Of a stretch of 64,000 nucleotides of DNA, positions 1-64,000 are shown one piece after another (positions within the stretch are counted from its first letter, which is position 1; the number at the start of each line of letters is the position of its first letter). Position numbers and translations under genes: made by a program. A model generated the notes under the pieces. It made no database searches. It saw nothing but the letters and a program-made list of their open reading frames with translations, and was not told where the DNA came from. The DNA is taken from assembly GCA_023898525.1 (NCBI GenBank), contig CP060227.1:85079-149078 (forward strand), given 5' to 3'. Source of the stretch: Candidatus Nomurabacteria bacterium. GTDB lineage: Bacteria > Patescibacteriota > Minisyncoccia > Phycocordibacterales > UBA918.

Positions 1-413
1 CGGACGTTCATCATCTCCGCATAGGCAGTGAACTTGCCGATCTCACGGCGCGTATCCATGGCGTACGGCTCAGGGCCGGGGTGGGGACGCTTGGTGCTCT
101 CCAGACCCAGCCAGAAGATGACGCAACCAGGGACGTTCGGTTCGAGTCCAGCCTGCTTCAGGTAGTGGCGTTCCCACACGAGCTGACGGTTGTCGGCTTG
201 CGAAAAAGGTTGGTGGAAGTCCTTGGTCAGCGGATGGGACGCATCCCACCGGGATGGACATGCGACAAGCGCCGACGGCTCACGTTGCAGTAGCTGCTTG
301 GCCATGAACGCTTGCCAGTCACCGCCACCACGGATCGGCCCCGCCAAGAAAAACAAGGGGGAATCGACAGTGGGCGTGAGCGGTACGATTTGTTTCGGTA
401 TGTAGATAGGCAT
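1..413 (-). CDS. Partial CDS: the N-terminal 137 codons are in the window and the 3' end runs off the left edge. Likely DNPH1/Rcl-like 2'-deoxynucleoside 5'-phosphate N-hydrolase or nucleoside 2-deoxyribosyltransferase-like protein.
   Basis: I translated the minus strand by hand: MPIYIPKQIVPLTPTVDSPLFFLAGPIRGGGDWQAF...VIFWLGLESTK..., with no stop codon before position 1. The block FFLAGPIRGGGDW resembles the YFCGSIRGG motif of DNPH1/NDT-like enzymes. A strong SD (AGGAGG, 5 nt) precedes the ATG at 413. GC is ~60% against ~40% for the surroundings. Confidence 0.4.
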   Translation of the reverse strand, partial: MPIYIPKQIVPLTPTVDSPLFFLAGPIRGGGDWQAFMAKQLLQREPSALVACPSRWDASHPLTKDFHQPFSQADNRQLVWERHYLKQAGLEPNVPGCVIFWLGLESTKRPHPGPEPYAMDTRREIGKFTAYAEMMNV

Positions 414-513
414 TTCGCCCTCCTGCTGAAAGGTTCAAGTAGACGGAGAACTTATAGGGTTCAACCCAGAAGCTGACCAAACAATATAATGAAAATGTTG
501 GTTTGTAAAGACT

Positions 514-1665
514 TCAATTTTCCTCCACATTTTCAACGATGAACTTTGCTCTGTTATATAGTTCATCAAAAGTGACAATGTCTACTCCATGGATACTTTT
601 CCTGAATCGTTGGAATGTCTCACGTTTGCTTCTACTGTCAAGCAGGGTTTCCAGCTTTCCGATAACGATGATTCCTTTTGGTTGTATAGTGAACACGTTT
701 TGAGCCTCAAACCTATCTCTATTGTCTGGTTGCTCAGACCCTTGTTTGTCCCATGTGTGAATGTTTGCTTCAATTTGAGAAAGCGCATCAGTCAAATCTT
801 TTGCTAAACTCCAGGCACCATTTCTGATTTCTTGTGATCCTTGAAGGAGAGAGGTGTCTGGTGTCTTTATCTCAACCAAAACAGTAAAGCTCATATCTCC
901 ATCAGTAGCTGTCAAATAATCTCCTCTTTCTCCTCCCTTACCGTCCACCTTCACTCCACCATAGTGTGGCTGTGACTGCTCTTGCCTCAATATTTGGTAA
1001 TTTAAGCCATATCCAAAAATCCACTTATTTTCTTCAAAAAAATTTTGCCACCATGCTTCATCTGAAGCATGGTTTATAAGTCCATTTTCAAACTCTTTTA
1101 ACTTTTCACGTCTCTTTAGAAGATTATTTATGTCACTCTGCGTTAAAACTATTCCTTCCGCTGAAGAAAGTTGTTTGATAATATTTCTCACACTCGATGC
1201 GTCTCGTCCCTTCAAAGCATTCACAATCTCGCTCTCACTTTGAGACATTAATGAAAAACTCTCCTCTGGAATTTCAATGTTACGGATTGATCGTAAAAAA
1301 GAAATTAGCTTCCAAAACTCCTCATGACAATCGTTGAGATTTACACTGCCTCTGATTTTATGAACTTCAACCTCTGTCGTTTCTTTTTCTAGAATCTTGT
1401 TCAGAGCCTTGTCTCTAACGGACAAGGCAAGTCTTGGAGTAAACTTTTCACCCTTATTGATAAGCGTAACTTGGCAAATGATATTACGCTTGTCCTTCTC
1501 TTTGAGAACAAACTGCTTTATGAGCCTACGGTCTTTAGAGTGATAAAAGTAGTAGAAATTGTTGATGGGAGTCGAATTGATCTGTAAGTCACTAAAACTA
1601 TCTTTGCCAATAACAAAGTTTTCATTCTTTCCAATAGCATCTTTTAACAATTCCGACCATTTCAT
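514..1665 (-). CDS. Candidate Shedu-like (DUF4263) PD-(D/E)xK nuclease, 383 aa.
   Basis: A long ORF ends at a TGA stop. The C-terminal block EAWWQNFFEENKWIFGYG...GDYLTATDGDMSFTVLVEIKTPDTSLLQGSQ fits a PD-(D/E)xK core (D..D..ExK followed by Q). Architecture is a variable ~230-aa N-terminal domain plus a C-terminal nuclease, as in Shedu SduA. It sits 2 nt downstream of the HTH gene on the same strand. Confidence 0.5.
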   Translation of the reverse strand: MKWSELLKDAIGKNENFVIGKDSFSDLQINSTPINNFYYFYHSKDRRLIKQFVLKEKDKRNIICQVTLINKGEKFTPRLALSVRDKALNKILEKETTEVEVHKIRGSVNLNDCHEEFWKLISFLRSIRNIEIPEESFSLMSQSESEIVNALKGRDASSVRNIIKQLSSAEGIVLTQSDINNLLKRREKLKEFENGLINHASDEAWWQNFFEENKWIFGYGLNYQILRQEQSQPHYGGVKVDGKGGERGDYLTATDGDMSFTVLVEIKTPDTSLLQGSQEIRNGAWSLAKDLTDALSQIEANIHTWDKQGSEQPDNRDRFEAQNVFTIQPKGIIVIGKLETLLDSRSKRETFQRFRKSIHGVDIVTFDELYNRAKFIVENVEEN

Positions 1666-1667
1666 AG

Positions 1668-1904
1668 TTATTTCTGCAAAAGATCATCAACCTTAACTTC
1701 GAGCGCGGTGGCAATTTTGGAGAGGGAGTTGATTGTAGGATTTTGGTTCGTGCCGTCCTCAATCTTAACAACGGTACTTAGTGACAAATCAGCCAGTCGG
1801 GCGACTTTTTCGAGAGAGTAACCCTTTTCGGCACGAATCTTCTTAACATTGCTAGCAATACTCATGTTTTGTTTGTGTAATTTGGTACATATAATATAAT
1901 ACAA
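1668..1904 (-). CDS. XRE-family helix-turn-helix transcriptional regulator.
   Basis: The sequence SIASNVKKIRAEKGYSLEKVARLADLSLSTVVKIEDG is a typical XRE HTH. A TTG start at 1904 is preceded by AAGGAG at 8 nt; an alternative ATG start lies at 1865. The stop overlaps the start region of the nuclease gene. Confidence 0.7.
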   Translation of the reverse strand: MYYIICTKLHKQNMSIASNVKKIRAEKGYSLEKVARLADLSLSTVVKIEDGTNQNPTINSLSKIATALEVKVDDLLQK

Positions 1905-2215
1905 AGTATGTACTCCTTGTATCTAAATAATACGGGATTTGAGATGTTTTGCAATTTTGTGGACTCATTGCGGCGATCCCAAAACAAAGAAATATCCTTT
2001 CCATTTTCTGTCGGCTCCTCCCCAGACCCCTCCACCGAAAATTTGATTGTAAGGATATTTCTTTGGTTTTGGGGGCCGAGCTGGCGAGGCCGCGAGGCGC
2101 GCACAGCATCACCACGTGCCCCAATGCGTACGTTGAGGTACAAAGCCACCACGCGCTCCGCGCGTTGTAGTTATGGTCTTTCCTCGAAATGGGTTCGAGC
2201 AAAGGCTAGTATGTC

Positions 2216-2347
2216 ATCACAAAACGAGACTTCGTCTCGACACAGCGAGCGCGGCGAAGCCGCGCGAGAAAAAGAAGAAGCCAAAACACCCTTTCGTGTG
2301 GCGGCGAATTGGGACGGGACGGGCGCGGCGAAGCGCGCGGATTTGTC
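2216..2347. repeat. Left copy of a 132-bp inverted repeat (GC ~62%).
   Basis: It is the reverse complement of 3765..3896 with one mismatch (GGCGGCGAATT versus GGCGACGAATT). It begins ATCACAAAACGAGACTTCGTCTC, that is, with the last 4 nt of the tRNA-Glu sequence. Confidence 0.9.
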
Positions 2348-2375
2348 CTTGTTTCGTATCTAAAATCACTATCGT

Positions 2376-3953
2376 ATGTCCAAACCAAAATATTTTCTTT
2401 ATGCTCGCAAAAGCACCGAAGACGATGACAAACAAGTCATGTCTATCGAGGCTCAGTTATTTGAGTTGAGAGAATTCGCACATAAAGAAAATCTTGAAAT
2501 CCTAGCGGAGTTTCAAGAGTCGAAAAGCGCAAAGACTCCCGGTCGTGAACAGTTTGCACAAATGATGACGCGCATTGAAGCAGGAGAAGCAAATGGCGTT
2601 TTGGCGTGGCATCCTGACCGTTTGGCGCGAAATAGTATTGATGGCGGGCGCGTCATCTACGCAGTAGACACACAAAAGGTCACGTCTTTGCGCTTTCCGA
2701 CATTTTGGTTTGAACCCACTCCACAGGGGTTGTTTATGTTGCAAGTGGCGTTCGGACAGTCGAAATACCATTCGGACAATCTGACGCAGAATGTGAAGCG
2801 AGGGATGCGCCAAAAAGTGCGGCGAGGCGAGTGGCTCACCAAAGCTCCATTTGGCTATGTGAATAATCCGCGTACGAGAAATATTGAACCGCATCCCGTG
2901 CATAGCAAGATCATCGTGCGGGCTTTTGAGGAGTACGCCAAAGGTGAGCATGGATTGGTTTCTCTCGCCGACTTTTTGTCGCTGCATGGAGTAACGACTG
3001 GCAAGGGAACGCCACTTGGCAAAGCTTCCATCAAACGCATACTGATTAATCGAGCATATCTCGGTTTTGTGAAGCATCATGATGAATGGTTTGAAGGAAG
3101 CTTTGCACCAATCATTTCCCCGAAATTGTTTGAAGCTGTCCAAAAGGTATTGGTACAGCGAGAACGTCCTCGTAAACGGAAAGCGAAGCATGATTTTCCG
3201 TTTGTGGGTATTTTTGAGTGCGGAGAGTGTGGGAGCATGTTCACTGCCCAGTGGGCTACCGGCAAGTGCGGAGGAAAGTATCGATATTATCGTTGCACCA
3301 AGAAGAAAGGCATATGCTCCCAAGGGTACGTCCGTGAGGACATTCTCGCTGACCAACTAAGGGAACAGCTTCAAACCATTTCGCTTTGCGATGCATACAC
3401 TGACTACATGCTCGGCAAAATCGAAGAATGGGAGCGCGAAGAAACTTCCGCATCGCAAAGTGGTGCGCAAAATCTTTCAGAAAATATAAAAGCCAGTGAG
3501 GCACGCATGGATAAACTGGTGGAGAGTTATTTGGATGGCGATATACCGAAAAGCATCTATTTGAAAAAGAAAGACGAGATCATGCGTGCCACCTTGTCTT
3601 TGAAGGAGAAAAAGAAAGATTTTGCACACCAAGGAAATAATTGGGTCGAACCCCTGCGTGAGTGGATTTTAGATACGAAACAAGCCACCTTTTTATCCTC
3701 CAGCGATGATTTCTCCGAAATCGCCGCTTTCGTCAAAAAAGTCGGAACGAACCCCTTGGTTCGTGACAAATCCGCGCGCTTCGCCGCGCCCGTCCCGTCC
3801 CAATTCGTCGCCACACGAAAGGGTGTTTTGGCTTCTTCTTTTTCTCGCGCGGCTTCGCCGCGCTCGCTGTGTCGAGACGAAGTCTCGTTTTGTGATCCCA
3901 CGGGGAATCGAACCCCGATTTGCAGGATGAAAACCTGCTGTCCTAACCATTAG
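2376..3953 (+). CDS. Large serine recombinase (resolvase/invertase N-terminal domain, recombinase domain and zinc ribbon).
   Basis: N-terminus YARKSTEDDDKQVMSIEAQ; DRLARN motif; zinc-ribbon CGECGSMF...RYYRC; C-terminal coiled-coil region. The last ~60 codons are encoded by the right inverted repeat and the tRNA-Glu gene, so the true C-terminus is uncertain. Confidence 0.75.
   Translation: MSKPKYFLYARKSTEDDDKQVMSIEAQLFELREFAHKENLEILAEFQESKSAKTPGREQFAQMMTRIEAGEANGVLAWHPDRLARNSIDGGRVIYAVDTQKVTSLRFPTFWFEPTPQGLFMLQVAFGQSKYHSDNLTQNVKRGMRQKVRRGEWLTKAPFGYVNNPRTRNIEPHPVHSKIIVRAFEEYAKGEHGLVSLADFLSLHGVTTGKGTPLGKASIKRILINRAYLGFVKHHDEWFEGSFAPIISPKLFEAVQKVLVQRERPRKRKAKHDFPFVGIFECGECGSMFTAQWATGKCGGKYRYYRCTKKKGICSQGYVREDILADQLREQLQTISLCDAYTDYMLGKIEEWEREETSASQSGAQNLSENIKASEARMDKLVESYLDGDIPKSIYLKKKDEIMRATLSLKEKKKDFAHQGNNWVEPLREWILDTKQATFLSSSDDFSEIAAFVKKVGTNPLVRDKSARFAAPVPSQFVATRKGVLASSFSRAASPRSLCRDEVSFCDPTGNRTPICRMKTCCPNH
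3765..3896. repeat. Right copy of the 132-bp inverted repeat. It overlaps the 3' end of the recombinase ORF and the last 4 nt of tRNA-Glu.
   Basis: Direct comparison with 2216..2347 (reverse complement, 131/132 identical). Confidence 0.9.
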
Positions 3954-3964
3954 ACGATGGGACC
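3893..3964 (-). tRNA. tRNA-Glu (anticodon UUC).
   Basis: Minus strand GGTCCCATCGTCTAATGGTTAGGACAGCAGGTTTTCATCCTGCAAATCGGGGTTCGATTCCCCGTGGGATCA folds as a cloverleaf: acceptor GGTCCCA/TGGGATC, T-loop TTCGATT, anticodon loop TTTTCAT. CCA is not encoded. Confidence 0.85.
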
Positions 3965-4107
3965 TAATATTTAATTGTTATTTCTTTTACCTCTTTTACT
4001 TAAATTAGATTGGTTTTCATTGATGAAAACTTTTCCTATCACCTCATAAATATCGGTGATTTCTTCCTGACGTCATAACCGGATAAAAAGCTAAACGCTT
4101 TTCATTA

Positions 4108-4131
4108 TCCTAACCATTAGACGATAGGGCC
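4108..4131 (-). repeat. Truncated copy of the tRNA-Glu 5' end (GGCCCTATCGTCTAATGGTTAGGA) inside a ~167-bp tandem unit.
   Basis: It matches positions 1-24 of the tRNA and then diverges, with no T-arm. The unit also carries the palindrome GGTTTTCATTGATGAAAACC (4012..4030). Confidence 0.7.
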
Positions 4132-4236
4132 ATATATTTAATTTTACCTCTTTAACTTCTGTCGCTCCAGTTGAATCGGTTTTCATTGATGAAAACTTTT
4201 CCTTCGAATTAAACAGTATCCCATACTGTTTAATTA

Positions 4237-4260
4237 TCCTAACCATTAGACGATAGGGCC
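4237..4260 (-). repeat. Second truncated tRNA-Glu 5' fragment, in a ~129-bp tandem unit.
   Basis: Same 24-nt fragment; the same palindrome GGTTTTCATTGATGAAAAC lies at 4178..4196. Confidence 0.7.
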
Positions 4261-4433
4261 AAAATTGCGTGGGGCGCAATTTTGGTTGAGTGCAATACCT
4301 AACCCGTTATGCCCCCCTTGGAATTCTACTAACAAAAGCAGGGAATCCACCTTGTGTATCTACTAACAAAACTGCTGTAGAAAACAAGTGGCATATTTAT
4401 AGCAGAAAATAGGGAAGATGTGAAGTCCTTGTA

Positions 4434-5498
4434 CGATCTCACCACCTTTGAGACTCTATCTCATAATGTTCTCTATAATACTCCATGGGCGACAAAAGAC
4501 CCAGTCCTTCATGCGGTCTCTCATGGTTATACCAATACAACCATTCATTCAGTGAATCATTGAAGTCAGGAATACTATCTCGAAGCAGGGATCGGTGATA
4601 AATAATGTGTTCTTCTTGAACGGTACGATTGAATCGCTCTATATAGGCATTCATCTTAGGACAACGTGGATAAGTGTGATAATGGTTGATGTTAAGAGTT
4701 AAACAAGCTTCGTGGAAGTATTTAGCGAATTCTGAACCATTATCAGTCTGTATCTCATCTATACTAAAAGGGGTATAGTGTATAAGTTGTTTTAGAAAGT
4801 CTCGAGCACTATTTGAAGAATGACTGGTATAAGTACGAGCGTAAGCAAACCGTCTTTCTATGTCTATGGCGGTGAGTATGTACCGTTTAGTGCCATCTAT
4901 GTGTCTCACGATAGTGTCTATCTCCAAACCTTGTTTTTGTGGTCTTCTTTGTTTTTTAACCTTGGTTTTTCTTTGTTCTTTGTGTGTACCACTCTTAGCG
5001 TACCAAGAGAGCTTAACTGGATTCGGTAGTCTACCTAGTTCTTTAAGATCACTGATACAGCGATTAACATAGGAAACTGACACCTTGAATCCTTCCTTCT
5101 TCAATAGCGGTACCAGCTTTTTCCCACCAATCCGTGGTCGCTTAGTACGCCAGTTGATAATAGCTTGCTCTAGTGGTGGTGATATCTGTCTCACTCTTCG
5201 TTTCTTAGGAGCAGTACTCTTGGGGTCTAGGGCTTGGATATTACCATTACTATCATTTAGTTCTTTTTGCCATCTAAATAAAGTTGGTCTAGATACGCCA
5301 AAAGCATCTTTGGTGGTATTAGTACCATGTTTTTGCCAAAACGTGAGTATTTTAACTCTTCTTTCGACCTCCTGTTTGTTTTTCATTGTCTGCCACTTTA
5401 GAGCACTATCAGCCGCTTTGGCAAACCCTCTGGTGTTCCTTAAAATGTTATGTATTCTCATTACTCCTTATTTAAGGAGTCTCATATGTATGTGAGAT
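4434..5498 (-). mobile_element. IS481-family insertion sequence (~1.07 kb) with imperfect ~22-bp terminal inverted repeats.
   Basis: Ends GATCTCACCACCTTTGAGACTC (4434..4455) and GAGTCTCATATGTATGTGAGAT (5477..5498) are inverted copies sharing ATCTCAC and TGAGACTC. They enclose a single DDE transposase ORF. Confidence 0.6.
4439..5461 (-). CDS. IS481-family DDE transposase (rve integrase core), 340 aa.
   Basis: N-terminal HTH region, then motifs DNGSEF, HYHTYPRCPKMNAYIERFNRTV and YNHERPHEGLG typical of the IS481/rve family. Confidence 0.8.
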   Translation of the reverse strand: MRIHNILRNTRGFAKAADSALKWQTMKNKQEVERRVKILTFWQKHGTNTTKDAFGVSRPTLFRWQKELNDSNGNIQALDPKSTAPKKRRVRQISPPLEQAIINWRTKRPRIGGKKLVPLLKKEGFKVSVSYVNRCISDLKELGRLPNPVKLSWYAKSGTHKEQRKTKVKKQRRPQKQGLEIDTIVRHIDGTKRYILTAIDIERRFAYARTYTSHSSNSARDFLKQLIHYTPFSIDEIQTDNGSEFAKYFHEACLTLNINHYHTYPRCPKMNAYIERFNRTVQEEHIIYHRSLLRDSIPDFNDSLNEWLYWYNHERPHEGLGLLSPMEYYREHYEIESQRW

Positions 5499-5518
5499 TA
5501 TTCAGTCCTGCAGGTTGA

Positions 5519-7522
5519 TTAGTTGGTATTCCTAATATTGTGCCTGATATCAAAGCGTGGGTTTACTTTCTTACCCGGATTGAAGATATCATCAGGGTCG
5601 AATATTTGCTCTAGTTCTGCAAATATATCCAGCATTTTTTTGGTAAACATCTTGCTTAAGTGAGGAGTGCGGATAATGCCGTCGTTGTGTTCACCACAAA
5701 GACTACCGCCATACTTTAAAGCGGTTTCGTAAAAACGATCTGACATTTTCTCGATTAATTTACCAGTAGTCCTCTGGGTAAAGTCCAAGAGCGGATAAAA
5801 ATGGAAGTGACCATTACCACCGTGCCCATGTATGGCAGCGGTAATATTAAACTCCTTAAACAATCTTTGGATTTCCACCAGGAATTTAGATAGATTCTGC
5901 GGTGGCACTGTCATATCCTCGAGAAAGGCAGCGGGACGCTTGCGACTATCCTGGAGCTTCGATAGGGTATAACTAGAACGTCTGACGAGCCAAAGCATTT
6001 GCTCTTCAATCGGATTTAGTATTATACGTGCTTTGGCTTTGTCGGTTCTTATCTCATTGACTATTTCGTGAGCCGGCATCTTTGTGGTCGTCTCATCATC
6101 TAGGGTGATTAGGATGGTGAGGGCCGGTGTCCGTCTGCCATACCGCACATGGTAAGTGGTATAAAGAGAAAGCATACCGCGGTAGTAATCCATACGATCT
6201 AGACGCTTTTTAAAGAAGTCTGGGTTATTGAGAGCCAGGTCAAAAGTCAGAGCATCAAACACCTCAAGATTAAGCGGGTTATGTTTCAACGCTTTATTGA
6301 CCACCTTACCAGCCTCCGCCAGATCAAACACCGGCACCGCGATCAGGGTTGTGTGACGCGGGACAGGGATGGCTCGCATGGTGATGTTGGTAATAATACC
6401 GATCGTACCCTGACTACCTGCGATAAGCCGCGACAAGTCAAAAGTACCTTGACCTTTTTTGAAGTCAGCTACCGATGTAGACAAAACGTGCCACAAGGCA
6501 TAACCGGCGGTGTTTTTAGGAGTGTCTGGGCGATTGTGTTGGATTTCTTTTTCATTTTTGGCAATCAAGGAAAATACTGCTTCAGCAATTTTGGCGTATT
6601 CATGCTTATGCTTGATTAGTTTTTGGTATTCTTTGTAGGTAAGTGGCTTTATGGCGTACGAAACACCGTCAGCCAAAACCACCTCCAGCTCTTCTACCCA
6701 GTCCGCACAATGTCCATAACGGAGTGAGTCAGGACCAGCCGCGTTATTACTCACCGACCCACCGACCGTACAAATGTCTTTAGAAGCAGTATAGGAGGGG
6801 ATGTAGGCCCCGGCTCGTTTTAGTTTTTTCTCGACATCGCGCCACATCACGCCCGGCTCACAAGTAATGGTGACCGATTCGTCTTTTTTCATCTTAATCT
6901 CACCAATCTGGTGCAGATGAGTAGATACATCGACCACAATAGAGTCAGTCAAAGACCCGCCACTAAGCCCGGTACCAGCCGCTCGCGGAGTAAGAGAGAG
7001 GGAAGAGAAGCGTTTAGTCTCACGAGCGATTACTTTGGTAGCCAGCTCCACATCATGCTTAGTCTTCGGTTGAATCACCACCTGTGGTTTTATAGAAAAA
7101 ATACTTTCATCGGTACTGTATTTTTCAAGGACATGTTTATCACTTGATATACCGCCACGAAAGCCAGCCTCTCTAAACATCTTCTCAATCAATAAGTGAC
7201 CAAGCGGATGACGTTTGACAGTCGGTACCTTAACTTTAGCCGTTACTGGTACTGAAGCTGTCTTAGAAGTAGTGTTCTTCTTGATTTTGGTCTTTACAGT
7301 GGCTTTTGTTTTCGTTTTAGCACCAGCTCCGGCAACTTTCACGGACGCAGACATCTTGGGCTTTACAACTTTCACCTTTACCGAAGAGCTAGCTTTAGTC
7401 GTGCTTTTTGAGGTTTTTTTAGACACACGTGTCTTACGAGTAGCGCTTTTAGCGCCCGCTCTAACGACCGGAATAGTTGTGCTGGTACTTACCGCCATTG
7501 GTATATGATACCTTACGTGCAC
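5519..7522 (-). CDS. FAD-binding oxidoreductase (GlcD/D-lactate dehydrogenase family) with a ~95-aa Lys/Thr/Ala-rich N-terminal tail.
   Basis: FAD_binding_4-like core (PRAAGTGLSGGSL...) plus a C-terminal FAD-oxidase domain. The N-terminal KTKAT/KVK repeats stay in frame with no stops. The start may be at MAVSTS (7498). Confidence 0.65.
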   Translation of the reverse strand: MHVRYHIPMAVSTSTTIPVVRAGAKSATRKTRVSKKTSKSTTKASSSVKVKVVKPKMSASVKVAGAGAKTKTKATVKTKIKKNTTSKTASVPVTAKVKVPTVKRHPLGHLLIEKMFREAGFRGGISSDKHVLEKYSTDESIFSIKPQVVIQPKTKHDVELATKVIARETKRFSSLSLTPRAAGTGLSGGSLTDSIVVDVSTHLHQIGEIKMKKDESVTITCEPGVMWRDVEKKLKRAGAYIPSYTASKDICTVGGSVSNNAAGPDSLRYGHCADWVEELEVVLADGVSYAIKPLTYKEYQKLIKHKHEYAKIAEAVFSLIAKNEKEIQHNRPDTPKNTAGYALWHVLSTSVADFKKGQGTFDLSRLIAGSQGTIGIITNITMRAIPVPRHTTLIAVPVFDLAEAGKVVNKALKHNPLNLEVFDALTFDLALNNPDFFKKRLDRMDYYRGMLSLYTTYHVRYGRRTPALTILITLDDETTTKMPAHEIVNEIRTDKAKARIILNPIEEQMLWLVRRSSYTLSKLQDSRKRPAAFLEDMTVPPQNLSKFLVEIQRLFKEFNITAAIHGHGGNGHFHFYPLLDFTQRTTGKLIEKMSDRFYETALKYGGSLCGEHNDGIIRTPHLSKMFTKKMLDIFAELEQIFDPDDIFNPGKKVNPRFDIRHNIRNTN

Positions 7523-7529
7523 TTAAAAT

Positions 7530-9263
7530 ATGGTACTCTATGTCCACATGACTCAAGAGACTGCTTTATCGATTCTAAAAACCGGCGCCAATGTTTTCCT
7601 TACCGGTGAACCGGGAGCCGGAAAGACTTACGTAATCAACCAATACATAAACTGGCTTGAGGCAGCCGGCCTTAAGGTAGCAGTCACCGCCTCAACCGGT
7701 ATCGCGGCCACTCATATCGGAGGATTAACAATTCACTCATGGAGCGGTATCGGCACCCGTGACACGCTAACCCGAGGCGACTTAGACCAAATCAGTACCA
7801 ACGAAAGACTGGTCAAGCGCATCCAAAAAACTCAGGTGTTGGTGATAGATGAAATTTCTATGCTCGATGGCAAGCTACTCGATATGGTTGATGTTATTAC
7901 TCGTACAGTTAAGGGTTCTACCGACGCCTTTGGCGGTATACAAGTCGTATGTGTTGGAGATTTTTTTCAACTACCTCCTATTAGTCGCGCTGGCGACATG
8001 ATCAGATATGCGTTTGAATCAAGGGCTTGGGAAAATATGCGACCGCTGATTTGTTACCTGACAGAGCAATTCAGACAAGAAGATGAGCTTTTACTTGGCC
8101 TTCTGGGTTCTATCCGCAGTGGCAATATCGAAGAAGACCACTATTCACTCCTTCGCGAACAAACCGAGATTGCCTATGAAGACATTGAGCCCACTAGACT
8201 CTATACCCACAACGCCGACGTGGACTCAGTAAACAGCCAAGAGCTAAAAAAACTATCTGGAAGCGGCAGGACCTTTAAAATGAGCGGGAAGGGAAGTCGA
8301 GTGTTACAAGAATCATTAGCTCGTAACTGTCTATCACCACAGAATCTTGAGCTTAAGGTTGAAGCAATGGTGATGTGTACCAAAAACAACTTTGAGGCCG
8401 GTTATGTAAACGGCACCTTAGCTCGCGTTGTCGATTTTGACAGCTACGAAGGCTATCCGGTGATTGAAACCGCTGATAAGAGACGAATCACCATTGAACC
8501 AGTGTCTTGGGAAGTCGTTGAGGACGGTAAAGTTAAAGCTGCGATAGAGCAGGTACCACTTCGCCTGGCGTGGGCTATCACTGTACATAAAAGTCAGGGT
8601 ATGTCGCTAGACGCCGTCGAAATCGACCTATCAAAAGCCTTCGTCTATGGCCAAGGCTATGTGGCTTTGTCTCGTGTCCGTTCTCTGGCCGGTCTAAAAG
8701 TGTTGGGTATAAACGCCAACGCTCTACATGTGGACCCCAAAATCATCCGAGAAGACGGCAAATTCAGAGCAGAATCAGACGCGGCTGAAGAGACATTCCA
8801 CAATATGGAAAACGAAGAACTCACCATCATGCACGAGCGTTTTGTTAAGGCCAATAACGGTAAAATCCCTACCACCGAGGAGCTAAACAATCCAACCCCG
8901 GCCGTTGACCGCCTAAAAAAGGAGAGTACTTACGCCGAGACCAAAAGATTACTACTTGAAGGTGCCGAACCGGAAAGTATCGCTAAATCGCGAAATTTAA
9001 CCCTATCAACCATAATCAACCACATTGAAGTACTCGCCGAAAATAAAGAAATTGATCCTACAATCATCGAAAATATCCTAGAAAAGCAAGTGAAGCAGTG
9101 GCTCGAAACTAAGCAAGAGCTATTTAAAGTTATAACCTTTAATGGTACAGAAAAACTAAAGCCCATTTACGAAGCTACCAACGAGAAATATGACTACAAT
9201 GTGATTAGATTGGCCCGCGCCTTGTACTTAATTCAATATCATGCGAACGAACACTCATTTTGA
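7530..9263 (+). CDS. ATP-dependent DNA helicase, Pif1/RecD family, with a C-terminal HTH-like region.
   Basis: Walker A FLTGEPGAGKTY; helicase motifs VLVIDEISM and CVGDFFQLPP. The likely start is ATG at 7548 (MTQETAL). Confidence 0.7.
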   Translation: MVLYVHMTQETALSILKTGANVFLTGEPGAGKTYVINQYINWLEAAGLKVAVTASTGIAATHIGGLTIHSWSGIGTRDTLTRGDLDQISTNERLVKRIQKTQVLVIDEISMLDGKLLDMVDVITRTVKGSTDAFGGIQVVCVGDFFQLPPISRAGDMIRYAFESRAWENMRPLICYLTEQFRQEDELLLGLLGSIRSGNIEEDHYSLLREQTEIAYEDIEPTRLYTHNADVDSVNSQELKKLSGSGRTFKMSGKGSRVLQESLARNCLSPQNLELKVEAMVMCTKNNFEAGYVNGTLARVVDFDSYEGYPVIETADKRRITIEPVSWEVVEDGKVKAAIEQVPLRLAWAITVHKSQGMSLDAVEIDLSKAFVYGQGYVALSRVRSLAGLKVLGINANALHVDPKIIREDGKFRAESDAAEETFHNMENEELTIMHERFVKANNGKIPTTEELNNPTPAVDRLKKESTYAETKRLLLEGAEPESIAKSRNLTLSTIINHIEVLAENKEIDPTIIENILEKQVKQWLETKQELFKVITFNGTEKLKPIYEATNEKYDYNVIRLARALYLIQYHANEHSF

Positions 9264-9427
9264 CCAAAGTTAATCGTAGATAACAACAGATTTATATAGA
9301 AACTATCATTCTAAGTTATTCACAGGTATGCCTATGGATATAAAATTACTTCTAATAGGTGATATAATGCCGTAAGCGGCCTATTTTGGTCTATTATTTA
9401 GCAAATTTAAATTTTAACAACATAATT

Positions 9428-10600
9428 ATGACGATTACAGAGTCTAAGCAATACCTAGTTGGTATTTGTTTTGTGTTGTTGGCAGCTATCGCTTTTTTGC
9501 CAGCAGCAGCTAGTGCACAAACATCAACTACAACCGACACAACCACCACATCAAGCGACATTTCAGGATTGCTTGCAATATTACAAGACCTAATGAAGCA
9601 AGTTGAACAACTGCAACAACAACTAGCTCAAGTACGAGGTGAGATTCGCGAACAACTACGTGATGGCTTACGTGAAGGTATATCAGATGATGATGTAGCC
9701 AAAATACAAGAACTACTAGCCACCGACCCAACTATTTATCCACAAGGTCTTGTAACCGGTTATTTCGGCCCACTAACACGTGACGCCCTAACTCGCTTCC
9801 AAGCTCGACATGAACTTCGTCTAACCGGAGAAGTAGATGAAGAAACCAAAGAAATGATCCTTGAATACTTCAAAGAGAAGACCAATGGTCATATTCCTCC
9901 AGGTCTACTTCGAGCACCGGGAATTGATAAAAAGATCAAGCTTCGCTTACGTGAACACAGTGAGGATGGTAAATATGAACTAGATTGTGAAGACAAGAAA
10001 GGTTCTGGTTTCTTATGTAAGGAAAAAATCAAGTCAGATGACGATGAAGAAGATGATGAGGACGAGGAGGAAGATGACGATGACGACGACAATACAGATG
10101 TGACCGAGGAAGACGCTCAAGCCATGATTGATGACGCCGAAGAAGCTATCGCTGATCTACAAGCAGCGATTGATGACGCAACTGATGGTGACGCTAAGGA
10201 TCAGGCTCAGGATGATCTTGATGACGCACAAGAGAAACTGGACGAAGCTCAAGATAAGTTTGATGACGGCAAGTACAATGACGCTTACGAAAAGGCAGAA
10301 GATGCCAAGAACAAGGCAGAGGATGCTTTAGCAGACTTAGAAGGCGATACTGCAATGTCTGACGCACAAAACGCTATTGATGATGCGCAAGATGCCATTG
10401 ACGACTTACAAGCAGCGATTGATGACGCAACTGATGGTACAGCTAAAACTGACGCTGAAGCAGAGTTAGCTGACGCACAAGATCTTCTTGATGAGGCTCA
10501 AGCCGACTTTGATGACGAAGATTACGAATCTGCTCAAAATAAAGCAGAAGATGCAAAAGATATAGCTGATGATGCAAAAGATGTTCTAGAGAACGCTTAA
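9428..10600 (+). CDS. Secreted peptidoglycan-binding-domain protein with a long acidic (D/E/A/Q-rich) C-terminal repeat region.
   Basis: Signal peptide/TM ICFVLLAAIAFLPAAASA. PG_binding_1-like block GLVTGYFGPLTRDALTRFQARHELRLTGEVDEET. Two ~65-aa internal repeats (IADLQAAIDDATDG...), also visible as DNA repeats at ~10157 and ~10410. The ORF track starts at 9386 (TTG). Confidence 0.6.
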   Translation: MTITESKQYLVGICFVLLAAIAFLPAAASAQTSTTTDTTTTSSDISGLLAILQDLMKQVEQLQQQLAQVRGEIREQLRDGLREGISDDDVAKIQELLATDPTIYPQGLVTGYFGPLTRDALTRFQARHELRLTGEVDEETKEMILEYFKEKTNGHIPPGLLRAPGIDKKIKLRLREHSEDGKYELDCEDKKGSGFLCKEKIKSDDDEEDDEDEEEDDDDDDNTDVTEEDAQAMIDDAEEAIADLQAAIDDATDGDAKDQAQDDLDDAQEKLDEAQDKFDDGKYNDAYEKAEDAKNKAEDALADLEGDTAMSDAQNAIDDAQDAIDDLQAAIDDATDGTAKTDAEAELADAQDLLDEAQADFDDEDYESAQNKAEDAKDIADDAKDVLENA

Positions 10601-10624
10601 TCAGTTACTATCTAAAACACAAAT

Positions 10625-10656
10625 AATACCACCCTTATCAGGTGGTATTATTTTTG
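10625..10656 (+). terminator. Rho-independent terminator.
   Basis: AATACCACCCTTATCAGGTGGTATT hairpin followed by ATTTTTG. Confidence 0.65.
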
Positions 10657-10739
10657 TCCGCGTTCTGAGTAGCGGTTATGAATTTATGCGGTAGTTTAAT
10701 ATAGGTCGAGTTCTGGTATTATAATATCTACTTATTTTT

Positions 10740-11213
10740 ATGTGGTTTTTTAGAAAAAGGAAGCGAAAAGGAGATCTGAGTCACCAAAAATTCAAGCCTG
10801 AAGCTCGTGCCGTAATTCACTCAAGATTGAAATATTTTGCCCCCCGGTGTGAAGTTGTATACAAACGGGTCGCTATCCGCAACACCAAAAGGAGTTGGGG
10901 TAGCTGTTCGTCACTAGGTAACCTAAATTTTAACTACAAACTACTCTTTATGCCGCCTTGTCTACGTGACTACATTATCGTGCACGAGCTTTGTCATCTC
11001 AAAGAACTAAATCACAGTCCTCGCTTTTGGCTTGAAGTCGAACGTGTCTTACCAAACTACAGGGAACACGTTACTGCGCTAAGGCACATGGAAAAAACCC
11101 ACGGAACCAGCCTAAAAGCTATTACTGACTACACAAAAAATCACAACTGTCTGCATTGCAGCAACCTTTCATATACCCAAAATCAGCAAAATGGCTTTGA
11201 TACTAAAGGCTAG
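10740..11213 (+). CDS. YgjP/DUF45-like zinc metallohydrolase (M48-like, HExxH).
   Basis: WGSCSSLGNLNFNYKLLFMPP...YIIVHELCHLKELNHSPRFW matches the DUF45/YgjP signature. Confidence 0.6.
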   Translation: MWFFRKRKRKGDLSHQKFKPEARAVIHSRLKYFAPRCEVVYKRVAIRNTKRSWGSCSSLGNLNFNYKLLFMPPCLRDYIIVHELCHLKELNHSPRFWLEVERVLPNYREHVTALRHMEKTHGTSLKAITDYTKNHNCLHCSNLSYTQNQQNGFDTKG

Positions 11214-11265
11214 GACTATGCTATACTCAAGTTATTAGTTTTGTAATCTAACCTTTTATTTCAGT

Positions 11266-12216
11266 ATGGATATTGCACAAGTGTTCCAGTGGATAATTTT
11301 TCTCGTCATGTCTCTATTTGTATTAATACGGGGAGCTGACTACTTAATAGAAGGCGCTAAGCAAATTGGCTTTAACCTTGGCATTAAGCCTCTTATTATT
11401 GGTGTTTTCATCGTTGGTTTTGGTACCTCTCTGCCAGAACTAGCCTCATCCATCGCCGCCATCATGCAAGGTGCTTCAGAGATTGTGATTGCTAACGTTG
11501 TTGGTTCTAACATTACCAACATTTTATTGATTATTGGTCTAACCGCCTTTCTTAGTCGCGGCATTTTTATAAAGGAAAATCTACTTAAATCAGAATTACC
11601 AATATTTTTCATTGCCACCTTACACTTTGTCATGATTGTCCGAGACGGCTTAGTAGACCGTACCGAGGCTTGGCTACTACTTGGTACTTTTGCTGCTTAC
11701 ACTTGGTACATATTTAGTGATGGTAGGGCAGAGGTTGATAAAGAGAAGCTTAAGAAAGACAAGAGCAAATTTGCCTTCAAACCTGTACTACTATTTGTCG
11801 GAGGACTCTTAGCTGTACTAGCTGGTGCAAACTACACCGTCGAAATGACAATAAATCTTGCCACGGCCTTTGCTGTTCCACTAGGCTTAGTTTCGATTCT
11901 AGCCATTGCTCTCGGTACTTCGTTACCAGAACTCATGGTATCTCTGCGAGCTATCAAAACAGGAGACACTTCGCTGGCCATCGGTAATATCTTCGGCTCA
12001 AATGCTTTCAATATGCTTATGGTAGCCGGTATCCCGGCCGCTATTACACCACTCGTTGTCGATGATGTGGTAATGGATGTTGGTCTTATGATTCTGATTG
12101 GTGCTTCAGCCATCCTGTTTGTATCTGGTTTGGCACGCCAAATTCTCCGCTGGGAGGGACTGATGATGCTTATTTTCTTCGCCTTCTTCTTGGTGAAGTT
12201 GGTGGAGTATGTTTGA
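11266..12216 (+). CDS. Ca2+/Na+ antiporter, CaCA family (YrbG-like).
   Basis: Two alpha-repeat motifs GTSLPELASS and GTSLPELMVS, with ~10 TM helices. Confidence 0.75.
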   Translation: MDIAQVFQWIIFLVMSLFVLIRGADYLIEGAKQIGFNLGIKPLIIGVFIVGFGTSLPELASSIAAIMQGASEIVIANVVGSNITNILLIIGLTAFLSRGIFIKENLLKSELPIFFIATLHFVMIVRDGLVDRTEAWLLLGTFAAYTWYIFSDGRAEVDKEKLKKDKSKFAFKPVLLFVGGLLAVLAGANYTVEMTINLATAFAVPLGLVSILAIALGTSLPELMVSLRAIKTGDTSLAIGNIFGSNAFNMLMVAGIPAAITPLVVDDVVMDVGLMILIGASAILFVSGLARQILRWEGLMMLIFFAFFLVKLVEYV

Positions 12217-12233
12217 GAGGTTAGATAAAAGAT

Positions 12234-12269
12234 GTAAAGCACCGCGAGCTTTAGCTCGCGGTGCTTTAC
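12234..12269 (+). terminator. Stem-loop after the CaCA gene (possible terminator).
   Basis: GTAAAGCACCGCGAGC-TTTA-GCTCGCGGTGCTTTAC is a perfect 16-bp stem with a weak U-tract. Confidence 0.5.
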
Positions 12270-12342
12270 ATTTACATGTTTCTAATACATAATCCCAACA
12301 GAAGTAGTTTTCATAAATCTTTTATACAAAAAGGAAACACAG

Positions 12343-13059
12343 ATGTCAAAATCTAATTTTAAGGAAAAACTGTCAGAGCTACAAACGCTGATCTGGACAA
12401 GAAACAAAAGGTCGGCAATTGAGCTAACAAAACAAGTATTTAGTGATATATATGACAGAGATAGAATAGAAGCACATAGTTTGTTGTTGTATGTTTATGA
12501 TTGTTTCTATTACCAACAAACCCTTTGGGATAAAATACGTTTCGCCCTAGACATGCGAGATAGCGCAAAAATACTTACCTATAGTTACGATAGACTAAAC
12601 CTTCGCCAAACTAATACCTTGCTAAATCATTTAATTCGTCATAGCTGGTGGCCTTCTAGCGACCTAAAGAACGCATTGATTGACCAAGCTTTACAGTTAG
12701 CGGAAAATACAACAGTTAACCATAACACTGCTTTAGCACATATTTTAAAAGCAGAATCGTTAGTCAACAATGGTTCACTGTATGATGTCGGACGGAAGGA
12801 GGCTATTCTTGCAGAAATAAATACAGCAGAAAACCTTCTAGAGAACCATTTGATTAGATCTAGAGACCTAGAAACTCTACGCCAAATTGTTCTTATTTAT
12901 GAACGAATTAGTGATACTTACGGAAGCTTGGGGAATAAAGATAACCAACATTCTTTTATGCAAAAAGCTTACACCCTGGCTACTTGTGAAGCTTGTATTT
13001 ATACAAGTATTATTACAATAAGATTAGGTGAACGTTTAAATAAATTAAAAAAAGAATAG
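12343..13059 (+). CDS. Hypothetical alpha-helical protein.
   Basis: ORF with an RBS (AAAGGAAAC) upstream. I recognise no motif. Confidence 0.5.
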   Translation: MSKSNFKEKLSELQTLIWTRNKRSAIELTKQVFSDIYDRDRIEAHSLLLYVYDCFYYQQTLWDKIRFALDMRDSAKILTYSYDRLNLRQTNTLLNHLIRHSWWPSSDLKNALIDQALQLAENTTVNHNTALAHILKAESLVNNGSLYDVGRKEAILAEINTAENLLENHLIRSRDLETLRQIVLIYERISDTYGSLGNKDNQHSFMQKAYTLATCEACIYTSIITIRLGERLNKLKKE

Positions 13060-13133
13060 TTATATCACCACAAAACCAAAAACCGCCGACTTACATCGGC
13101 GGAATTTTTTATATAGAATTTAAAAGAAAAAGC

Positions 13134-13586
13134 CTAAAACAATCCCTCTACCACCATCTTCACATCAGCTCCATCGGCTTGGCCTTGGAGCTTTTTCATT
13201 ACCGCGCCGACCAACATACCCATTTTAGCCTTATCATCAATTCCAAGTTCTGTTTTCACGGCTTCCGCTATCGGTTTGATTTCTTCTTGACTCATTAAAG
13301 TAGGGAGGTAGGACTCTAAGACAGCTAATTCTTCCTTTTCTGGTTCAGCTAGCTCTGGTCGACCGGCTGCTTCATATTGAACGATAGATTCCTTGCGCTG
13401 TTTGGCCAAACGCTTAATAACAGCCAGAGTTTTATCATCTTCCAGCTCATCTTGCGGTGTTTTACCGGTTGCCACCAGCTCGTTAGTACAAGCAGTCATG
13501 ATGCTGCGCACAGTTCTAAGTCGCACCTCATCTTTAGCTTTCATGGCCTCTTTTAACGAATTCCTTAAATCACTATGAATAGACAT
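13134..13586 (-). CDS. GatB/YqeY domain protein.
   Basis: Full-length similarity to the YqeY family: LKEAMKAKD...RKESI..Y......ELA..E..E...L..YLP.. Confidence 0.8.
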   Translation of the reverse strand: MSIHSDLRNSLKEAMKAKDEVRLRTVRSIMTACTNELVATGKTPQDELEDDKTLAVIKRLAKQRKESIVQYEAAGRPELAEPEKEELAVLESYLPTLMSQEEIKPIAEAVKTELGIDDKAKMGMLVGAVMKKLQGQADGADVKMVVEGLF

Positions 13587-13675
13587 ACTTTAATATATTA
13601 AAACGGTTATTTTGATTGACTCATAGTAGCATATCTTTAGCCATTTTCTAGCTAAGATGATAAACTTGTCTTTGC

Positions 13676-14794
13676 ATGGAAAAAATACAAATCTTACTCT
13701 TAACCCTACTCCTAGCCATTATCGGTATATTGGTGTATGTCTTTTTCATTAGAAAAGATAAGAAACCAGAAGACAGCGAAAGCCTACTTCTCATGCAGCA
13801 ACAGATCCAAGAACTATCTCGCACTGTCCGTGAACAAATGAGCGAAAGCTCTAAGTTAGCACAAGAAGGAAGCCGGATGCAGTTTCGTGAGAGTAAAGAG
13901 TTGATGCAAGAAATCAACAAAGAAGTCAACGAACAAATCCGTTCGATCCAAGAAAGCATCAGTGAGAAGCTCCTAGGCGTACAAAAACACGTCTCAGAGG
14001 TGAGTGAGAGCTCCAAGCAAGTCTTCACCATAGCCGAACAGCTCCAAAACCTGGAAAAGGTCCTGAAACACCAAAAACAACGAGGAAATCTAGGCGAGGC
14101 CAGCCTCCAGCTCGCTCTTGAAAACATCCTACCGGTCGGTGCCTACAAACTACAATACCAGTTTGATGGCGGCGAGACAGTCGATGCTGTCATACTGACC
14201 AAAGACGGCATGATACCGGTTGACGCTAAATTTTCGCTTGATAACTACCGCCGGCTAGTCGATGAGACGGATCAAAACCGTCGTGAAGATCTGGAAAAAG
14301 AATTTAAAAACGATCTCAAAAAACGTATTGACGAAACCGCCAAATACATCAGACCAAAAGACGGCACCTTGCCATTTGCGTTTATGTTTATTCCAGCCGA
14401 AGCGATTTATTACGACCTCTTGGTAAATGAAGTTGGCTCGGTCAAGGTAAATACTCGCTCATTACTCGATTACGCCTACCGCGACAAGAATGTAATTATA
14501 GTTTCACCAACCACCTTTGCTGCGTATTTGCAGTCAGTACTCTATGGTTTTCGCGCCTTTAAAGTGGAAGAAAGTGCCAAAGAAATCCAAAAAAATGTAG
14601 AAAAACTAACCCGCCACTTAAGCGCCTACACTCAATACTTCGATAAAGTAGGGAACAGTCTAGGTACTACCGTAAACCATTACAACCAAGCCAGTAAGGA
14701 GCTAGGGAAGGTCGATAAAGATCTTATGAAAATCACCAGCGAAAGCATCGAACACGAAAACCTAACTCTGGATAAACCGATTAAAGCTGAGTAG
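13676..14794 (+). CDS. rmuC: DNA recombination protein RmuC.
   Basis: N-terminal TM, coiled coil, then the RmuC nuclease-like domain (DAVILTKDGMIPVDAKFSLDNY...). Confidence 0.8.
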   Translation: MEKIQILLLTLLLAIIGILVYVFFIRKDKKPEDSESLLLMQQQIQELSRTVREQMSESSKLAQEGSRMQFRESKELMQEINKEVNEQIRSIQESISEKLLGVQKHVSEVSESSKQVFTIAEQLQNLEKVLKHQKQRGNLGEASLQLALENILPVGAYKLQYQFDGGETVDAVILTKDGMIPVDAKFSLDNYRRLVDETDQNRREDLEKEFKNDLKKRIDETAKYIRPKDGTLPFAFMFIPAEAIYYDLLVNEVGSVKVNTRSLLDYAYRDKNVIIVSPTTFAAYLQSVLYGFRAFKVEESAKEIQKNVEKLTRHLSAYTQYFDKVGNSLGTTVNHYNQASKELGKVDKDLMKITSESIEHENLTLDKPIKAE

Positions 14795-14873
14795 ATTTTA
14801 CATAAAGTAAGATCTGATATATAAAGTTGATAGTTGGACAAGAATTTATAACTTATATCCTAAGGAGGGATAA

Positions 14874-15329
14874 ATGAAAACGTTATCAAAACTGATCTTT
14901 TGTATTGCACTACTGTCGCCCACAATAGCTTTCGCAGGTCAAACAAATCCTTTTGTTAAATTGTTTGAACCAATTTCAATAGTTATGCTGTTTTTCTTCT
15001 TTACTGCCGCCTTTTTCATAGAACTGATGTTTTTAAGAGATAGGCTAGATGGGGTAAACAGCATATGGCTCAAGAATAAAAGTCTCAACACCTACTTGTA
15101 CGTTACAAGTTTAGGAATATTGATTATCTATTTTATTGGATCTATGTTCATAGAGCAAAAAATAACACCAGCCACTAGCGAAACGGTAATTATGTTTATT
15201 GTAATAATCACCAATATAATAATCAATAAATCCGACAATAGGATAGATAATGGTATAGTAGCCTCATTAGTTCTGGCTACAATGTTCTACACCAGTCTTG
15301 TCATCTATACCATTAACAACTACGCTTAA
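14874..15329 (+). CDS. Hypothetical membrane protein with a signal peptide.
   Basis: SD AAGGAGGG upstream; four predicted TM helices. Confidence 0.5.
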   Translation: MKTLSKLIFCIALLSPTIAFAGQTNPFVKLFEPISIVMLFFFFTAAFFIELMFLRDRLDGVNSIWLKNKSLNTYLYVTSLGILIIYFIGSMFIEQKITPATSETVIMFIVIITNIIINKSDNRIDNGIVASLVLATMFYTSLVIYTINNYA

Positions 15330-15340
15330 GAAATAAAGCT

Positions 15341-15380
15341 AAACCCCGTTCTAAACAGAACGGGGTTTATTGTTTTTTTT
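15341..15380 (+). terminator. Rho-independent terminator.
   Basis: AAACCCCGTTCTAAACAGAACGGGGTTT followed by a T-run. Confidence 0.75.
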
Positions 15381-15570
15381 GATAAACTTAAGACCTTCTT
15401 AGATAGACCGCAAAGATTATTATGAACACATGAAGTCCATTCATGGACCACAAGAAGACATAATGGAATCCTTACGTAAAGCTACAAAAGTTTCGTTATC
15501 ATACGAGAGACGAACCGGTTTCATGTCTTGAGATTTGAGGCGCGAATTGAAGACTTTTGCCTATATGAAG

Positions 15571-15611
15571 TTATAAAAAAGTGCGCCAGACAATTACGTT
15601 AGTCTGGCGCA
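15571..15611 (-). terminator. Rho-independent terminator for the minus-strand membrane protein gene.
   Basis: TGCGCCAGAC-TAACGTAATT-GTCTGGCGCA hairpin followed by CTTTTTTAT on the minus strand. Confidence 0.7.
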
Positions 15612-15630
15612 TAGAAAATCGCGGAAGCTC

Positions 15631-16146
15631 TCAATCAAACATTTCACTCTTTTTTATCAATCGACAAACTATATATAGGTTTGTAATCAATAAGTATGCG
15701 GCTGCACAAAATAAAACTATCCCAAATATTGCAATAATGGCAGAAGGTGCTAATAGAAACGGTGCGTTCACTGCATAAGCTAAGAAGAAAGCGTACACAG
15801 CCATTACAGTGGCAAGCAGATAGATTGGTATCATATATTTACCGTAGAACGCCAATACTTGTCCTGTGAACGCAATATGTTTCCTGACCTGAACCAGTCT
15901 CTCTTTAAACATCAAATTGATTAAAATGAGAAAAGAGGAGGCAGATATTGATTTAATCCACGAACTCAGAAACAAAGACATGTCTTCAACTCGAATTAAA
16001 ATTAACAAGAACACAAGCGACAATAGAAAAATAACCTTGCTAATATCAGTTATTTCACATTGATATCTATAAATATACCCATTAGTGAATTGCTTTATTA
16101 CCATTTTGGAGTCCTCGTAACAAAATTTATCAAAACAACTAACCAA
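15631..16146 (-). CDS. Hypothetical multi-TM membrane protein.
   Basis: Hydrophobic ORF; the start is probably internal (MVIKQF...). Confidence 0.45.
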   Translation of the reverse strand: MVSCFDKFCYEDSKMVIKQFTNGYIYRYQCEITDISKVIFLLSLVFLLILIRVEDMSLFLSSWIKSISASSFLILINLMFKERLVQVRKHIAFTGQVLAFYGKYMIPIYLLATVMAVYAFFLAYAVNAPFLLAPSAIIAIFGIVLFCAAAYLLITNLYIVCRLIKKSEMFD

Positions 16147-16329
16147 CCCATAATATGCATATTTTTAGGGCTTTAGTCAAGTTTTGAACCTATAATTTTA
16201 TCCCCAAATGCACACTTTTGTTTGCATTATTAACCCAAATGTGGTATATTTAACGAGTTGTGAACGTTACTGTAGATAATTTAACTTCAGTAATATAACA
16301 GTAGAGTTTTTTGAATTTGGAGGTGTATC

Positions 16330-16629
16330 ATGATTGCGGCAGAGTATTATGATCTAAGACCACGACCAGCCAATCCGTTTGTTATTAAGTTAAGTAGAAA
16401 ACTTAATAAATGGATCAACGGTAGAGATTACATGCTTTGCTCCTACATTTACCTAATGATAAAAAGGGGAGAAAAGCATGGGTTTGAACAATTAATTTAT
16501 ACGGTATCTTGGCATACTCTTGATGGTATATTCATGTTATGGAGTAACCAGGAGCATCACTGTCAAGACTGCCTTGATTACGAATTAATTTGTTTCCCAC
16601 ACCTTATACCCAAGGAGGATCTTGGATGA
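16330..16629 (+). CDS. Hypothetical protein.
   Basis: GGAGG lies 6 nt upstream of the ATG; a terminator hairpin lies at 16645..16690. Confidence 0.45.
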   Translation: MIAAEYYDLRPRPANPFVIKLSRKLNKWINGRDYMLCSYIYLMIKRGEKHGFEQLIYTVSWHTLDGIFMLWSNQEHHCQDCLDYELICFPHLIPKEDLG

Positions 16630-16755
16630 AATGTTTTCTGATATAGCACCCATACCAAACTTAACTAATATGTTAAAGATTGGTATGGGTGTTTTTTAAT
16701 TGAAAAATGTAGCCCATTGCATTTTTATGAGTTTTCTTGTACTATAGCCGGCATT

Positions 16756-17088
16756 ATGGCAACAGAAACAGCTAAAAAAGACGCTTTCGCAGTAATTGCA
16801 ACCGGCGGCAAACAATACATAGTCTCAGTTGGAGACACTATCTTGGTGGAACTTTTGGGCAACCACAAAGAAGGTGACTCTATCGAGTTTGATAAGGTTT
16901 TATTAACTGATAATGGTTCTGAAACCAAGGTGGGTACACCAACTACCGGTACTAAAGTAAAGGCTACTTATTTGGGTGAGAAAAAAGGTCCTAAGTTGAC
17001 TATTATTCGCTACCAAGCTAAGAGTAACCGCGACCGCCGTCTCGGACACCGCCAGCATTACGCTGAAGTGAAAATTGAGTCTATATAG
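16756..17088 (+). CDS. rplU: 50S ribosomal protein L21.
   Basis: FAVIATGGKQYIVSVGDTILVE...IIRYQAKSNRDRRLGHRQHYAEVKI. The ORF track starts at an upstream TTG (16717). Confidence 0.85.
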   Translation: MATETAKKDAFAVIATGGKQYIVSVGDTILVELLGNHKEGDSIEFDKVLLTDNGSETKVGTPTTGTKVKATYLGEKKGPKLTIIRYQAKSNRDRRLGHRQHYAEVKIESI

Positions 17089-17097
17089 ATATTTATT

Positions 17098-17130
17098 AAG
17101 AAATGCGCCCACGAAGTGGGCGCATTTCTT
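17098..17130. terminator. Bidirectional rho-independent terminator between rplU and recR.
   Basis: AAGAAATGCGCCCAC-GAA-GTGGGCGCATTTCTT is a perfect 15-bp stem. Confidence 0.75.
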
Positions 17131-17164
17131 TATTTCTTTCTTTATGTACAAGCCAAAGAACCTC

Positions 17165-17785
17165 CTACACTCTATTACGTAGCGCACTCTTAATTGTTTC
17201 AGCGTCAGCGTATTCAAGCTCGCTACCAGTCGATAAGCCACGTCCCAAATGTGAAATATTCACTCGCTTAGCTTCCACCAACTCACGCAACAGAGACTCT
17301 ACGTACCGACTGGTATTTTCACCATCGGGATTTACCGCAAAACCCAAAATAACTTCTAATTTGGTTTGCTCGCTACGTTTGTTTGCCAAGGCTTTCAAAG
17401 AAGTATTACGGATTCTTAAATCCTCCTCTTTAGCATTAAGAAGGGGAATGGTGCCACCAAGTACAAAATACACCCCATCATAAACACCACTACGTTCAAT
17501 CGCCTGAATATCACCATCATTAGTCACAACCAAGAGCTTATGATTATCACGGTTAGGATCAGCACAAATAGAGCAGGTAGAACCTTGATTAGACCGCGTA
17601 GAAAAAAAGCGATGACAGTCAGCGCATTCGGTGGTATCTGAAGCTACCGAGCCAATTAGGTCAGCCAGCTCACTAACTTGTTCACGTTTTAAAGTCAACA
17701 CATGAAAAGCAAATCGCTTAGCCTGCCTTACTCCGACCCCTGGGAATTTTTCAAAATACGCCACCAATTTATCAAAAGTACTCAT
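17165..17785 (-). CDS. recR: Recombination protein RecR.
   Basis: HhH motif PGVGVRQAKR, C4 zinc finger, Toprim domain. Confidence 0.9.
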   Translation of the reverse strand: MSTFDKLVAYFEKFPGVGVRQAKRFAFHVLTLKREQVSELADLIGSVASDTTECADCHRFFSTRSNQGSTCSICADPNRDNHKLLVVTNDGDIQAIERSGVYDGVYFVLGGTIPLLNAKEEDLRIRNTSLKALANKRSEQTKLEVILGFAVNPDGENTSRYVESLLRELVEAKRVNISHLGRGLSTGSELEYADAETIKSALRNRV

Positions 17786-17794
17786 GAGTGCATA

Positions 17795-19168
17795 TTAAAA
17801 ATCATCATTGCTACTACTAGACATACCAGCGTGATGAGTGTCTAGATTGAGGAAGCGAACGTGTTGGCCATCAAAGTATAGCTCGGCGGTACCAACTGGA
17901 CCATTTCTGTGTTTCTCAACCAAAATTTCGGCAATATTTGGGCGGTCAGACTCTTTATTAATCTTATCTTCACGGTGGATAAACATCACCACGTCAGCAT
18001 CCTGCTCAATTGAACCAGAATCACGAAGATCAGACAGACGTGGGCGCCCACCACGTTGTTCAACCGCTCGAGACAGCTGTGACAAAGCAATCACTGGCAC
18101 TTCTAAATCTCGTGCCAAAATCTTAAGTGAGCGGGAAATTTCTGTCACCTGTTGTACCATTGAATCACTGGCCTTAGTGGCAGTTGGAGACATAAGCTGC
18201 AGGTAGTCTACGATCAACAGGTCCAAACCGTGCTCGTTTTTAAGTCGCCTAGCGGCTGAGCGCATCTTCAAAATATTGTTACCTGCCTGGTCATCAATAT
18301 GAATCTGGGCCTCCGATAATTTAGCCATTGCTTGCTGCACTGCTTCAAACTCCTGATCATTAGAAAGCCGACCGGTGCGTAGTTTCCATGAATCTACTCC
18401 AGCTTCAGCCGCCAACATACGGTCGACCAGTTGTTGATCGCTCATTTCCAGTGAAAAAATACCAACTGACGCACTGAACTTAAGCGCAGCATTACGAGCC
18501 ACATCAAGCGCAAAAGTAGTCTTTCCCATTGATGGACGGGCCGCTAAAATAATAAGATCTGATTTTTGGAAGCCGGCCAAAAGATTATCGAGTGAAGTGA
18601 AGCCCGACTGCACACCACGCTTTTCGTCCTGATTGGCACTTAAGTGCTCAAACCGCTCCCAGGCTTCGTGCAGGGAAGTGCCGATCGTCTTAAACTTCTG
18701 CGCACTTGGAGACTGAGTAGCATGGAATATTTTCTTTTCCGCTTGATCCAAAGCCTCATCAACACTTTCTGGGTCAGAGTAACCAATTTCAGCAATATCA
18801 TCAGCCGCATTTATCAAATTACGAAGTGCTGATTTACCTTGTACCAACTCGGCATAATAAAGAGCGTTACCGGCCGCTGGCACAGTTTCTATAAGTTCAG
18901 TAATATAGCTTGCGCCACCAACTCGATCCAACGTATCGTTAGCCTTTAGTTTAGTGGCCAAGCTAACCACATCAATCGGGTCACCCTTAGAGAAAATACT
19001 TAAAATCGCTTCATAAATAAGCCGGTGCTTATCTGCAAAAAAACTTTCCGGATAGACCGTTACCGACACATCATGCATCACATCGGGTTTCAAAATAATT
19101 GCCCCTAACAACGCTTTCTCAGCGTCGATATTGTTTGGTGGAGTACGAAGCGCACGATTGATGGCCAT
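17795..19168 (-). CDS. dnaB: Replicative DNA helicase DnaB.
   Basis: DnaB N-terminal domain plus Walker A GKTTFALD and H2-H4 motifs. Confidence 0.9.
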   Translation of the reverse strand: MAINRALRTPPNNIDAEKALLGAIILKPDVMHDVSVTVYPESFFADKHRLIYEAILSIFSKGDPIDVVSLATKLKANDTLDRVGGASYITELIETVPAAGNALYYAELVQGKSALRNLINAADDIAEIGYSDPESVDEALDQAEKKIFHATQSPSAQKFKTIGTSLHEAWERFEHLSANQDEKRGVQSGFTSLDNLLAGFQKSDLIILAARPSMGKTTFALDVARNAALKFSASVGIFSLEMSDQQLVDRMLAAEAGVDSWKLRTGRLSNDQEFEAVQQAMAKLSEAQIHIDDQAGNNILKMRSAARRLKNEHGLDLLIVDYLQLMSPTATKASDSMVQQVTEISRSLKILARDLEVPVIALSQLSRAVEQRGGRPRLSDLRDSGSIEQDADVVMFIHREDKINKESDRPNIAEILVEKHRNGPVGTAELYFDGQHVRFLNLDTHHAGMSSSSNDDF

Positions 19169-19255
19169 AAGACAGATACCATTGTATCACGTATTTTGGA
19201 TTGACAACTTTTGCACAGTCCTGTGGATTTAAATCTCAGCGATGTAGAAAACAAA

Positions 19256-20737
19256 TTATAGTTTTGTTATTTTCGGACCATGCGGAGTGTCCTCAACACT
19301 ATATCCTTTGAGACTTATAGCCTCACGCAGAGTATCGGCCTCCAACCAATTACGAGCGACTCTAGCCGCCTCGCGCCTATCAATCAATTCCTGAACCTCA
19401 GTCGGCACTTCGTCATGCGCTACGATACCCAAAGTCTTGGCTCCCTCATCAAGGTCATCACTAAGACCAATATCAAGCACAGTGTCCATCATACGGATAG
19501 TGGCGCACTTGGTTTTATTATCTAAACTAGTATCCTTCGTCGCTTCCCACAGTAGAGCAATAGCGCCAGGCGTATCTAGATCATCAGCAATCCGTGCCTT
19601 AAACTTATCAATGTATTCATCCGAGGCTTTACCCGCTATTTGCTTATAATCCTCATACATGTAGCGTTTTAAGCGGTATAGAGCCTGTTTAGCTGCCTGC
19701 AAAGCTTCCCAAGAGAAGTTGATAGGGGAGCGATAGTGAGCCGTCAGGAGCCAATAACGATAATCGTCCCCGGTAAAGCCACGATCAAATAAATGACGAA
19801 GGTTTATAGTATTACCTAGAGATTTGCTGATTTTGGTGTTATCTATAGTCAAAAAAGCCCCGTGCAGCCAATAGCGGACAAACTTTTTGCCGGTTGCACA
19901 TTCTGACTGGGCAATTTCCGCATTATGATGGACTGGTATGTGATCAATTCCACCGGTATGAATATCAATCTCCTTACCCAGGGTTGCCATCGCCATCGCT
20001 GAACATTCAATATGCCAACCAGGGAACCCTTTGCCCCAACGACTATCCCAACCAAGTTCACCTTTCTTCCAGACCGCAAAATCAACTGGGTGGTGCTTCT
20101 CTTTATTTACTTCTACCCGAGCACCACTTTTTAACTCATTTATATCAATTTTGCCAAGACATCCATAGCGAGGAAACTTTTGAACATCAAAATACACTCC
20201 GTCACTGGTTTCATATACATAACCTTTACCCTCCAGAGTTTCTATCAGACGAATCTGAGCCTGCACAAAATCACTCGCTCGAGACCAGGTAGTTGGCGGA
20301 AGTATCCGCAAACTGTCAAAATCATCAAAAAAGGCATCTATGTACTGATCAGACAGTTCCCGCATCGCTTCCAAAGTCACCGGCAACCCTTCACGTTTTA
20401 GTCCTTTCATCATTTTATCCTCGCCCTGATCACCATCATCAGAAAGATGTCCGAAGTCGGTCAGATTGATCGTATGATTAACTTCATAGCCATGAAAAAT
20501 AAGAGTGCGTTTTAAAACATCTGCAAAAACAAAAGCTCGTAGATTTCCAATGTGGGCATAGTCATACACAGTCGGACCACATGTATACATAGTAACCATG
20601 TTGTCAGACAATGGCTCAAAAAGTTCCAACTGATTAGTTTCTGTATTATATAAATGTATGACCGGCTTCGGCTCAGACTTTTTGGACACACCCTTAAATA
20701 AATTACCAAACATATTTTCCTTAAGTGTACCAGACAA
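19256..20737 (-). CDS. cysS: Cysteine--tRNA ligase.
   Basis: HIGN and KMSKS motifs; Cys-binding region. Confidence 0.9.
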   Translation of the reverse strand: MSGTLKENMFGNLFKGVSKKSEPKPVIHLYNTETNQLELFEPLSDNMVTMYTCGPTVYDYAHIGNLRAFVFADVLKRTLIFHGYEVNHTINLTDFGHLSDDGDQGEDKMMKGLKREGLPVTLEAMRELSDQYIDAFFDDFDSLRILPPTTWSRASDFVQAQIRLIETLEGKGYVYETSDGVYFDVQKFPRYGCLGKIDINELKSGARVEVNKEKHHPVDFAVWKKGELGWDSRWGKGFPGWHIECSAMAMATLGKEIDIHTGGIDHIPVHHNAEIAQSECATGKKFVRYWLHGAFLTIDNTKISKSLGNTINLRHLFDRGFTGDDYRYWLLTAHYRSPINFSWEALQAAKQALYRLKRYMYEDYKQIAGKASDEYIDKFKARIADDLDTPGAIALLWEATKDTSLDNKTKCATIRMMDTVLDIGLSDDLDEGAKTLGIVAHDEVPTEVQELIDRREAARVARNWLEADTLREAISLKGYSVEDTPHGPKITKL

Positions 20738-20802
20738 ACAACCATCAACACAATTCTTGTATTATTTTTTGTTTTTAGCAGTATCTATGTCATAATAACT
20801 CC

Positions 20803-22110
20803 ATGCAAAATCATCCAGATCTAATACCACCATCAGTCCGCCATCAAACAAGTAACAAGAAAAATAACCTCCTGGGAATCAGTCTATCTTTGCTCTTAGC
20901 CTTGGGTGCTTTTTTTACTGGTTTTCAAATGAATAACATTCTCTCAGCCGAAGGGCAGTCAGCCAGCATTTTTTCAATTTTTGCCGTAGAAGCTAAACCG
21001 ACTATAGACAGCGACACCATAGACCTCAGTGAATTCTGGAAAGTTTGGCAACTATTAGATGAAAAATTCACCGCCGCCAGTACTACCCAGACAATATCCG
21101 ATCAAGATAAAATCAACGGTGCCATTAAGGGTATGGTCAAAACATACGGCGACCCATACACTGTCTACCTACCACCTAAAGAAAGCCAAGACTTTGCCGA
21201 AAATATTGCTGGTAATTTCAGTGGTATAGGTATGGAAGTAGGAATCAGAAATAATGTGGTAACTGTAATTTCACCTCTACCAGACACACCCGCCGAACGA
21301 GCTGGGCTACTCGCTGGTGACCTAATCACTAAGATTGACGACAGTAGCACCGAAGGTATGTCTATCGATGAAGCTGTGCACCTGATACGCGGCGAAAAGG
21401 GAACTGAGGTCAAATTATCAATTTACCGTGAAGGTGAGTTGGAAATTAAAGAGTTCACTATCGTTCGCGACACCATCACGATACCGACTGTAAAAACAGA
21501 AGAAAAAGATGGGGTTTTCACTATCCGGATTTACAGCTTCAACGCCGTAGCCGAAAGCAAGACTCAAGAAGCCCTTAGAGAGTTCGCCACCAGTGACGCC
21601 AAATCTCTTATCTTAGACCTACGTGGCAATCCCGGCGGTTATCTACAGAGCGCAGTCGCTATTGCCAGCTACTTTTTACCAACCGGCAAAGTCGTAGTTC
21701 GAGAACATTTTAGCGAGACCGATGAAGACAGACCTTATCGTAGCCAAGGACGCACTTTTTATGATTTCAATCCAAAAAACTTCGTTGTCTTAGTTGACGG
21801 CGGTTCAGCCTCAGCGTCAGAAATTCTAGCCGGCGCGCTTAAAGAACACAAAGTGGCAACCGTCATCGGTACCAATACCTTTGGAAAAGGTTCGGTTCAA
21901 GAACTACTAAACCTAGACTCCGGTGCCTCACTTAAAGTAACAGTGGCACGTTGGCTAACACCCGAAGGCAAATCAATATCAGATGGTGGATTAGAGCCGG
22001 ATATACACATAAGTCGAACTCCGCAGCAAATCATGGATAATGTAGACCCGCAATTTGACGCCGCTATTGATTTTCTTGAAGGCAAGGAAATACACAGTGA
22101 AGAAAACTAG
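20803..22110 (+). CDS. ctpA: Carboxyl-terminal processing protease (S41) with a PDZ domain.
   Basis: PDZ motif GLLAGDLITKIDD; S41 core DLRGNPGGYL; N-terminal TM. Confidence 0.8.
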   Translation: MQNHPDLIPPSVRHQTSNKKNNLLGISLSLLLALGAFFTGFQMNNILSAEGQSASIFSIFAVEAKPTIDSDTIDLSEFWKVWQLLDEKFTAASTTQTISDQDKINGAIKGMVKTYGDPYTVYLPPKESQDFAENIAGNFSGIGMEVGIRNNVVTVISPLPDTPAERAGLLAGDLITKIDDSSTEGMSIDEAVHLIRGEKGTEVKLSIYREGELEIKEFTIVRDTITIPTVKTEEKDGVFTIRIYSFNAVAESKTQEALREFATSDAKSLILDLRGNPGGYLQSAVAIASYFLPTGKVVVREHFSETDEDRPYRSQGRTFYDFNPKNFVVLVDGGSASASEILAGALKEHKVATVIGTNTFGKGSVQELLNLDSGASLKVTVARWLTPEGKSISDGGLEPDIHISRTPQQIMDNVDPQFDAAIDFLEGKEIHSEEN

Positions 22111-22192
22111 TTCTATTACGAACAGTGACTAATTAAGTAGTCTTTGCTATGATACTTTCTGTTAATAGAAATAACTTACTGTAGATTAAAGT

Positions 22193-22633
22193 ATGAAGGT
22201 TATATTACTGCGTGACGTAGCAAAAATTGGTAGACGTTTTGAGGTCGTGAATGTACCAGACGGCTTCGCTCTAAACCGACTTATCCCACAAAAAGACGCC
22301 GAACCAGCCACTCCAGTCAATATCAAACGTCTGGAGCAGAGGAGAAACCGCCTGCAGACTACTCAAGAGTCACAAACTTCTGAACTAAAGACTATTGCCG
22401 AAACTATTGCCCAAGAACCACTGGTAATTACAGCCGAAGCTAATGAGCATGGCCACCTCTTTCAAGCTATTCACGCCAGTGACGTGATAAACAGTGCGAA
22501 AGCTAGAAATATAGACATACCATTGGCGGCAATTGAGATTAAAGAAACAATTAAAGATCTCGGTGAGTATAAAATCACCTTAAAAAACAAAGAGTTGCAG
22601 CTTGAGGTGCCAATAGTTGTTAAAACGAAATAA
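22193..22633 (+). CDS. rplI: 50S ribosomal protein L9.
   Basis: MKVILLRDVAKIGRRFEVVNVPDGFALNRLIP. Confidence 0.85.
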   Translation: MKVILLRDVAKIGRRFEVVNVPDGFALNRLIPQKDAEPATPVNIKRLEQRRNRLQTTQESQTSELKTIAETIAQEPLVITAEANEHGHLFQAIHASDVINSAKARNIDIPLAAIEIKETIKDLGEYKITLKNKELQLEVPIVVKTK

Positions 22634-22643
22634 CATAATCATT

Positions 22644-23360
22644 ATGACTAGAAGTAATATAATCGCAGTAATCAGTGTCTTGCTCGGATGTGTGGTGCTA
22701 ATAGTAGGTATCTCATTTTGGCTTGGTCCGGACAACAACACAAGTCAAAAGACCTTATCCAGCAGTGACGCCGATACCCTAAAAGAATTACCAGGACCAT
22801 TAACCGCTGAAGAATTAGATGCTTACAACGTAACTATGACAAATCAAAACAATCCAATCGCCAAAGTAACCACAAACAAAGGAGTTTTTGACCTCGAATT
22901 ATTTGAAGACACTATGCCTATCACGGCTGGCAATTTTATTAAACTAGCCAATGAAGGATTTTACGACGGGGTTAAATTTCACCGCGTAATTGAAGGCTTC
23001 ATGATTCAAGGTGGTGACCCAATCACTAAAACTGATGAAGTTATGCGTTATGGTACCGGTGGCCCTGGCTATAGCATCCCAGACGAACACATCAGCGGGG
23101 AATACCTGACCAACATCCGTGGCACTATCTCAATGGCCAACAGTGGCCCGAATTCAGGGGGTAGTCAGTTTTTCATCAACGTAGCCGACAACACCAACCT
23201 AGACTTTGATAAACAACCACTAGCCTCAAAACATCCGGTCTTTGGACACGTGATTAAGGGTATGGATGTGGTAGACCAAATATCTGTAGTAGAAACCGGC
23301 CCAGCCGACAAACCAGTCGAGCCTGTGGTGATTGAAAAGGTGGAGATAACTAATAACTAA
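22644..23360 (+). CDS. Peptidyl-prolyl cis-trans isomerase (cyclophilin type), membrane anchored.
   Basis: FHRVIEGFMIQGGDP...GTGGPGYSIPDE. The ORF track starts at TTG 22617, which overlaps rplI. Confidence 0.85.
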   Translation: MTRSNIIAVISVLLGCVVLIVGISFWLGPDNNTSQKTLSSSDADTLKELPGPLTAEELDAYNVTMTNQNNPIAKVTTNKGVFDLELFEDTMPITAGNFIKLANEGFYDGVKFHRVIEGFMIQGGDPITKTDEVMRYGTGGPGYSIPDEHISGEYLTNIRGTISMANSGPNSGGSQFFINVADNTNLDFDKQPLASKHPVFGHVIKGMDVVDQISVVETGPADKPVEPVVIEKVEITNN

Positions 23361-23380
23361 TTTTGATTCATAGGAATTTA

Positions 23381-23420
23381 AAAAACCGGTTTGCTTTAGA
23401 AAAGCAAGCCGGTTTTTTAT
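23381..23420 (+). terminator. Rho-independent terminator.
   Basis: AAAAACCGGTTTGCTTTAGAAAAGCAAGCCGGTTTTTT. Confidence 0.75.
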
Positions 23421-23450
23421 TGTTACTTTATTACTATGAGGTTATTCTTG

Positions 23451-24338
23451 TTAGATGACCTCTATTCGAAATACCGAGAAAGAAACCAAAATAGCAAGTG
23501 TAGCTCCCAATATTCCCGTGACCACTAACGCAAGGTGTTCTTTTACCTTTTCGTAAAGCACTGATGTTGCAAATGAAAGCAGCAAGACAAGCGTAACAAC
23601 ACCAAACCATTGCATATGAATATGCACAGAATCGCCGGAGTAAAGAAACATTAATAGACCAGTAGCACATATAACTGACCACAACCCAATGAAACAAAAC
23701 CTGTTTAATTCAGTTAATTTATTGAGTTTGGAATAATTAAACCACGCTGTACAAGCAAGAATGATAAGACCGATTACAAGCATCATCACACCTTTAGCCG
23801 GCACATACATATCCATACCCACAAATCCAATACCCAAACTAAATGATGCTATAGCGACAGTAGGTACGGATGAAATAACCAAGGATAAGTTACGTAGGGA
23901 TAAAAAGATAGCCAGTAAAATTAGGCATATAATAAATGTAATAATTACTACATTATAAGAGCCTGTTTCCGGTACATTACTTGAACCTACGGGTTCTACA
24001 AAGAAATCATCTTTGTCATTATCAAAGTATAGCTTGTATTTTTGGATTCTTGTTTCCAGAAAAAATAAGTTGAGTGAACGGAATGTTTCTCTAGAAAATT
24101 CAACTTCTCCCTGCTCGAAAGCCGTGTCGAAATCAGACACGGACAATCTTCCATACTTGGCAATTAAAGAATCTAGGTTACCAGCCCAGTTAATCTTTGG
24201 ACACGTCTTATTTTCATAATATCCAAGAACCAACTCGCTACAACTAGACGATTGTTTATCTTGAGTACTAGAACCAGCAGAAACTGCACCTGAAGCTGAC
24301 ATTACCATTAACAGCAACAAAATATTAAGGTACTTCAT
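23451..24338 (-). CDS. Hypothetical secreted/4-TM membrane protein (paralog A).
   Basis: Signal peptide MKYLNILLLLMVMSASGAVSA. Shares the YKLYFDNDKDDFFVEPVG block with paralog B. Confidence 0.5.
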   Translation of the reverse strand: MKYLNILLLLMVMSASGAVSAGSSTQDKQSSSCSELVLGYYENKTCPKINWAGNLDSLIAKYGRLSVSDFDTAFEQGEVEFSRETFRSLNLFFLETRIQKYKLYFDNDKDDFFVEPVGSSNVPETGSYNVVIITFIICLILLAIFLSLRNLSLVISSVPTVAIASFSLGIGFVGMDMYVPAKGVMMLVIGLIILACTAWFNYSKLNKLTELNRFCFIGLWSVICATGLLMFLYSGDSVHIHMQWFGVVTLVLLLSFATSVLYEKVKEHLALVVTGILGATLAILVSFSVFRIEVI

Positions 24339-24488
24339 CTAAAACCCCCTCTAAAAGGTTTAGGATTAAAAAAACAATACTGAAAAACATTACCCTGATA
24401 ACTCAAAGTTGTCAACAGACAGTATTGACTTTTGCTCTTAATATCGTATTATGTGGGTCGTTTTAAATAAACCCGATAGGAGGTTTAG

Positions 24489-25271
24489 ATGAAGTACTTC
24501 AACATTCTATTGTTAACATTCGTTATGTTTTCAAGCGCAGCCTTAGCAGACAACACAACCGGCAGACAGTGCGGTGGTTATAATAATACTACAGGAGTAT
24601 ATACAGCCAGAATATGTAGCACCACTACGCTCTGGTCTGGATATGTGAAGCATTTAAAGACCGTATATTCCTTGAAAGACCAACACTTCGACGAAACAAG
24701 CAGGAGGGGTTCTGTTGTTTTTTCTAATAAAGAATATCAATACCGCAGTCTATTTAATGACGATGTAGATGTCTACAAGTACAAATTGGTGTTCAATGAG
24801 AAAAACGGTTTCTGGGTTGAGTTGGTCAATGGTCCAACTCCTACAACTGAAAACCATGCATGGATCTTGTTTTTGATATTTGTATCACTTGGAATTCCGG
24901 TGACACTATACAATTATTTTGAACACTATATAGGTGAAATGGTTTTTCCAGCTCTGGCTGGTATTTTGACAACCTTTGCCGTAGCCATGGCGCTCAATCC
25001 AGAAACAGGACTTTCAGCCGTAGTGGGATATATTGTCTTGTATATACTGTCTTTTGGTATGGGTATTATTAAATTTAATACACTCAGAAAAACACAGGTT
25101 GATGCAATCCTAGTTTCTGCCTACTGTATGCTACCTATGTTTATAACAGAGAAGTTGGTTTCTGCCGGTGGTGTGAGTGTCGCACTTATGCAGTGGCTCA
25201 TGGTCTGTGTAGGCATACTTATGTCCACCTACATTATTGCATATGCTCGTAAGAAAATGATTTACACATAA
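24489..25271 (+). CDS. Hypothetical secreted/4-TM membrane protein (paralog B), divergent from paralog A.
   Basis: GGAGG RBS; signal peptide MKYFNILLLTFVMFSSAALA; YKLVFNEKNGFWVELVNG block. Confidence 0.55.
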   Translation: MKYFNILLLTFVMFSSAALADNTTGRQCGGYNNTTGVYTARICSTTTLWSGYVKHLKTVYSLKDQHFDETSRRGSVVFSNKEYQYRSLFNDDVDVYKYKLVFNEKNGFWVELVNGPTPTTENHAWILFLIFVSLGIPVTLYNYFEHYIGEMVFPALAGILTTFAVAMALNPETGLSAVVGYIVLYILSFGMGIIKFNTLRKTQVDAILVSAYCMLPMFITEKLVSAGGVSVALMQWLMVCVGILMSTYIIAYARKKMIYT

Positions 25272-25290
25272 AACGAATGCTGTACGATCA

Positions 25291-25316
25291 AAAACCCGCT
25301 TTTTAAAGCGGGTTTT
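25291..25316. terminator. Bidirectional terminator between paralog B and rpmA.
   Basis: AAAACCCGCTTTTTAAAGCGGGTTTT. Confidence 0.7.
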
Positions 25317-25342
25317 ACATATTCTTAGAATCTGAGGTAAGG

Positions 25343-25618
25343 CTAAGCTACCACTTCAGCGGCTTTTTTGGTTACTTTGCGACCGTCAAAATTAGTCTTG
25401 CGAATATTCTTGAAAGCCACCTTTCCGTCGATAGCTGCGTGTAGAGTATGGTCTTTTCCGACATATACTCCTTGTCCAGCCTGGATCTTAGTACCACGCT
25501 GACGCACGATGATCTGACCAGCTTTAACAGCCTGTCCATCAGTTCTTTTCACTCCGAGATATTTTGGCTGCGAATCTCGCAGGTTTTTGGAGGTACCCCC
25601 CGCTTTTTTATGTGCCAT
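25343..25618 (-). CDS. rpmA: 50S ribosomal protein L27.
   Basis: [25 protein letters not shown]...IIVRQRGTK. Confidence 0.9.
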
Positions 25619-25661
25619 ACGATATAATAATAAATAATTTTATGCGCGGAGTATACGATAT

Positions 25662-26060
25662 ATGAAAGAAAAACTCAAGTCCCTCGTTCAAAATGACCAG
25701 ATTTTCTATGGTGTATTAGTACTTCTGGTCGGAATCATATCCTTTTATTTAGGACAAGCTTCAGCAATCACTAAAACACCCACAACCTCACCGGTCCAAC
25801 TAATTGAGCCAATAACCCTCACCAGTAGTGCTGAAAATGCTCAAATAGATACAAAACCCGATACTCAAACAACTCCAAAACCAGTAGCGGTAAGGGAGAC
25901 AGATCAGAAAATAGTGGCCTCTAAAAACGGTACCCGCTACTATTTATCAACCTGCTCTGGTGTAAAACGCATCAAACCAGAAAATATTGTGACTTTTTCC
26001 ACTAAAGCGGCGGCTGAAGCAGCTGGTTATACCAAAGCAGCCAACTGTCCTGGGTTATAA
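25662..26060 (+). CDS. Membrane-anchored protein with a C-terminal Ada-like metal-binding motif.
   Basis: YYLSTCSG...IVTFSTKAAAEAAGYTKAANCPG resembles the Ada Zn domain (Cx..I..N..F.....EA..AG..xC). Confidence 0.35.
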   Translation: MKEKLKSLVQNDQIFYGVLVLLVGIISFYLGQASAITKTPTTSPVQLIEPITLTSSAENAQIDTKPDTQTTPKPVAVRETDQKIVASKNGTRYYLSTCSGVKRIKPENIVTFSTKAAAEAAGYTKAANCPGL

Positions 26061-26073
26061 TAATAGGTAACTC

Positions 26074-26883
26074 ATGCAAGTCATTAGTCTGTTAACAAAC
26101 TCCGCTAAGTCGTGGTATGAATCTGACATGAAGTCTTATGCCGCTGCTTTTTCGTACTATGCTCCACTCGCCATAATCCCGATTCTTCTTTTTTCCATCA
26201 CCATGGTTGGGACAATCTACAGCGAGTCAATCACCAGACAAATATTAACGGGCTGGGCCGGAGTGCTAGGCGACGATATTGTTGAACTGATTAAAATTGC
26301 CATTACCAACCTTAGGATTGAGGCTGAATCTTTTCATCTTCCGATTTTTGGTATAGTTCTATCACTAGGTATTAGTATCCTAGCCCTAAACGCTCTAAGT
26401 AACGGCTTTCATAAGCTTTGGAACGTACACCAATTTGGCTTGCATGCTTGGTTTAAAAAAAGTCTTAGGTCTGTGTTGTTTATTTTAATCTTTCAAATAT
26501 ACCTAGCTGTGGTCATAGGTTTTGAATTCTTTATGATTGTAAACAATCTGCAAAGTGACTACATACTATCATTACTATTTTTATTTATTAGCACCGGCGC
26601 TTTCTTCGCTATTTTGTTTAGATTCTTGGCCAGCCACTCTCCCAGTTGGAAAGGGTGCTTGGTTGGCGCTTTGGTAGCCTCACTACTTTTTATCGTGACC
26701 AAGAGCTCAGTCAATATCTATGTTATAAAAGTCGCCAATCTAAACATCTACGGTACGGCCGGATTAATCTTAGTACTGCTTCTTTGGGTCTATATCTTGG
26801 CCGCCCTTATATACTACGGTGCGGCTATCGCCTATGAATATGATAAAATCAAAGCAATACGGATAAATAGTAGCGTAAATTAA
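26074..26883 (+). CDS. YihY/BrkB family membrane protein.
   Basis: SYAAAFSYYAPLAIIPILLF plus six TM helices. Confidence 0.75.
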   Translation: MQVISLLTNSAKSWYESDMKSYAAAFSYYAPLAIIPILLFSITMVGTIYSESITRQILTGWAGVLGDDIVELIKIAITNLRIEAESFHLPIFGIVLSLGISILALNALSNGFHKLWNVHQFGLHAWFKKSLRSVLFILIFQIYLAVVIGFEFFMIVNNLQSDYILSLLFLFISTGAFFAILFRFLASHSPSWKGCLVGALVASLLFIVTKSSVNIYVIKVANLNIYGTAGLILVLLLWVYILAALIYYGAAIAYEYDKIKAIRINSSVN

Positions 26884-26900
26884 GACAATAGGAATTTTGT

Positions 26901-27500
26901 ATGATAATAATAGACATTGAAGCTTCGGGTACTGATTATAAAAAACACTCAATTGTTTCGATTGGTGCAATTGATTATGACAATCCCGACAACCGCTTTT
27001 ATGGAGAGTGTAGGATCTGGGAAGGGGCACACATAATGGAAGAAGCACTGGAAATAGTCGGTTTTAGTGAAGAGGAGATCAACGATCCAAACAAACCCAC
27101 CGAAGCAGAGTTGACACAGTCTTTTTTGGAGTGGTCTCAACACATGAATGACCGAACTTTGGTTGGACAAAACGTATCCTTTGACCGAGACATGCTGAAA
27201 GCCGCCTGCGATCGAGCTGATATTAATTGGGATATGGCCCACCGCACCTTAGACACCCACACTATGTGTTGGATGCATATGGTTAAGAGAGGACTGAAAC
27301 CACCAATCGACGAACAGCACCGACGAACAGCACTGAACCTAGACGCTGTAACCAAGTATTGCGGCATACCAGAAGAACCAGACCCACATAACGCTCTGAC
27401 CGGAGCAATGATTCACGCTGAAATTACTGCCAGGTTACTGTACGACAAAAAACTTCTCCCCGAATTTGACCAATTTGAAATCCCTTGGCCAACCCAATAA
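26901..27500 (+). CDS. DEDDh-type 3'-5' exonuclease (DnaQ/oligoribonuclease-like).
   Basis: Exo I DIEASG, Exo II GQNVSFDRDML, Exo III H..NALTGAMIHAE. Confidence 0.7.
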   Translation: MIIIDIEASGTDYKKHSIVSIGAIDYDNPDNRFYGECRIWEGAHIMEEALEIVGFSEEEINDPNKPTEAELTQSFLEWSQHMNDRTLVGQNVSFDRDMLKAACDRADINWDMAHRTLDTHTMCWMHMVKRGLKPPIDEQHRRTALNLDAVTKYCGIPEEPDPHNALTGAMIHAEITARLLYDKKLLPEFDQFEIPWPTQ

Positions 27501-27518
27501 TGCTACAATGAATTAGCT

Positions 27519-28259
27519 ATGTTAAAGAAAATACTCGGTATTAAAAAAGAAAAAAAGCCCAAGAGAAAACCTGGCAATCGTGTTGTTAAAGAACTACTAG
27601 ATCCCAAGGGTCAAGATGGAGCTATTCAGTCTTGGCGCGTCTTTAGAATCATGTCAGAGTTTGTGGAAGGTTTTGAGCTACTAAACAAATACGGGCTCGC
27701 GGCCACCTTTTGGGGCAGTGCTAGACTAACCCCTCAAGATCATTACTACAAAGACGCTGAGACCTTAGCTGCCAAGTTAGCTAAGAGGGGATTTACGATT
27801 ATTTCTGGAGGTGGTCCAGGAATCATGGAAGCCTCTAATGTTGGAGCTTTTAAGGTTGGCGGTAGTTCTGTAGGCCTTAACATCAAACTACCTTACGAAC
27901 AAAAGCTAAATCCTTACACCACCGAGTCTCTAACCTTTGATTTTTTCTTTTCACGAAAGGTTATGCTGACCTTTGCTTCTGAAGTGTATGTATACTTCCC
28001 AGGCGGATTTGGTACTCTGGATGAATTTTTTGAGATTGTAACACTTATACAAACAAAAAAGATTGAACCGATTCCGGTTATCTTGTATGGAAAAGAGTAT
28101 TGGGAACCGCTTATTAAATGGTTTGAGAAAGATTTAATTAAAAAGCACAAAACTATAAGCAAAGAGGATTTAGAGATTTTTCATGTGGTAGACACTGTCG
28201 ACGAGGCCTATAAATACATCATGAAGAATGTTGACTGCAAAAATACTAAGCAAGTATAA
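27519..28259 (+). CDS. LOG family protein (TIGR00730; cytokinin riboside 5'-monophosphate phosphoribohydrolase-like).
   Basis: GGGPGIMEA and FPGGFGTLDEFFE motifs. Confidence 0.75.
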   Translation: MLKKILGIKKEKKPKRKPGNRVVKELLDPKGQDGAIQSWRVFRIMSEFVEGFELLNKYGLAATFWGSARLTPQDHYYKDAETLAAKLAKRGFTIISGGGPGIMEASNVGAFKVGGSSVGLNIKLPYEQKLNPYTTESLTFDFFFSRKVMLTFASEVYVYFPGGFGTLDEFFEIVTLIQTKKIEPIPVILYGKEYWEPLIKWFEKDLIKKHKTISKEDLEIFHVVDTVDEAYKYIMKNVDCKNTKQV

Positions 28260-28280
28260 AATTTACCTTACTTATAAATT

Positions 28281-29126
28281 ATGTCATACCTAGTATTAGA
28301 CATCGGTGGTAGCAAAACACAAATTGCTGTTTCAGAAAATCTTAGTGACCTAAGGGACATTAAGAGTTTTAAAACACCCAAAAATTTTAAAAAAGGAATT
28401 CAAGACATAATAGAAAACATCAATAGCCTCAAACCGAAAGGAAAGATTAAAGGGGTAGCAATTGGAGTCAGAGGTTTATTGAACGAAGACCGCTCAGGAA
28501 TAGAAAACGATACCATTTTAACTGATTGGGCCAAAAAACCACTGACCGAGACCCTCGAAAAAGAACTTAAAACACCAGTTTTTCTTGAGAACGACACAGC
28601 CTTAGCTGGCCTAGGCGAAGCAGCTAATGGTGCCGGAAAGGGTTTGGACATTGTTGTTTACCACAGTATCAGTACTGGCATCGGTGGGGTAAGGATAGAA
28701 GATGGCGAAATTGACACATCCACTTTTGGTTTTGATCCGGGGCAACAGATCCTTGATATTGACCGAACAATTCTTGGCGAAGATATCACACCAACCCTTG
28801 ATAACTTAGTCTCTGGATTAGGCGTAGAAACCAGGCTAGGAACTAAGCCATACGATATTCCACAGACTGACATGATCTGGAACGAATTAGCAGAATATTT
28901 GGCTCACGGCTTACGCAACACAATTCTATATTGGTCACCAGACGTAATCATCCTGGGCGGAGCAATGATTCTAGGAGAACCAAAGATTCAACTTGATGCT
29001 ATTAGAAAATACACCGTAGATGTCTTGGAAGGTTTTGTTCCATCTCCATTTATAACCACTTCTTCACTGGGAGACCAAGCCGGTCTGCACGGAGGAATGG
29101 TTTTACTTAAGAAATCCGGAATATAG
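28281..29126 (+). CDS. ROK-family sugar kinase (glucokinase-like).
   Basis: LVLDIGGSKTQ; ENDTALAGLGEA; TGIGGVRI. Confidence 0.6.
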   Translation: MSYLVLDIGGSKTQIAVSENLSDLRDIKSFKTPKNFKKGIQDIIENINSLKPKGKIKGVAIGVRGLLNEDRSGIENDTILTDWAKKPLTETLEKELKTPVFLENDTALAGLGEAANGAGKGLDIVVYHSISTGIGGVRIEDGEIDTSTFGFDPGQQILDIDRTILGEDITPTLDNLVSGLGVETRLGTKPYDIPQTDMIWNELAEYLAHGLRNTILYWSPDVIILGGAMILGEPKIQLDAIRKYTVDVLEGFVPSPFITTSSLGDQAGLHGGMVLLKKSGI

Positions 29127-29186
29127 ACCTGTAAAATAAGGCTTTTTTATAACCAAAATACGGCTGATTTGTAGTATCTAGGCCAA

Positions 29187-29215
29187 TATTATTGACTGGA
29201 TGTCTTTTTTGTGCT
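29187..29215 (+). promoter_or_regulatory. Consensus sigma70-type promoter (TTGACT-17-TATAAT) upstream of the 29313 gene. A palindrome ATCAGCTTTATTGCTGAT follows.
   Basis: TTGACTGGATGTCTTTTTTGTGCTATAAT read directly. Confidence 0.5.
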
Positions 29216-29312
29216 ATAATATAAAAAATCTGCAGATTGTGATAGAATTTTGCAGTTATCAGCTTTATTGCTGATATTTGTTAGATAAGACAACTGGCTT
29301 ATTATATCGACC

Positions 29313-29762
29313 GTGATACTTGCGGTTTTGACAGTAACCTCATTCCAAACAGTACTTCCAACCGGAATTGCTTATGGACAGATTGACGGGGATCAGATCG
29401 TAGAAGAAAACAGGCAACAAGATATACCAGTTTCCGAATCTTCTATAACCGATACCGAACTTATTGTTCGTTCGTATTTTAAAGACGATCCAGTCATGAT
29501 TCAGATTGCACGATGTGAATCAGGTTTTCGTCATACTCTTACAGACGGTTCTGTTTTACAAGGTAGGGTTGACCCGGCAGACACAGGTGTTATGCAGATC
29601 AACAAACGTTACCACGAAAAAACAGCCGCTTCTATGCAACTAGATCTTGATAATATTTATGACAACATGGCGTACGCTCAGTATCTATACGATACACAGG
29701 GTACCAGACCATGGAGCGCTTCAGCTCCTTGTTGGAACGGTCATGTAGCAATGAATATCTAA
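29313..29762 (+). CDS. Small secreted lysozyme-like / lytic transglycosylase (SLT)-like protein.
   Basis: Signal peptide; ARCESGF...GVMQIN...Y resembles the SLT catalytic Glu-Ser and GLMQ motifs. Confidence 0.45.
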   Translation: MILAVLTVTSFQTVLPTGIAYGQIDGDQIVEENRQQDIPVSESSITDTELIVRSYFKDDPVMIQIARCESGFRHTLTDGSVLQGRVDPADTGVMQINKRYHEKTAASMQLDLDNIYDNMAYAQYLYDTQGTRPWSASAPCWNGHVAMNI

Positions 29763-29804
29763 AGACACAAATAAACGGCGCTTTCGCGCCGTTTATTTGT
29801 GTCT
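29763..29804 (+). terminator. Rho-independent terminator.
   Basis: AGACACAAATAAACGGCGC-TTTC-GCGCCGTTTATTTGTGTCT is a perfect 19-bp stem. Confidence 0.75.
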
Positions 29805-29829
29805 ATGGTACCATTAACTCTAAAATAAT

Positions 29830-30285
29830 ATGAGATACTGGCTAATGAAAAGCGAACCTAGTGAATATTCAATTGATGACCTAGCGAAAGCTAAGGAGGG
29901 ATTTTGGGATGGTGTACGAAATTACCAGGTAAGAAATATGTTCAGAGACGATATGAAGATTGGGGACAGAGCGTTGTTTTATCATTCAAATACTAAAGAT
30001 ATTGGCGTGGTAGGGGAGATGGAGGTGGTAAAAAGCGCTATCCCAGACCCAACTCAATTTGATAAAAAAAATAAACACTATGATCCAAAGTCAGCTATAG
30101 ACAACCCACGTTGGCTTGGACCAACTGTAAAATTTATTTCAAAATTTAGCAAAATTGTTACCTTAAATGAGATTAAGAAAAACAAGACTTTCGCTGATTT
30201 ACCACTAGTTAAAAAAGGGAACAGGTTATCTGTTATCTCTATTTCTAAAAAGCACTATGAAACATTAGTGAAAATGGGGCGATAA
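29830..30285 (+). CDS. EVE (PUA-like) domain protein.
   Basis: MRYWLMKSEPSEYSIDDL...GDRALFYHSN. Confidence 0.8.
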   Translation: MRYWLMKSEPSEYSIDDLAKAKEGFWDGVRNYQVRNMFRDDMKIGDRALFYHSNTKDIGVVGEMEVVKSAIPDPTQFDKKNKHYDPKSAIDNPRWLGPTVKFISKFSKIVTLNEIKKNKTFADLPLVKKGNRLSVISISKKHYETLVKMGR

Positions 30286-30294
30286 ATATAAAGT

Positions 30295-31071
30295 ATGAAA
30301 ATTGGCTTTTTTGATTCGGGACTTGGAGGACTTACTATACTAAAAGCGGTAGCTACAGAACTACCTGAGTATGACTACGAATATTATGGTGACACGGCCA
30401 ATCTACCGTACGGAGATAAAACTGAAGAGGAAATTTTTATCTTAACCAAACAGGGTATTGAACACCTATTTAAAAAAGAGTGCTTACTGGTGATCGTAGC
30501 TTGCAATACCGCATCGGCCGAAACCTTACGAAAACTACAAACAGAATATCTGCCACATACTCATCCAGACAAAAAGGTTCTGGGTGTAATTATCCCAACA
30601 ATCGAAGAATTACTTGAAGAGTCTGTTACACACACTATATTGATCGGTACCAACCGAACCATCGAATCAAAAAAATACGAAAGTGAGATAAAAAAGCATA
30701 AAGAGGAACTTAAGGTAACTGCTATCAAAACTCCGGAACTAGTTCCGCTTATAGAAGGACGCCAATACGAAGACGCGCTATGCGTGGTATCAAAAATAAT
30801 TGATGAAAGAAAAGGGGAACAGGGTATAATCCTTGGCTGCACACACTACACAATCCTGAAAGAAAAGCTGGAGGAAAAATACACTGGCTCGGACTTTAAA
30901 ATATTTTCACAAGATTTAATCATCCCAAGTAAACTAAAAAAATATCTTGAGAATCATCCTGAGATCGAAACAAAACTTAGCAAGAATTACAGACGAAATA
31001 TTTATCTAACAGATAACAGTAATCAATACGATGAGTTAATTGAGACGATACTTAATGGCCACCTTATTTAG
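30295..31071 (+). CDS. murI: Glutamate racemase.
   Basis: FDSGLGGLTILKAV; ACNTASA; LGCTHYTIL. Confidence 0.85.
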   Translation: MKIGFFDSGLGGLTILKAVATELPEYDYEYYGDTANLPYGDKTEEEIFILTKQGIEHLFKKECLLVIVACNTASAETLRKLQTEYLPHTHPDKKVLGVIIPTIEELLEESVTHTILIGTNRTIESKKYESEIKKHKEELKVTAIKTPELVPLIEGRQYEDALCVVSKIIDERKGEQGIILGCTHYTILKEKLEEKYTGSDFKIFSQDLIIPSKLKKYLENHPEIETKLSKNYRRNIYLTDNSNQYDELIETILNGHLI

Positions 31072-31519
31072 AATAGGAGGGAGAAGTGGTGTATATAAAT
31101 ACGTATTTCCGTATGTCGCACCACAAGGGCACTCCTATTTAAATAGTCGCTAACGCTCCTTTTAAATATGTCGCACAATATATCTTTTGCGACATAATAA
31201 AGTATTTAAATGGTGGTATTAGCTTCCGTATTACTACTTCTATATCTACATAGATTTGTACCACTACACATATACAATAAAGTCCCATGGTTTCTATATC
31301 CTGTATCTAACTTATACTATTATCTTAAATAATTACTTTTATACTCAATTTTTTATACGTACTTAATTAACTTACTTACAAACAAAGCGTAATTTTTCTC
31401 CCTTTTTCCCTAAAATTTGGTCCAAATCTCATTTAAGCCTTATATATAAACGTATATTGCTACAAAGCCCAAAATTGCGTTCTAAGCGCTTTTATTCGCA
31501 GAGATGACATAAGGATCAT

Positions 31520-32104
31520 CTATGAATTAGGTTCAATAGTATAAAGACTTACAAAATTGAATATAAAAAAATCCGCTCTCCATTTTATGGTTAACTGATT
31601 TTTAATTTCCTGAACTTTTCTTTTATATCCCCCCTTGTCTACACCATAACAGTCACATAAAAGCTCTTCAATTTTTTTAAGCGTTTGAATATATGCTTGT
31701 GACTTTACCACAGAAGTCAGCGGCAACATCGCTTGTGCAAGTGCTGCAGTCACATGATTCATATAGATATCACCAAGATCTGAAATGAATATCGTAACTA
31801 AACCACCCTCGTAATCTATCACATGATTGAAAATATCCTCATTTCTTTGTTCTGAGTGCGGGATAATATATATCGAGTAGGTTGGCTGCAATGTTAATTT
31901 GGGTTTAGGAATAAACAAATAAATCAATACACTTATTGTTACCCCTAAGAACAAAAAAACCACGACGAGCCAATTGGCAACCTGTGCATCAATTAACTTT
32001 TCGTCCATAATATAATGCAGGGCTATAACCGCTAGAAAAATTGCGACGAGTACCAATAGTAAGAAGTTGACTGCAATTTTATATGTGTCAATTTTCGTTT
32101 TCAC
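31520..32104 (-). CDS. Hypothetical membrane protein (GTG start).
   Basis: Two N-terminal TM helices; preceded by the duplicated promoter/RBS module. Confidence 0.5.
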   Translation of the reverse strand: MKTKIDTYKIAVNFLLLVLVAIFLAVIALHYIMDEKLIDAQVANWLVVVFLFLGVTISVLIYLFIPKPKLTLQPTYSIYIIPHSEQRNEDIFNHVIDYEGGLVTIFISDLGDIYMNHVTAALAQAMLPLTSVVKSQAYIQTLKKIEELLCDCYGVDKGGYKRKVQEIKNQLTIKWRADFFIFNFVSLYTIEPNS

Positions 32105-32109
32105 GCTTC

Positions 32110-32170
32110 CCTCCTATTAAGTGATGTGAAAAGTGCTTTATTTATAACATTATTTTGGTGGTTTGTAAAT
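32110..32170 (-). promoter_or_regulatory. Copy 1 of a duplicated ~60-70-bp promoter/RBS module (TTTACA-17-TATAAA plus AGGAGGGAAG and a GTGAAAA start).
   Basis: Minus strand TTTACAAACCACCAAAATAATGTTATAAATAAAGCACTTTTCACA. Near-identical to 33120..33180. Confidence 0.6.
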
Positions 32171-32250
32171 AGTTCTAGATAAATATAAAAAACCCATTAG
32201 ATCAATTTTTGTAAATCAATCTAATGGGAAGTAGCGCACAAACACAGATG

Positions 32251-32649
32251 CTAACGTGACATATCAGTGATTAAAGAAGGTTCAACCCAGGCCTCATAGT
32301 AGACATAAATCATTTTTTTGAGACCTCTTTCCTCGACAAACCTTAACTTTACAGGTGTTCCTATTGGTAAATTTACTTCTTCAGGTACACCTCTAACATA
32401 TGCCGCAAATATTGTTTGACTGTTCGTCTTGTTGGTGTCTTTAGAGTCAAATGACCTGTCGTCAACATTCAGGCTTTTTACCCCGACTATCAACATCCCA
32501 TCGGTTACTTGAGTCAAGGTCTTGAACTCGGCATCAATATCGACACGCTTGGTAAGTGGACCAGTTTCAGAGATGACTCTTGCAAAAAGTAACACGAGTA
32601 AAAGTACAGCAGTCCCTATTAACACGCTAAAAAATGTACTGGCTTTCAC
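32251..32649 (-). CDS. Hypothetical membrane-anchored protein.
   Basis: N-terminal TM; overlaps the upstream gene by 4 nt. Confidence 0.5.
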   Translation of the reverse strand: MKASTFFSVLIGTAVLLLVLLFARVISETGPLTKRVDIDAEFKTLTQVTDGMLIVGVKSLNVDDRSFDSKDTNKTNSQTIFAAYVRGVPEEVNLPIGTPVKLRFVEERGLKKMIYVYYEAWVEPSLITDMSR

Positions 32650-33107
32650 TTTTCATTCTCCTTTGGTTTTATGTGTTTAATATAATAATCATAATTGACC
32701 ATCATTTGTTTACACAAGAATCGCTCAATCTCTGCAACACGCTGTTCACGGTCTTCACGAAAACATTCGTTGTCATGATTATGGTTCACTCTTTCAATTA
32801 ACTCTGTGATAGACTGAACAAATTGAACTTCTTCGCTATCATTCTTAGGTACATATATAACCGCCTCCCCTGCATATTTACATTCATAGGTAGCTTTACC
32901 TACATCTTCACTGGTTCGTATTTGAAGTAGCGACTTACTTTCTAGCCACCTATCATCCTTAAGAAAAAACCAAAATCCAATAACAGATCCACCTAATACT
33001 GCAGATAGGAGTAGGATAATAAAATCGCTCGCATCTGTATTGATGCCCAAATATAATATTACACTTACCAACAAACCGGTTAACGTTATCAAAGTACTTT
33101 TTTTCAC
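32646..33107 (-). CDS. Hypothetical membrane protein (GTG start).
   Basis: Two TM helices; preceded by copy 2 of the promoter module. Confidence 0.5.
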   Translation of the reverse strand: MKKSTLITLTGLLVSVILYLGINTDASDFIILLLSAVLGGSVIGFWFFLKDDRWLESKSLLQIRTSEDVGKATYECKYAGEAVIYVPKNDSEEVQFVQSITELIERVNHNHDNECFREDREQRVAEIERFLCKQMMVNYDYYIKHIKPKENEK

Positions 33108-33119
33108 TTTCCTTCCCTC

Positions 33120-33180
33120 CTCTTTGAATGGTTGTGAAAAGTGCTTTATTTATAACATTATTTTGGTGGGTTGTAAAGCC
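33120..33180 (-). promoter_or_regulatory. Copy 2 of the duplicated promoter/RBS module.
   Basis: TTTACAACCCACCAAAATAATGTTATAAATAAAGCACTTTTCACAACC...GAGGAGGGAAGGAAAGTG. Confidence 0.6.
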
Positions 33181-33193
33181 GCCGTTACTTTTA

Positions 33194-34507
33194 CTACTGC
33201 GGTGGTAGGTACAAAACTGGGTCCAGATAAGCATCAGAGGCAGCGACCGGTGTAGAAGCTGGTCCACAGCTAGTTACTGTCTTGATCTCGTTGAACTTAC
33301 GTACACTTACACCATCCTTGGCGTATACAGTGAAATGAAGGTGTGGGCCGGTTGAGAAGCCGGTATTACCAGTGTAGCCAATAATGTCTCCGGTTGTTAC
33401 TTTTTGGCCCGGTGAGACACTCTGTACATCCTGATGAGCATAAAGTGTAGACAGACCGTTGGCGTGGTCTATTAGTGTCCATTTACCCCACGAATAACAA
33501 CCGGGGACGATGTCAGTGTTACCAGTCGCGCGCACTGTACCAGAAAGCGGTGCGTAGATAGCGGTCCCTCGTGGTGCGCTAAGGTCGATACCGGGGTGGT
33601 AAGCTCGACCACCATAGATACCAGGGTTACGCTTGGCAAACTCAGACCCGCCGAAGTATTGAGTAATGATGATATTTTTTAACGGCCAAGCAAACACTGC
33701 CGTACCCGGTGTTGGCACACTGTTTGGATCTAGGAAGAATTTAAGCTTGGTTTCGTAGTCACGAATCTCTTTTACGATCTGTTCCCTCGCCTGCTGCTTT
33801 TCTGCTAACAGCTGCTGGTAATTTTTTTCTTCATTTTTGGTAACCTCCAACAAATCAGCCTGCTCGGCTTGGTTGTTGGTCAATACTACATTTTGATCCT
33901 TATATTGGGAGTGTAGGGACTTAAGATCATTGCGTTTTTGGGTACTCTCCTCTCTTTTTTCGTCAAGCAATTTATGTAACGAGACTAACTCTTCCACCTT
34001 TATTGCCATACTGTTTTGCACCGACTTATGAGCCTCGAGTGAATTCCAAAATTCTGAAAATTTCTTATTTCTAAGTAAGAGTTCAACTAGAGTAAGGTCT
34101 TCGGTTTTGTATTGAGCCCGAATAATCTCCGCTATCGCTTCTTTGTTAGTATCTATATCCTTCTCAGTTTTACTAATTTCTAAAATAAGCTTGTTTATTT
34201 CTAAATCCGTAGAGCTTATGAGTGTCTCGGTACGTGAAATTTCTGCTTGTACTTTCTTGCGTTCCAAAGTTAACTGATTGATAGCTTTCTGAAGACTTTG
34301 CTTCTCTGCCCCCACCTCCATAAGCTGCAACTCAAATTTGGCAATTTCTTTTTCTATATCCGCCAAGCGCGATCCTCTATCTTGAATATCCTGTTTTAAT
34401 TTTTCCAGCTCGGAAGTCTGAGCGTGAACAAGCGGTAAAGAAAACCAAAAAAGCGGGGCTAAAAATAGACCAAATAAAAAAGCGGTTACTGTTTTTTGTA
34501 ACTTCAC
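33194..34507 (-). CDS. M23 family metallopeptidase with an N-terminal coiled coil (EnvC-like).
   Basis: HPGIDLSAPRGTAIYAP and GNTGFSTGPHLHF. Confidence 0.8.
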   Translation of the reverse strand: MKLQKTVTAFLFGLFLAPLFWFSLPLVHAQTSELEKLKQDIQDRGSRLADIEKEIAKFELQLMEVGAEKQSLQKAINQLTLERKKVQAEISRTETLISSTDLEINKLILEISKTEKDIDTNKEAIAEIIRAQYKTEDLTLVELLLRNKKFSEFWNSLEAHKSVQNSMAIKVEELVSLHKLLDEKREESTQKRNDLKSLHSQYKDQNVVLTNNQAEQADLLEVTKNEEKNYQQLLAEKQQAREQIVKEIRDYETKLKFFLDPNSVPTPGTAVFAWPLKNIIITQYFGGSEFAKRNPGIYGGRAYHPGIDLSAPRGTAIYAPLSGTVRATGNTDIVPGCYSWGKWTLIDHANGLSTLYAHQDVQSVSPGQKVTTGDIIGYTGNTGFSTGPHLHFTVYAKDGVSVRKFNEIKTVTSCGPASTPVAASDAYLDPVLYLPPQ

Positions 34508-35976
34508 CGCTTTATTTTATCACAAGCGACAGAGATTCTCTTTAGAGTTTCTTCACGACCGATTATATAGGCAATAGTAAAAGGGTCTGGCGACCTCTCT
34601 CGGCCCGATAAGGCGACTCTAAGCGGCCAAAGTAACTCTCCCCTACCAACCTCTTCTGCATAGTCCCAAAGATCATTTTTAACGCTATCTGGCGTCGAAA
34701 AATCGGCTTCCTTGAGCAAATTTAGAGCTTTTTGAAGTCTCGGCAGAGCCTCTATTACATCATTATCCTTTTTCCATTTCAAGATATCAGTCTCGTACGC
34801 TGGAGTTACAAAAGCAAAATCATACTCCCCCGCTTTTGCTGCTTCACTAATCTCAGCGGCTATATGAGCCCTTTCCATTATAGTCGGAACCAGTTTCTTT
34901 AAAATGTCTTCCGAGTAACCTGCCATTACTTTAAGTTCATCAGGTAGAGCCTTACTAACGTAAGCATATACTTCATCATCACTCAGTTTAGCTAGGTGCT
35001 GCTTGTTCATCCAAAGCAACTTCTCTTCATTAAAGACAGCGCCGGCTTTTTGAATCTTTGTAACATCAAACGCAGCCACCAGATCATCAAACGTGAAGAC
35101 CTCCTGTTCAGTTCCTGGATTCCAGCCGGTAAGCGCTAAGAAATTCACCATTGTTTCTGGCAAAAAACCTTCATCTCGATATTCAAAAATATCCTTCGCC
35201 CCATCTCGCTTGCCCAGCTTTTTGGTTCTATCATCTCTGAGTATCGGTGGCAGAGTGACAAAGACTGGGTACGGTATCTCCAAAGCATCGTAGATGCTTA
35301 AAAACTTTGGTGTACTGGCAATAAACTCATCCGCCCGCATGATGTGAGTAACACCCATCTCGAAATCGTCAACTATGTGTGCAAAGTTGTAAGTAGGATA
35401 CCCATCACTTTTAATAAGGACAATATCATCCAACATTTCCTCCCCCGCCGACAATTCACCTCGGACAGCATCTTGCCAGGTGTAGCGTTTTAGTTCCGGT
35501 ACCTTTAAGCGAAGTGGCTTTGTTTTATCCCAAGCCGGCAAGACGTCTGGTCTATGATTTCTAAATAAAAAAGGTTTTTTGGCTTCTTTAGCCTGAGTCT
35601 TAAAAGCTTCGATTTCTTCCGCGGTGTAGGGATCCTGGTAAGCTAATCCCCTATCAACCAGTTTTTTGGCGTAGCGGTGGTAGACATCTAGTCTTTCGGA
35701 CTGTATGCACGAACCAAATGGCCCTGGTTTGTCTGGTCCATAATCCCATTCAATATTGAGCCAAGTAAGAGTCTCTTTAATATGACTTATGGAATCAGCC
35801 ACCTCGCGCTTCTTGTCGGTATCTTCAATCCTGAGAATAAAAGTTCCATTATGCTTTTTGGCAAATAAATAGGAAAAAAGAGCCGTACGAGCGCTACCAA
35901 TATGCATAAAGCCCGTTGGAGACGGGGCAAAACGCGTAACTATTTTGTGGTTGTCAGTTTTAGGATCCGTGTTCAT
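34504..35976 (-). CDS. gltX: Glutamate--tRNA ligase.
   Basis: FAPSPTGFMHIGSARTALF...RIEDTD. Confidence 0.9.
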   Translation of the reverse strand: MNTDPKTDNHKIVTRFAPSPTGFMHIGSARTALFSYLFAKKHNGTFILRIEDTDKKREVADSISHIKETLTWLNIEWDYGPDKPGPFGSCIQSERLDVYHRYAKKLVDRGLAYQDPYTAEEIEAFKTQAKEAKKPFLFRNHRPDVLPAWDKTKPLRLKVPELKRYTWQDAVRGELSAGEEMLDDIVLIKSDGYPTYNFAHIVDDFEMGVTHIMRADEFIASTPKFLSIYDALEIPYPVFVTLPPILRDDRTKKLGKRDGAKDIFEYRDEGFLPETMVNFLALTGWNPGTEQEVFTFDDLVAAFDVTKIQKAGAVFNEEKLLWMNKQHLAKLSDDEVYAYVSKALPDELKVMAGYSEDILKKLVPTIMERAHIAAEISEAAKAGEYDFAFVTPAYETDILKWKKDNDVIEALPRLQKALNLLKEADFSTPDSVKNDLWDYAEEVGRGELLWPLRVALSGRERSPDPFTIAYIIGREETLKRISVACDKIKR

Positions 35977-37072
35977 CTCCGATTTTTATTAGGATATCTG
36001 ATATTTTTTCAGCAGCGTTTGGTATTGCAAAATTAGAAGCCGCTTGACTCATCTTATTCCACTGCTCTTGATTCTCCATAATAGAGCCAATTTCATTTAG
36101 AAGCAAGGTCTCGGTTATATTGTGCTCTTCAATTACCGTAGCGGCACCAGAACGGGCGTAAGCATAGGCATTGCTACGCTGATCACGACTAATGTCTTCA
36201 GGGATTGGGATAACAATACTCGGCTTACCATGAAGCGCAATTTCAAATAAAGTTGTACTTCCGGCCCTAGTTATGATAACAGAAGCTACACTCATGATAG
36301 CTCCGACCATTTCTGAAGAAATGTGACCAACAGAATAGTAACGTTCTTGAAGAACAGGGTCAGTAATAAGCGCCTTGGCTGTAACCAAAAGCTCGTCTTG
36401 ATTGCGGGCACCGGTCTGATGAAAAACTCGATACTTAGGTAATAACTCATCCAACACACGTAGGATTACATTATTAATACGTTCTGAACCTAGTGAACCA
36501 CCGGTCACATAAATAATTGGGAGATCACTTGGAATATTAAGAAGTGTATACGGATCAGCTGTATTGGTTAGAGTACTGGTTCGTACCGGGATGCCGACCA
36601 GCGCAGTTTTTTCCTTCGGAAAAAACTGCGCTGCTTCAGGATAAGAAACCGCAATATATTCAGCAAAGTTACGTACCAACTTATTGGCTCGACCCGGAAC
36701 AGCATCTGATTCATGTATAACCACCGGTATCCTAAGGAACCAAGCTGCTAATGTAACAGGTACGCTAGTGAACCCCCCTTTACTAAAAATTACATCAGGG
36801 TAAATCAAAAACAACTTCCAGATAGCTACGAATATACCAAAAAAAGTTCTAAAAGGATCAAGGAAATTATTGACTGAAAAATATAACCTTAGTTTACCAG
36901 CCGGACACTTTACGTACCTAATGTTAAGCCGCTCCAGAGCCTCACTATCGTAAGGATCAGGACCAATATAATACAAATCAGGTTTTTTGGGAGAATTATT
37001 CAAAACCTCAGCGATTGCAATAAGTGGATTAAAGTGCCCACCAGATCCACCACCTACAAACATTATTCTCAT
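35960..37072 (-). CDS. murG: UDP-N-acetylglucosamine--N-acetylmuramyl-(pentapeptide) pyrophosphoryl-undecaprenol GlcNAc transferase.
   Basis: FVGGGSGGHFNPLIAIAE plus a C-terminal Glyco_tran_28 region. Confidence 0.85.
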   Translation of the reverse strand: MRIMFVGGGSGGHFNPLIAIAEVLNNSPKKPDLYYIGPDPYDSEALERLNIRYVKCPAGKLRLYFSVNNFLDPFRTFFGIFVAIWKLFLIYPDVIFSKGGFTSVPVTLAAWFLRIPVVIHESDAVPGRANKLVRNFAEYIAVSYPEAAQFFPKEKTALVGIPVRTSTLTNTADPYTLLNIPSDLPIIYVTGGSLGSERINNVILRVLDELLPKYRVFHQTGARNQDELLVTAKALITDPVLQERYYSVGHISSEMVGAIMSVASVIITRAGSTTLFEIALHGKPSIVIPIPEDISRDQRSNAYAYARSGAATVIEEHNITETLLLNEIGSIMENQEQWNKMSQAASNFAIPNAAEKISDILIKIGDEHGS

Positions 37073-37087
37073 ATGTAGATTAGTTTA

Positions 37088-38206
37088 TCATACCCGTGAT
37101 TTACTGATGCGGTACTTTGACACATTTAACACAATACCCAAAACCGCCAAAGTAACGAGCATAGCCGTCCCACCATGACTAATAAGTGGTAAAGGCAACC
37201 CAGCCAGTGGAAACAAACCAATCATGGCAGCGATATTTAAAAAAGCCTGACTCACAATCAAAGTCATAAAACCAACCACCAGTAACACGCCAAACAAATC
37301 ATTGGTTTGGGTGGCGATTTTAAAGCCTCGAAAAGTGAACAAAGCTAAAATGGATATTAGGAGTAAAGAGCCGATAAAACCAAACTCTTCAGCGTACACA
37401 GCGAAAATAGAATCTCCAATTGGTTCGGGCAAATACTCAAACTTCTGGATACTTTGACCGTAACCACGCCCTGTTACCTCTCCTGAACCAACCGCAATCA
37501 AGGACTGCTGAATCTGGTAGCCACTACCTAAAGGATCAGCTTCAGGATGCAGAAAAACGGTTAGGCGGTCAATCAAATACGGGCGCATTGAAACCACAAT
37601 GGTGATCAAAATCAATCCCCCCAACGCCATCACTCCAATATGTTTCCAATTAGCCCCAGCCGTCAAAAACATCGCCATGCCTGATAGTGCCATCAAAAAG
37701 AAAGTGTCTGTGTCTGGGAGTGATAACATTACCAAACCAACTATACCCACAGCTGCCACAAATGGCAGCACTCCATAGCGCCAGGAATCTATCTGTTTAT
37801 GAAGACCAGATAATAGAGTAGCCACGTAAATCACAAACCCAACCTTAAGAAACTCCGACGGTTGGACAGTTGTAATACCAAGGTCAAGCCAACGAGTCGC
37901 TCCACCATGCGACATACCTATACCGGGAATAAAAACCGCTAAGGTAAAAAGTATGCTGGCCACAAAAATATAAAAAGCGTATTTTCGCCAGTGTCGATAA
38001 TATATATGACTAGTGATAAGTAGTGCCAATCCCCCACCAACAATACCAAAGAAGAATTGGCTAAATGCAACTGACCCAAAACTAGCACCATTTCGTGCCA
38101 AAAGACCTAGGGAGGCTGAGGTAAAAATAAAAAAGCCCAACACTACCAAAACACCAATCAGAATTAACAGAATCGGATCAACTGTCTTTGGTGAGGAATT
38201 TTTCAT
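37088..38206 (-). CDS. ftsW: SEDS-family peptidoglycan glycosyltransferase FtsW/RodA.
   Basis: Ten TM helices with SEDS-conserved blocks. Confidence 0.8.
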   Translation of the reverse strand: MKNSSPKTVDPILLILIGVLVVLGFFIFTSASLGLLARNGASFGSVAFSQFFFGIVGGGLALLITSHIYYRHWRKYAFYIFVASILFTLAVFIPGIGMSHGGATRWLDLGITTVQPSEFLKVGFVIYVATLLSGLHKQIDSWRYGVLPFVAAVGIVGLVMLSLPDTDTFFLMALSGMAMFLTAGANWKHIGVMALGGLILITIVVSMRPYLIDRLTVFLHPEADPLGSGYQIQQSLIAVGSGEVTGRGYGQSIQKFEYLPEPIGDSIFAVYAEEFGFIGSLLLISILALFTFRGFKIATQTNDLFGVLLVVGFMTLIVSQAFLNIAAMIGLFPLAGLPLPLISHGGTAMLVTLAVLGIVLNVSKYRISKSRV

Positions 38207-38281
38207 TGACGTTTATTATAAAACACTTAGAACCTCAATCAAATAAAAATTTTCGAATAAATCTAGTGATCAAAAAATAAA

Positions 38282-39340
38282 TTAAACTAAAGTTAGTATA
38301 ATCAAACCAAGTGCGGCACACATCATACCAATAATCCAGTAACGCATTGTTACCTTGTATGAAGGCCAACCAATCGCTTCAAAATGGTGATGTAAGGGAG
38401 CAATTCTGAAAAACTTTTTACCGGTAAACTTACGATAAGTCACCTGTATAACATTCGACAAGACTGTTACCACGAGCAAAAAACCGATGATCGGAAAGAG
38501 TGATATGCCGTATCCATCGACCAATTGATCAGTCATCAAGACCACTACCGCTAAAGTCAAAGTCAGAGCCATTGAGCCGGTTTCCGTCATCCAGAAGCGA
38601 GCCGGTGGTATATTAAACCAAAGAAAAGCTAAGATAGCACCGGTAACCATCGCACAAAAAGCTGCTAGGTCATATTGCGACTGCAATATAGCCACACCAG
38701 AGTAAGCAGAAAAGATGATAGCAAAAACTCCACCTGATAAACCATCGATACCATCAATTACTCCACTAGCATACAAAGCGTTTGTCAACAACACAAAAAA
38801 AGGAATTAGCAAGACCCCAACGTAGATTGGATCAAAAAATGGCAGACCGATAGTGGTTACACCCAGCTTGGCATAAAACCACCAACCAATAAACGCGGCT
38901 AATATACTGATAAACACTAGTCGTACCGATAGCCTAACCCCCTTCCCGCCGTGTTGAATATCATAAAAATCATTCAAAAAACCAATTGCTGCTCCAATAA
39001 ACAAAACCGTAAACGGTATCCATGTTTGTGAGCGACTTAGAAAAAATAGGTCTGAGAAAAATTTATCATCACTCATTAAGGTAAAGATAAACAACATTCC
39101 AATAGTGAGAAAGATACTCCCCCAGATCACTGTACCACCCATTCTTGGGGTCTTTGTCTCGTGATCACCCTTGAGACGATTGAATTCAACCGCTTCATGT
39201 CCTCCAAGCGCTGTCTTCCCTCCCTCTTTCTTCCAAGCCTTATGCTTATAGAGATAATGAGTGATTATTGGAGTTATCAGTATACCAATAGCGAAGGACA
39301 ACACAGCGGGAAATAGAATTTTTATAATAGTTATATCCAT
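38282..39340 (-). CDS. mraY: Phospho-N-acetylmuramoyl-pentapeptide transferase.
   Basis: GVIDGIDGLSGG and APLHHHFE motifs. Confidence 0.75.
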   Translation of the reverse strand: MDITIIKILFPAVLSFAIGILITPIITHYLYKHKAWKKEGGKTALGGHEAVEFNRLKGDHETKTPRMGGTVIWGSIFLTIGMLFIFTLMSDDKFFSDLFFLSRSQTWIPFTVLFIGAAIGFLNDFYDIQHGGKGVRLSVRLVFISILAAFIGWWFYAKLGVTTIGLPFFDPIYVGVLLIPFFVLLTNALYASGVIDGIDGLSGGVFAIIFSAYSGVAILQSQYDLAAFCAMVTGAILAFLWFNIPPARFWMTETGSMALTLTLAVVVLMTDQLVDGYGISLFPIIGFLLVVTVLSNVIQVTYRKFTGKKFFRIAPLHHHFEAIGWPSYKVTMRYWIIGMMCAALGLIILTLV

Positions 39341-39352
39341 ACTTGATCTAAT

Positions 39353-40372
39353 TTATTCTGACTTAACTACTGTTCCCTGCACAGCCTCAATCAACTTTTG
39401 CACATCACTGAACCGTTCGCTTATAGTTGAACCGAGTACTGTAATAACTACCGGATGAGCAAAACCAATATCTAGAGCCACGGTCAGATTACCGCCCGCC
39501 AAATCAGTGTACCCTGTTTTAGAACCAATTAAATTAGGAATTTCATCAACAATATTATTGGTGTTTTTAGCCTCATGATATTCACCAGCTAAATTATAAA
39601 TTTTTGCATGATCAGATATAGTTGGAGCTAATATAGCTGGGTAATTAGTCAGTATATACTCCATTAAAAAAGAAACATCACGAGCTGTCCCATAAGCCCC
39701 AGCCTCACCGGCTGAGAGATCAAGACCGGTTGGGTTTAAGTAGCTTAAATCCGTGAATCCAAGTTCTTTGGCTCGTAGATTCATAGCTGTTACAAATTGA
39801 GCCACAGCATCTCCATCACCTAGCTTAGCTCCAACCGAATTAGCTATAGCATAAGCCGCACTATTGTACGAGGACACTAAGGCAAAGTCGGCAAGATCAC
39901 GAATGTTGAACACCTCTCCTTCATTTAAATTCCCGCCACTTTCTTGGCTAGCAGCCACTGTACCCACCGTTACATACTCATCATCATCTAGTAGCTCATA
40001 GGCCAATAAAGCAGTCATTAATTTAGTAATAGAAGCCAGCGCTAGTTTTTCATCAGCATTTTTTTGATACAAGACTCGCTGCTCTTTAACATCCCAAACA
40101 AAAGCTGCTTGGGCCTGAATATCAACTACATCGATCTTTTGGAGCACCTTATTCTCCTGAGTTGGCGGAGTTAAGGTGGCCACATTCTTTATTGGCGGCA
40201 CTTCTTCGTGATTTAGAGCTGTCATTGTTTTCGGTATTATCACTCCGGCAAATATACCACCAAGGATCAGAAGCAATATCGACAGTTGAGCTACAACCGG
40301 AAAGCGTGTAGCGGGTTTCTCCTCAATCGGTTCAGGAGCGGTTTCAATCACAAACTTTTCTTCATCATTCAT
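39353..40372 (-). CDS. D-alanyl-D-alanine carboxypeptidase (S11, PBP5-like).
   Basis: SITK, SSYN and KTGYT motifs. Confidence 0.75.
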   Translation of the reverse strand: MNDEEKFVIETAPEPIEEKPATRFPVVAQLSILLLILGGIFAGVIIPKTMTALNHEEVPPIKNVATLTPPTQENKVLQKIDVVDIQAQAAFVWDVKEQRVLYQKNADEKLALASITKLMTALLAYELLDDDEYVTVGTVAASQESGGNLNEGEVFNIRDLADFALVSSYNSAAYAIANSVGAKLGDGDAVAQFVTAMNLRAKELGFTDLSYLNPTGLDLSAGEAGAYGTARDVSFLMEYILTNYPAILAPTISDHAKIYNLAGEYHEAKNTNNIVDEIPNLIGSKTGYTDLAGGNLTVALDIGFAHPVVITVLGSTISERFSDVQKLIEAVQGTVVKSE

Positions 40373-40908
40373 ACATCTTCTTTTATATAATCGGCGCTAA
40401 ACTTTTCCAAAGTATCAGCTATTTGCGCAAAATCTGGTAGCTCCTGCTTGCGGGTTACACCAAGTTCGGCCAGTAAGGCTGGGGAAATAACAAACTTTGT
40501 TTGATTTGATTTAACATCTTTCTCCTTCTCAATCAGACCGCGAATTAATAAGTTTCGTAAAATAAAGGATGAGTTAACACCGCGAATCCGGTCAATCTCT
40601 CCCCGACTAACCGGAGACTGATATAGAATAATAGCCAGAGTTTCGGCACCCGCTTTACCGATATCATTCTTCATTTCATTTTTACGTAGCTCTTCAATTA
40701 CCGGCGCCAACTCTGGCGCTGTCACCAACTGAATATCATGATCAGTCTCAATTACGCGTGTCGCTCCGGACTTAAGCCGTTCATGTAAAGTCATCATGGC
40801 CGTAGTAAAGTCCTCCTCGGAAATATCAAAAATCTTCATCACCGTCCGCTTTTTTTGGGGAGCCGATTTATAAAACAAAAAACCCTCGATTAGCACATCA
40901 ATTGGCAT
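40369..40908 (-). CDS. scpB: Segregation and condensation protein B.
   Basis: ILYQSPVSRGEIDRIRGVNSSFILRNLLIRGLI. Confidence 0.8.
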   Translation of the reverse strand: MPIDVLIEGFLFYKSAPQKKRTVMKIFDISEEDFTTAMMTLHERLKSGATRVIETDHDIQLVTAPELAPVIEELRKNEMKNDIGKAGAETLAIILYQSPVSRGEIDRIRGVNSSFILRNLLIRGLIEKEKDVKSNQTKFVISPALLAELGVTRKQELPDFAQIADTLEKFSADYIKEDV

Positions 40909-41056
40909 TTTGTGATTGTAACATATAAAAAATAAGGCACCTACCCGGCATATGTTATCTTTTTTACGCCAATATATTTGACGTACTGGAATGCTCGTGT
41001 TTTACTGGGAGAGATTAGCAGTACTTTGATTAACATAACGATACCGAGGTGAAAAT

Positions 41057-41689
41057 GTGAAAAAACTTTTAAACTTACTAGCATCAGGACAGGCTTTTAC
41101 ACTATTGTCTATAATATTTATAGCCCTTATTGTAGCAATCTACGTACACAGAACTGATCCAGTAGAACCTGCTATACTTACATTTATTTTCGCAACTCTC
41201 CTTGTAGCTATTGGGTATTCAGTTGGATATTATTCACCGAATAAACAATATAACACGTACGGCAGAAGCCTAAGTGGTGATGTTAAAGTGGTAAGCGAAA
41301 GTGGAAACTGGTCTGATTTTAACAGGATAACCAAATGGGGTGTTGAGAAATTAGATGGTGAATTTTGGCACTATGTTTATATCGCTGAAATTACACCTAA
41401 AATCAATGAGTGCGATAGAAATACTACGACCTTAGACCATTTTTGCATAGAAGTCAGGGATAGTTTTTCTAAGCAGGATATATTATCTGGGAACACTAGA
41501 ACTCACGGTTATAATTCCAGTAATTTCTTTATAGATGACGACACACCTTTGGGGAGATTGATGGTTTTTTGTGGTAATCTAATCAGATACGAATTCATCT
41601 GCAGAAAACCTCCTGAGCCAGGAATGGTTTATATGAAAACCCTTGATGGAAAGACCATAACCGGACAGGTATTAGTACCAGGAAAATAG
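41057..41689 (+). CDS. Hypothetical membrane-anchored protein inserted between scpB and scpA on the opposite strand.
   Basis: Two TM helices; terminator hairpin at 41710..41743. Confidence 0.5.
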   Translation: MKKLLNLLASGQAFTLLSIIFIALIVAIYVHRTDPVEPAILTFIFATLLVAIGYSVGYYSPNKQYNTYGRSLSGDVKVVSESGNWSDFNRITKWGVEKLDGEFWHYVYIAEITPKINECDRNTTTLDHFCIEVRDSFSKQDILSGNTRTHGYNSSNFFIDDDTPLGRLMVFCGNLIRYEFICRKPPEPGMVYMKTLDGKTITGQVLVPGK

Positions 41690-41709
41690 TTCCGACAAAT
41701 GGATAACAA

Positions 41710-41743
41710 CCGACTGATGTCAGAGACATCAGTCGGCTTTTTT
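41710..41743. terminator. Bidirectional terminator.
   Basis: CCGACTGATGTC-AGAG-ACATCAGTCGG followed by CTTTTTT. Confidence 0.7.
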
Positions 41744-42482
41744 AGTAATAAGTTGGGGTTTGGCTTTTATCCAACTCTATCTCAATATCATCATAGCGGC
41801 GACTCTGAGTAATAATCAGATTACCCTGTTTGAATAACTCCAAAACAGCCAAAAAACTGACAATCACCATCTTTTTCTCCGGTTCATTGGCACTAAGATC
41901 AGAAAAACGTAAGTAGGAACTACGCTTAATCCTGGCTTCTAGATTTTGCATCATTTGCTCCAGGCTAATCACTGTCTTGATTTGCGCCTTGGCCGGAGAC
42001 TCTTTCTTGGGCAGACCGTTTATCGCATCAATCATAGCTTGGTGAAGCTGTGATAGCTGACAGTACTTGTCCGGTAAAAATAACGGAGTGGCTGGCGCCG
42101 TAAACTTAGGCCCATAGAGACGATTTTTACCAAAAATGTTTTGTAGAGAGACAGCCGCATCACGAATAACCTGATACCGTTTCAATCTTTCCTCCAAGTC
42201 CTCAATCGAAGATTCTTCTTCCTCAGTCAGCTCTAGCACCGGCAGAAGTGACTTGGACTTTACTAGGAGTAAGGTAGCAGCTAGGGATATAAACTGCGCT
42301 GTGTTGGGCAAGGACATCTCTTGCATCTCACTCACGTGACGCATATATTCGTCAGTCACTGCAGCCAGAGAGATATCGTTGATAAGCAACTTACGCTTTT
42401 CTACCAAATCTAACAGCAGTTCCAACGGTCCTTCGAAAACGTCGGTTTTGATGGAAAAGTTTGATGTGGCGAGCGGTTGCAT
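41742..42482 (-). CDS. scpA: Segregation and condensation protein A.
   Basis: FEGPLELLLDLVEKRKLLINDISLAAVTDEY. Confidence 0.8.
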   Translation of the reverse strand: MQPLATSNFSIKTDVFEGPLELLLDLVEKRKLLINDISLAAVTDEYMRHVSEMQEMSLPNTAQFISLAATLLLVKSKSLLPVLELTEEEESSIEDLEERLKRYQVIRDAAVSLQNIFGKNRLYGPKFTAPATPLFLPDKYCQLSQLHQAMIDAINGLPKKESPAKAQIKTVISLEQMMQNLEARIKRSSYLRFSDLSANEPEKKMVIVSFLAVLELFKQGNLIITQSRRYDDIEIELDKSQTPTYY

Positions 42483-42617
42483 GGTTATAATAATATTAGC
42501 ATATGGAAAGCGGGAAAAGTAAGGCGCCGCCGACTACGTCGGCGGCGCCTTACTTTTCCCGTCTCCTAAAGAGAGAAATATACGAAACGAGCGCAGATAG
42601 CTTCTTTTGAGTGAAGC

Positions 42618-44051
42618 TTAGTAGCTCTCCAAAAACTTTACCAGCAGACGTACCGGCTCGCCAGTCGCACCTTTAGCCAGCTTATCACTGGGGATACTTT
42701 CCATTCGTGGTGCAATATCAATATGTGCCCATGGCACATTCTTAGGTGCAAAGAATGACAAAAACGTCGCACCTTCAATCGTGCCACCAAAACGGGAAAA
42801 GTTAGCAGCAATGTTACTTACATCTGCACGACTGCTTTTGATGTGCTGCTTGTACTCATCCCACAACGGTAGCGGCCAGACTAGATCTCCACTTTCCTCA
42901 CCAAAATCACGCAACTTCCGCTCTAACTCCTCATCCTTGGTCATAATCGCACTAGCGTGTTGACCAAGTGCCACCAAAGCCGCGCCTGTTAAGGTCGCTA
43001 CATCGAGGATAACTCGCGGATTGTAGCGCTCTGAGTACGTCAATCCATCCGCCAACACCATTCGCCCCTCCGCATCAGTGTGAAGGACTTCTATCGTCTT
43101 TCCGTTCATGGCGGTCACTATATCTCCGGCCCGCATCGCATCATCAGAGACTGAGTTTTCAGCCGCTGGTACAATCGCTACTATATTTTTCTTAAGGCCG
43201 AGTTTGGCAGCACAAGCGATTGCCGCCAACACAGTTGATCCACCGGTCATGTCCATATGCATATCATGCATCCCGCCTGATGGCTTTACATTAAGCCCAC
43301 CAGTATCATAAGTGATCCCCTTACCCACCAAAACAGCCGGTTGTTTATCCTTTTCCACCTTCTTACCTGACACCTTACCAGCTCCCCAGTACTCAGCCAC
43401 AATCAGCTTAGTTTCACTCTTTGTCCCTTGCCCTACCGCCAGTAGAGAACCCATCTTGAGCTTCTTAAGTTCTTTTTCTCCAAGTACCTTTACTATAAGC
43501 TTAGTACCTTTAGCCAGCTGCTTAGCTGCTTCACCTAAATGAGTCGGGGTCATGTCACAGGCTGGAGTATTAGTAATCTCGCGCGCCTTGTTTACATACT
43601 CACCCACTACTAAACCTCGTGCCAAACCAGTCTTAGCAGCAGTGGTATCAAGACCAGAGATAACTACTTCCTTCAATGCTCTTTTGCTTTTACTCTTAGT
43701 CTTATAGGTGTGAAATTCATAATCCGCCAACAAAATGTTTTCGGCCAGAGTTGACGCTAACCAATCATCCCCAAGTACTTGGAGCTCCGAAAACGATTTC
43801 AGTATAGAAAAGTCTATTGTTAAATATTCAACCTGATGAGACTTAGCCCCTCGAACAATAGACCGAACTAGTGTCCTGTAAGTACGTGGTGTTACCTTGC
43901 CAAATTTCCCTACTCCCATTCTATATTCAAGTATTCCACTAGAAGTCTCAACCAAACGCTGATAAGTGACTGATTCTTCAGTTAAAACTAGACATACATA
44001 TTTTTCTGGTAATTCTTTTAAACCTTCTTTCGCAATGGTGACATTTAACAT
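42618..44051 (-). CDS. pepA: Leucyl aminopeptidase (M17).
   Basis: NTDAEGRMVLADGL and GKGITYDTGG. Confidence 0.85.
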   Translation of the reverse strand: MLNVTIAKEGLKELPEKYVCLVLTEESVTYQRLVETSSGILEYRMGVGKFGKVTPRTYRTLVRSIVRGAKSHQVEYLTIDFSILKSFSELQVLGDDWLASTLAENILLADYEFHTYKTKSKSKRALKEVVISGLDTTAAKTGLARGLVVGEYVNKAREITNTPACDMTPTHLGEAAKQLAKGTKLIVKVLGEKELKKLKMGSLLAVGQGTKSETKLIVAEYWGAGKVSGKKVEKDKQPAVLVGKGITYDTGGLNVKPSGGMHDMHMDMTGGSTVLAAIACAAKLGLKKNIVAIVPAAENSVSDDAMRAGDIVTAMNGKTIEVLHTDAEGRMVLADGLTYSERYNPRVILDVATLTGAALVALGQHASAIMTKDEELERKLRDFGEESGDLVWPLPLWDEYKQHIKSSRADVSNIAANFSRFGGTIEGATFLSFFAPKNVPWAHIDIAPRMESIPSDKLAKGATGEPVRLLVKFLESY

Positions 44052-44113
44052 ATGAATAACAGTATATTTTATTTATAGTATCAATTCAAATTATGCTAGT
44101 TTTTTACAATATG

Positions 44114-44246
44114 GGCACCTGTGCTGACTAAAATCAAGTAAAATAAAGAAAATAACGGAGGTATCACCTTAAAGAGTATCGGTGAGCGACAACAAAAAGG
44201 TCGTTCCTCGGTTATTTTCTAAAGAAATTAATTAGCACAGGTGCCT
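44114..44246. repeat. ~133-bp imperfect palindromic element. The arms GGCACCTGTGCTGACTAAAATCAAG...ATAACGGAGG and CCTCGGTTATT...TTAGCACAGGTGCC enclose smaller nested inverted repeats.
   Basis: Read directly; the outer arms are reverse complements. A third, unpaired copy lies at 47200..47246. Confidence 0.55.
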
Positions 44247-44583
44247 GTGAGATTAATTGACATCATGACAAGATAGTTTATTAACAGTTTTTATCATTTA
44301 CTTATAAAATATACAGGTGTACTATTTATAAGGGTTAAGAACTAACAACTTACAGAACTCTCCTAAAATAACGATGAATGACGAGGCCCTTTATCAGCGC
44401 TGTCCAATAGCGCTGATTTTTTATTTTTGTGAAATTTGACATTTATTAAATATGTTTTATACACAGGTTTGTCTAGTGACAAATTAAACTAAACTGCTAT
44501 ACTCACCAGTGGCCCGCTCTTTTGTATTTTTTGTTTTTGAGCGCGCCTGATTTTAAATTTGTTAAATTTAAGGAGATTCTCAA

Positions 44584-44730
44584 ATGGATCAAGCACAGCA
44601 AAGTACAGGACAACAAACCGGCCAAACACCAATCGTGAAAAAAGATGGTGACCAGGATCAAACGCAAATTGAGACAAGTGGTCGTGGTGAAGACAGCACA
44701 GGTTCTGTACGCAGCAAAAAGCTGCAGTAA
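44584..44730 (+). CDS. Small hydrophilic protein, 48 aa.
   Basis: AAGGAG sits 7 nt upstream of the ATG. A promoter-like TTGACA-16-TATACA lies at ~44432. Translation: MDQAQQSTGQQTGQTPIVKKDGDQDQTQIETSGRGEDSTGSVRSKKLQ. A terminator follows at 44810. Confidence 0.4.
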   Translation: MDQAQQSTGQQTGQTPIVKKDGDQDQTQIETSGRGEDSTGSVRSKKLQ

Positions 44731-44809
44731 CCTCCGCCTTTGTTGAAAGGACGAACCCAAAAGACCCAGCAATACTTTATGTATTCGCTGGGCATTTTAT
44801 TTATATTAG

Positions 44810-44845
44810 AAAACGCCGTCAGCTAGTCTAGACGGCGTTTTTATT
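44810..44845. terminator. Bidirectional terminator between the small ORF and aspS.
   Basis: AAAACGCCGTC-AGCTAGTCTA-GACGGCGTTTTT. Confidence 0.7.
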
Positions 44846-44862
44846 TACATAAACATCCCTTA

Positions 44863-46254
44863 CTATTTCTTCTTATCTACACTGATTCCTAGCTCTAGCA
44901 GTTGCTCTATCTCGAGTGACTTGGGTCCGTTCATTACAGCCGTTTGTCCTTTGCGGGTCATTGGAAAGGCTTGTACCTCACGCAGGGCTTCCTCACCGGT
45001 CAGGTTCATAACATTTCGTTCGACCCCAAGAGCGATTCCACCATGTGGCGGTGTACCATACTTAAAGGCTTCAAGCATGTGTCCAACCTTATCTTGCATT
45101 TCCTCTTCGCTGTTACCCATTATCTTGTAGACCGCCTCTAGTATCTCTGGCTTATGAGCCCTGATACTACCTCCGCCAGCTTCGTATCCGTTACACACCA
45201 AGTCGTACTGTGTGGTGAGTATCTTATCTATGTTTTCACCTTTAAGTAGCCACTCTAGATGCTCAGCTTTTGGCATCGAGAATGGGTTGTGTGAGAAGGT
45301 CCAAGTACCTTTGTCGGTCTTTTCAAAAAAAGGAAAATCAACCACCCAAGCATAAGCGAGAACACCGTTTTTCTTATCTTCTTCAGTTCTAAGATCAAAC
45401 TTATCATCACCATATTTTTCTATCGAGTCAGCGTAGGTCACGACCGGGAAAGGCTTATGCTTTATGGTGTAGCCCATTGACTCCACTACAGAAGTAATCA
45501 TGTCTTCGATTGTCCTCATCACATCATTTCGCTCTACAAACGACATCTCAACATCAATCTGAGTATGCTCATAGCCTCGGTCAGCTCGCAAATCTTCATC
45601 TCGAATCGCGCGCGCAATCTGCACATACCGCTCAAACCCGGCCGTCATCAACATTTGCTTATATTGTTGTGGTGACTGCGGTAGGGCGTAGAATTGCCCT
45701 GGATTATGACGACTTGGCACCACAAAGTCTCGCGATCCTTCCGGAGTTGACTCAGTCAATATCGGCGTTTCAATCTCCACAAAATCCTGATCCATAAGGA
45801 AGTTGCGACAGCGACGCACGAACTCGCTACGAATTCTGATATTCTTTTGCATACGCTCGGTACGCAAGTCTAGATAGCGATACTTCAATCGTACCTCTTC
45901 ATCTTTATTAATAGAATCTTCACCCAGATCAAACGGTGGCGTATCAGACTCGGCCAAGACATCAATGCCAGTAATCTCAAGTTCAATGTCACCATTTTGT
46001 ACCCCCTCTTTAACCATCTTTTCAGGCCGCTTATTTACTTTTCCAGTCACAGCTACCACATATTCTGACTTTAGTTCTTTAGCTATTTCTAGTACTTCTG
46101 GCTTACCAAAAACCACCCCTTGCACTTTGCCGCTACGATCACGAAAATCAAAGAAAGCCATCTTCCCTTGCAAGCGAGCCACATCAACCCACCCCTTAAT
46201 CGTTACCTCTTTGTCTATATGTTCACTAAGTGAACCAATGAGAATTCTTTCCAT
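44863..46254 (-). CDS. aspS: Aspartate--tRNA ligase, short archaeal/eukaryal type (no GAD insertion).
   Basis: Class II motifs: FRDE-like RAIRDEDLRADR, GGGSIR, and PPHGGIALGVER near the C-terminus. ~460 aa, too short for a bacterial-type AspRS. Confidence 0.7.
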   Translation of the reverse strand: MERILIGSLSEHIDKEVTIKGWVDVARLQGKMAFFDFRDRSGKVQGVVFGKPEVLEIAKELKSEYVVAVTGKVNKRPEKMVKEGVQNGDIELEITGIDVLAESDTPPFDLGEDSINKDEEVRLKYRYLDLRTERMQKNIRIRSEFVRRCRNFLMDQDFVEIETPILTESTPEGSRDFVVPSRHNPGQFYALPQSPQQYKQMLMTAGFERYVQIARAIRDEDLRADRGYEHTQIDVEMSFVERNDVMRTIEDMITSVVESMGYTIKHKPFPVVTYADSIEKYGDDKFDLRTEEDKKNGVLAYAWVVDFPFFEKTDKGTWTFSHNPFSMPKAEHLEWLLKGENIDKILTTQYDLVCNGYEAGGGSIRAHKPEILEAVYKIMGNSEEEMQDKVGHMLEAFKYGTPPHGGIALGVERNVMNLTGEEALREVQAFPMTRKGQTAVMNGPKSLEIEQLLELGISVDKKK

Positions 46255-46283
46255 AATAATTTACTTGAAGCTAGGAACAGAAA

Positions 46284-46520
46284 ACCGCCCCTATTACTTA
46301 TTATTTACAATTTATAAATAATATAGGGGCGGTTTCTTTAAACCGCGGTGCCACCCTATTTCCTAGTTATCACCTCTGACAACTAGGCACTTAAGTGATA
46401 CGCGTGTCGAGCGTTAGACGGAGGGTTCTACTTGGAGTTTTAAGGAGCGCGCGAAGCGCGCTCCTTAAACCCCGTTCTTCCCTCACCTCAGCGGTAGTCA
46501 GCCGCTTCATTGGCTTATTC
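46284..46520 (-). ncRNA. T-box riboswitch leader upstream of aspS. Specifier GAC (Asp) sits in a short Stem I loop; the antiterminator bulge is UGGCACC; a terminator hairpin follows.
   Basis: Minus strand AAATAGGGTGGCACCGCGGTTTAAAGAAACCGCCCCTATATT matches the T-box consensus AANNNGGGUGGNACCGCG. The antiterminator helices AAATAGGG/CCCTATATT flank that bulge. The terminator is GAAACCGCCCCTAT...ATAGGGGCGGTTTTC followed by a U-tract. The Stem I hairpin AAGCGG-CUGACUA-CCGCU (46490..46506) carries GAC. A long GC stem with a UUCG loop (46441..46468) is also present. A promoter TAGCAA-17-TATATT lies at ~46525..46555. Confidence 0.7.
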
Positions 46521-46573
46521 ATAATATATAACAAATGATACCATTTTGCTACCTTTTTAATTGATAAAAGTTA

Positions 46574-46605
46574 GAGCCTGTGATTTTGTCACAGGCTCTA
46601 AAAAA
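46574..46605 (-). terminator. Terminator of the 46606..47097 gene.
   Basis: AGAGCCTGTGA-CAAAA-TCACAGGCTCT immediately after the TAA stop, followed by a U-rich tract. Confidence 0.65.
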
Positions 46606-47097
46606 TTAGGCAGGTAAGGTCTCAACTTCCGCGTTTACCTTGGGAAATAGTTTCAACAGCCGCTCCAACACTCCAGATAGACTTGAAGGAATTTCGGTTT
46701 TTATGAACCAGGTAATTTTGACATTTTGACTCGGTAAAATTTCTTTTTGACTATCAATCGAGGCAAGAACACTCACCAAAAGAAGTAAGTTGATTGGAGC
46801 AACAGCATTATATGGCAGTTCAATAGGTTGACCACATATTTCTATAGGTAGTTTACTGAATTCTTCTACAATCTGATCTGGCACATTAATCCCCCCTACT
46901 TGATGCAAAATGTAATTAGACAAGGCTTTTAGGTCCTGAAATTCAGTTGCCACAGCCTCCACAGTTGACTCCACCTCTATGTTTGATTCATGACTAAAGT
47001 ACCACAACATTACTTTCGGATTTTTTTTAACAAATTCTCTCAGTTTATTAAAATCAAAAGAACCTGTACATAGTAATATACTTTGACAATCAGTCAT
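46606..47097 (-). CDS. Hypothetical protein, 163 aa.
   Basis: ORF with its own promoter (TTGACT-16-TATAAA at ~47140..47170 on the minus strand) and terminator. Confidence 0.5.
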   Translation of the reverse strand: MTDCQSILLCTGSFDFNKLREFVKKNPKVMLWYFSHESNIEVESTVEAVATEFQDLKALSNYILHQVGGINVPDQIVEEFSKLPIEICGQPIELPYNAVAPINLLLLVSVLASIDSQKEILPSQNVKITWFIKTEIPSSLSGVLERLLKLFPKVNAEVETLPA

Positions 47098-47199
47098 TTT
47101 GCCTCCCCATTCTATGTTTAATCGGAAAAAGAACAGATTTTAAAGTTTTGCTGATAAGTTTATACTGTATTTTAAAAAATAGTCAACCAAAAGCTGTTT

Positions 47200-47246
47200 G
47201 GTACCTGTGCTAATTAAAATCAAGTAATACAAAGGAGATAACGGAG
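47200..47246. repeat. Third copy of the GGYACCTGTGCT...ATAACGGAG repeat, placed just upstream of the -35 of the 46606 gene promoter and next to the trpS terminator.
   Basis: GGTACCTGTGCTAATTAAAATCAAGTAATACAAAGGAGATAACGGAG is ~83% identical to 44114..44161. Confidence 0.55.
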
Positions 47247-47257
47247 ATGCGACCTGT

Positions 47258-48220
47258 TTAGAGTTTTAATCCGATCACTTCCCGCACCCTATCCATAGTT
47301 TGTCCCGATATCTTTTGTGCTTTTTCTACTCCCTCGGCCAAAACATTTTTTACTTGTGCATCACTTATACCGTCTCTTTTTTCTCGCATTGGTGCAACCA
47401 GAGCCTCGATATCGGCAAATAATAATTCCTTCAAGACCTTGTACTTGCCTTTGTTTTCCTCATACAAAGCATCAAGATCAACTATGTCTTTACCAGTAGC
47501 TTCATGAACAACTTTGTGGATACTGTAGACATTTTCCGGACGATCACCAGTAGAATCTGTCACTATGCCCATCACCGCTTTTTTAATTTCTTCCGAAGAG
47601 CCAAATAACGGAATAGTGTTTTTATAACTCTTGCTCATCTTTTGTCCGTCCGTTCCCGGCACCACCCCCACCCCTTTCACAATCATTTCTTTTGGTTCTT
47701 TCAAGACGTCCCCGTAGGTGTTATTAAACTTAGTCACCGCCTCGCGAGTATACTCAATATGCTGTCTCTGATCTTCGCCCACCGGCACTAAATCGGTATC
47801 GTAAAGCACAATGTCTCCAGCCATCAGCATTGGATAAGTAAATAGTCCCGCATTTGCTTCAAGACCTTTAGCAACTTTATCTTTGTATGAATGAGCCTGC
47901 ATCAAAAACGGCACTGTTACCATGCAGTTCAGTACCCAACCCATTTCCGTATGATCCGGATTGTCAGACTGTCTAAAAAGTGTAACTTTGTTCGGATCAA
48001 CTCCCGCTGCCAGATAGTCACGAACAATTTGGTAAACGTTATCACGCAACGTCTTTGCATCCTTAACAGAGGTCAAAGCATGGTAATCAGCTACCATTAA
48101 GAAGACTTCATTATTTTCATCATTCGTTAGATCAACCAGTGGTTTCAAAGCCCCGAAGTAATTACCAATATGCAAAACTCCCGAAGGCTGGAGTCCAGTT
48201 AAAATACGCTTTTTTGCCAT
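47258..48220 (-). CDS. trpS: Tryptophan--tRNA ligase.
   Basis: HIGNYFGA and KMSKS motifs. Confidence 0.9.
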   Translation of the reverse strand: MAKKRILTGLQPSGVLHIGNYFGALKPLVDLTNDENNEVFLMVADYHALTSVKDAKTLRDNVYQIVRDYLAAGVDPNKVTLFRQSDNPDHTEMGWVLNCMVTVPFLMQAHSYKDKVAKGLEANAGLFTYPMLMAGDIVLYDTDLVPVGEDQRQHIEYTREAVTKFNNTYGDVLKEPKEMIVKGVGVVPGTDGQKMSKSYKNTIPLFGSSEEIKKAVMGIVTDSTGDRPENVYSIHKVVHEATGKDIVDLDALYEENKGKYKVLKELLFADIEALVAPMREKRDGISDAQVKNVLAEGVEKAQKISGQTMDRVREVIGLKL

Positions 48221-48222
48221 GA

Positions 48223-49944
48223 TTAGATTATACTACCAGAAAAGCTCAGGTGCTCAAAACCAAAACATTTAAGAAGCGGCAACTCAAGCACAAACTTAGA
48301 TCCTTTCCCTTCACCTTCTGAAGACGCTGTAATAGTACCACCCATTGCTTCAATGATCTTAAGAGCCATATAAAGACCCAGACCGGTCCCTTGAATATTT
48401 ACCTTGTGCGCATTATCGGCTCGCTCAAATTTTTGGAAGATGGTATTTAAAGTTTTTTCACTCATACCAATACCAGTATCAATCACCTCTACGTAAATCC
48501 TTTTTTTAACTTGGTCATCACGCACCAAAACATTAACACTGCCTTTGGGGGTATACTTTAGTGAATTATTGATTAAGTTATGAATTGCCTGCACCACCTT
48601 TCCAACATCAGCGTTTACAATACCGCTCGTGGTCATATCTGTTTTAAACATGAGTAACAACCCACGTTTAATAGCTTCCTGGCGTGAGTCGTTGGCAATA
48701 CGCTCCACCTCATTACGTAGATTAAAATCAACCTTCTCGTATTTCATATTGCCAGACTCAATCCTAGATACGTTTAAGTATTCCTCTATTGACTGCGTCA
48801 TCAATCTGGCTGATTGGTAAATACGCTCAGTCGATTCTTTTGCCTTGGCTGGCAATTTACCAAAACCACCCTCACGAAGCATTGAAGCGTAGCCACTAAT
48901 AACAGTGAGCGGACTGCGTAGCTGATGGGACGCAATTGAGACAAACTCAGACTTTTGCTTGTCCAGCTCACGCAAGCGGGTGTTGGCCTGCTTGAGCCGC
49001 TTGGCCAAACGTTCGATCTCTTGGCGCTGCCTAATCTCACGCCTTATCGATTTAATCAACGCATAACCGAAGATGAATAAGAAAAATAAAGTTACAGACA
49101 CAATAACTTGAACAATTTCAATCTTCCTAATAAATAAAAGAGAGAAAACAAAAATCCAGAGCCCTATCACCAAAGCAACAGGGGCGGCCAAGTTTACATT
49201 AAAGGCTTTATATTTTACACTCGTAAAAGCAATCGAAAACATAAAGGCTACCATACCAAACAACCCATACATCTCTAACCTAGAATCTGGTAATATACCT
49301 AAATTAACCAAATATGTTATTAGAAAAACTATTGAAAAGAATAGAAATAAAAATAACTCTATACCAATTCCCACATATAGGATTTGCTTCTTCACATCTT
49401 CCTCCACCTCTCTCCTATACCCATTAACCATCAAAACAAGAACCCAGACCATGGCAAGAACCCCAAGTAAAGTGTAGTACACCTTATAAGCGATCCCTTC
49501 AAAAGCAAATGAATCGCAGTTTGTTAAATCAAAACCGCTAACACTTAAATCGGTAGGTGCAAACAAAAACAAAGGAAGGAGCAATAGAGTAAATGCAACT
49601 TTGTAGGAAAATGGAACGTCTTTTTTATTTAAAAATACGTAAACAAAATATATACAAAGAATAGATACCAAGCCAGCAAGTACACCAAACAAAGGCCAAA
49701 TAAAAGCTATAATCTCAGCATTAATGATAGTCCACGCAATTAAACTTATAGTTATCCAGGCAGAAAAACAAAGTGAGATAAACAGTAATAGTTTATTCAA
49801 AAGTGAGTGTCTATCATTAAAATACACATACAAACCTATTGATAGAAAGAGTAAAATTGTTGGTATGTGCGAATAGTACAACAATAAAGGAACATCAGAA
49901 GAGAAGATTAGATAGGTCGGTTCTGGATATAAATAGCAGATCAT
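48223..49944 (-). CDS. Sensor histidine kinase with a ~7-TM N-terminal domain.
   Basis: HisKA H-box SHQLRSPLT; HATPase_c G-boxes GLGLYMALKIIEAMGG. Confidence 0.8.
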   Translation of the reverse strand: MICYLYPEPTYLIFSSDVPLLLYYSHIPTILLFLSIGLYVYFNDRHSLLNKLLLFISLCFSAWITISLIAWTIINAEIIAFIWPLFGVLAGLVSILCIYFVYVFLNKKDVPFSYKVAFTLLLLPLFLFAPTDLSVSGFDLTNCDSFAFEGIAYKVYYTLLGVLAMVWVLVLMVNGYRREVEEDVKKQILYVGIGIELFLFLFFSIVFLITYLVNLGILPDSRLEMYGLFGMVAFMFSIAFTSVKYKAFNVNLAAPVALVIGLWIFVFSLLFIRKIEIVQVIVSVTLFFLFIFGYALIKSIRREIRQRQEIERLAKRLKQANTRLRELDKQKSEFVSIASHQLRSPLTVISGYASMLREGGFGKLPAKAKESTERIYQSARLMTQSIEEYLNVSRIESGNMKYEKVDFNLRNEVERIANDSRQEAIKRGLLLMFKTDMTTSGIVNADVGKVVQAIHNLINNSLKYTPKGSVNVLVRDDQVKKRIYVEVIDTGIGMSEKTLNTIFQKFERADNAHKVNIQGTGLGLYMALKIIEAMGGTITASSEGEGKGSKFVLELPLLKCFGFEHLSFSGSII

Positions 49945-49969
49945 AATAAATCAATAAATTAAAAAAACA

Positions 49970-50314
49970 TCATTGCGTATAACATTCGTTACTCAAGTCA
50001 TTCTTATCACAATAAGTGATTACACAGTCACTGCCTTCAATATCACACAAAATTGATGTATCACACATAGAAGCGTTCTCACCACAAACTTCAGACAAAA
50101 CCCTGGCGTTACTTTCTACGTAATTGTAATAGTAATAGTATTCACAAAGATCGTCCTCACAGCCCACAAAACAGCTATTTATTTCAGGATTACAATCAGC
50201 TTCGTACAAAACTCGATAATCAAGAATTACAGCAAATCTATAATAAGATGCCCCAATAGCCAGGAGCAAAAAAATAAGTATTATGTAAAAAAAATAATTA
50301 GTTTTAAAGTGCAT
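49970..50314 (-). CDS. Small secreted cysteine-rich protein (10 Cys, poly-Tyr stretch).
   Basis: Signal/TM segment, then CNPEINSCFVGCEDDLCEYYYYY... Confidence 0.5.
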   Translation of the reverse strand: MHFKTNYFFYIILIFLLLAIGASYYRFAVILDYRVLYEADCNPEINSCFVGCEDDLCEYYYYYNYVESNARVLSEVCGENASMCDTSILCDIEGSDCVITYCDKNDLSNECYTQ

Positions 50315-50383
50315 AATTGCTACACCCTATATTTCTCAGTATAGCAAGCTACTATACTAAAACACATAAAGTAATGCACAACA

Positions 50384-51301
50384 CTAAAACAACAGCAATA
50401 TGTATGTGCCTATACCAGTTATAAATATAGCCAGTAGTTTTTGAAAAATGTATTTAACATGAATATTTTCTACAGAGATTTTTCGGAAAAATATAGTCAG
50501 GATAATTCCTATTATTAAAACAAAAATTGACTGAAAAGACTGAGTTAACAATATTAAAGATATCGGAGCCAACATATAAGCAAACGCAAACACTGCATTA
50601 CCAGACATATACAGAACTTCATTGAGAACGTTTAGAGAAATAATGGCTCTGGAATTTTGTTTAAAAGCGGTAATAAAATGCTTGCGATACTCCTTTATAA
50701 ATATAAATATTCCTACACCTATTACTGTTAGCATTAAGTGCTCCCAAAACAAGGATTTAATAACATTCTCCTCCAATGCAACATACTTAAAGATAACAGA
50801 ACCTAAAGCCCAGAAAAACGAGGCTGCTGTCATCAAAGCTATGGTTTTCTTTCTAAGTTTAAAATTATTTTCACTGTCTATCTCTATAGAGATAATAGAG
50901 GTACCAAAAATAATAATAGCCATTGCAAGCAGCTGCGTAGTAGTTAGCTGCTCTCCTAATACAAAATATCCAAGTATGTATCCAAAAACAGGAACTAGTT
51001 GGTAAAATACAATAGTTATCGACGCCTCATCGTCCTTTAGGGCCAAGAAGTAGAATAGTAAAACCAGTATGTTTAAAACACTAACCACCGAAAGTGCTAC
51101 AGCACTCTTTAAATCCACAGAAAGAACAGTAGGGTCAAGTGTGAACAAGATCGGTAAAGCCAAAATCGATAACAGGGACGAAAAAAGCAGTAATGTTCCT
51201 ACCCCGCTAACTTTGAAGTACTTCTCTAACAATATTTTATCAAGATGATTTGTTAGAGCATATAAAAAGGGGCCAATTAGGGCAATAAAAAACCAAGTCA
51301 T
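50384..51301 (-). CDS. EamA/DMT-family transporter.
   Basis: Ten TM helices in two EamA-like repeats. Confidence 0.65.
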   Translation of the reverse strand: MTWFFIALIGPFLYALTNHLDKILLEKYFKVSGVGTLLLFSSLLSILALPILFTLDPTVLSVDLKSAVALSVVSVLNILVLLFYFLALKDDEASITIVFYQLVPVFGYILGYFVLGEQLTTTQLLAMAIIIFGTSIISIEIDSENNFKLRKKTIALMTAASFFWALGSVIFKYVALEENVIKSLFWEHLMLTVIGVGIFIFIKEYRKHFITAFKQNSRAIISLNVLNEVLYMSGNAVFAFAYMLAPISLILLTQSFQSIFVLIIGIILTIFFRKISVENIHVKYIFQKLLAIFITGIGTYILLLF

Positions 51302-51304
51302 AAT

Positions 51305-52219
51305 TTATGTTTGCATTATTTTATACTTTTTTAAAAAATCAACTGGTCTATAACTGAGCTTATTTGATCTCAATCCTTTAACCCCAAGATCCTGTTCCCA
51401 ATTCCAATAGACAACTGAATTTTTGTGCAGATATTCAGCAATCTTTTCATTCATAAACTCATAAATACCGCGGTAAGTTATATCAGCCTTAACAAAGTGG
51501 GATGTTGCATAACCAGCAACAAGAATTTCGTCTATGCTGAAGGCTCTAATTTTACCATCAAGAGTTAATGTAGAAATGACTATATTCTCATCTCTACGTA
51601 ATGTATCCACAAGTCTTTTAAGTCCAATCTTCTCTTGTAATTTAGCATCGCTCTTACCATTGGAGATCTTATTTTTTTCCCAATCCTCTACTAACAACAA
51701 AAGGCGATTAACATCTCCTATATCATCATATCTAAAGACCTCAAAGACCGCATCTGGATTATTGTTTAAAAAAATTCTTGATAAATGCTTTTTTGTTTTA
51801 TACTTGCGACCCTCTAGATACGATAACTCGGACACGTCAAAAATGTAATCGAAATTATCGATATCTTCTTCGATGAGAAACTCTGTGTCTACCGGCAACT
51901 GATCTACAACCTCTTGTGGAACTAAGCTCAGGGTTGACGATAACCCTTCGGCTTTAGCCCAATTTATTAACGCTACTATTGTATTCTCAGTACTATTAGT
52001 ACCCAGAAAAGACAAAAAGGGGTAATTGGTCTCGTAATCAGTGAAATATACAACCAGGTTACCATTGAGAACAGACACCTGCCTTTCGTTATTAATACTC
52101 CATGACCACAAACTAGTGAAATTAAAATCTGAATAAGGTTTATACCTATTGGTGTACGAATCAATCTCTGGCTTATCACTCAATTCTATTTTTTTAAAAT
52201 TCGGAAACTGTGGAATCAT
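51305..52219 (-). CDS. Hypothetical protein, possibly DUF2156/aminoacyl-phosphatidylglycerol-synthase C-terminal-like.
   Basis: Soluble ~300-aa ORF; only a weak recollection of the family. Confidence 0.35.
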   Translation of the reverse strand: MIPQFPNFKKIELSDKPEIDSYTNRYKPYSDFNFTSLWSWSINNERQVSVLNGNLVVYFTDYETNYPFLSFLGTNSTENTIVALINWAKAEGLSSTLSLVPQEVVDQLPVDTEFLIEEDIDNFDYIFDVSELSYLEGRKYKTKKHLSRIFLNNNPDAVFEVFRYDDIGDVNRLLLLVEDWEKNKISNGKSDAKLQEKIGLKRLVDTLRRDENIVISTLTLDGKIRAFSIDEILVAGYATSHFVKADITYRGIYEFMNEKIAEYLHKNSVVYWNWEQDLGVKGLRSNKLSYRPVDFLKKYKIMQT

Positions 52220-52230
52220 TTTTACTGGAA

Positions 52231-52647
52231 TTAGTAAATATTGTTTACCGGGTACTTTGTTCCTCTTTTTTGTATAAAGAATTCATAATCTTTAATGCAA
52301 AAAGCGGTAACTAATTCCGAAATTAACTTATCTGAATCTAATTCATTCTGACAAGTGTACAAATCAATAGTAACAAAACCTCGATTAGGAAATGTATGGA
52401 AACTTAAATGACTTTCAGCTATTAAAACAAAGCCACTAAGACCTCCTGGATCTTTGCGGTTTTTCGGACCTACTTCCACTACCAATGGATTAGAAATCGC
52501 ATGCATACCCATTGCTACAGGTATATTTTTAAGCATATCTAAAAGAGACTCCTTGTCTTTAAGTTTACTTAAATCAGCTCCATACCCGTCCAGCATGAGA
52601 TGAATTCCAAATTGTTCAACATTAGTTTTATTTTCCATATGACACAC
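52231..52647 (-). CDS. speH: S-adenosylmethionine decarboxylase proenzyme (class 1, SpeH-type, pyruvoyl-dependent).
   Basis: GFVLIAESHLSFHTFPNRGFVTIDLYTCQ matches the SpeH self-cleavage ES motif. Confidence 0.75.
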   Translation of the reverse strand: MCHMENKTNVEQFGIHLMLDGYGADLSKLKDKESLLDMLKNIPVAMGMHAISNPLVVEVGPKNRKDPGGLSGFVLIAESHLSFHTFPNRGFVTIDLYTCQNELDSDKLISELVTAFCIKDYEFFIQKRGTKYPVNNIY

Positions 52648-52733
52648 GTATTGTAAGCCACTTTAGTGGTAACTGTTTCTTAATGATAAATATACTCCAT
52701 AATTATCATTTTGTCAATACCAAATATTAGGCC

Positions 52734-53219
52734 TTACACAAAAGCCAAAATCAGAAGCGGGAGAACCATCCAGGCGAAGAAATATTCCTGTGGAGCAAAC
52801 AGAGATTGGATTGGTGTACCCGGAGTCAAAAGCTCGGTCACTGGCAAAATATTAAAACTAAAAATCATTACCAAAACAGTGGCACTTAGCGCCAGCACTA
52901 TCTTTTTAAAAAAACTCTCAAATTTACCCTCATCATATTCACGCGGCATCAGTCGTTTGAAAAGTAGCGTGGCAAAAATAGTAAGGACCACAAAAAACAT
53001 GAGCTTCATGACGGCCACGACAATTGGTTTTTCAATATCTCCTAAGAGAACATCATAGTATGGAAATTGGATGGTCAGAAGCAGTGATAAATAAAGACCA
53101 GCAATAATATTGATAAGCATCTGCCGACCGGAGAAAACCGCTAACGCAAAAAATACAAAAAATACCACCAGCAAATAAGCTGACTCTGATAAAAAATGTA
53201 AAATAACAGTGGTGTCCAT
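52734..53219 (-). CDS. Hypothetical 5-TM membrane protein.
   Basis: Hydrophobic ORF. Confidence 0.5.
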   Translation of the reverse strand: MDTTVILHFLSESAYLLVVFFVFFALAVFSGRQMLINIIAGLYLSLLLTIQFPYYDVLLGDIEKPIVVAVMKLMFFVVLTIFATLLFKRLMPREYDEGKFESFFKKIVLALSATVLVMIFSFNILPVTELLTPGTPIQSLFAPQEYFFAWMVLPLLILAFV

Positions 53220-53376
53220 GCTCTAAGGGCGAGCACTTCGTGCTCGTCCTTACATTATATTCCCTCTCAACCACGCATTCTTCATTTTTTATCATTGGTT
53301 TGGGATAACTAAAAGGCTTTGTGGAGAAAGAAGAAAAATAATCTCCACAAAGCCTTTTGATATAATACGAGCCCAT

Positions 53377-54600
53377 TCAGTAGAGCTCATTTATAAACAC
53401 CCTTACGTTCTCAAACCTACGCTTGCCAAACTCATCGTATTTAAGGAATGCAACAACACGATGTAGCGGGTTTTGCTTATAGGTAATCTGTACCGCATAG
53501 ACTACCTGTCCATCATGGAACTCAAATGCCATAGCATAAGTATCCCAATCGGGACCAAATACGTCCTGACGATAAACAAAAGTAAGCCAGTCGTTCAGAA
53601 TAACATTCTTTGCTCTACCGTCATCATAGGCATAGTTTATCATGTCATTCCTAGCCCTGTCTGCCTGGTAATTATTACCAGGCACTGGGATTTTGAACTT
53701 CACCCCTGATAGTAAAGTGGTGACAGCAAAAATATTGCTATCATACAGAAAACTATTTTTAATATCTGTATTGTACCACTTCCCGTTGTGTACATGAGAC
53801 AACCAATTCGGTGGTATCCAACCGGCGCTGATTGCTTGGGTCGGAGTTTTTCGCTCTCCACCCATCTCAAACCAGACAGTGGATAAAGGTGCATTACCCT
53901 TCATAACAAATTCTTGTTTGCTACCAGGAGTAGGTACCTCGACGATAAACGTCTTCCCACGATCATCTACCACCAAGAAAGGCGATAAATATCCTGCCAC
54001 CATAGAAAGGTTCAGTGTTTGCTGGTTAGGATTTACTCCTACCGAAATATTAGAAGGCCCGTATTTTGTAGCGCTCCAATGAAACTTAGCTTCAGCAATT
54101 TCAGCAATTACTGTTCCAATCTCTATATCCTTAAAACTATACTGATAACCAACATAATCAGTTACCAGCGAGGTAATATTCAGATGGAATTGCAAGTCCA
54201 GGTAATCACCATCATGCGAAAGATACGGTATTCTATGCCTAGTAACAAACTCTCTTCCCAGTTCTTTGGGTGTACTTTGTCTATTAAAGTCATAATAGAC
54301 AATCTGCCCATCCCCTGGCATGAGTAGTTGCACAAAGTAATATATACTATCTTCCTCTTCACACACGCTACGCAAATCTACACCTAACCGGTTCATATGT
54401 GTAACCGAGTTGTATTCCAGATGATACGTATGACCATCAAAGACCCAACCTTTTTTATCACAGGTTTGCCAGGGTTGGTTCAGATCAACTGGATATATCA
54501 TATGACCAGTTAATCTAGCTTCCTTGGCCTGACCGGCAAAGCTGCTATTATTAAGAATAAGAAAAAGACAAAACAAAAAAAATAATAAGTATTTTTTCAC
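53377..54600 (-). CDS. Hypothetical secreted protein, 407 aa.
   Basis: Signal peptide MKKYLLFFLFCLFLILNNSSFA. Confidence 0.55.
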   Translation of the reverse strand: MKKYLLFFLFCLFLILNNSSFAGQAKEARLTGHMIYPVDLNQPWQTCDKKGWVFDGHTYHLEYNSVTHMNRLGVDLRSVCEEEDSIYYFVQLLMPGDGQIVYYDFNRQSTPKELGREFVTRHRIPYLSHDGDYLDLQFHLNITSLVTDYVGYQYSFKDIEIGTVIAEIAEAKFHWSATKYGPSNISVGVNPNQQTLNLSMVAGYLSPFLVVDDRGKTFIVEVPTPGSKQEFVMKGNAPLSTVWFEMGGERKTPTQAISAGWIPPNWLSHVHNGKWYNTDIKNSFLYDSNIFAVTTLLSGVKFKIPVPGNNYQADRARNDMINYAYDDGRAKNVILNDWLTFVYRQDVFGPDWDTYAMAFEFHDGQVVYAVQITYKQNPLHRVVAFLKYDEFGKRRFENVRVFINELY

Positions 54601-54769
54601 TTTTTACCTCCTTTAAGGTAAATATTTATCAAAGAACCAAAATCCAACTACTACATTGGTGTTTTATTTATAACACTAATTTACAATAAAGGCAAGTCGG
54701 GTAAGAACCCCGATGTTGATTAAAAACAGAGACCCACAGAAAAATAATAAGCTTGAGTCTTTTTTTATA

Positions 54770-55834
54770 TTAAACCCCTTCCCCTCGCAATTCTTCTACT
54801 AATTTTTCCGCTTTTCGGGATAGCTTTTTCGGCATCTCTATCTTTATGCGCACCATAAAGTCACCACGACCACGCTCAGTTGGCACCCCTTTATCTTTGA
54901 TTCTAAGCAGCTCACCGTGAGTTATGCCGGCTGGCACCTTAAGATCCATAGTTCCATCGAGCGTAGTGACTTTATAGACTCCGCCTAAGAGCGCGTCAGT
55001 CAGCTTTATCGGCAAATCAGTAAGCAAAGTAGTTCCTTCACGCCTAATATTTTTATCGGCTTCTACATGTAGCTTTATGTACAGGTCACCTGGCTGGCCG
55101 TTTGGCATCGCCTCACCACGACCAGTCATCCGCACCACTTCGCCGTTTTCTATACCAGCTGGAATCTTGATCTCTACTTCCTCCTGAGCCCGAGTCACGC
55201 CAGCTCCGGCACAGTGAGGACACCGCTCTTTAGGTATTTCGCCACGACCGTGACAGACACTACATTCACGTACAGTGGTAAAGTTACCCATAATACTCTG
55301 CCTGGTTTCGCGAATCTTGCCGTGACCGCTACAGGTGGTGCAGGTAGTCATACCAGCACCTTTCTTGGCGCCATTTCCCCCACATTCGGTACAAAGCGAA
55401 TTTTTAGTAATCAGCACTTTGCGAGTAGTACCAAAAACCGCTTCCTTGAAACTTAAGTTTATCTCAATTGACACATCACGTCCCCGAGCCTGATTGGCAC
55501 GCCCGCCACCAAAACCAAAGTTCTCAAAAATATCACTGATATCGAACTCAAAACCTTGACCACCAGCAAAACCACCCTGACCGGGAAAATCCGCCCAGTT
55601 AAAACCACCTTGGCCTCCAGCCGCCCCATTAAAGGCATGTCCATAACTGTCATACTCAGCCTTCTTCTTCTCATCTCCCAAAACTGCGTACGCTTCAGTG
55701 ATTTCTTTATACTTAGCCTCGTCACCAGTCTTTTTGTCTGGATGATACTGAGCTGCCAATTTTCTAAAGGCTTTTTTAACCTCATCTTTTGAAGCCCCTT
55801 TCTGCAACCCCAAGATTTGATAGTAATCTTTCAT
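54770..55834 (-). CDS. dnaJ: Chaperone DnaJ.
   Basis: J domain with HPD; four CxxCxGxG repeats. Confidence 0.9.
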
Positions 55835-55895
55835 AAGCGTGACTTAAGCCTCTAATAAACCTGATTATGTCACAAGTGGACAAAACCTGCAAAAA

Positions 55896-57806
55896 CTATT
55901 TTTTGTCTTCTGGCTTCTCTTCAGTTGCTTCTGCATCACGAACCTTATCTTCAGCTGTTCCTTCTGTTTTAGACCCCTCTTCGGTCTTTTCAGCCGCAGC
56001 CTCGTTAGCCTTCTGCATTATTTCGCCAATTTTTTGTAGCGAAGCGGATAGTTCTTCGGTCTTAGCCTCTATGGCAGCCTTATCGTCATTTCCCTTAACT
56101 TCGTTTAAAGCTTTGATCTTATCCTCAATTTCAGTCTTAGTTTCAGCCGGTACTTTATCACCATGATCCTTAAGAGATTTTTCAGCGGTGTAAATAAGCT
56201 GCTCAGCGTGATTTCGTGTCTCAATCAAAGCTTTCTTCTTCTCATCTTCACCAGCATGCTCTTCAGCTTCTTTCTTCATGCGTTCAATATCGTCTTCACT
56301 CAAACCAGAGTTGGCCTCAATTCTAATTGATTGTTCTTTACCAGTTGATTTGTCCTTGGCTGTCACATTTAGAACACCGTTGCTATCAACATCGAAAGTA
56401 ACCTCAACTTGCGGCACACCACGTGGTGCTGGTGGAATACCATCTAGTACAAATTTACCAAGTGACTTATTGTCTGTTGCCATTGGACGTTCACCCTGAA
56501 CGATATGGATTTCGGTTGAGGTTTGGTTATCGGCAGCGGTTGAGAAGACTTGCTGTTTTTTGGTTGGAATATGTGTGTTTTTTTCGATCAACTTTGTGTT
56601 AACACCGCCCATAGTCTCAATACCCAGTGAAAGCGGAATCACATCCACCAGAGTAATATCCTGCACATCGCCCTGGAAAATACCAGCCTGAATGGCTGCT
56701 CCGAGCGCTACCACCTCATCCGGGTTTACACTCTTATTTGGCTCCTTACCAAATAGCTCCTTCACTGCATTTTGTATAGCTGGCATTCTGGTCTGCCCAC
56801 CTACCAGTATGATCTCGTCAACCTCGTCTTTCTTTACTCCTGAAGCCTCAAGTGCGCGCTTAGTGATCTCAATAGAGCGGTCAATGTATTCGCTAGCAAT
56901 ATCCTCTAACTTAGCACGAGTAAGTTTAATATCCATGTGCAAGGGACCATCTGAACCTTGAGAAATAAACGGAATATTTATATCGGATTCAGCGGTTGAA
57001 GACAAATCATGCTTAGCTTTTTCAGCCGCTTCATCTAGTCGCTGCAATGCCAACTTGTCCTTACTTAAGTCTACACCACTGTCTTTTTTGAATTCCTCAA
57101 TCAAGAAACGCACAATGCCTTGATCTATATCTCGTCCACCCATGTGAGCATCTCCGTCAGTTGATTGGACCTCTACCACATCGTCACCTACTTCCAGCAC
57201 AGTCACATCAAAAGTACCACCACCAAAATCGTAGACAACGATCTTCTCTTCCTTTTTCTTATTAAAACCATACGCGAGCGCAGCGGCTGTTGGCTCGTTG
57301 ATGATACGTTTCACCTCCAGTCCTGCGATCTTTCCAGCATCTTGAGTTGCTTTACGTTGCGTATCATTAAAGTAAGCTGGCACGGTAATAACCGCTTCAG
57401 TGATTTTTTCACCCAATTTAGCCTCAGCGTCAGCCTTCAGTTTAGACAAAATCATCGCCGACACCTCTTCTGGTCGATAGTCCTTATCACCCATCTTTAC
57501 CAAAGCACCACCATCCTCGCCTTTTTTAACCTCATACGGAACAATCTCTTTGTCTTTCTGCACCGCCTCCTCGTCATAAGTATGACCCATAAAGCGCTTA
57601 ATTCCGTAAATAGTATTAGTTGGATTGGTTACCGCTTGACGCTTGGCAATCTGCCCCACCAATCTTTCACCAGTCTTAGAGATAGCGACAATCGAAGGAG
57701 TGGTTCGGTTACCATCGCTGTTTTCTATAATGCTTGGTTCACCAGCCTCGATAATAGCCATCGCTGAGTTAGTTGTACCAAGATCGATTCCAAGTATTTT
57801 TGCCAT
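55896..57806 (-). CDS. dnaK: Chaperone DnaK (Hsp70).
   Basis: IDLGTTNS and DLGGGTFD motifs; EEVD-like acidic C-terminus. Confidence 0.95.
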
Positions 57807-57849
57807 AAAATAAGTAGTTAAATTAAAAATTTATAATTAAACATTCTGA

Positions 57850-58452
57850 TTAACCTTTCAAAATTCCAGTAGTAACCCGTGCGTGCCTAATCACCTCAGT
57901 TTGGTCCCCCACTTTCATCTCATAACCATGCTGAACAACCGAAACCACCGTATCAACCATCCTATCGTCGTCCACTTCTTCAGTTCCAATCGCTTCGTCA
58001 CGATACGGGTCAAATTTCTCTCCAGCCGGATTAATCACTTTGACTCCGTAAGACTCCAACAGCCGCATGAGCTGACCGTGTATGCCCTCGATACCAGTGC
58101 GCCAGGCTTTATCAGCCTTTTCCCAGGCTTCCTTGTCTGACATTGCCATTTGAAAACTATCACAAAGTGGCAGTAGCTCTTCTATATGCTTCTTTTGACT
58201 ACGGACTCGGTCGCGAAGTCTTTCTTCTTCCAGTCGTCGGCGGGCATTAAGAAAATCTGCCTTAGCCCGTTGACCTTCCTCAAGGATTTCTCGCTTCTCC
58301 TCATTACAAGCCTTTAGCTTGACCTTGAGTGACTTAATAATATCTTTTTCGTTGTTTTCAATTTCTTCTAAATCAGGTTCCAAAACATCAGTTTCTTCAT
58401 TGGTGATTTCAACATCATCCTGACTTTTATCTTCATTACTTTTGTTCACCAT
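57850..58452 (-). CDS. grpE: Nucleotide exchange factor GrpE.
   Basis: Coiled coil plus a C-terminal beta domain (DPYRDEAIG...). Confidence 0.85.
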   Translation of the reverse strand: MVNKSNEDKSQDDVEITNEETDVLEPDLEEIENNEKDIIKSLKVKLKACNEEKREILEEGQRAKADFLNARRRLEEERLRDRVRSQKKHIEELLPLCDSFQMAMSDKEAWEKADKAWRTGIEGIHGQLMRLLESYGVKVINPAGEKFDPYRDEAIGTEEVDDDRMVDTVVSVVQHGYEMKVGDQTEVIRHARVTTGILKG

Positions 58453-58458
58453 GTCGGC

Positions 58459-58487
58459 ATTATAAATCTGAAAGGGTTGTTTGTCAA
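58459..58487 (-). promoter_or_regulatory. Perfect consensus sigma70 promoter (TTGACA-17-TATAAT) ending 6 nt before the grpE ATG; implies a leaderless transcript.
   Basis: Minus strand TTGACAAACAACCCTTTCAGATTTATAATGCCGAC-ATG. Confidence 0.5.
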
Positions 58488-58512
58488 AAAAGTAAGCATC
58501 GGTCTTTTAAAG

Positions 58513-59022
58513 TTACGAGTAGAATATTTTGAGAACCTTTACCAAGTCATCTTTAGTCTTTGCACCCGACTCAATTTTTTCAATAAGTTCCTTGGGTGTG
58601 AACCAGTAGTAATCAACGAATTCGTTTGTGTTGTAAGGAGGAACTTTATCGTATTTTATTTCATAGATACACATATGAGAACTAACACTGTTTTTTCTTG
58701 GATTTAAGTAACCCTTATATTTCCAATTAATTTCTTCGGTATTAAAACCTAATTCTTCTTTTGTCTCACGAAAAAAAGCAGTCTGGTATGTTTCGCCACT
58801 TTCGACATGACCAGCCACACTAAAATCTAAACATGACGGAAAAATCCTTTTGTCAGCACTACGTAGCGGTATCTATAATTTACCTTCAGAATCTATTAAG
58901 AAGGCATTAATTACTCTATAGTTATTTAGCTTTTCAGAATATATTTCTGAACGTAATTTCCTTCCAATAACATCATCGTTATCATCAACAAGATCCAGAT
59001 ATTCATCTTCCATATACAACAT
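58513..59022 (-). pseudogene. NUDIX hydrolase gene interrupted by an in-frame TAG (amber) at 58873..58875.
   Basis: N-terminal 49 codons MLYMEDEYLDLVDDNDDVIGRKLRSEIYSEKLNNYRVINAFLIDSEGKL, then TAG, then in frame IPLRSADKRIFPSCLDFSVAGHVESGETYQTAFFRETKEELG (the NUDIX box). TAG is a genuine stop elsewhere, for example rplU. Confidence 0.6.
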
Positions 59023-59333
59023 ACTACACAACTATCTCCAAAAACAAAATGACATCAAATTTCTTAACGAGACTCATGACCGCCTAAGTAAAAAGAGTCG
59101 CGAAGGCAACTCTTTTCTTAACGTTTTGTCCTCCTATCTCCTCATAAATATCGGGGATTCCAAGCAGAAGCTTGGACCAGAGTAAACGATAATCAATTTA
59201 TCGTTTACCTCACGAATCACTAAGTATATTTGTTCGTCTTCGACTCCAAATCTACTAAGTGTTCGCGAGCCCGTCTCGACTGTTTCTTGATTTTATTAAA
59301 TCAAGAAACATGTCTCCGACCGTCTAAGCTAAT

Positions 59334-59357
59334 AAAAGCCGCGCAAGCGGCTTTTAT
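59334..59357. terminator. Terminator after rpsI.
   Basis: AAAAGCCGC-GCAA-GCGGCTTTT. Confidence 0.65.
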
Positions 59358-59358
59358 C

Positions 59359-59769
59359 TTAACGCTTAGACCAAGCTGGACGTTTGCGAGCTTTGCGTAG
59401 ACCGAACTTCTTACGCTCTACTGAACGCGCGTCACGCTTAAGGTAACCTTCACGCTTAAGTGGAATACGTCGATCAGCCTTTTCTTTTACCAGGGCTCGA
59501 GCGATACCAAGTCGAATCGCTTCTGCTTGAGACGATAGTCCGCCACCGACCACTTTGGCGCTGATTGAGTAATGTTCAATACCAGCATCCTGAGTATCGA
59601 GCACTGACTGAACGTCCTTCTGCAGGGCAAGCTGTCTAAAATACTCCTTGGCATCCTTACCATTTACGGTAACAGTAGTAGCTGAAGCAGGCACCAAACG
59701 CACGCGAGCTGTCGCAGTCTTACGACGACCAATTCCTTCTATGTATGCTGATTTTGTAGTTGTTGCCAT
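59359..59769 (-). CDS. rpsI: 30S ribosomal protein S9.
   Basis: Typical C-terminus ...RKKFGLRKARKRPAWSKR. Confidence 0.9.
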   Translation of the reverse strand: MATTTKSAYIEGIGRRKTATARVRLVPASATTVTVNGKDAKEYFRQLALQKDVQSVLDTQDAGIEHYSISAKVVGGGLSSQAEAIRLGIARALVKEKADRRIPLKREGYLKRDARSVERKKFGLRKARKRPAWSKR

Positions 59770-59771
59770 AT

Positions 59772-60134
59772 TTATTCAGATATCACCAGATTTTTTAATA
59801 AAACTTTCTTGAGCTTGTTGTTTGGTAACATACCAGCAATGGTTCGGCGCACCACCTCAGAGTAACCACGTCTCTCACCAAGGTGCTCAAGAGTCTCAGT
59901 CTTGCGTCCGCCTGGGTGACCAGAGTAGGTTTGATAAATTTCAGACTTCTTTCCCTCAGGAATATCTAACTTGCTAGCATTGGTTATCTCTACTCGTACA
60001 TCAGCCGCCAAATTACGTGCAAAATCAGCTTGATCTTTACCATTTAGGATGGTTGCTACCTCAGTAGCCAAACGACCTAGCCGCTTACCAGCAGCATCAA
60101 TTGTATGAACTTTTGTATTTGCTTGTGTTTCCAT
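59772..60134 (-). CDS. rplM: 50S ribosomal protein L13.
   Basis: AAGKRLGRLATEVA...HPGG motifs. Confidence 0.85.
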   Translation of the reverse strand: METQANTKVHTIDAAGKRLGRLATEVATILNGKDQADFARNLAADVRVEITNASKLDIPEGKKSEIYQTYSGHPGGRKTETLEHLGERRGYSEVVRRTIAGMLPNNKLKKVLLKNLVISE

Positions 60135-60139
60135 ATAAA

Positions 60140-60496
60140 TTATTCTACAAATTCGATAACCGCCTCCTCTCGCCCAGATGGCATACGACCGATTTTAATG
60201 ACTCTAGTGTAACCACCGTTTCGTTCAGAAAATTTAGGTGCAATGTCCAAAAACAGCTTTTTAATAATAACATCACTTGGCTCACCAAGTCTGGTTGATA
60301 CAGTTCGTCTAGCCGTTACTGTACCCTTTTTAGCATGAGTAACCAAACGTTCAATGCGTGGCTGTAGCTCTTTAGCCTTAGCCAAAGTAGTAGTGATTTT
60401 ACCGTCTCTGATCAGTGACACAGAAAGTCCACGCAACAAAGCAGTGCGTTGATCAGTATTGCGGCCTAATTTTCGATTTTTGTTTGCGTGTCTCAT
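60140..60496 (-). CDS. rplQ: 50S ribosomal protein L17.
   Basis: MRHANKNRKLGRNTDQRTALLRGL. Confidence 0.9.
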   Translation of the reverse strand: MRHANKNRKLGRNTDQRTALLRGLSVSLIRDGKITTTLAKAKELQPRIERLVTHAKKGTVTARRTVSTRLGEPSDVIIKKLFLDIAPKFSERNGGYTRVIKIGRMPSGREEAVIEFVE

Positions 60497-60506
60497 ATAA
60501 TAATAC

Positions 60507-61475
60507 TTACTCGGCTAGTGCCAAATCCATCTTCTTTAGAAGTTCAGTAATCTCCTCTAACCCTTTTGGTCCTATACCTTCGAGGGCTAGAATATCATCT
60601 TTTGATTTTCGCACAAGTCCTCCAACAGTTCGGATACTTGCCTCCTCTAGAGCCTGGGCAGTGCGAGCTGAAAAATCAAGTGTTTCAATCCTAGTTTTAA
60701 GAATATCAGAACTTGGTTCTGAACCAGTGTCTGTAGCAACCGCTTCCCGCTCTACCTCTTGTTCGTTAGATTTTGGATAAATTTCTTGAAAACCGATGAT
60801 AGCGCTAAGCTGATGTACCATTATTTCAATCGCCTTTTCTAGTGCTTCACGCGGTGAAAAAGTACCATCGGTCTCAATCGCTACACGTAAGCGGTTGTAA
60901 TCTGTACGGTCACCTACACGCATATTTTCAACTTCGTAGTTGGCGCGACGAATTGGTGTAAAGACAGCGTCCATGGCAATGGTTCCAATCTCAACCTTGT
61001 CTTTTTGGTGCACTTCGCGTGGGACATAACCCAAACCTTTCTCTACTGTTAATTCCATCTCTAGAACTGAGCTTTTAGCCGTTAGTTCGGCAATTGGTTG
61101 TTCTGGATTTAAAATCTCAACCTGCGTTGGTGCCTCCAAGTCAGCAGCTGTGACGAAGCCAGCGCCACTCTTCTTTAGTTTTACAGTCATTGGTTCGTCA
61201 CCATGCAGTGAGAGACGAACTCGCTTAAGGTTTAGCAGGATGGTAAGCACATCTTCTCTTACACCATCAAGAGTACTGAATTCGTGTTCAGCTCCTTCAA
61301 TCTTCACCTGAGTGATAGCTGCTCCTGGTAGAGATGACAAGATAATTCGGCGCAGTGAATTACCCAAAGTATGCCCATAACCAGGGTATAGATTATCAAT
61401 TTCGAAAACTCCGTGAAACTCATCTTCTGAGACAACGCGGGGCTTTGACGGTAGGGTGACGTTTGTTTCTAACAT
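60507..61475 (-). CDS. rpoA: DNA-directed RNA polymerase subunit alpha.
   Basis: Alpha-NTD and alpha-CTD (HhH) blocks. Confidence 0.9.
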   Translation of the reverse strand: MLETNVTLPSKPRVVSEDEFHGVFEIDNLYPGYGHTLGNSLRRIILSSLPGAAITQVKIEGAEHEFSTLDGVREDVLTILLNLKRVRLSLHGDEPMTVKLKKSGAGFVTAADLEAPTQVEILNPEQPIAELTAKSSVLEMELTVEKGLGYVPREVHQKDKVEIGTIAMDAVFTPIRRANYEVENMRVGDRTDYNRLRVAIETDGTFSPREALEKAIEIMVHQLSAIIGFQEIYPKSNEQEVEREAVATDTGSEPSSDILKTRIETLDFSARTAQALEEASIRTVGGLVRKSKDDILALEGIGPKGLEEITELLKKMDLALAE

Positions 61476-61512
61476 AGTTTATTATTACAATTACGCTTAT
61501 ATAGCTTCTATC

Positions 61513-62118
61513 CTATCGACTGTAGTATTCCATCACTTGTTCAGGATCAAACAAAGTTTCGGCCGGATTGTATACTGGAACTGCATTCATTTTAGCTGAT
61601 AATTTTTTGATATCTATAGACAACCAATTCGGTACACCAGCAGACTCGTGAGTATCGGCTATCTGTACGAATGGACCGGTCTGCTTACTACCCTCACGCA
61701 CAGAAATTACATCACCAATTCTAACACGGTGAGATGGGATACTTAGCTTCTTTCCGTTCACTAAAATGTGACCGTGTGATACGATTTGTCGAGCAAAACG
61801 TCGAGTTTTTGCCAAACCTAATCGGTAGATGACATTATCTAACCTTGATTCCAAACGCTCCATAAGAAGAGAAATTGGTTGATGACTCTTTGCTACCGCC
61901 TCATCAACATAACGACGCAGCTGCTTCTCAGTAATTCCATAAGTAAAACGCATCTTTTGCTTCTCAAGAAGTTGACGCTTATAGTCACTCATCTGACGTG
62001 GGCGACCACCAGTTTTACCAGCTCTTGCCTGAGATAAGGCAAACTTTTGTGACTGAGTTTTCTCAAAGATTGGCGCACCGAGTCGTTTAGCAATCTTAAA
62101 TTTTGGACCTATTTTCAT
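61513..62118 (-). CDS. rpsD: 30S ribosomal protein S4.
   Basis: S4 domain RLDNVIYRLGLAKTRRFARQIVSHGHILVNGKKL. Confidence 0.85.
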   Translation of the reverse strand: MKIGPKFKIAKRLGAPIFEKTQSQKFALSQARAGKTGGRPRQMSDYKRQLLEKQKMRFTYGITEKQLRRYVDEAVAKSHQPISLLMERLESRLDNVIYRLGLAKTRRFARQIVSHGHILVNGKKLSIPSHRVRIGDVISVREGSKQTGPFVQIADTHESAGVPNWLSIDIKKLSAKMNAVPVYNPAETLFDPEQVMEYYSR

Positions 62119-62134
62119 AAATTATTTGATTACA

Positions 62135-62566
62135 TTAAACACGACGTGGCTTAGGTGGTCGTGTACCATTAAATGGTACTGGTGTACGATCAGTGATTCG
62201 TAAGATTCCAATACCCTTACCTGAAAAAGCTCTTAAAGCCGACTCGCGTCCAGCACCAACACCGCGAACCACCACCTCTGCCTCCTTCATACCCATTTGC
62301 TGAGCCTTCTCTCCGATAATTTCCCCCACCTTTGCCGCTGCAAAAGGAGTACTCTTGCGAGACCCTTTAAACCCTAGAGCTCCACTAGAGGCGCTCATCA
62401 CCGCATTACCCTTTGGATCACAAAGCGTGAGCAAAGTGTTATTGAAAGTAGCTAGAATATTTAACTTTCCAGCTGCTAACTTGCGCTTTGGAATCCGGTT
62501 TAGCGCTCTTGATGTACCTGACACATCTGATCCACCACCTTTTTTGATTATACGTTTCTTACCCAT
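62135..62566 (-). CDS. rpsK: 30S ribosomal protein S11.
   Basis: S11 signature near GTRPPKPRRV; conserved C-terminus. Confidence 0.9.
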   Translation of the reverse strand: MGKKRIIKKGGGSDVSGTSRALNRIPKRKLAAGKLNILATFNNTLLTLCDPKGNAVMSASSGALGFKGSRKSTPFAAAKVGEIIGEKAQQMGMKEAEVVVRGVGAGRESALRAFSGKGIGILRITDRTPVPFNGTRPPKPRRV

Positions 62567-62593
62567 ATGAAATACGCATTTAAACTAATAATT

Positions 62594-62971
62594 CTAAGTC
62601 TTCTCGAGCTTACGACGACCACTACCCATAGTTTTCTTAACTCCTTTGAGAGTGCGGGCATTGGTCTTGGTACGTTGTCCTCGTGCCGGTAGACGTCTAG
62701 CATGTCGAGAGCCTCGATATGACTGGATATCTTTAAGACGCTTGATATTAGCTGAGATCTCACGTTTTAGATCGCCTTCAATACGAAAAGATTCTACTTT
62801 CTCTCGCACAGCATTTTCCTGATCGGTTGAAAGATCGGTTGGCTTACTCGTATGTTCAATATTTAATTCAGTGAGTATATCCTTAGCACGTGACAAACCA
62901 ATACCATACACGGTAGTTAGTCCGTAGGCTAATTGCTTCTCATCTGGAATTGTGATACCTGAAATTCGCAT
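62594..62971 (-). CDS. rpsM: 30S ribosomal protein S13.
   Basis: MRISGITIPDEKQLAYGLTTVYGIG. Confidence 0.9.
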   Translation of the reverse strand: MRISGITIPDEKQLAYGLTTVYGIGLSRAKDILTELNIEHTSKPTDLSTDQENAVREKVESFRIEGDLKREISANIKRLKDIQSYRGSRHARRLPARGQRTKTNARTLKGVKKTMGSGRRKLEKT

Positions 62972-62979
62972 ATATATAT

Positions 62980-63096
62980 TTATCCTTGACGTTGTTTGTG
63001 ACGTGGCTTCTTTTTATTGATGACAAAAACTACACCACGTCGTTTTACGATGATGTCATCAGGGCTCATTTTTTTTACTGATGATCTAACTTTCAT
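62980..63096 (-). CDS. rpmJ: 50S ribosomal protein L36, cysteine-free (C-minus) form.
   Basis: Hand translation [38 protein letters not shown]. The C-terminal half matches the L36 consensus KRRGRV.VICENPKHKQRQG, but all four Zn ligands are absent. It is too short to appear in the ORF track. Confidence 0.75.
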
Positions 63097-63104
63097 AATT
63101 GCTT

Positions 63105-63332
63105 TTAGAGTCTCTTAGTAATTCGTGCTTTACCGCCATATGGATCAAGTACCATGCCAACCTTATCACCAACTAACACACGAATGCGAAACTTACGCAT
63201 TTTGCCCGCTAGATAAGCAATAACTGTTTGCTTGCTATCATCAAGCACAACACGAAAAAAAGCATTGGGTAGCGCTTCTTCCACTACACCATAAGCTAAG
63301 TCATCTTTCGTCGTTTGTGCTTGTTGATCCAT
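63105..63332 (-). CDS. infA: Translation initiation factor IF-1.
   Basis: S1-like fold; [16 protein letters not shown]. Confidence 0.85.
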
Positions 63333-63397
63333 TAAACGTGAGTGAGTGTAACAAAACTGTTAAATATAGTCAAGAACATACTATAGGATAATGAAAA

Positions 63398-64000
63398 CTA
63401 TTTCACCTCTAGCTGTTCAACGACACTTATATCGTCAGGCTCTGACGGGAACGAACGCTTCCAAAATGGTTTTTCTGTAATCTTGCCATTAGCTATACCC
63501 GGATAAGCTGTAAGGACGGTAGTGATGGCGGTAAATGATTTTCCGGAAAGATCTTCCTGCAGCTGATTAACATCATAATCCCAAACGATTAGTGGACGAC
63601 CAATGATTTTGAATGACAAAGACGGTTCGTTGGCAATGTTAATAGAGCTAGTATTTTCATCAGTATAACCAAAGCGTATCTCATCAATATTTCTTATCTG
63701 GACCGCCTCTCCACTATATGTGGTGATTGTTTCAGCAGCCATGAAGCTAGCGAAATCAGCTTTAGCAAATAGTGGTATTTGCAAAGTAGCCTGCTCTCGG
63801 ATGGTCACCAAATTATCTCCATACTGAACTGCCGGCAATTCGTTGTATGTAAAAGTCACAGCGTCAGGAAAAGCAATGAAGCCAGCTGGTTTTTCGCTTT
63901 CTATTCTGGCTAACAAACCATCTCTTAGCTCCATTTGTAATGACTGACGAGCGGTAGCTAATTCATTATCATCTATAATAAATCTTGGACCCTTAAAACC
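63398..64000 (-). CDS. Hypothetical protein. The reading frame stays open upstream of the first ATG to the window edge.
   Basis: 178+ aa ORF sitting where map/adk normally precede infA; I recognise no motifs. Confidence 0.45.
   Translation of the reverse strand, partial: GFKGPRFIIDDNELATARQSLQMELRDGLLARIESEKPAGFIAFPDAVTFTYNELPAVQYGDNLVTIREQATLQIPLFAKADFASFMAAETITTYSGEAVQIRNIDEIRFGYTDENTSSINIANEPSLSFKIIGRPLIVWDYDVNQLQEDLSGKSFTAITTVLTAYPGIANGKITEKPFWKRSFPSEPDDISVVEQLEVK

What the first reader, a model, noticed from the sequence alone, without database searches (positions are those of the whole stretch)
514..1904. Two-gene HTH + candidate Shedu-like (DUF4263) PD-(D/E)xK nuclease cassette in a mobile island
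An XRE-type HTH gene (1668..1904) sits 2 nt upstream of a 383-aa protein. Its C-terminus carries EAWWQNFFEENKWIFGYG...DYLTATDGDMSFTVLVEIKTPD...Q, the arrangement expected for a Shedu (SduA-like) PD-(D/E)xK nuclease, and its N-terminal domain is variable. The pair lies beside a serine recombinase, a tRNA integration site and an IS element, which is the usual setting for a single-gene defence system. This is the best candidate in the window for an anti-phage system.
Basis: partly seen in the sequence, partly recalled or inferred. Interest (0 to 1): 0.65.

Follow-up and report, generated by a model that had tools for sequence, protein, structure and literature searches.

The report
Shedu nuclease carried by recombinase element
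The 383-aa gene is a genuine but ordinary member of the known Shedu anti-phage nuclease family, and the small regulator gene in front of it belongs to a tRNA-targeting recombinase element that carries different cargo genes in other genomes.

Summary
ORF 514..1665(-) encodes a 383-aa SduA (Shedu) nuclease. It scores 110 bits on Pfam SduA_C (cutoff 27) and E=3e-139, full length, on PADLOC SduA. All five B. cereus catalytic residues are aligned and invariant. Every significant PDB fold hit is a Shedu structure. The exact protein is already in NCBI (USN87866.1, Candidatus Nomurabacteria), and more than 1,200 homologs exist.

An XRE HTH gene (1668..1904) ends 2 nt before sduA. It is not a Shedu-specific partner. 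Only 3 of 77 SduA-clade loci have it, and all three also carry a homolog of the window's large serine recombinase (LSR).

In 80 metagenomic loci of that LSR family, SduA is absent. A divergent HTH is present in 31 of 44 informative loci and leads varied cargo such as methyltransferases, nucleases and unknowns. So the HTH is element backbone and Shedu is swappable cargo.

Unexpectedly, the LSR gene is bracketed by 115-150-nt near-perfect inverted repeats in 65 of 80 loci. One arm starts in the last 4-9 nt of a tRNA gene, and nine tRNA species are used. Opposite cassette orientations occur in a few assemblies. I found no description of this architecture.

The Shedu itself is a new member of a known kind.

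The parts
514..1665 (-). sduA, a 383-aa Shedu nuclease (NCBI USN87866.1). Approximate layout: N-terminal sensor domain aa 1-130 (1276-1665), helical linker aa 131-198 (1072-1275), PD-(D/E)xK nuclease aa 199-383 (517-1071). Catalytic codons: E203 (1057-1059), D249 (919-921), E265 (871-873), K267 (865-867), Q297 (775-777).
   Evidence: Motif numbering in B. cereus is from the paper read.
1668..1904 (-). XRE/Cro-C1-type HTH gene. It is 78 aa from TTG 1904, or more likely 65 aa from ATG 1865. The stop codon lies 2 nt before the sduA ATG.
   Evidence: Pfam HTH_3 E=2e-11. PADLOC capH 1e-11 and Control_protein 5e-9. Homolog alignment. Backbone association with the LSR element.
1885..1913 (.). Palindrome GTACATA-N15-TATGTAC. 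It overlaps a -10-like hexamer and the TTG start candidate, and is a candidate operator for the HTH (inferred).
   Evidence: (I7). Promoter-like hits are not above chance.
1905..2215 (.). Intergenic region between the HTH and the distal repeat arm. It contains a 27-nt-arm hairpin (1978-2004 / 2046-2072). Positions 2093-2215 are homologous to the cargo-bracketing repeat arm (IR2) of relative L084.
   Evidence: (fold z = -3.0).
2216..2367 (.). Distal arm of the inverted repeat bracketing the recombinase. 2216-2347 pairs with 3765-3896 at 99%, and 2348-2367 pairs with 3665-3684 at 100%. Relative to the proximal copy it lacks 80 nt.
2376..3953 (+). Large serine recombinase/integrase, 525 aa. Its last ~20 codons run antisense into tRNA-Glu.
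   Evidence: Pfam Resolvase + Recombinase + Zn_ribbon_recom. PHROG 95 integrase 5.5e-82. 64% identical over 516 aa to the L008 ortholog.
3765..3896 (.). Proximal repeat arm. It begins in the last 5 nt of tRNA-Glu. It carries the junction motif ...ACAAAACGAGACTTC... and the GC hairpin GCGCGGC-GAA-GCCGCGC, and it encodes recombinase aa 464-507 on the other strand.
3892..3964 (-). tRNA-Glu(ttc). Its 3' end is the attachment junction of the recombinase cassette.
   Evidence: The same geometry with other tRNAs appears.
1..426 (-). 5' part of a 184-aa orphan gene (60% GC) directly downstream of sduA. It is followed, beyond the window edge, by a 153-aa Phage_30_3 gene. Both are possibly further cargo.

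Best explanation
ORF 514..1665(-) encodes a Type-1 Shedu (SduA) immune nuclease with three parts: an N-terminal beta-rich sensor domain, a helical linker, and a C-terminal PD-(D/E)xK (DUF4263) nuclease.

By homology with the two solved systems, it most likely assembles as a homotetramer. In that model the nuclease is held inactive until the N-terminal domains detect a feature of invading DNA, either free ends or single-stranded termini. It then nicks or cuts that DNA using E203/D249/E265/K267/Q297.

The gene is cargo of an integrative element built around a large serine recombinase that attaches at the 3' end of tRNA genes (tRNA-Glu here). The XRE HTH gene immediately upstream belongs to the element's backbone. 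It most likely acts as a controller-type (C-protein-like) autoregulator that sets transcription of itself and of the co-transcribed first cargo gene. This would keep a potentially self-toxic nuclease in check when the element enters a new cell.

Shown: family membership, the catalytic residues, the operon geometry, and the recombinase/HTH/tRNA association.
Inferred: oligomeric state, the signal sensed, the regulatory role of the HTH, and anti-phage activity in this host.
For: Family membership:
- Pfam SduA_C 110.1 bits against a cutoff of 27, covering aa 201-370.
- PADLOC SduA PDLC00391 E=3.1e-139 over aa 2-379 of a 402-position model, plus 16 other SduA models.
- phmmer to B. cereus SduA 8TI8 E=7.6e-21. 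Query E203, D249, E265/K267 and Q297 align to the residues Gu et al. list as motifs I-IV (E204, D249, E264/K266, Q295). All are invariant in 25 homologs.
- Foldseek: the nine hits with E<=1e-3 are all Shedu structures (8TI8, 8TI9, 8PS4/5).

Defence context:
- Genes abutting clade members are mostly R-M components: Methylase_S 10, MTases, ResIII, AlwI among 45. This matches the published Shedu/R-M association.

The HTH is backbone:
- It abuts SduA in only 3 of 77 loci. Those three (L006, L008, L015) each have a close LSR homolog divergently upstream.
- A divergent HTH lies next to the LSR in 31 of 44 metagenomic loci, and none of the 80 carries SduA.
- The gene coupled behind the HTH varies: N6_N4 MTase, T5orf172 nuclease, SDH protease, VWA protein, unknowns.
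- HTHs in that set match PADLOC 'Control_protein' down to 3e-20.

Mobility:
- The LSR 3' end overlaps a tRNA in the window and in L008, L006, L024 and L046. It does so in 49 of 80 metagenomic loci, across nine tRNA species.
Against: - No experiment exists for this protein or its clade.
- The full-length AlphaFold model is mediocre (pLDDT 62).
- Promoter-like sites upstream of the HTH are no more frequent than in shuffles.
- The operator assignment rests on a single 7-nt palindrome.
- The far boundary of the element was not found, so 'cargo of the element' rests on comparative linkage and not on defined ends.
Confidence: 0.8

Rival explanations
1. The HTH and SduA form an obligate two-component Shedu system in which the small DNA-binding protein is a physical partner of the nuclease, as KELA is for KELB in KELShedu.
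For: The genes are 2 nt apart, and the adjacency (3-4 nt gaps) recurs in L006, L008 and L015. A two-gene Shedu with a 3-bp gap and a DNA-binding partner has been shown experimentally.
Against: 74 of 77 clade loci have no abutting HTH. The same HTH family precedes unrelated cargo in other LSR loci. KELA is a WYL-like SH3 barrel and not an XRE HTH.
Confidence: 0.08
2. The pair works mainly as an addiction (toxin-antitoxin-like) module that stabilises the recombinase element. SduA is the toxic nuclease and the HTH is the antitoxin/repressor. Phage defence is secondary or absent.
For: The HTH gives weak sub-threshold matches to HipB/Y4mF/MqsA-type antitoxin models. Toxicity of Shedu expression reported by others is cited. 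The pair sits on a mobile element.
Against: Most clade members exist without any HTH, and often inside R-M operons. The antitoxin model hits are far below their cutoffs.
Confidence: 0.08
3. The gene is a decaying or non-defence nuclease retained by chance in a degraded island.
For: The neighbourhood shows decay: an IS transposase, tRNA fragments, and an internally deleted repeat arm.
Against: The ORF is intact and all catalytic residues are present. Identity to many homologs is 63-87% along the whole length. Identical copies occur in two independent assemblies.
Confidence: 0.03

Closest known systems
Bacillus cereus B4264 Shedu/SduA (PDB 8TI8/8TI9; Gu et al., bioRxiv 10.1101/2023.08.10.552793)
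   Same: Nearly the same length (383 vs 382 aa) and the same three-part layout. The nuclease domain aligns from aa ~163-183 to the C-terminus with all motif I-IV residues. It is the best fold match.
Escherichia coli SduA (PDB 8PS4/8PS5; Loeff et al., bioRxiv 10.1101/2023.08.10.552762)
   Same: A DUF4263 nuclease core. [quoted passage not shown]
KELShedu two-component system (PMC12577705)
   Same: A small DNA-binding protein gene lies 2-3 bp upstream of a DUF4263 nuclease gene.
   Different: KELA is a WYL-like beta-barrel that binds the nuclease. Here the upstream gene is an XRE HTH shared with non-Shedu cargo.
Controller (C) proteins of restriction-modification systems
   Same: A ~65-80-aa HTH_3 protein encoded first in the operon and co-transcribed with a toxic effector on mobile DNA. 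PADLOC Control_protein hits reach 5e-9 for the window protein and 3e-20 in the family.
   Different: No R-M genes follow it in the window. C-box operators were not demonstrated, and only one palindrome was seen.
tRNA-targeting cargo elements such as tycheposons (bioRxiv 10.1101/2020.12.28.424599), and Hin/Gin-type invertible segments
   Same: Attachment at tRNA genes with swappable cargo in small genomes. As in Hin, the recombinase gene lies between inverted repeats.
   Different: Tycheposons mostly use tyrosine recombinases, and no integrase-bracketing repeats are reported for them. Hin-type invertases are small serine recombinases with ~26-bp sites. Here the enzyme is a 525-aa large serine recombinase with 115-150-nt arms anchored in a tRNA end.

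Membership tests
Shedu / SduA (DUF4263, PF14082) | C-terminal SduA_C/DUF4263 domain above the Pfam gathering score | tested here: met
   110.1 bits against a cutoff of 27, covering 2-159 of 159 profile positions.
Shedu / SduA (DUF4263, PF14082) | PD-(D/E)xK motifs I-IV (E, D, ExK, Q) present and aligned to a solved SduA | tested here: met
   E203, D249, E265/K267 and Q297 align to B. cereus E204, D249, E264/K266 and Q295. All are invariant in 25 homologs.
Shedu / SduA (DUF4263, PF14082) | Match to defence-system HMMs used for annotation (PADLOC SduA) | tested here: met
   PDLC00391 E=3.1e-139 at full length, with 17 SduA models hit in total.
Shedu / SduA (DUF4263, PF14082) | Nuclease fold as in solved SduA structures | tested here: met
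   The top nine Foldseek PDB hits are all Shedu (E 5e-11 to 1e-5), although the model's mean pLDDT is only 62.
Shedu / SduA (DUF4263, PF14082) | Homotetramer; protection against phage | not testable with these tools
   Requires biochemistry and plaque assays.
Type 1A Shedu (sPC4/Whirly N-terminal domain) | N-terminal domain with a beta-beta-beta-beta-alpha sPC4/Whirly fold | tested here: inconclusive
KELShedu-type two-component Shedu | WYL-like KELA partner encoded immediately upstream | tested here: not met
   The upstream protein is HTH_3/XRE. KELA is an SH3-type WYL-like barrel.
R-M controller (C) protein-like regulators | Small HTH_3 protein leading the operon; palindromic C-box operators upstream | tested here: inconclusive
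   Size, position and PADLOC Control_protein hits fit. Only one 7-nt palindrome with a 15-nt spacer was found, and binding was not tested.
Large serine recombinases (phage-type serine integrases) | Resolvase catalytic domain + Recombinase domain + zinc-ribbon domain | tested here: met
   PF00239 5e-23, PF07508 1e-11, PF13408 8e-11. PHROG 95 'integrase' 5.5e-82.
Hin/Gin-type DNA invertase switches | Small serine recombinase with a C-terminal HTH acting on ~26-34-bp inverted sites | tested here: not met
   The enzyme is a 525-aa LSR and the arms are 115-150 nt. Only the 'gene between inverted repeats' layout is shared.

The most novel reading that the evidence does not exclude
The recombinase next to the Shedu cassette may define an undescribed class of modular mobile element, seen here mainly in Patescibacteria/CPR-like metagenomic contigs. 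Its core is a ~1.7-kb cassette holding only a large serine recombinase. The cassette is bounded by 115-150-nt near-identical inverted arms, each with a conserved junction motif and a GC hairpin. It docks at the last 4-9 nt of many different tRNA genes and can sit in either orientation. It is followed by one or more cargo units, each led by an XRE regulator and sometimes bracketed by their own 210-290-nt inverted arms. In this reading, Shedu is one interchangeable cargo, and flipping or re-docking of the cassettes could switch or shuffle defence genes.
Probability: 0.35. Interest if true: 0.65.

Novelty: new member of a known kind. Interest (0 to 1): 0.35.

Why it matters
The Shedu gene mainly adds a well-supported example from a Candidatus Nomurabacteria (CPR) genome of about 1.1 Mb. 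The papers I could search do not discuss Shedu in this group. It also shows that one dedicated N-terminal sensor-domain family, with 143 representative clusters among 1.84 billion proteins, is spread across many phyla.

The context is more useful. It separates what belongs to Shedu from what belongs to its vehicle: the upstream HTH is a vehicle gene. This is a caution against calling 'two-gene' defence systems from adjacency alone.

The vehicle is a tRNA-docking serine-recombinase cassette with long inverted arms and regulator-led, exchangeable cargo. If it is confirmed as active, it would help explain how very small, plasmid-poor genomes exchange defence genes. It could also supply compact serine integrases with natural, varied tRNA targets.

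Tried and rejected
- NCBIfam has no model matching the nuclease.
- The Gu et al. supplement, which would give the N-terminal class by accession, is not held. The afdb50 fold library was unavailable.
- A displaced tRNA 3' fragment that would mark the far end of the element was not found in the window (plus 815 nt from L081), L008, L006, L024 or L046.
- A partner for the intergenic region 1905-2215 (a candidate cargo-bracketing arm) was not found anywhere in the 64-kb window or the extension.
- The 525-aa recombinase product is not on record, so alternative assemblies of this locus could not be fetched.
- I first argued that the flipped pair L140/L145 could not be an assembly artefact because its arms were only 88% identical. 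Inspection showed the outer ~115 nt are identical, so I withdrew that argument.
- RNAalifold on 32 arms gave no consensus structure because the hairpins are out of register. A register-free count was used instead.
- Rfam finds nothing except the tRNA, even at E<=1.
- The downstream 184-aa gene has no Pfam, PHROG or PADLOC match.
- KELA-type partnership was considered and rejected on fold grounds.

Full report
**1. The observation**

The window holds a 383-aa ORF at 514..1665(-). Directly upstream on the same strand is a 78-aa ORF at 1668..1904(-). Its TAA stop is separated from the downstream ATG by two bases.

The start of the small ORF is uncertain. TTG at 1904 is preceded by AAGGAG at an 8-nt spacing. 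Homologs, however, are 66-70 aa and begin about 8 residues before the conserved N-x-[KR]-x-x-R, which corresponds to ATG 1865 and a 65-aa product.

**2. Identity of the 383-aa protein**

- Pfam SduA_C (PF14082) matches aa 201-370 at 110 bits against a gathering score of 27.
- PADLOC SduA model PDLC00391 matches aa 2-379 against positions 2-401 of 402, at E=3.1e-139. Sixteen other SduA models also hit.
- NCBIfam has no model for it.
- Against the PDB, the only sequence hits are B. cereus Shedu entries 8TI8 and 8TI9/8TIA, at E=7.6e-21 and 2.1e-20.
- In that alignment the query's E203, D249, E265, K267 and Q297 sit opposite residues that are E204, D249, E264, K266 and Q295 in native numbering, allowing for a two-residue offset in the deposited chain. 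Gu et al. name these as motifs I-IV. The 8TI9 construct carries the E-to-A substitution at the ExK glutamate.
- All five residues are invariant in an alignment of 25 homologs.
- An AlphaFold model built from that alignment is only moderately confident (mean pLDDT 62, with nuclease-core segments at 75-87). Even so, the nine Foldseek PDB hits with E<=1e-3 are all Shedu structures from B. cereus and E. coli.

Membership of the Shedu family is therefore established by every test available here.

**3. How common it is**

The exact sequence is NCBI USN87866.1, 'DUF4263 domain-containing protein [Candidatus Nomurabacteria bacterium]', on a 1,087,875-bp contig. There are 1,236 homologs at E<=1e-5. The best 120 are all full length at 62-87% identity. 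Those with source names come from Parcubacteria-group lineages and Omnitrophota, and one is already named 'Shedu immune nuclease family protein'.

Species-representative genomes give 80 loci. They come from CPR lineages, Acidobacteriota, Nitrospirota, Proteobacteria, Bacteroidota and a Woesearchaeota bin.

The N-terminal domain is conserved within the clade. A profile of it finds only 143 representative clusters among 1.84 billion proteins. Nearly all hits are at the N-terminus of proteins no longer than ~440 aa, either ~365-440-aa full-length proteins or shorter fragments. It is thus one of the discrete Shedu sensor-domain families, not a domain shared with other systems.

**4. The HTH**

The protein is an XRE-type HTH (HTH_3 E=2e-11). 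Its best defence-library matches are CapH and R-M 'control protein' models.

To test linkage to Shedu, I looked for it in the 80 SduA loci, first with phmmer and then with a family profile. Only L006, L008 and L015 have it abutting sduA (gaps of 3-4 nt), out of 77 loci with enough upstream sequence.

In L013 and L031 the closest HTH homologs head a longer operon: HTH, a RadC-N-like gene, two N6/N4 methyltransferases, then SduA.

In the other loci the abutting upstream gene is most often an R-M component. Among 45 such genes: Methylase_S 10, UPF0020 7, N6_N4_Mtase 6, N6_Mtase 4, MmeI_Mtase 4, ResIII 2, AlwI 1. This agrees with the 602 Shedu-in-R-M cases reported by Gu et al..

**5. What the HTH travels with**

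The three HTH-SduA loci all carry a close homolog of the window's large serine recombinase (LSR) in the same divergent position:
- L008: 735 bits, 64% identity over 516 aa.
- L006: split into two ORFs.
- L015: cut by the contig end.

LSR homologs lie within 6 kb of SduA in 11 of the 80 loci.

In each resolvable case the LSR ORF runs antisense into the 3' end of a tRNA gene, but the tRNA differs: Glu in the window, Ala in L008, Ile in L006, Trp in L024, Asp in L046. HTH-SduA must therefore have moved together with the recombinase.

A metagenome scan with an LSR alignment returned 80 further loci at 59-89% identity. Among them:
- None carries SduA.
- 49 have a convergent tRNA at the LSR 3' end: Ser 19, Glu 17, Arg 5, Ile 2, Ala 2, and Phe, Gly, Val and Lys 1 each.
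- 31 of the 44 loci with at least 1.3 kb on the LSR 5' side have a divergent XRE HTH within 1.3 kb.

The gene coupled behind that HTH (gaps of 1-31 nt, from the ORF maps) varies. It can be an N6/N4 methyltransferase, a T5orf172/GIY-YIG-like nuclease, an SDH-type protease, a VWA protein, a membrane protein, or one of several unknowns. The wider cargo includes a TdeIII restriction enzyme, type IIG and type III methyltransferases and ResIII.

The HTH is therefore a backbone, cargo-leading gene of the recombinase element, and Shedu is one of many cargos. The published two-gene KELShedu system is not a homolog of this arrangement, because its small partner KELA is a WYL-like beta-barrel that binds the nuclease.

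I infer a controller-type regulatory role for the HTH. This rests on its position, its model matches (Control_protein down to 3e-20 in the family) and a palindrome, GTACATA-N15-TATGTAC, at 1885-1913. It is an inference. Promoter-like matches are not enriched.

**6.

The LSR gene is bracketed by a 132-nt, 99% inverted repeat at 2216-2347 / 3765-3896, plus a further 20-nt match.

The proximal arm begins in the last 5 nt of tRNA-Glu and encodes LSR residues 464-507. The distal arm ends 8-28 nt before the LSR ATG and lacks 80 nt that encode residues 437-463.

The same geometry is found in L008 (117 nt, 99%) and L006 (116 nt, 97%), and in 65 of the 80 metagenomic loci. In 37 of 44 of those, the proximal arm overlaps the last 4-9 nt of the tRNA.

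Arms are near-identical within a locus, although the window's arm does not align by blastn with those of L006, L008 or L015. Nucleotide homology between closely related loci repeatedly starts and stops at the outer ends of the arms.

The arms share three features:
- a junction-proximal motif (...ACAAAnnGAAACTTC...);
- a GC-rich hairpin at a fixed distance, with a perfect stem of >=7 bp in 21 of 32 arms against 1.7% of shuffles, and 22 different stem sequences;
- the antisense of the conserved LSR tail.

RNAalifold gave no consensus on the MAFFT alignment.

In several relatives a second inverted repeat of 210-290 nt starts 5-8 nt inside the distal LSR arm and brackets the HTH plus cargo. The window's 2093-2215 is homologous to such an arm in L084, but no partner was found in the sequence available.

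Five loci show the LSR in the opposite orientation relative to the tRNA or HTH: L085, L113, L144, L127 and L145. L140 and L145 have a 100%-identical cassette and a 99.6%-identical 3.6-kb tRNA-Gly/Arg flank joined to opposite ends. The outer ~115 nt of that element's arms are identical, so an arbitrary assembler path cannot be excluded. L085 lacks a second arm in the 203 nt of 5' flank its contig holds, so it is less exposed to that artefact. The strong bias, 49:2 on the tRNA side and 31:3 on the HTH side, suggests most orientation calls are real.

I found no description of such cassettes in the searchable literature. The nearest analogues are tycheposons and Hin-type invertible segments, and both differ in defining features.

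**7. Other context**

Two independent Logan assemblies reproduce the HTH-sduA junction. They extend 815 nt past the window edge and show a 184-aa orphan gene (60% GC) and a Phage_30_3 gene downstream of sduA.

The sduA/HTH GC content (38-40%) is close to the window mean of 41%.

**8. Verdict**

The gene is an intact, typical Shedu nuclease of a populous clade, and the exact sequence is already in public databases under a DUF4263 label. It is a new member of a known kind, with modest interest.

The added value lies in the context. The HTH belongs to the vehicle. The vehicle is a tRNA-docking large-serine-recombinase cassette with long inverted arms and regulator-led exchangeable cargo. I could not find this architecture described, and it deserves its own follow-up.

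Noticed in passing
window 2216-3896; also L006, L008 and L083-L162: The large serine recombinase gene is bracketed by 115-150-nt near-perfect inverted repeats. One arm starts in the last 4-9 nt of a tRNA gene. This holds in 65 of 80 related metagenomic loci across nine tRNA species. Homology between relatives breaks at the arms' outer ends.
   Followed up: yes
L140 vs L145; L085, L113, L144, L127: The recombinase cassette occurs in the opposite orientation relative to the tRNA or HTH flank in 5 of 80 loci. One pair is at the same tRNA-Gly/Arg site with a 100%-identical cassette. This could be real inversion or re-docking, or an assembler path choice through ~115-nt identical arms.
   Followed up: partly
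L084, L087, L094, L103, L107, L116, L119, L123; window 2093-2215: A second inverted repeat of 210-290 nt abuts the distal recombinase arm (5-8 nt overlap) and brackets the HTH plus cargo genes. The window's intergenic region is homologous to one such arm, but its partner was not found.
   Followed up: partly
window 3765-3896 and 31 related arms (alignment A8): The arms carry a conserved junction motif (...ACAAAnnGAAACTTC...) and a GC-rich hairpin about 30-45 nt from the tRNA end. The hairpin's sequence varies (22 stem variants) but its pairing is kept: 21 of 32 arms have a >=7-bp perfect stem, against 1.7% of shuffles.
   Followed up: partly
window 3941-3976, 4108-4143, 4237-4272 and 3971-4037 / 4137-4203: The 5' part of tRNA-Glu, together with its upstream region, is repeated two more times upstream of the intact tRNA at spacings of 167 and 129 nt. 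A similar 26-nt 5' fragment of tRNA-Trp occurs in L024. A 3'-end integration model does not explain this.
   Followed up: no
window 1-426(-) and L081 1587-2617: Directly downstream of sduA lie a 184-aa orphan gene at 60% GC, with no Pfam, PHROG or PADLOC hit, and a 153-aa Phage_30_3 (PF08010) gene at ~52% GC. The genome average is 41% GC, which points to recent foreign origin.
   Followed up: partly
window 2376-3953(+): The recombinase ORF has no stop codon before the tRNA gene and ends about 60 nt inside it on the opposite strand. The same is true in L008, L006, L024 and L046. The 525-aa product is not on record in the protein-to-contig index.
   Followed up: partly
window 4439-5461(-): An rve/HTH_32 DDE transposase (340 aa) of an IS element lies next to the tRNA-fragment repeats. 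Its ends and family were not examined.
   Followed up: no
L003 (DUGB01000073.1): A contig binned as a Candidatus Woesearchaeota archaeon carries a SduA 68% identical to the window protein, and an LSR homolog. This is either cross-domain transfer or a binning error.
   Followed up: no
window 1905-2215(-): The HTH-upstream intergenic region folds more stably than shuffles (z = -3.0), dominated by a 27-nt-arm hairpin at 1978-2004 / 2046-2072. No Rfam family matches.
   Followed up: partly

Follow-up and report, generated by a model that had tools for sequence, protein, structure and literature searches.

The two 132-bp inverted repeats that bracket a large serine recombinase (LSR) gene beside tRNA-Glu in the window, i.e. 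the whole analysed stretch of 64,000 nt, are probably two copies of one attachment-site arm, belonging to a small LSR mobile element that inserted at the 3' end of this tRNA gene. We base this reading on the anatomy of the locus and its conservation, on cores shared between junctions, on an offset between two motifs, on the occurrence of both orientations and on insertion between syntenic genes.

Inverted-repeat arms at the tRNA-Glu gene

2216-2347, + strand: left arm of the inverted repeat, the proposed element-side (P') arm of the internal attP copy and also the 5' leader of the recombinase gene
3765-3896, + strand: right arm of the inverted repeat, the proposed element-side (P') arm of attR, which codes for the recombinase C-terminal tail
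3892/3893-3964, - strand: tRNA-Glu(ttc) (ARAGORN; Rfam tRNA, 64 bits), its 3' end being the proposed B-type half-site of attR
2348-2367, + strand: 20-nt extension of the left arm, exact reverse complement of 3665-3684 (repeat I3)
3685-3764, + strand: 80-nt coding segment, present on the right side only, which breaks up the repeat
3873-3887, + strand: hairpin CGAGACGAAGTCTCG followed by TTTTGTG, terminator-like in the direction of the recombinase gene (consensus scan only)
2225-2239: mirror copy of this hairpin in the left arm region

A repeat search of the window returned the same near-perfect repeats that an earlier note on this DNA had described, with arms of 132 nt each that match at 131/132 positions (99% complementary; sole mismatch at position 2304) and lie 1417 nt apart, which is far beyond chance expectation. 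The repeat recurs in independent assemblies, including the complete chromosomes CP060229.1 and OY970382.1. The GC content of the arms is 60%, where about 62% had been given before, compared to a window average of 41%. Since tRNA-Glu sits at 3892/3893-3964 according to ARAGORN and Rfam, the right arm takes in and supplies the last 4-5 nt of the tRNA (ATCA/ATCAC), in line with the four shared nucleotides (ATCA) reported before.

Because positions 2348-2367 are the reverse complement of 3665-3684, the left arm corresponds to the right arm minus the 80-nt segment, a detail absent from the earlier note. An equivalent pairing of 16-20 nt is present in most relatives, and the 80-nt gap between the two repeated blocks is kept across loci. 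An Rfam scan of positions 1500-4500 with E values up to 1 retrieved the tRNA as sole match, so that neither the arms nor the adjacent region X (see below) match a known RNA family. RNAalifold found no consensus structure in 37 left arms, which is due to the mis-registration of variable hairpins by MAFFT; arm hairpins with compensating changes were noticed by eye.

The recombinase frame crosses the junction with the tRNA

2376-3953, + strand: LSR open reading frame of 525 aa (Pfam Resolvase, Recombinase, Zn_ribbon_recom)

This is the single large serine recombinase that the repeats had been said to flank. The protein combines a catalytic domain with serine nucleophile (PF00239, 5e-23, residues 7-153), a recombinase domain, a zinc ribbon and a coiled coil, and thus has the composition of an LSR integrase; PF07508 and PF13408 both match it, and R11, K12 and S13 do not vary among 52 homologues. 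In the AlphaFold prediction, residues 339-386 and 392-418 form long helices, and the closest solved structure is the SPbeta integrase (9dxh), with an alignment spanning residues 9-415. The window's recombinase has no exact match on record. No relatives were found among the viral contigs of IMG/VR, from which we conclude that it is not a recognised phage integrase, and no recombination directionality factor (RDF) was recognised.

The confident part of the predicted fold stops near residue 460, and pLDDT values below 50 for residues 461-525 suggest that the tail is disordered. Residues 464-507 of this tail are coded by the right arm and residues 508-525 by the tRNA gene, in agreement with the earlier observation that the frame reads through the repeat into the tRNA for its last ~60 codons. 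Among the relatives, the frame is open through the arm in 61/61 loci and always crosses the junction.

Conservation of the architecture

The earlier note had suggested searching related genomes for the recombinase with or without the repeats. The same layout was found in 97 related loci from genomes and metagenomes (arms of at least 70 nt), with LSRs down to 45% identity in the metagenome loci. The arms, which measure 132-152 bp in the family, are located at about -157..-27 and +1389..+1519 of the recombinase gene in about 70/80 genome loci. The right arm lies beside a gene of one of 13 types of tRNA or tmRNA (Glu, Arg, Ser, Leu, Gly, Lys, Val, Ala, Pro, Trp, Asp, Phe; tmRNA). The arms evolve in concert, with a median identity of 100% within a locus versus about 63% between loci (61 loci). 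The recombinase family gave at least 555 matches in a one-genome-per-species set and at least 585 in metagenomes. The architecture is common to hundreds of Patescibacteria genomes, some genomes contain several copies, and the cargo includes defence and restriction-modification genes.

Individual loci deviate from the common layout: L078 has no X, the arms are unlike in L083 and L114, the cassette of L083 lies between two different X regions and that of L135 between two tRNA-Leu genes, L015 harbors a second recombinase at the far X, and some loci have decayed arms.

Region X and the cargo

1968-2215 (~240 nt), + strand: region X, conserved and non-coding, with the core-proximal ~35 nt as proposed P-type half-site of attP
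1978-2072: long hairpin at the cargo end of X, with stems 1978-2004 and 2046-2072 and a 41-nt C-rich loop (repeat I2)
2191-2215, + strand: T-loop-like motif GGGTTCGAGCAAAGG and then TAGTATGTC, immediately preceding the core; this 30-mer is unique within the window
1-1967, - strand: right-hand part of the cargo, which runs on past the window start
1-414, - strand: partial open reading frame in the cargo
514-1665, - strand: Shedu SduA-like defence gene (Pfam SduA_C, 1.6e-31)
1668-1904, - strand: XRE-type HTH regulator (Pfam HTH_3, 2e-11), which holds the same position in relatives

The earlier note had not included the part of the element left of 2216, with X, the HTH and Shedu genes and more beyond the window start. 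Most loci have a conserved region X on the left side of the left arm, and X adjoins this arm in 69/90. X also contains a TCGAAA-17 nt-TAGTAT element, downstream of which a transcription start near the core would be expected. A second, inverted copy of X (220-270 nt, 98-100% identity) is located 1.3-5.5 kb further left in 22/39 loci; the variable cargo lies between the two copies, and the identity of the second copy ends 2-7 nt into the arm. The stems of the X hairpin differ in sequence between subfamilies while their complementarity stays, and the loop occurs in both orientations among relatives. Many contigs stop inside X, as expected of a long perfect inverted repeat. The window's cargo is present in the sequencing runs SRR12358675/6. 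Two Logan contigs found via the Shedu protein (L081/L082) are 100% identical to window positions 1-1999 and reach 815 nt further left; the left end of the element is not reached within them, and attL of the window's own element is outside the data.

The T-loop-like motif of X starts 25 nt from the outer base of the arm in 55/69 loci and the T-loop of the real tRNA 19 nt from it in 70/83 loci, which gives an offset of 6 nt. The idea of X as a degenerate tRNA was set aside, as X was detected neither by ARAGORN nor by Rfam and shows no T-stem complementarity; a tRNA origin of X is possible.

Junctions, cores and target sites

2216-2220, + strand: core (ATCAC) of the internal attP copy; the shared core is N-C-R-C, e.g. 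TCAC at tRNA-Glu, from three-junction alignments

The junctions of X with host-side sequence (X.core.N), of X with the left arm (X.core.arm) and of the tRNA with the right arm (tRNA.core.arm) have in common only a core of 3-7 nt (TCAC, CCGC or GCAC), as observed in 17 loci, and these cores are also found at the ends of unoccupied tRNA-Glu and tRNA-Ser genes. The two arms bear their core copies in inverted rather than direct orientation, and the far junction consists of X and the core of 3-7 nt, with no tRNA fragment. We read the three junctions as candidate attL (X.core.flank), intact internal attP (X.core.arm) and attR (tRNA.core.arm). Cleavage by the LSR would take place at the core. The earlier suggestion of a scar from integration at the tRNA is supported as far as it connects the repeat with such integration.

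In LSR sites, the motif of the zinc-ribbon domain is shifted by 5 bp between attP and attB half-sites and is further from the centre in attP (PMC3783163). The 6-nt offset between X and the T-loop resembles this shift. The role of the zinc-ribbon-domain motif seems to be taken by the conserved T-loop. Unusually for an LSR attB site, the host-side half-site N is not conserved.

Gene order points to occupied and empty sites. Locus L069 reads Ser-Glu-[element]-Val-gene and L030 Ser-Glu-318 nt-Val-gene; likewise, Ser and Val are separated by the element in L031 and by 361 nt in L019. The unit that interrupts the synteny extends from the far X copy (X') to the right arm. The contrast is at the level of gene order, since a search for a nucleotide-exact empty site from a near-identical strain found none. 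Terminal overlap indicating an excised circle was present in 0/164 loci, an absence that says little, as such repeats break assemblies. The sequence GATCCCA, which forms a direct repeat of 7 nt with copies near 1974 and at 3894, was considered as a candidate for the element ends and dropped, because L050 lacks it and the inverted X copies put the left boundary further away.

Proposed integrative element

We propose that an element of a few kilobases was put in at the 3' end of tRNA-Glu by the LSR. Its attachment region X.core.arm would comprise about 400 bp, of which the actual attP may take up only ~55 bp around the core, and would be present twice, in inverted orientation. Integration of a putative circular form with two attP sites via one copy would split that copy into attR (tRNA.core.right arm; 3765-3896 plus the tRNA) and attL (X'.core.host flank; in this genome left of the window), and the second copy would remain whole as X.core.left arm (1968-2347), immediately 5' of the recombinase gene. 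With one copy split and the other intact, both 132-bp arms would represent the same attP arm seen twice. Gene conversion or repeated inversion could hold them identical, and the identical repeats could allow either orientation for the segment with the recombinase gene as well as for the cargo segment enclosed by the X copies.

Besides the missing circle and exact empty site, an attL outside the data, the unconserved half-site N, the lack of a recognised RDF and the ratio of orientations (see below), the following counts against this model: at about 400 bp, the duplicated block exceeds the length of all LSR att sites by far, for which the model does not account, and the loci L078, L083, L114 and L015 are not a simple fit. 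As to the purpose of the duplication, our preferred guesses are that the internal attP doubles as promoter/operator for recombinase expression and that it enables the circle to insert in either direction.

More tentatively, the doubled inverted attP might be a working device that acts in three ways, a possibility to which we give limited credence. The spare attP could let the recombinase react with a second tRNA gene and thereby cause chromosomal inversions. As the integrase frame crosses the crossover point, integration or inversion would swap an X-encoded for a tRNA-encoded tail, which could control integrase activity or stability by integration state, without a separate directionality factor. 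Finally, the attP copy at its own promoter could autoregulate recombinase expression. Candidate inversion products were noted in L135 with its two tRNA-Leu genes and in the two orientations of the Glu/Ser tRNA pair.

Orientation of the cassette and alternative explanations

Among relatives, the cassette with the recombinase gene is found either way round with respect to the tRNA, a difference seen between genomes and not within one population. The tRNA is on the 5' side of the recombinase gene in L003 and L105, L084 has the order LSR-arm.X(rc)-cargo-HTH-X, and 10/120 protein clusters end with ...ILAFARTHFE, which is the translation of X(rc), i.e. their tail reads into X and not into the tRNA. 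The observed ratio of orientations is about 9:1, which counts against an equal use of two attP copies, for which about 1:1 would be expected.

These findings support the earlier idea of an invertible cassette as far as the two orientations are concerned; for a programmed switch we found no evidence. In such a switch, the recombinase would act as an invertase on the arms and flip its own gene, altering both the promoter context of the gene (X or tRNA read-through) and the last ~15-18 residues of the protein. The presence of both orientations in several lineages, some of them very close (P0003 and P0004 vs P0006, all 88-89% identical to the query), the perfectly homogenised arms, and a frame that always crosses the junction, so that the tail changes with orientation, would agree with it. 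We nevertheless regard it as unlikely, since, according to the established model, LSRs do not recombine an attP-like with an attR-like site (PMC3783163), the arms have five times the length of a recombinase site, the tail is predicted to be disordered, and the second X copy and the junction with host DNA would be left unexplained. Moreover, homologous, RecA-type recombination between repeats of 132-152 bp would give the same inversions.

It is very unlikely that the unit arm-recombinase-arm (1.68 kb) is an autonomous element of the foldback/TIR type, as also suggested in the earlier note, whose circle with palindromically joined arms would insert at cores by tRNA-like half-sites, with X and the cargo as a separate, non-autonomous unit. 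The neighbours of the cassette may be X and a tRNA, two X regions that differ from each other (L083), two tRNA-Leu genes (L135) or X-less DNA (L078), and both kinds of unit are bounded by inverted repeats meeting at cores, all of which would be in accordance with independent mobility. However, X is next to the left arm in 69/90 loci, the cargo is framed by the X pair, which terminates precisely at the core, the arms of L083 and L114 are unlike although an element's own terminal repeats should be alike, and synteny reveals the whole X'...arm unit as the insertion. TIR/foldback transposons have terminal inverted repeats at their true ends and a direct target-site duplication, which does not agree with a unit that runs from X' to the right arm or with inverted core copies. 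The mobile unit extends beyond the gene between the repeats, and its junctions resemble the att sites of serine integrases.

That the repeats are a non-functional scar of a past inverted duplication or a read mis-join, both raised previously, is hardly conceivable: the left arm does look like a deleted copy of the gene's 3' end and arms are decayed at some loci, but the same arms, 80-nt omission and positions recur in 97 independent loci including complete chromosomes, the duplication is conserved and kept homogeneous across LSRs sharing 45% identity, and the arm sequence varies between loci, yet the two arms of one locus are identical, which fits neither a scar, whose copies would drift apart, nor an artefact, which would show no co-variation.

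Significance

The genomes of Patescibacteria (CPR bacteria) are tiny, and few ways in which these bacteria exchange genes have been recognised. Since the proposed elements are very widespread, occur in several copies in some genomes and carry defence and restriction-modification cargo, this recombinase-element family may be a main vehicle of accessory genes in this phylum. The long perfect repeats explain systematic breaks of CPR assemblies beside these tRNA genes, and the family provides many natural pairs of LSRs and att sites aimed at different tRNA 3' ends, which could be used in engineering. A full-text search of the literature found no description of a duplicated inverted-attP architecture at tRNA genes, and a study of genomic islands in Patescibacteria mentions neither recombinases nor tRNAs (PMC12455944). 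The proposed combination of a duplicated attP with an integrase gene that crosses its own crossover site is a design unreported in the literature searched.

Comparison with known systems

The LSRs of A118/LI, Bxb1, phiC31 and SPbeta (SprA) have the same domain set, i.e. a catalytic domain with R11-K12-S13, a recombinase domain, a zinc ribbon and a long coiled coil. Phage and island LSRs likewise share a short crossover core between attP, attB, attL and attR, with a binding motif whose distance from the centre is larger in the element site than in the host site. In contrast to these, the target here is the 3' end of a tRNA or tmRNA gene, the proposed attP is doubled and inverted within repeats of about 400 bp, and the integrase frame runs through one attP arm and across the putative crossover point; in addition, no RDF was recognised, the host outer half-site is not conserved and relatives in IMG/VR are lacking.

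The invertases Hin, Gin and Pin and the large serine invertases (Tsr) of Bacteroides act on ~26-bp sites or short promoter inverted repeats and switch neighbouring genes. As in these systems, a serine recombinase lies in or beside a segment that is bounded by inverted repeats and found in both orientations, here between genomes. Unlike the small Hin/Gin invertases with ~26-bp inverted sites and an enhancer, the enzyme is an LSR of 525 aa with arms of 132-152 bp, one of which is part of the tRNA junction, and no switched gene other than the recombinase is evident. The element also differs from the IS607 type, which has an N-terminal MerR-like HTH, no terminal repeats and low specificity, in that the catalytic domain comes first and the tRNA/tmRNA 3' target is strict.

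The yeast 2-micron plasmid replicates autonomously and uses the tyrosine recombinase Flp for copy-number amplification. Like this plasmid and plastid-type genomes, the putative circle would have two long inverted repeats with recombination sites and two isomerising unique segments; in contrast to the plasmid, no replication gene was seen here, and no circle in 164 loci. In the integration-dependent immunity of mycobacteriophages, which was reportedly described by Broussard et al. in 2013, an ORF crosses attP and integration changes the C-terminus of its protein; the gene is said to be a repressor, the recombinase a tyrosine integrase, and the effect of the tail to have been demonstrated experimentally. 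The ORF likewise crosses attP in our case, where it encodes the integrase itself and the tail effect is putative.

The Tycheposons of Prochlorococcus are likewise small cargo elements at specific tRNA or tmRNA genes of streamlined genomes, with recombinase lineages tied to particular tRNAs and a high turnover of cargo (10.1101/2020.12.28.424599). They rely for the most part on tyrosine recombinases and have direct repeats of partial tRNA sequence on their flanks (10.1101/2020.12.28.424599). The element described here bears no such repeat at its far end, encodes an LSR, has only a core of 3-7 nt in common with the tRNA and is built as a double inverted-repeat structure.

Inverted-repeat arms around the recombinase gene

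The near-perfect inverted repeats proposed in the earlier note were recovered by a repeat finder as two arms of 132 nt each, which are 99% complementary, spaced by 1417 nt and distinguished by a single mismatch at position 2304. Their G+C content amounts to 60% (window mean 41%) rather than ~62%. Indeed, the arms flank a single gene, the sole ORF between them, and the recombinase is a large serine recombinase (LSR) by every testable criterion. We could also confirm that the right arm overlaps the tRNA-Glu gene, to which it supplies the final 4-5 nt (ATCAC), and that the ORF runs through the repeat into the tRNA, since codons 464-525 are encoded by the right arm and the tRNA gene. The features of this locus are as follows.

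2216-2347: left arm
2376-3953: recombinase ORF, 525 aa, with Resolvase, Recombinase and zinc-ribbon domains
3765-3896: right arm
3892/3893-3964, minus strand: tRNA-Glu(ttc)
4439-5461, minus strand: gene for an IS-type transposase carrying rve integrase core and HTH_32 domains, a short way upstream of tRNA-Glu

Next to the left arm, 20 nt (2348-2367) are perfectly complementary to 3665-3684, from which we conclude that the left arm is a copy of the 3' end of the gene minus 80 nt (3685-3764).

Two further copies of the initial 24 nt of tRNA-Glu (the D-arm and the 5' strand of the acceptor) occur upstream of this gene, at 4108-4131 and 4237-4260, and parts of the upstream spacer, including the hairpin TTTTCATTGATGAAAA, are also repeated (3941-4272). 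In a related locus (L003), the 5' part of the tRNA is similarly duplicated, together with 17 nt upstream of it (2034-2078, 2236-2280). These repeats may be remnants of another type of element, which replaces the tRNA 5' half.

Conservation of the arms among relatives

Relatives of the recombinase number in the thousands; all named ones belong to Patescibacteria, and many are exactly 525 aa long at full coverage. A scan with one genome per species confirmed at least 555 loci and a metagenome scan at least 585. The comparison with related genomes suggested in the earlier note, looking for recombinases with or without repeats, revealed arms of ~131 nt around the gene in about 70 of the best 80 of these genome loci (115 or 140 nt in subfamilies), at constant positions (-157 to -27 and +1389 to +1519) and with a short inner block shifted by the same 80 nt. 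The layout is kept in metagenome loci whose recombinases are just 45-58% identical to that of the window. Altogether, the arms reach at least 70 nt in 97 loci, and because this architecture is conserved across relatives, including two complete chromosomes (CP060229.1, OY970382.1), the assembly artefact initially considered is excluded.

The right arm nearly always adjoins the 3' terminus of an oppositely oriented gene encoding a Glu, Arg, Ser, Leu, Gly, Lys, Val, Ala, Pro, Trp, Asp or Phe tRNA, or tmRNA (the latter in L061, L068 and L114). In some loci (L034, L036, L046, L054) it adjoins a mere tRNA 3' fragment or a degenerate T-arm, and in L036 the full tRNA lies 166 nt beyond it, which suggests secondary or remnant attachment sites.

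Within a locus, the arms have a median identity of 100% (exactly 100% in 34 and at least 98% in 49 of 61 genome loci); between these loci, the median identity of right arms is 63%. From these sequence comparisons, the two arms of each locus appear to be kept alike by concerted evolution, the simplest cause of which would be gene conversion or frequent arm-arm recombination.

Region X and cargo

The interval 2216-3964 spans only part of the element, i.e. the proposed LSR-inserted mobile unit at the tRNA 3' end. Left of the left arm lies a conserved non-coding region, X, which holds GC-rich motifs such as CCACCACGCGCTCCGCGCG and terminates in GGGTTCGAGCAAAGG-CTAGTATGTC immediately before the arm. 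A second, inverted X copy (220-270 nt, 98-100% identical) is located 1.3-5.5 kb leftward in 22 of the 39 loci with sufficient upstream DNA, and its identity always ends 2-7 nt inside the arm sequence. The space between paired X copies is occupied by variable cargo, in which an XRE-type HTH gene adjoins the inner X in many loci. In the window, the cargo genes continue past the window start.

514-1665: Shedu SduA-like gene (cargo)
1668-1904: HTH gene (cargo)
~1968-2215: region X
1978-2004 paired with 2046-2072: long hairpin starting X

Other relatives carry surface proteins, methyltransferases, an OLD-like ATPase, toxin-like genes or a restriction-modification system. The leftmost cargo (window 1-420; positions 1587-2617 of the Logan contig L081) codes for two proteins, one of 184 aa and unknown function, the other of 153 aa with a Phage_30_3 match, and its G+C content of 59-63% is far above that of host DNA, so that the cargo itself looks mosaic. 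Many contigs terminate within X, as does L081, whose sequence otherwise matches window 1-1999 at 100% identity, because the long perfect X inverted repeat breaks short-read assemblies.

The 41-nt loop of the X hairpin (2005-2045; GGCTCCTCCCCAGACCCCTCC in the window) occurs as its reverse complement, GGAGGGGTCTGGGGAGGAGCC, in many relatives (L037, L050, L030 and others). Both orientations are about equally frequent, the remainder of X is fixed in orientation, and one strand of the loop is SD-like and the other anti-SD-like.

Junctions and probable attachment sites

The far-left, X/left-arm and tRNA/right-arm junctions were aligned in 17 loci. The first two have X in common as far as a short core; from this core onward, the arm is common to the last two, and only 3-7 nt are common to all three: TCAC(AAA) at tRNA-Glu, CCGC(A) at tRNA-Ser and GCAC(A) at Leu and Gly. 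The same cores end unoccupied tRNA-Glu and tRNA-Ser genes of other loci. This is the pattern that would be expected of site-specific integration, and by sequence-level criteria the junctions would be those of an LSR integrative element, with the following putative sites (N, host flank).

attB: tRNA.core.N
attP: X.core.arm
attR: tRNA.core.arm
attL: X.core.N

The peculiarity of the element is an intact X.core.arm copy that stays inside it after integration as well, inverted and directly upstream of the recombinase gene. The comparison lends good support to the arms probably being attR and an internal copy of attP; that catalysis takes place at the core, that the element forms a circle and what the duplication is for are points that we infer.

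The motif RDTTCGNG of X starts 25 nt from the outer base of the arm in 55 of 69 loci, and the tRNA T-loop motif 19 nt from it in 70 of 83. The zinc ribbon of the Listeria A118-type integrase binds a motif that is 5 bp nearer the centre in attB than in attP, an offset that underlies site discrimination (PMC3783163). By analogy, the 6-nt offset is consistent with X being a P-type half-site and with the T-arm and acceptor of the tRNA forming a B-type one. Nearly all tRNAs have a T-loop, which may explain the spread of the family over many tRNA species.

Insertion, orientation and rearrangements

Insertion of the element is supported by gene order, which appears as Ser-Glu-[element]-Val-gene in L069 versus Ser-Glu-318 nt-Val-gene in L030, and by L031, where the element lies between Ser and Val, compared with a 361-nt spacer in L019. 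A base-exact empty site was found neither in these pairs, whose genomes are too diverged for one, nor elsewhere.

The tRNA is located 5' of the recombinase gene, next to the left arm, in L003 (94% identical protein) and L105. The order recombinase-arm.X(rc)-cargo-HTH-X of L084 is the permutation expected from integration via the other attP copy (rc, reverse complement). Furthermore, the C-terminus of 10 of 120 protein clusters reads ...CD[ED]I[LI]AFARTHFE, which is X(rc) translated, compared with the tRNA-derived ending ...CDPTGNRTPI; some short contigs with this tail could alternatively originate from circles. The invertible switch initially proposed is supported in part, in that both orientations of the cassette (arm-recombinase-arm) occur among relatives, but since LSRs do not recombine attP with attR in the established model (PMC3783163), we do not assume flipping by the recombinase itself. 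The orientation ratio is ~9:1, not 1:1, which points to unequal use of the two sites, unequal stability, or a rarer state arising via occasional homologous inversion.

The following variants are consistent with recombination either between elements or among multiple att-type sites. In L083, the cassette, with arms merely ~70% alike, lies between two distinct X-cargo units; in L015 (1300-1610), the far X copy adjoins a second recombinase 3' end; the arms of L114 derive from two lineages; L078 is without X; and in L135 (9680-11620), the cassette is bordered by tRNA-Leu(caa) and by tRNA-Leu(taa), the latter being in its native Cys-Leu cluster, with 205-nt inverted repeats extending into both genes. 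L135, which looks like a chromosomal inversion breakpoint, matches the product predicted if the spare attP reacted with another tRNA gene, although homologous recombination between two elements could give this outcome too. L083 and L015 are arrays, and that of L083 (1-7200) comprises one unit with HTH and two unannotated genes and another with HTH, APH kinase, AAA_18 ATPase and Bro-N.

Genomes differ in the orientation of the divergent tRNA-Glu/tRNA-Ser(cga) pair, which is arranged as element-Glu(-)-Ser(+)-Val(+) or element-Ser(-)-Glu(+)-Val(+) (L019, L021, L033, L060, L075, L076, L079 and L080 compared with L022, L023, L028, L030, L031 and L039). Since both outward 3' ends are targeted by the family, the pair may be flipped through recombination between elements.

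Recombinase tail and possible expression signals

In none of 61 loci is the recombinase frame interrupted by a stop within the right arm, compared with 11-45 loci for the other five frames, which agrees with the claimed read-through. Start codon and tRNA are separated by 1516 nt, or by that length plus or minus whole codons (1468, 1513, 1522, 1525), in almost every locus, one exception being L016 (1511 nt). Codon-position bias is 1.3-1.4 in the arm, 1.4 in codons 400-463, 0.95 in the tRNA-encoded part and 3.4 in the catalytic domain. AlphaFold confidence is fair to about residue 460 (10-residue block means of 61-87 over 321-460) and pLDDT is below 50 for residues 461-525; the alignment to the SPbeta integrase spans residues 9-415. 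Based on the open frame, the modest codon bias and the low pLDDT, the arm is probably translated as a weakly constrained, disordered tail, whose final 15-18 residues would be set by whatever lies beyond the core.

In a consensus scan, the outermost arm hairpin and TTTTGTG resemble a terminator in the recombinase direction. By eye, we noted TCGAAA-17 nt-TAGTAT in X (2170-2215), which ends 4 nt before the core, is aimed at the left arm and recombinase gene and is not among the promoter reports of the consensus scan; the -10-like TA(G/A)TAT is kept across loci. Tentatively, this might be a candidate recombinase promoter inside the recombinase's own putative binding site.

Comparison with known systems

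The inverted-repeat finding is real and apparently part of a large, undescribed family. The family is absent from IMG/VR viral contigs, no description of the element's design was found in the literature searched, and a 2025 study of Patescibacteria genomic islands mentions neither recombinases nor tRNAs (PMC12455944). Compared with LSR integrative elements, the element differs in its tRNA target, its duplicated, inverted putative attP within ~400-bp repeats and a recombinase ORF that crosses the core, and no directionality factor could be recognised. Its closest ecological analogue are the tycheposons, which, unlike the element, mostly use tyrosine recombinases and direct partial-tRNA repeats (10.1101/2020.12.28.424599).

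Follow-up and report, generated by a model that had tools for sequence, protein, structure and literature searches.

A predicted terminator-coupled T-box riboswitch with an ultrashort Stem I upstream of aspS in a Patescibacteria genome

Introduction

T-box riboswitches are the textbook case of one RNA being read by another. Actinobacterial ileS T-boxes with an ultrashort Stem I were reportedly described by Sherwood, Grundy and Henkin in 2015, and the NT-box of Clostridium acetobutylicum, attributed to Saad et al. (2013), is said to be an Asn-responsive T-box of the indirect Asn-tRNA pathway. Structures of the ultrashort ileS type are available from M. tuberculosis and N. farcinica (6UFG and 6UFM; PMC7583486, PMC11297988). 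Short and ultrashort forms of Stem I characterize translational T-boxes, mostly those of actinobacterial ileS, and Stem II, the IIA/B pseudoknot and the K-turn become essential and compensate once Stem I is truncated (PMC7583486, PMC11297988). In transcriptional T-boxes, fast capture of the tRNA generally depends on the interdigitated T-loop platform of a long Stem I, and an ultrashort Stem I combined with a terminator is treated as atypical (PMC7583486, PMC11297988). The published T-box consensus, AGGGUGGNACCGCG, forms the 5' side of the antiterminator with its 7-nt bulge (PMC11297988).

Here we describe the leader of aspS in the window, which is the whole 64,000-nt stretch of DNA that was analysed (Candidatus Nomurabacteria bacterium, GCA_023898525.1 CP060227.1:85079-149078). 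Judged from its sequence and from covariation among its relatives, this leader is a genuine T-box riboswitch in a genome of the Patescibacteria, or candidate phyla radiation (CPR), and, apart from a long Stem I and a sufficient Rfam score, it has the sequence and structural features that define a T-box. We class it as a new architectural variant, a terminator-coupled T-box with an ultrashort Stem I. Bacteria of the CPR have reduced genomes and few known regulators, and the element would extend T-box regulation to them. The original prediction had called such an element noteworthy if it came from a lineage without reported T-boxes; in the literature that we searched for T-boxes together with candidate phyla radiation, Patescibacteria or Parcubacteria, the coverage of which is incomplete, no report was found.

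Results

The aspS leader, about 245 nt long and on the minus strand, runs from the terminator of an upstream ORF to the aspS start codon (Table 1), and that terminator marks it as a separate transcription unit. The motifs listed in the original prediction (T-box core, terminator, Stem I and UUCG hairpin) were all present there on the minus strand. At the curated Rfam threshold, a search of the whole window reported a tRNA-Glu and no T-box. When RF00230 was searched permissively, the full model (positions 1-219) aligned at 46519-46322 on the minus strand with 53.7 bits (E = 5.6e-11 in a 551-nt local search and 6.5e-9 in the whole window); the Rfam gathering cut-off for this family is 93 bits. 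In this alignment, the K-turn, Stem II, the IIA/B region, Stem III and the T-box/antiterminator had high posterior probability, and 72 Stem I model positions collapsed to 3 nt. The score thus stays below the cut-off because Stem I is ultrashort. The original prediction had named the lack of an above-threshold hit as a refutation, and formally this applies; given the full-model match with its low E-value, and a shortfall caused by the missing Stem I positions, we did not take it as one. Standard RNA annotation therefore misses the aspS T-box through the absence of the long elbow-binding arm. Compared with shuffled controls, the leader folded with z = -6.3, and with z = -8.8 when the terminator was included.

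The exact T-box core occurred in 28 of 81 aspS loci, always upstream of the gene on the same strand and nowhere else in these loci. A covariance model (R1) was built from 12 aligned leaders with the architecture of the window element. R1 scored the window element at 138.5 bits as the single copy in the window; the scan gave no second T-box there, and trpS, just upstream, also had none. Full-length R1 matches were found in approximately 27 of 80 Patescibacteria loci, again always upstream of aspS and on the same strand, and elements of the R1 type were present in dozens of metagenome contigs. In the metagenomes, we scanned with a pattern in which the loop and the variable base of UGGN were unconstrained, and its matches together with the genome loci gave 56 distinct leaders. 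Of the 120 metagenome pattern matches, roughly half were rejected as chance matches in GC-rich DNA, without a Stem I hairpin or an R1 match. When scored against RF00230, the related elements reached 34-63 bits, and all those tested were below 93 bits.

Unguided RNAalifold of the 12-leader alignment recovered Stem I, Stem II and the bulged antiterminator, with compensatory changes in 19 of 27 pairs. The proportion of paired cells in this alignment was 93.8%, compared with 37-51% when the partners were slid, and none of 500 shuffles was as high. Across the 56 leaders, 93.4% of cells were paired, compared with 42-50% for slid partners, and every helix had compensatory changes. Taken together, the full-model RF00230 match, the folding z-scores and the covariation in 56 leaders lie far beyond chance, and they bear out the original proposal of a T-box upstream of aspS.

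Table 1. Features of the aspS locus, in window coordinates.
Feature	Position	Strand	Description and evidence
Intrinsic terminator of upstream 163-aa ORF	46571-46601	-	13-bp stem, then CUUUUAUC; terminator scan
Putative -10 element TATATT	46523-46528	-	ends 7 nt before the model start; 5-7 nt in most relatives that have the hexamer
T-box element, full extent	46519-46276	-	
Ultrashort Stem I, including K-turn	46486-46513	-	Rfam alignment, RNAalifold, covariation
Predicted K-turn, CC-AAU-GA and GA-GG	46513-46507; 46489-46486	-	aligned to Rfam K-turn columns
Stem I hairpin, (A)GCGG-CUGACUA-CCGC(U)	46506-46490	-	4-5 bp helix, 7-nt terminal loop
Stem I loop CUGACUA	46501-46495	-	
Specifier GAC (Asp codon)	46497-46499	-	proposed partner: GUC anticodon of tRNA-Asp
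Stem II	46421-46485	-	basal 5-bp helix GAGGG/CCCUC, S-turn, distal helix
UUCG hairpin at Stem II tip, GGAGCGCGC-UUCG-GCGCGCUCC	46464-46444	-	GC-rich, extends distal helix
Stem IIA/B pseudoknot	46400-46420	-	IIA, CG(U)/(U)CG; IIB, loop ACGC with downstream GCGU
AAGUG (RRRNG motif), Stem III and AA	about 46360-46392	-	MFE fold, Rfam alignment
T-box core, AAAUAGGG-UGGCACC-GCGGUUUAAAGAAACCGC-CCCUAU	46362-46323	-	
Antiterminator	46323-46359	-	helices A1 (AUAGGG/CCCUAU) and A2 (GCGGUUU/AAACCGC) around the 7-nt bulge UGGCACC; covariation
T-box sequence, AGGGUGGCACCGCG	46357-46344	-	14 nt, exact consensus match
UGGC of the bulge	46353-46350	-	proposed partner of tRNA-Asp 3' GCCA
Intrinsic terminator	46276-46336	-	hairpin 46336-46285 with arms GAAACCGCCCCUAU...AUAGGGGCGG, then U-tract UUUUCUGUU at 46284-46276
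aspS	44863-46254	-	463-aa bacterial-type AspRS without insertion (GAD) domain; start codon at 46254

A putative -10 element adjoins the start of the element, and a weak -35 sequence (TAGCAA) is located 17 nt upstream of it. In the related leaders, a -10 hexamer with at least five of six matches was present within 30 nt upstream in 20 of 26 cases, compared with 10% of random windows, and it mostly ended 5-7 nt before the model start. TATATT may serve as the promoter of the aspS leader, with a predicted start a few nucleotides before the K-turn. With this -10 box directly before the K-turn and the upstream terminator behind it, there is no space for a long Stem I, and in an RNA that starts at Stem I a long-range partner for a longer Stem I cannot exist. 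A hidden long Stem I was ruled out on these grounds. The internal specifier loop, the AG bulge, the distal loop and the IDTM elbow platform of a long Stem I are absent from the window element.

What is present instead is a K-turn motif and a small hairpin. The Rfam alignment set AUGA...GAG onto the K-turn columns, and the C-stem was paired in 95.8% across the 56 leaders; the sequence thus predicts a K-turn fold. The Stem I helix was recovered by RNAalifold, all four of its pairs had compensatory changes, and 97.2% of its cells were paired in the 56 leaders, with one pair varying as GC in 24, AU in 18, CG in 9 and UA in 4. The terminal loop holds the GAC triplet, as had been predicted for an ultrashort Stem I.

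Stem II has a purine-rich S-turn internal loop (GAAGAA / AGUAGAA), in which AGUAGA and AGAA were invariant in the leader alignments, and compensatory changes were found in five of five pairs in each of its two helices (10/10). Its tip carries the UUCG hairpin, which had been predicted as a noteworthy GC-rich insert. The insert is indeed present and GC-rich, but its noteworthiness did not hold up: it simply lengthens the tip of Stem II in this lineage, and most relatives lack it, having other extensions or none. These relatives and the single copy in the window also ruled out a repeated or mobile palindrome.

The IIA helix of the pseudoknot is weak in the window, with 2 bp and a U-U mismatch, and this counts against the T-box reading. 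The IIA/B region was tested by a script with two controls, as the MAFFT alignment had lost the register of the 3' strand. Complementarity between the IIB loop and the downstream segment summed to 50 over the 12 leaders, compared with 39.2 +/- 2.6 for shuffled sequences (1 of 5000 reached 50) and 42.9 +/- 3.0 when downstream segments were exchanged between leaders (27 of 1807 reached 50). The paired sequences themselves vary among the leaders (ACGC/GCGU, CUUG/CAAG, CUGCU/AGCAG and ACCGC/GCGGU). Downstream of the pseudoknot, ahead of Stem III, is AAGUG, which agrees with the published RRRNG motif (PMC7778990). Stem III is an 11-bp hairpin with a GAGG loop, which was present in the MFE fold and had high posterior probability in the Rfam alignment.

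The 5' arm of the terminator, ACCGCCCCUAU, doubles as the 3' arm of the antiterminator, and the two structures are therefore mutually exclusive. Folding energies were -23.2 kcal/mol for the terminator and -14.0 kcal/mol for the antiterminator alone. The predicted alternative between antiterminator and terminator is supported, and as the terminator is the more stable structure, termination would be the default state. The end of the terminator is 22 nt from the aspS AUG. The competing helix contains neither a start codon nor a Shine-Dalgarno-like sequence, and the spacer CUAGCUUCAAGUAAAUUAUU contains no Shine-Dalgarno-like sequence either. A hairpin followed by at least four U was kept in approximately 26 of 28 related leaders, and one leader (L011) had no recognizable terminator.

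The regulated gene had been called an archaeal-type aspS, and this assignment was not upheld. Its product passed the bacterial models NF001750 (575 bits, cut-off 443) and TIGR00459 (521 bits, cut-off 374) and failed the model for archaeal/non-discriminating aspartate-tRNA(Asn) ligase (227 bits, cut-off 353). In the alignment with T. thermophilus AspRS (PDB 1efw), residues 7-291 matched residues 8-296 and residues 299-459 matched residues 418-577, skipping 1efw residues 297-417, so that an insertion domain of approximately 120 aa is missing. The model scores and this two-block alignment show that the protein is a bacterial-type AspRS that has lost the insertion domain. An identical protein is encoded on contig JACKGB010000003.1 of assembly GCA_020632175.1. 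The closest relatives all come from Patescibacteria (Paceibacteria / Parcubacteria-group) MAGs, and the Patescibacteria orthologues are likewise short (458-476 aa) and without the insertion domain.

At a fixed register, the loop triplet of the 56 leaders was GAC in about 41, AAC in nine, UCC in four and GAU in one or two, and the two alternatives for which a check had been suggested, GAU and AAC, were thus both found in orthologous leaders. The bulge was UGGC in 52 of 56 leaders and UGGU in the other four. Leaders with GAC or GAU precede a short bacterial-type AspRS and, in metagenomes, also the archaeal/non-discriminating type (NF003483, 462-516 bits); AAC (Asn) leaders precede AspRS genes; and UCC leaders precede serS (TIGR00414, 407-432 bits). 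The tRNA-Asp genes of two Patescibacteria MAGs (L050 and L043), one of which is a sibling with a GAC T-box, have the anticodon GUC and G73. The UGGC of the window, in which a tRNA-Glu is the only tRNA, would fit the G73 seen in these relatives, in line with the predicted match between the bulge C and the discriminator base of tRNA-Asp.

Thirteen genome leaders (including L004, L017, L021, L023, L026, L027 and L055) form a second type, here called type B. In these leaders the ultrashort Stem I is followed by a linker of 17-45 nt that ends in an AAAGUG-like motif, and then by Stem III and the antiterminator; the S-turn and the IIA/B pseudoknot are absent. The shortest type B leaders span 106-125 nt from the K-turn to the antiterminator, and the terminator and aspS are kept. 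Their Stem I was aligned through the covariance model, since MAFFT was structurally out of register there. A long Stem I that Rfam drew in L023 and L027 was rejected as spurious, as it contains many non-canonical pairs and borrows the terminator of the neighbouring gene.

Discussion

The aspS leader is very probably a tRNA-Asp-sensing T-box that controls aspS by transcription attenuation. In the mechanism that we infer, the terminal loop of the nascent ultrashort Stem I, transcribed from a start just before the K-turn, would offer GAC to the GUC anticodon of tRNA-Asp. With no distal Stem I platform for the tRNA elbow, the S-turn of Stem II, held in place by the K-turn and the IIA/B pseudoknot, would buttress the codon-anticodon helix as in the ultrashort-Stem-I ileS T-boxes of Actinobacteria; Stem II would thereby take on a compensating role in tRNA binding. 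If the tRNA is uncharged, its 3' GCCA would pair with the UGGC of the bulge and stabilize the antiterminator, and RNA polymerase would read into aspS. With charged tRNA, or with none, the terminator would form and transcription would stop at the U-tract.

An element of this kind might act on translation instead of termination, as the ultrashort-Stem-I ileS T-boxes do. In the literature examined, all T-boxes with an ultrashort Stem I are translational (PMC7583486, PMC11297988), and a review argues on kinetic grounds that loss of the elbow contact is tolerable only in translational switches (PMC7583486); we count this argument against attenuation by an ultrashort element. We nevertheless consider a translational switch improbable here. 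The competitor of the antiterminator is a GC-rich hairpin with a U-tract directly behind it, which is the design of an intrinsic terminator, and it ends short of the AUG and excludes it, with nothing resembling a Shine-Dalgarno sequence in between. Moreover, the conserved hairpin with its U residues sits anywhere from approximately 30 to more than 500 nt before the next start codon in the related leaders, and in several related loci other ORFs lie between the hairpin and the next gene. Nor does attenuation appear to be a decayed function. A relic of a canonical T-box, reduced to a constitutive partial terminator without tRNA sensing, could be imagined in the reduced genomes of Patescibacteria, the more so as the element lacks a part deemed essential in transcriptional T-boxes and as L011 has lost a recognizable terminator. 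A relic, however, would not retain a K-turn, a specifier, an S-turn, a pseudoknot, an exact 14-nt T-box sequence and a terminator, and it would not do so across AspRS orthologues that are only 50-90% identical. Compensatory changes are present in all helices, even at each of the four pairs of the tiny Stem I, and the changes of the specifier to AAC and UCC are coherent, each with a target gene that fits. Decay is thus very hard to reconcile with the comparative data, and we give it hardly any weight.

The identity of the sensed tRNA was also weighed. In the window and its nearest relative (L002), an extra U separates GAC from the conserved 3' purine, so that the loop reads CUGACUA where most leaders have CUGACA. 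The TBDB rule gives priority to the frame next to this conserved purine (PMC7778990). Applied to the window loop, the rule of three bases before the purine yields ACU (Thr), which counts against the Asp reading, and CUG or CUA (Leu) could likewise be read from the loop, in which case the leader would sense another tRNA. The pattern among the relatives speaks for GAC, since 41 of 56 leaders have a 6-nt loop of the CUGACA type with GAC directly before the A, and only the window and its closest relative carry the extra U. The triplet varies to GAU and AAC, and the gene downstream of GAC, GAU and AAC leaders alike encodes AspRS. In addition, the C of the bulge requires G73, which tRNA-Asp and tRNA-Asn possess; in bacterial tRNA-Thr and tRNA-Leu, position 73 is normally A. 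On the evidence of the related loops, the regulated gene and the discriminator base, we rejected ACU, CUG and CUA as specifiers, and a tRNA other than tRNA-Asp as the ligand of the window leader is most improbable.

The original prediction had described the element as canonical and textbook, and these terms do not fit: the distal Stem I is absent, the RF00230 score is 53.7 instead of 93 bits, and an ultrashort Stem I with a terminator is an atypical combination. The closest described systems are the actinobacterial ileS T-boxes. In both, Stem I is reduced to a K-turn and a short helix whose terminal loop holds the specifier; the elbow platform is missing, and both keep the Stem II S-turn, the IIA/B pseudoknot, Stem III and the T-box bulge. 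However, the actinobacterial elements have a Shine-Dalgarno sequestrator and respond to Ile, whereas the window element has an intrinsic terminator with a U-tract and, in a Patescibacteria host, carries an Asp specifier (Asn and Ser also occur among the relatives). With the transcriptional T-boxes of Firmicutes, such as B. subtilis tyrS, the window element has in common the K-turn, the Stem II S-turn, IIA/B, Stem III, the 14-nt T-box sequence, the 7-nt bulge, the alternative between antiterminator and terminator, a C-ending specifier and an aminoacyl-tRNA synthetase gene as the target. Unlike them, it has no Stem I above the specifier, and hence no internal loop S-turn, AG bulge or distal loop platform. 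Type B leaders resemble T-boxes of the glyQS type: in both, Stem II and IIA/B are missing, and a single-stranded linker joins Stem I to Stem III, which is followed by the antiterminator. The glyQS leaders retain a long Stem I with the elbow platform, whereas type B leaders have only the ultrashort one. The window element keeps Stem II and is therefore neither glyQS-like nor type B.

Beyond this single locus, Patescibacteria and other uncultured bacteria may carry unrecognized terminator-coupled T-boxes that work without an elbow platform, and a type B subset may also work without Stem II and IIA/B; we advance this generalization tentatively and consider it almost as probable as its opposite. 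TBDB collected transcriptional T-boxes with RF00230 and used a short-Stem-I model only for Actinobacteria and RF00230 hits (PMC7778990); this scope, together with the sub-threshold scores of the relatives, would explain why the class has gone unnoticed. The resulting blind spot in annotation would extend to Rfam-based pipelines and the collections derived from them, which would miss the whole class. If functional, the type B leaders would be the smallest natural T-boxes and would dispense with both known auxiliary tRNA contacts, so that the tRNA would be recognized by little beyond a 3-bp codon-anticodon helix in a loop of 6-8 nt and the NCCA end. This would call for a different capture mechanism, for example through an RNA polymerase that is slow or pauses, through a cofactor such as a protein that binds the K-turn, or through an unrecognized RNA contact. 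With an ultrashort Stem I ahead of a classical terminator, the window leader and its more than 50 relatives are natural cases in which the kinetic argument for a long Stem I can be examined. They would also supply compact tRNA-sensing modules of 140-200 nt, possibly of approximately 106 nt, for structural work and engineering.

A parallel to the NT-box is found among the relatives, some of which have an AAC specifier upstream of AspRS. In one of them (L042), the gene directly downstream of the AAC leader encodes a non-discriminating archaeal-type AspRS, and a bacterial-type AspRS gene follows. AAC leaders plausibly fit tRNA-Asn sensing where Asn-tRNA is made by the indirect route. Unlike the NT-box, these relatives have an ultrashort Stem I and a single specifier, and the window element reads GAC.

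Leaders with an Asn specifier and the AspRS enzyme

At the specifier position, AAC (Asn) replaces GAC in five orthologous leaders among the aspS loci of related Patescibacteria genomes. In one of these loci, L042, the AAC T-box is followed by the gene for an archaeal-type non-discriminating AspRS and then by that for a short bacterial-type AspRS. In the other four, the AAC leader directly precedes the gene for a bacterial-type AspRS, and this gene order suggests that the enzyme charges tRNA-Asn in those cases. Alignment to the Thermus thermophilus AspRS showed that the AspRS of the window is bacterial-type and lacks the insertion (GAD) domain of ~120 aa; its residues 7-291 correspond to residues 8-296 of the T. 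thermophilus enzyme and its residues 299-459 to residues 418-577. This short form is common to all Patescibacteria orthologues retrieved (458-476 aa).

Divergent architectures of the aspS leaders

A group of aspS leaders, termed type B here, runs from an ultrashort Stem I through a single-stranded linker to Stem III and on into the antiterminator and terminator. Stem II and IIA/B are absent, and the distance from the K-turn to the antiterminator is only 106-125 nt. Both known auxiliary tRNA contacts would be missing from such leaders. In two of them (L021 and L023), the linker GGUGCUAC is paired with the T-box bulge, and the minimum free energy fold of the window leader likewise predicts pairing of the UGGC bulge with a 5' GCCA of the K-turn region. 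Such segments may mimic a tRNA acceptor end from within the leader; alternatively, the pairing could be coincidental. The L011 leader scored 131.7 bits with the custom covariance model, and no terminator hairpin or U-tract was recognisable within 90 nt of its antiterminator; aspS is found 172 nt downstream.

Genes and other elements around the leaders

Four relatives carry an ORF of 163-201 aa between the T-box terminator and aspS; this ORF would therefore be co-regulated with aspS. Weak, sub-threshold HEPN-like Pfam matches were found in two of the four, and an unannotated ORF of ~130 aa occupies the equivalent place in L013 and L030. In the window, trpS is separated from the aspS leader by a 163-aa ORF with its own terminator and without a Pfam or NCBIfam match. 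Neither Rfam nor the custom model detected a T-box for trpS. Besides the T-box, the sole other non-tRNA Rfam match in the window was a partial one to Rickettsia sRNA47 (RF02800; model positions 40-157 of 316), which scored 35.9 bits (E = 1.3e-5) and so stays below the 60-bit cut-off.

Related leaders at other loci

T-box-like leaders scoring 36-39 bits with the custom model were found in L099 and L110, and also in L112 and L196. This type has a 5-bp Stem I with the loop UAGAUGGG, which could be read as GAU, AUG or UGG, and a UGGC or UGGU bulge. Downstream of the L110 leader come an 80-aa Cys-rich CxxCxGxG ORF and, after it, nusA, which is not obviously a target related to amino acids. On metagenome contigs of 52-59% GC, serS is preceded by a T-box of the same ultrashort Stem I design as the window leader, with a 3-bp stem, the loop AAUCCAA or CAUCCAA (UCC, Ser) and a UGGC bulge. 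These leaders also carry a classical F-box, CCGUUA, and their terminator is GC-rich.

Coordinates of the features in the window, in aspS loci of related genomes and at other loci, including metagenome contigs
Locus	Position	Strand	Feature
Window	44863-46254	-	AspRS gene
Window	46353-46350		UGGC bulge
Window	46513-46510		GCCA, K-turn region
Window	46606-47097	-	163-aa ORF
Window	47258-48220	-	trpS
Window	21784-21901	-	RF02800 match
L025	133-289		AAC leader
L033	2121-2433		AAC leader
L042	920-1080		AAC leader
L042	1113-2462		Archaeal-type AspRS
L042	2501-3907		Bacterial-type AspRS
L055	2293-2417		AAC leader, type B
L067	2220-2398		AAC leader
L004	2323-2443		Type B leader
L017	1834-1943		Type B leader
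L021	1755-1860		Type B leader
L023	1832-1938		Type B leader
L026	2314-2431		Type B leader
L027	2329-2453		Type B leader
Others			Type B leader
L011	2171-2420		Leader
L017	1957-2496		Intervening ORF
L021	1891-2496		Intervening ORF
L023	1969-2460		Intervening ORF
L031	1988-2494		Intervening ORF
L099	3095-3261	-	T-box-like leader
L110	2595-2761	-	T-box-like leader
L112, L196			T-box-like leader
L097	5716-5879	-	serS T-box
L107	4769-4932	-	serS T-box
L113	3590-3758	+	serS T-box
L127, L171, L174, L192			serS T-box
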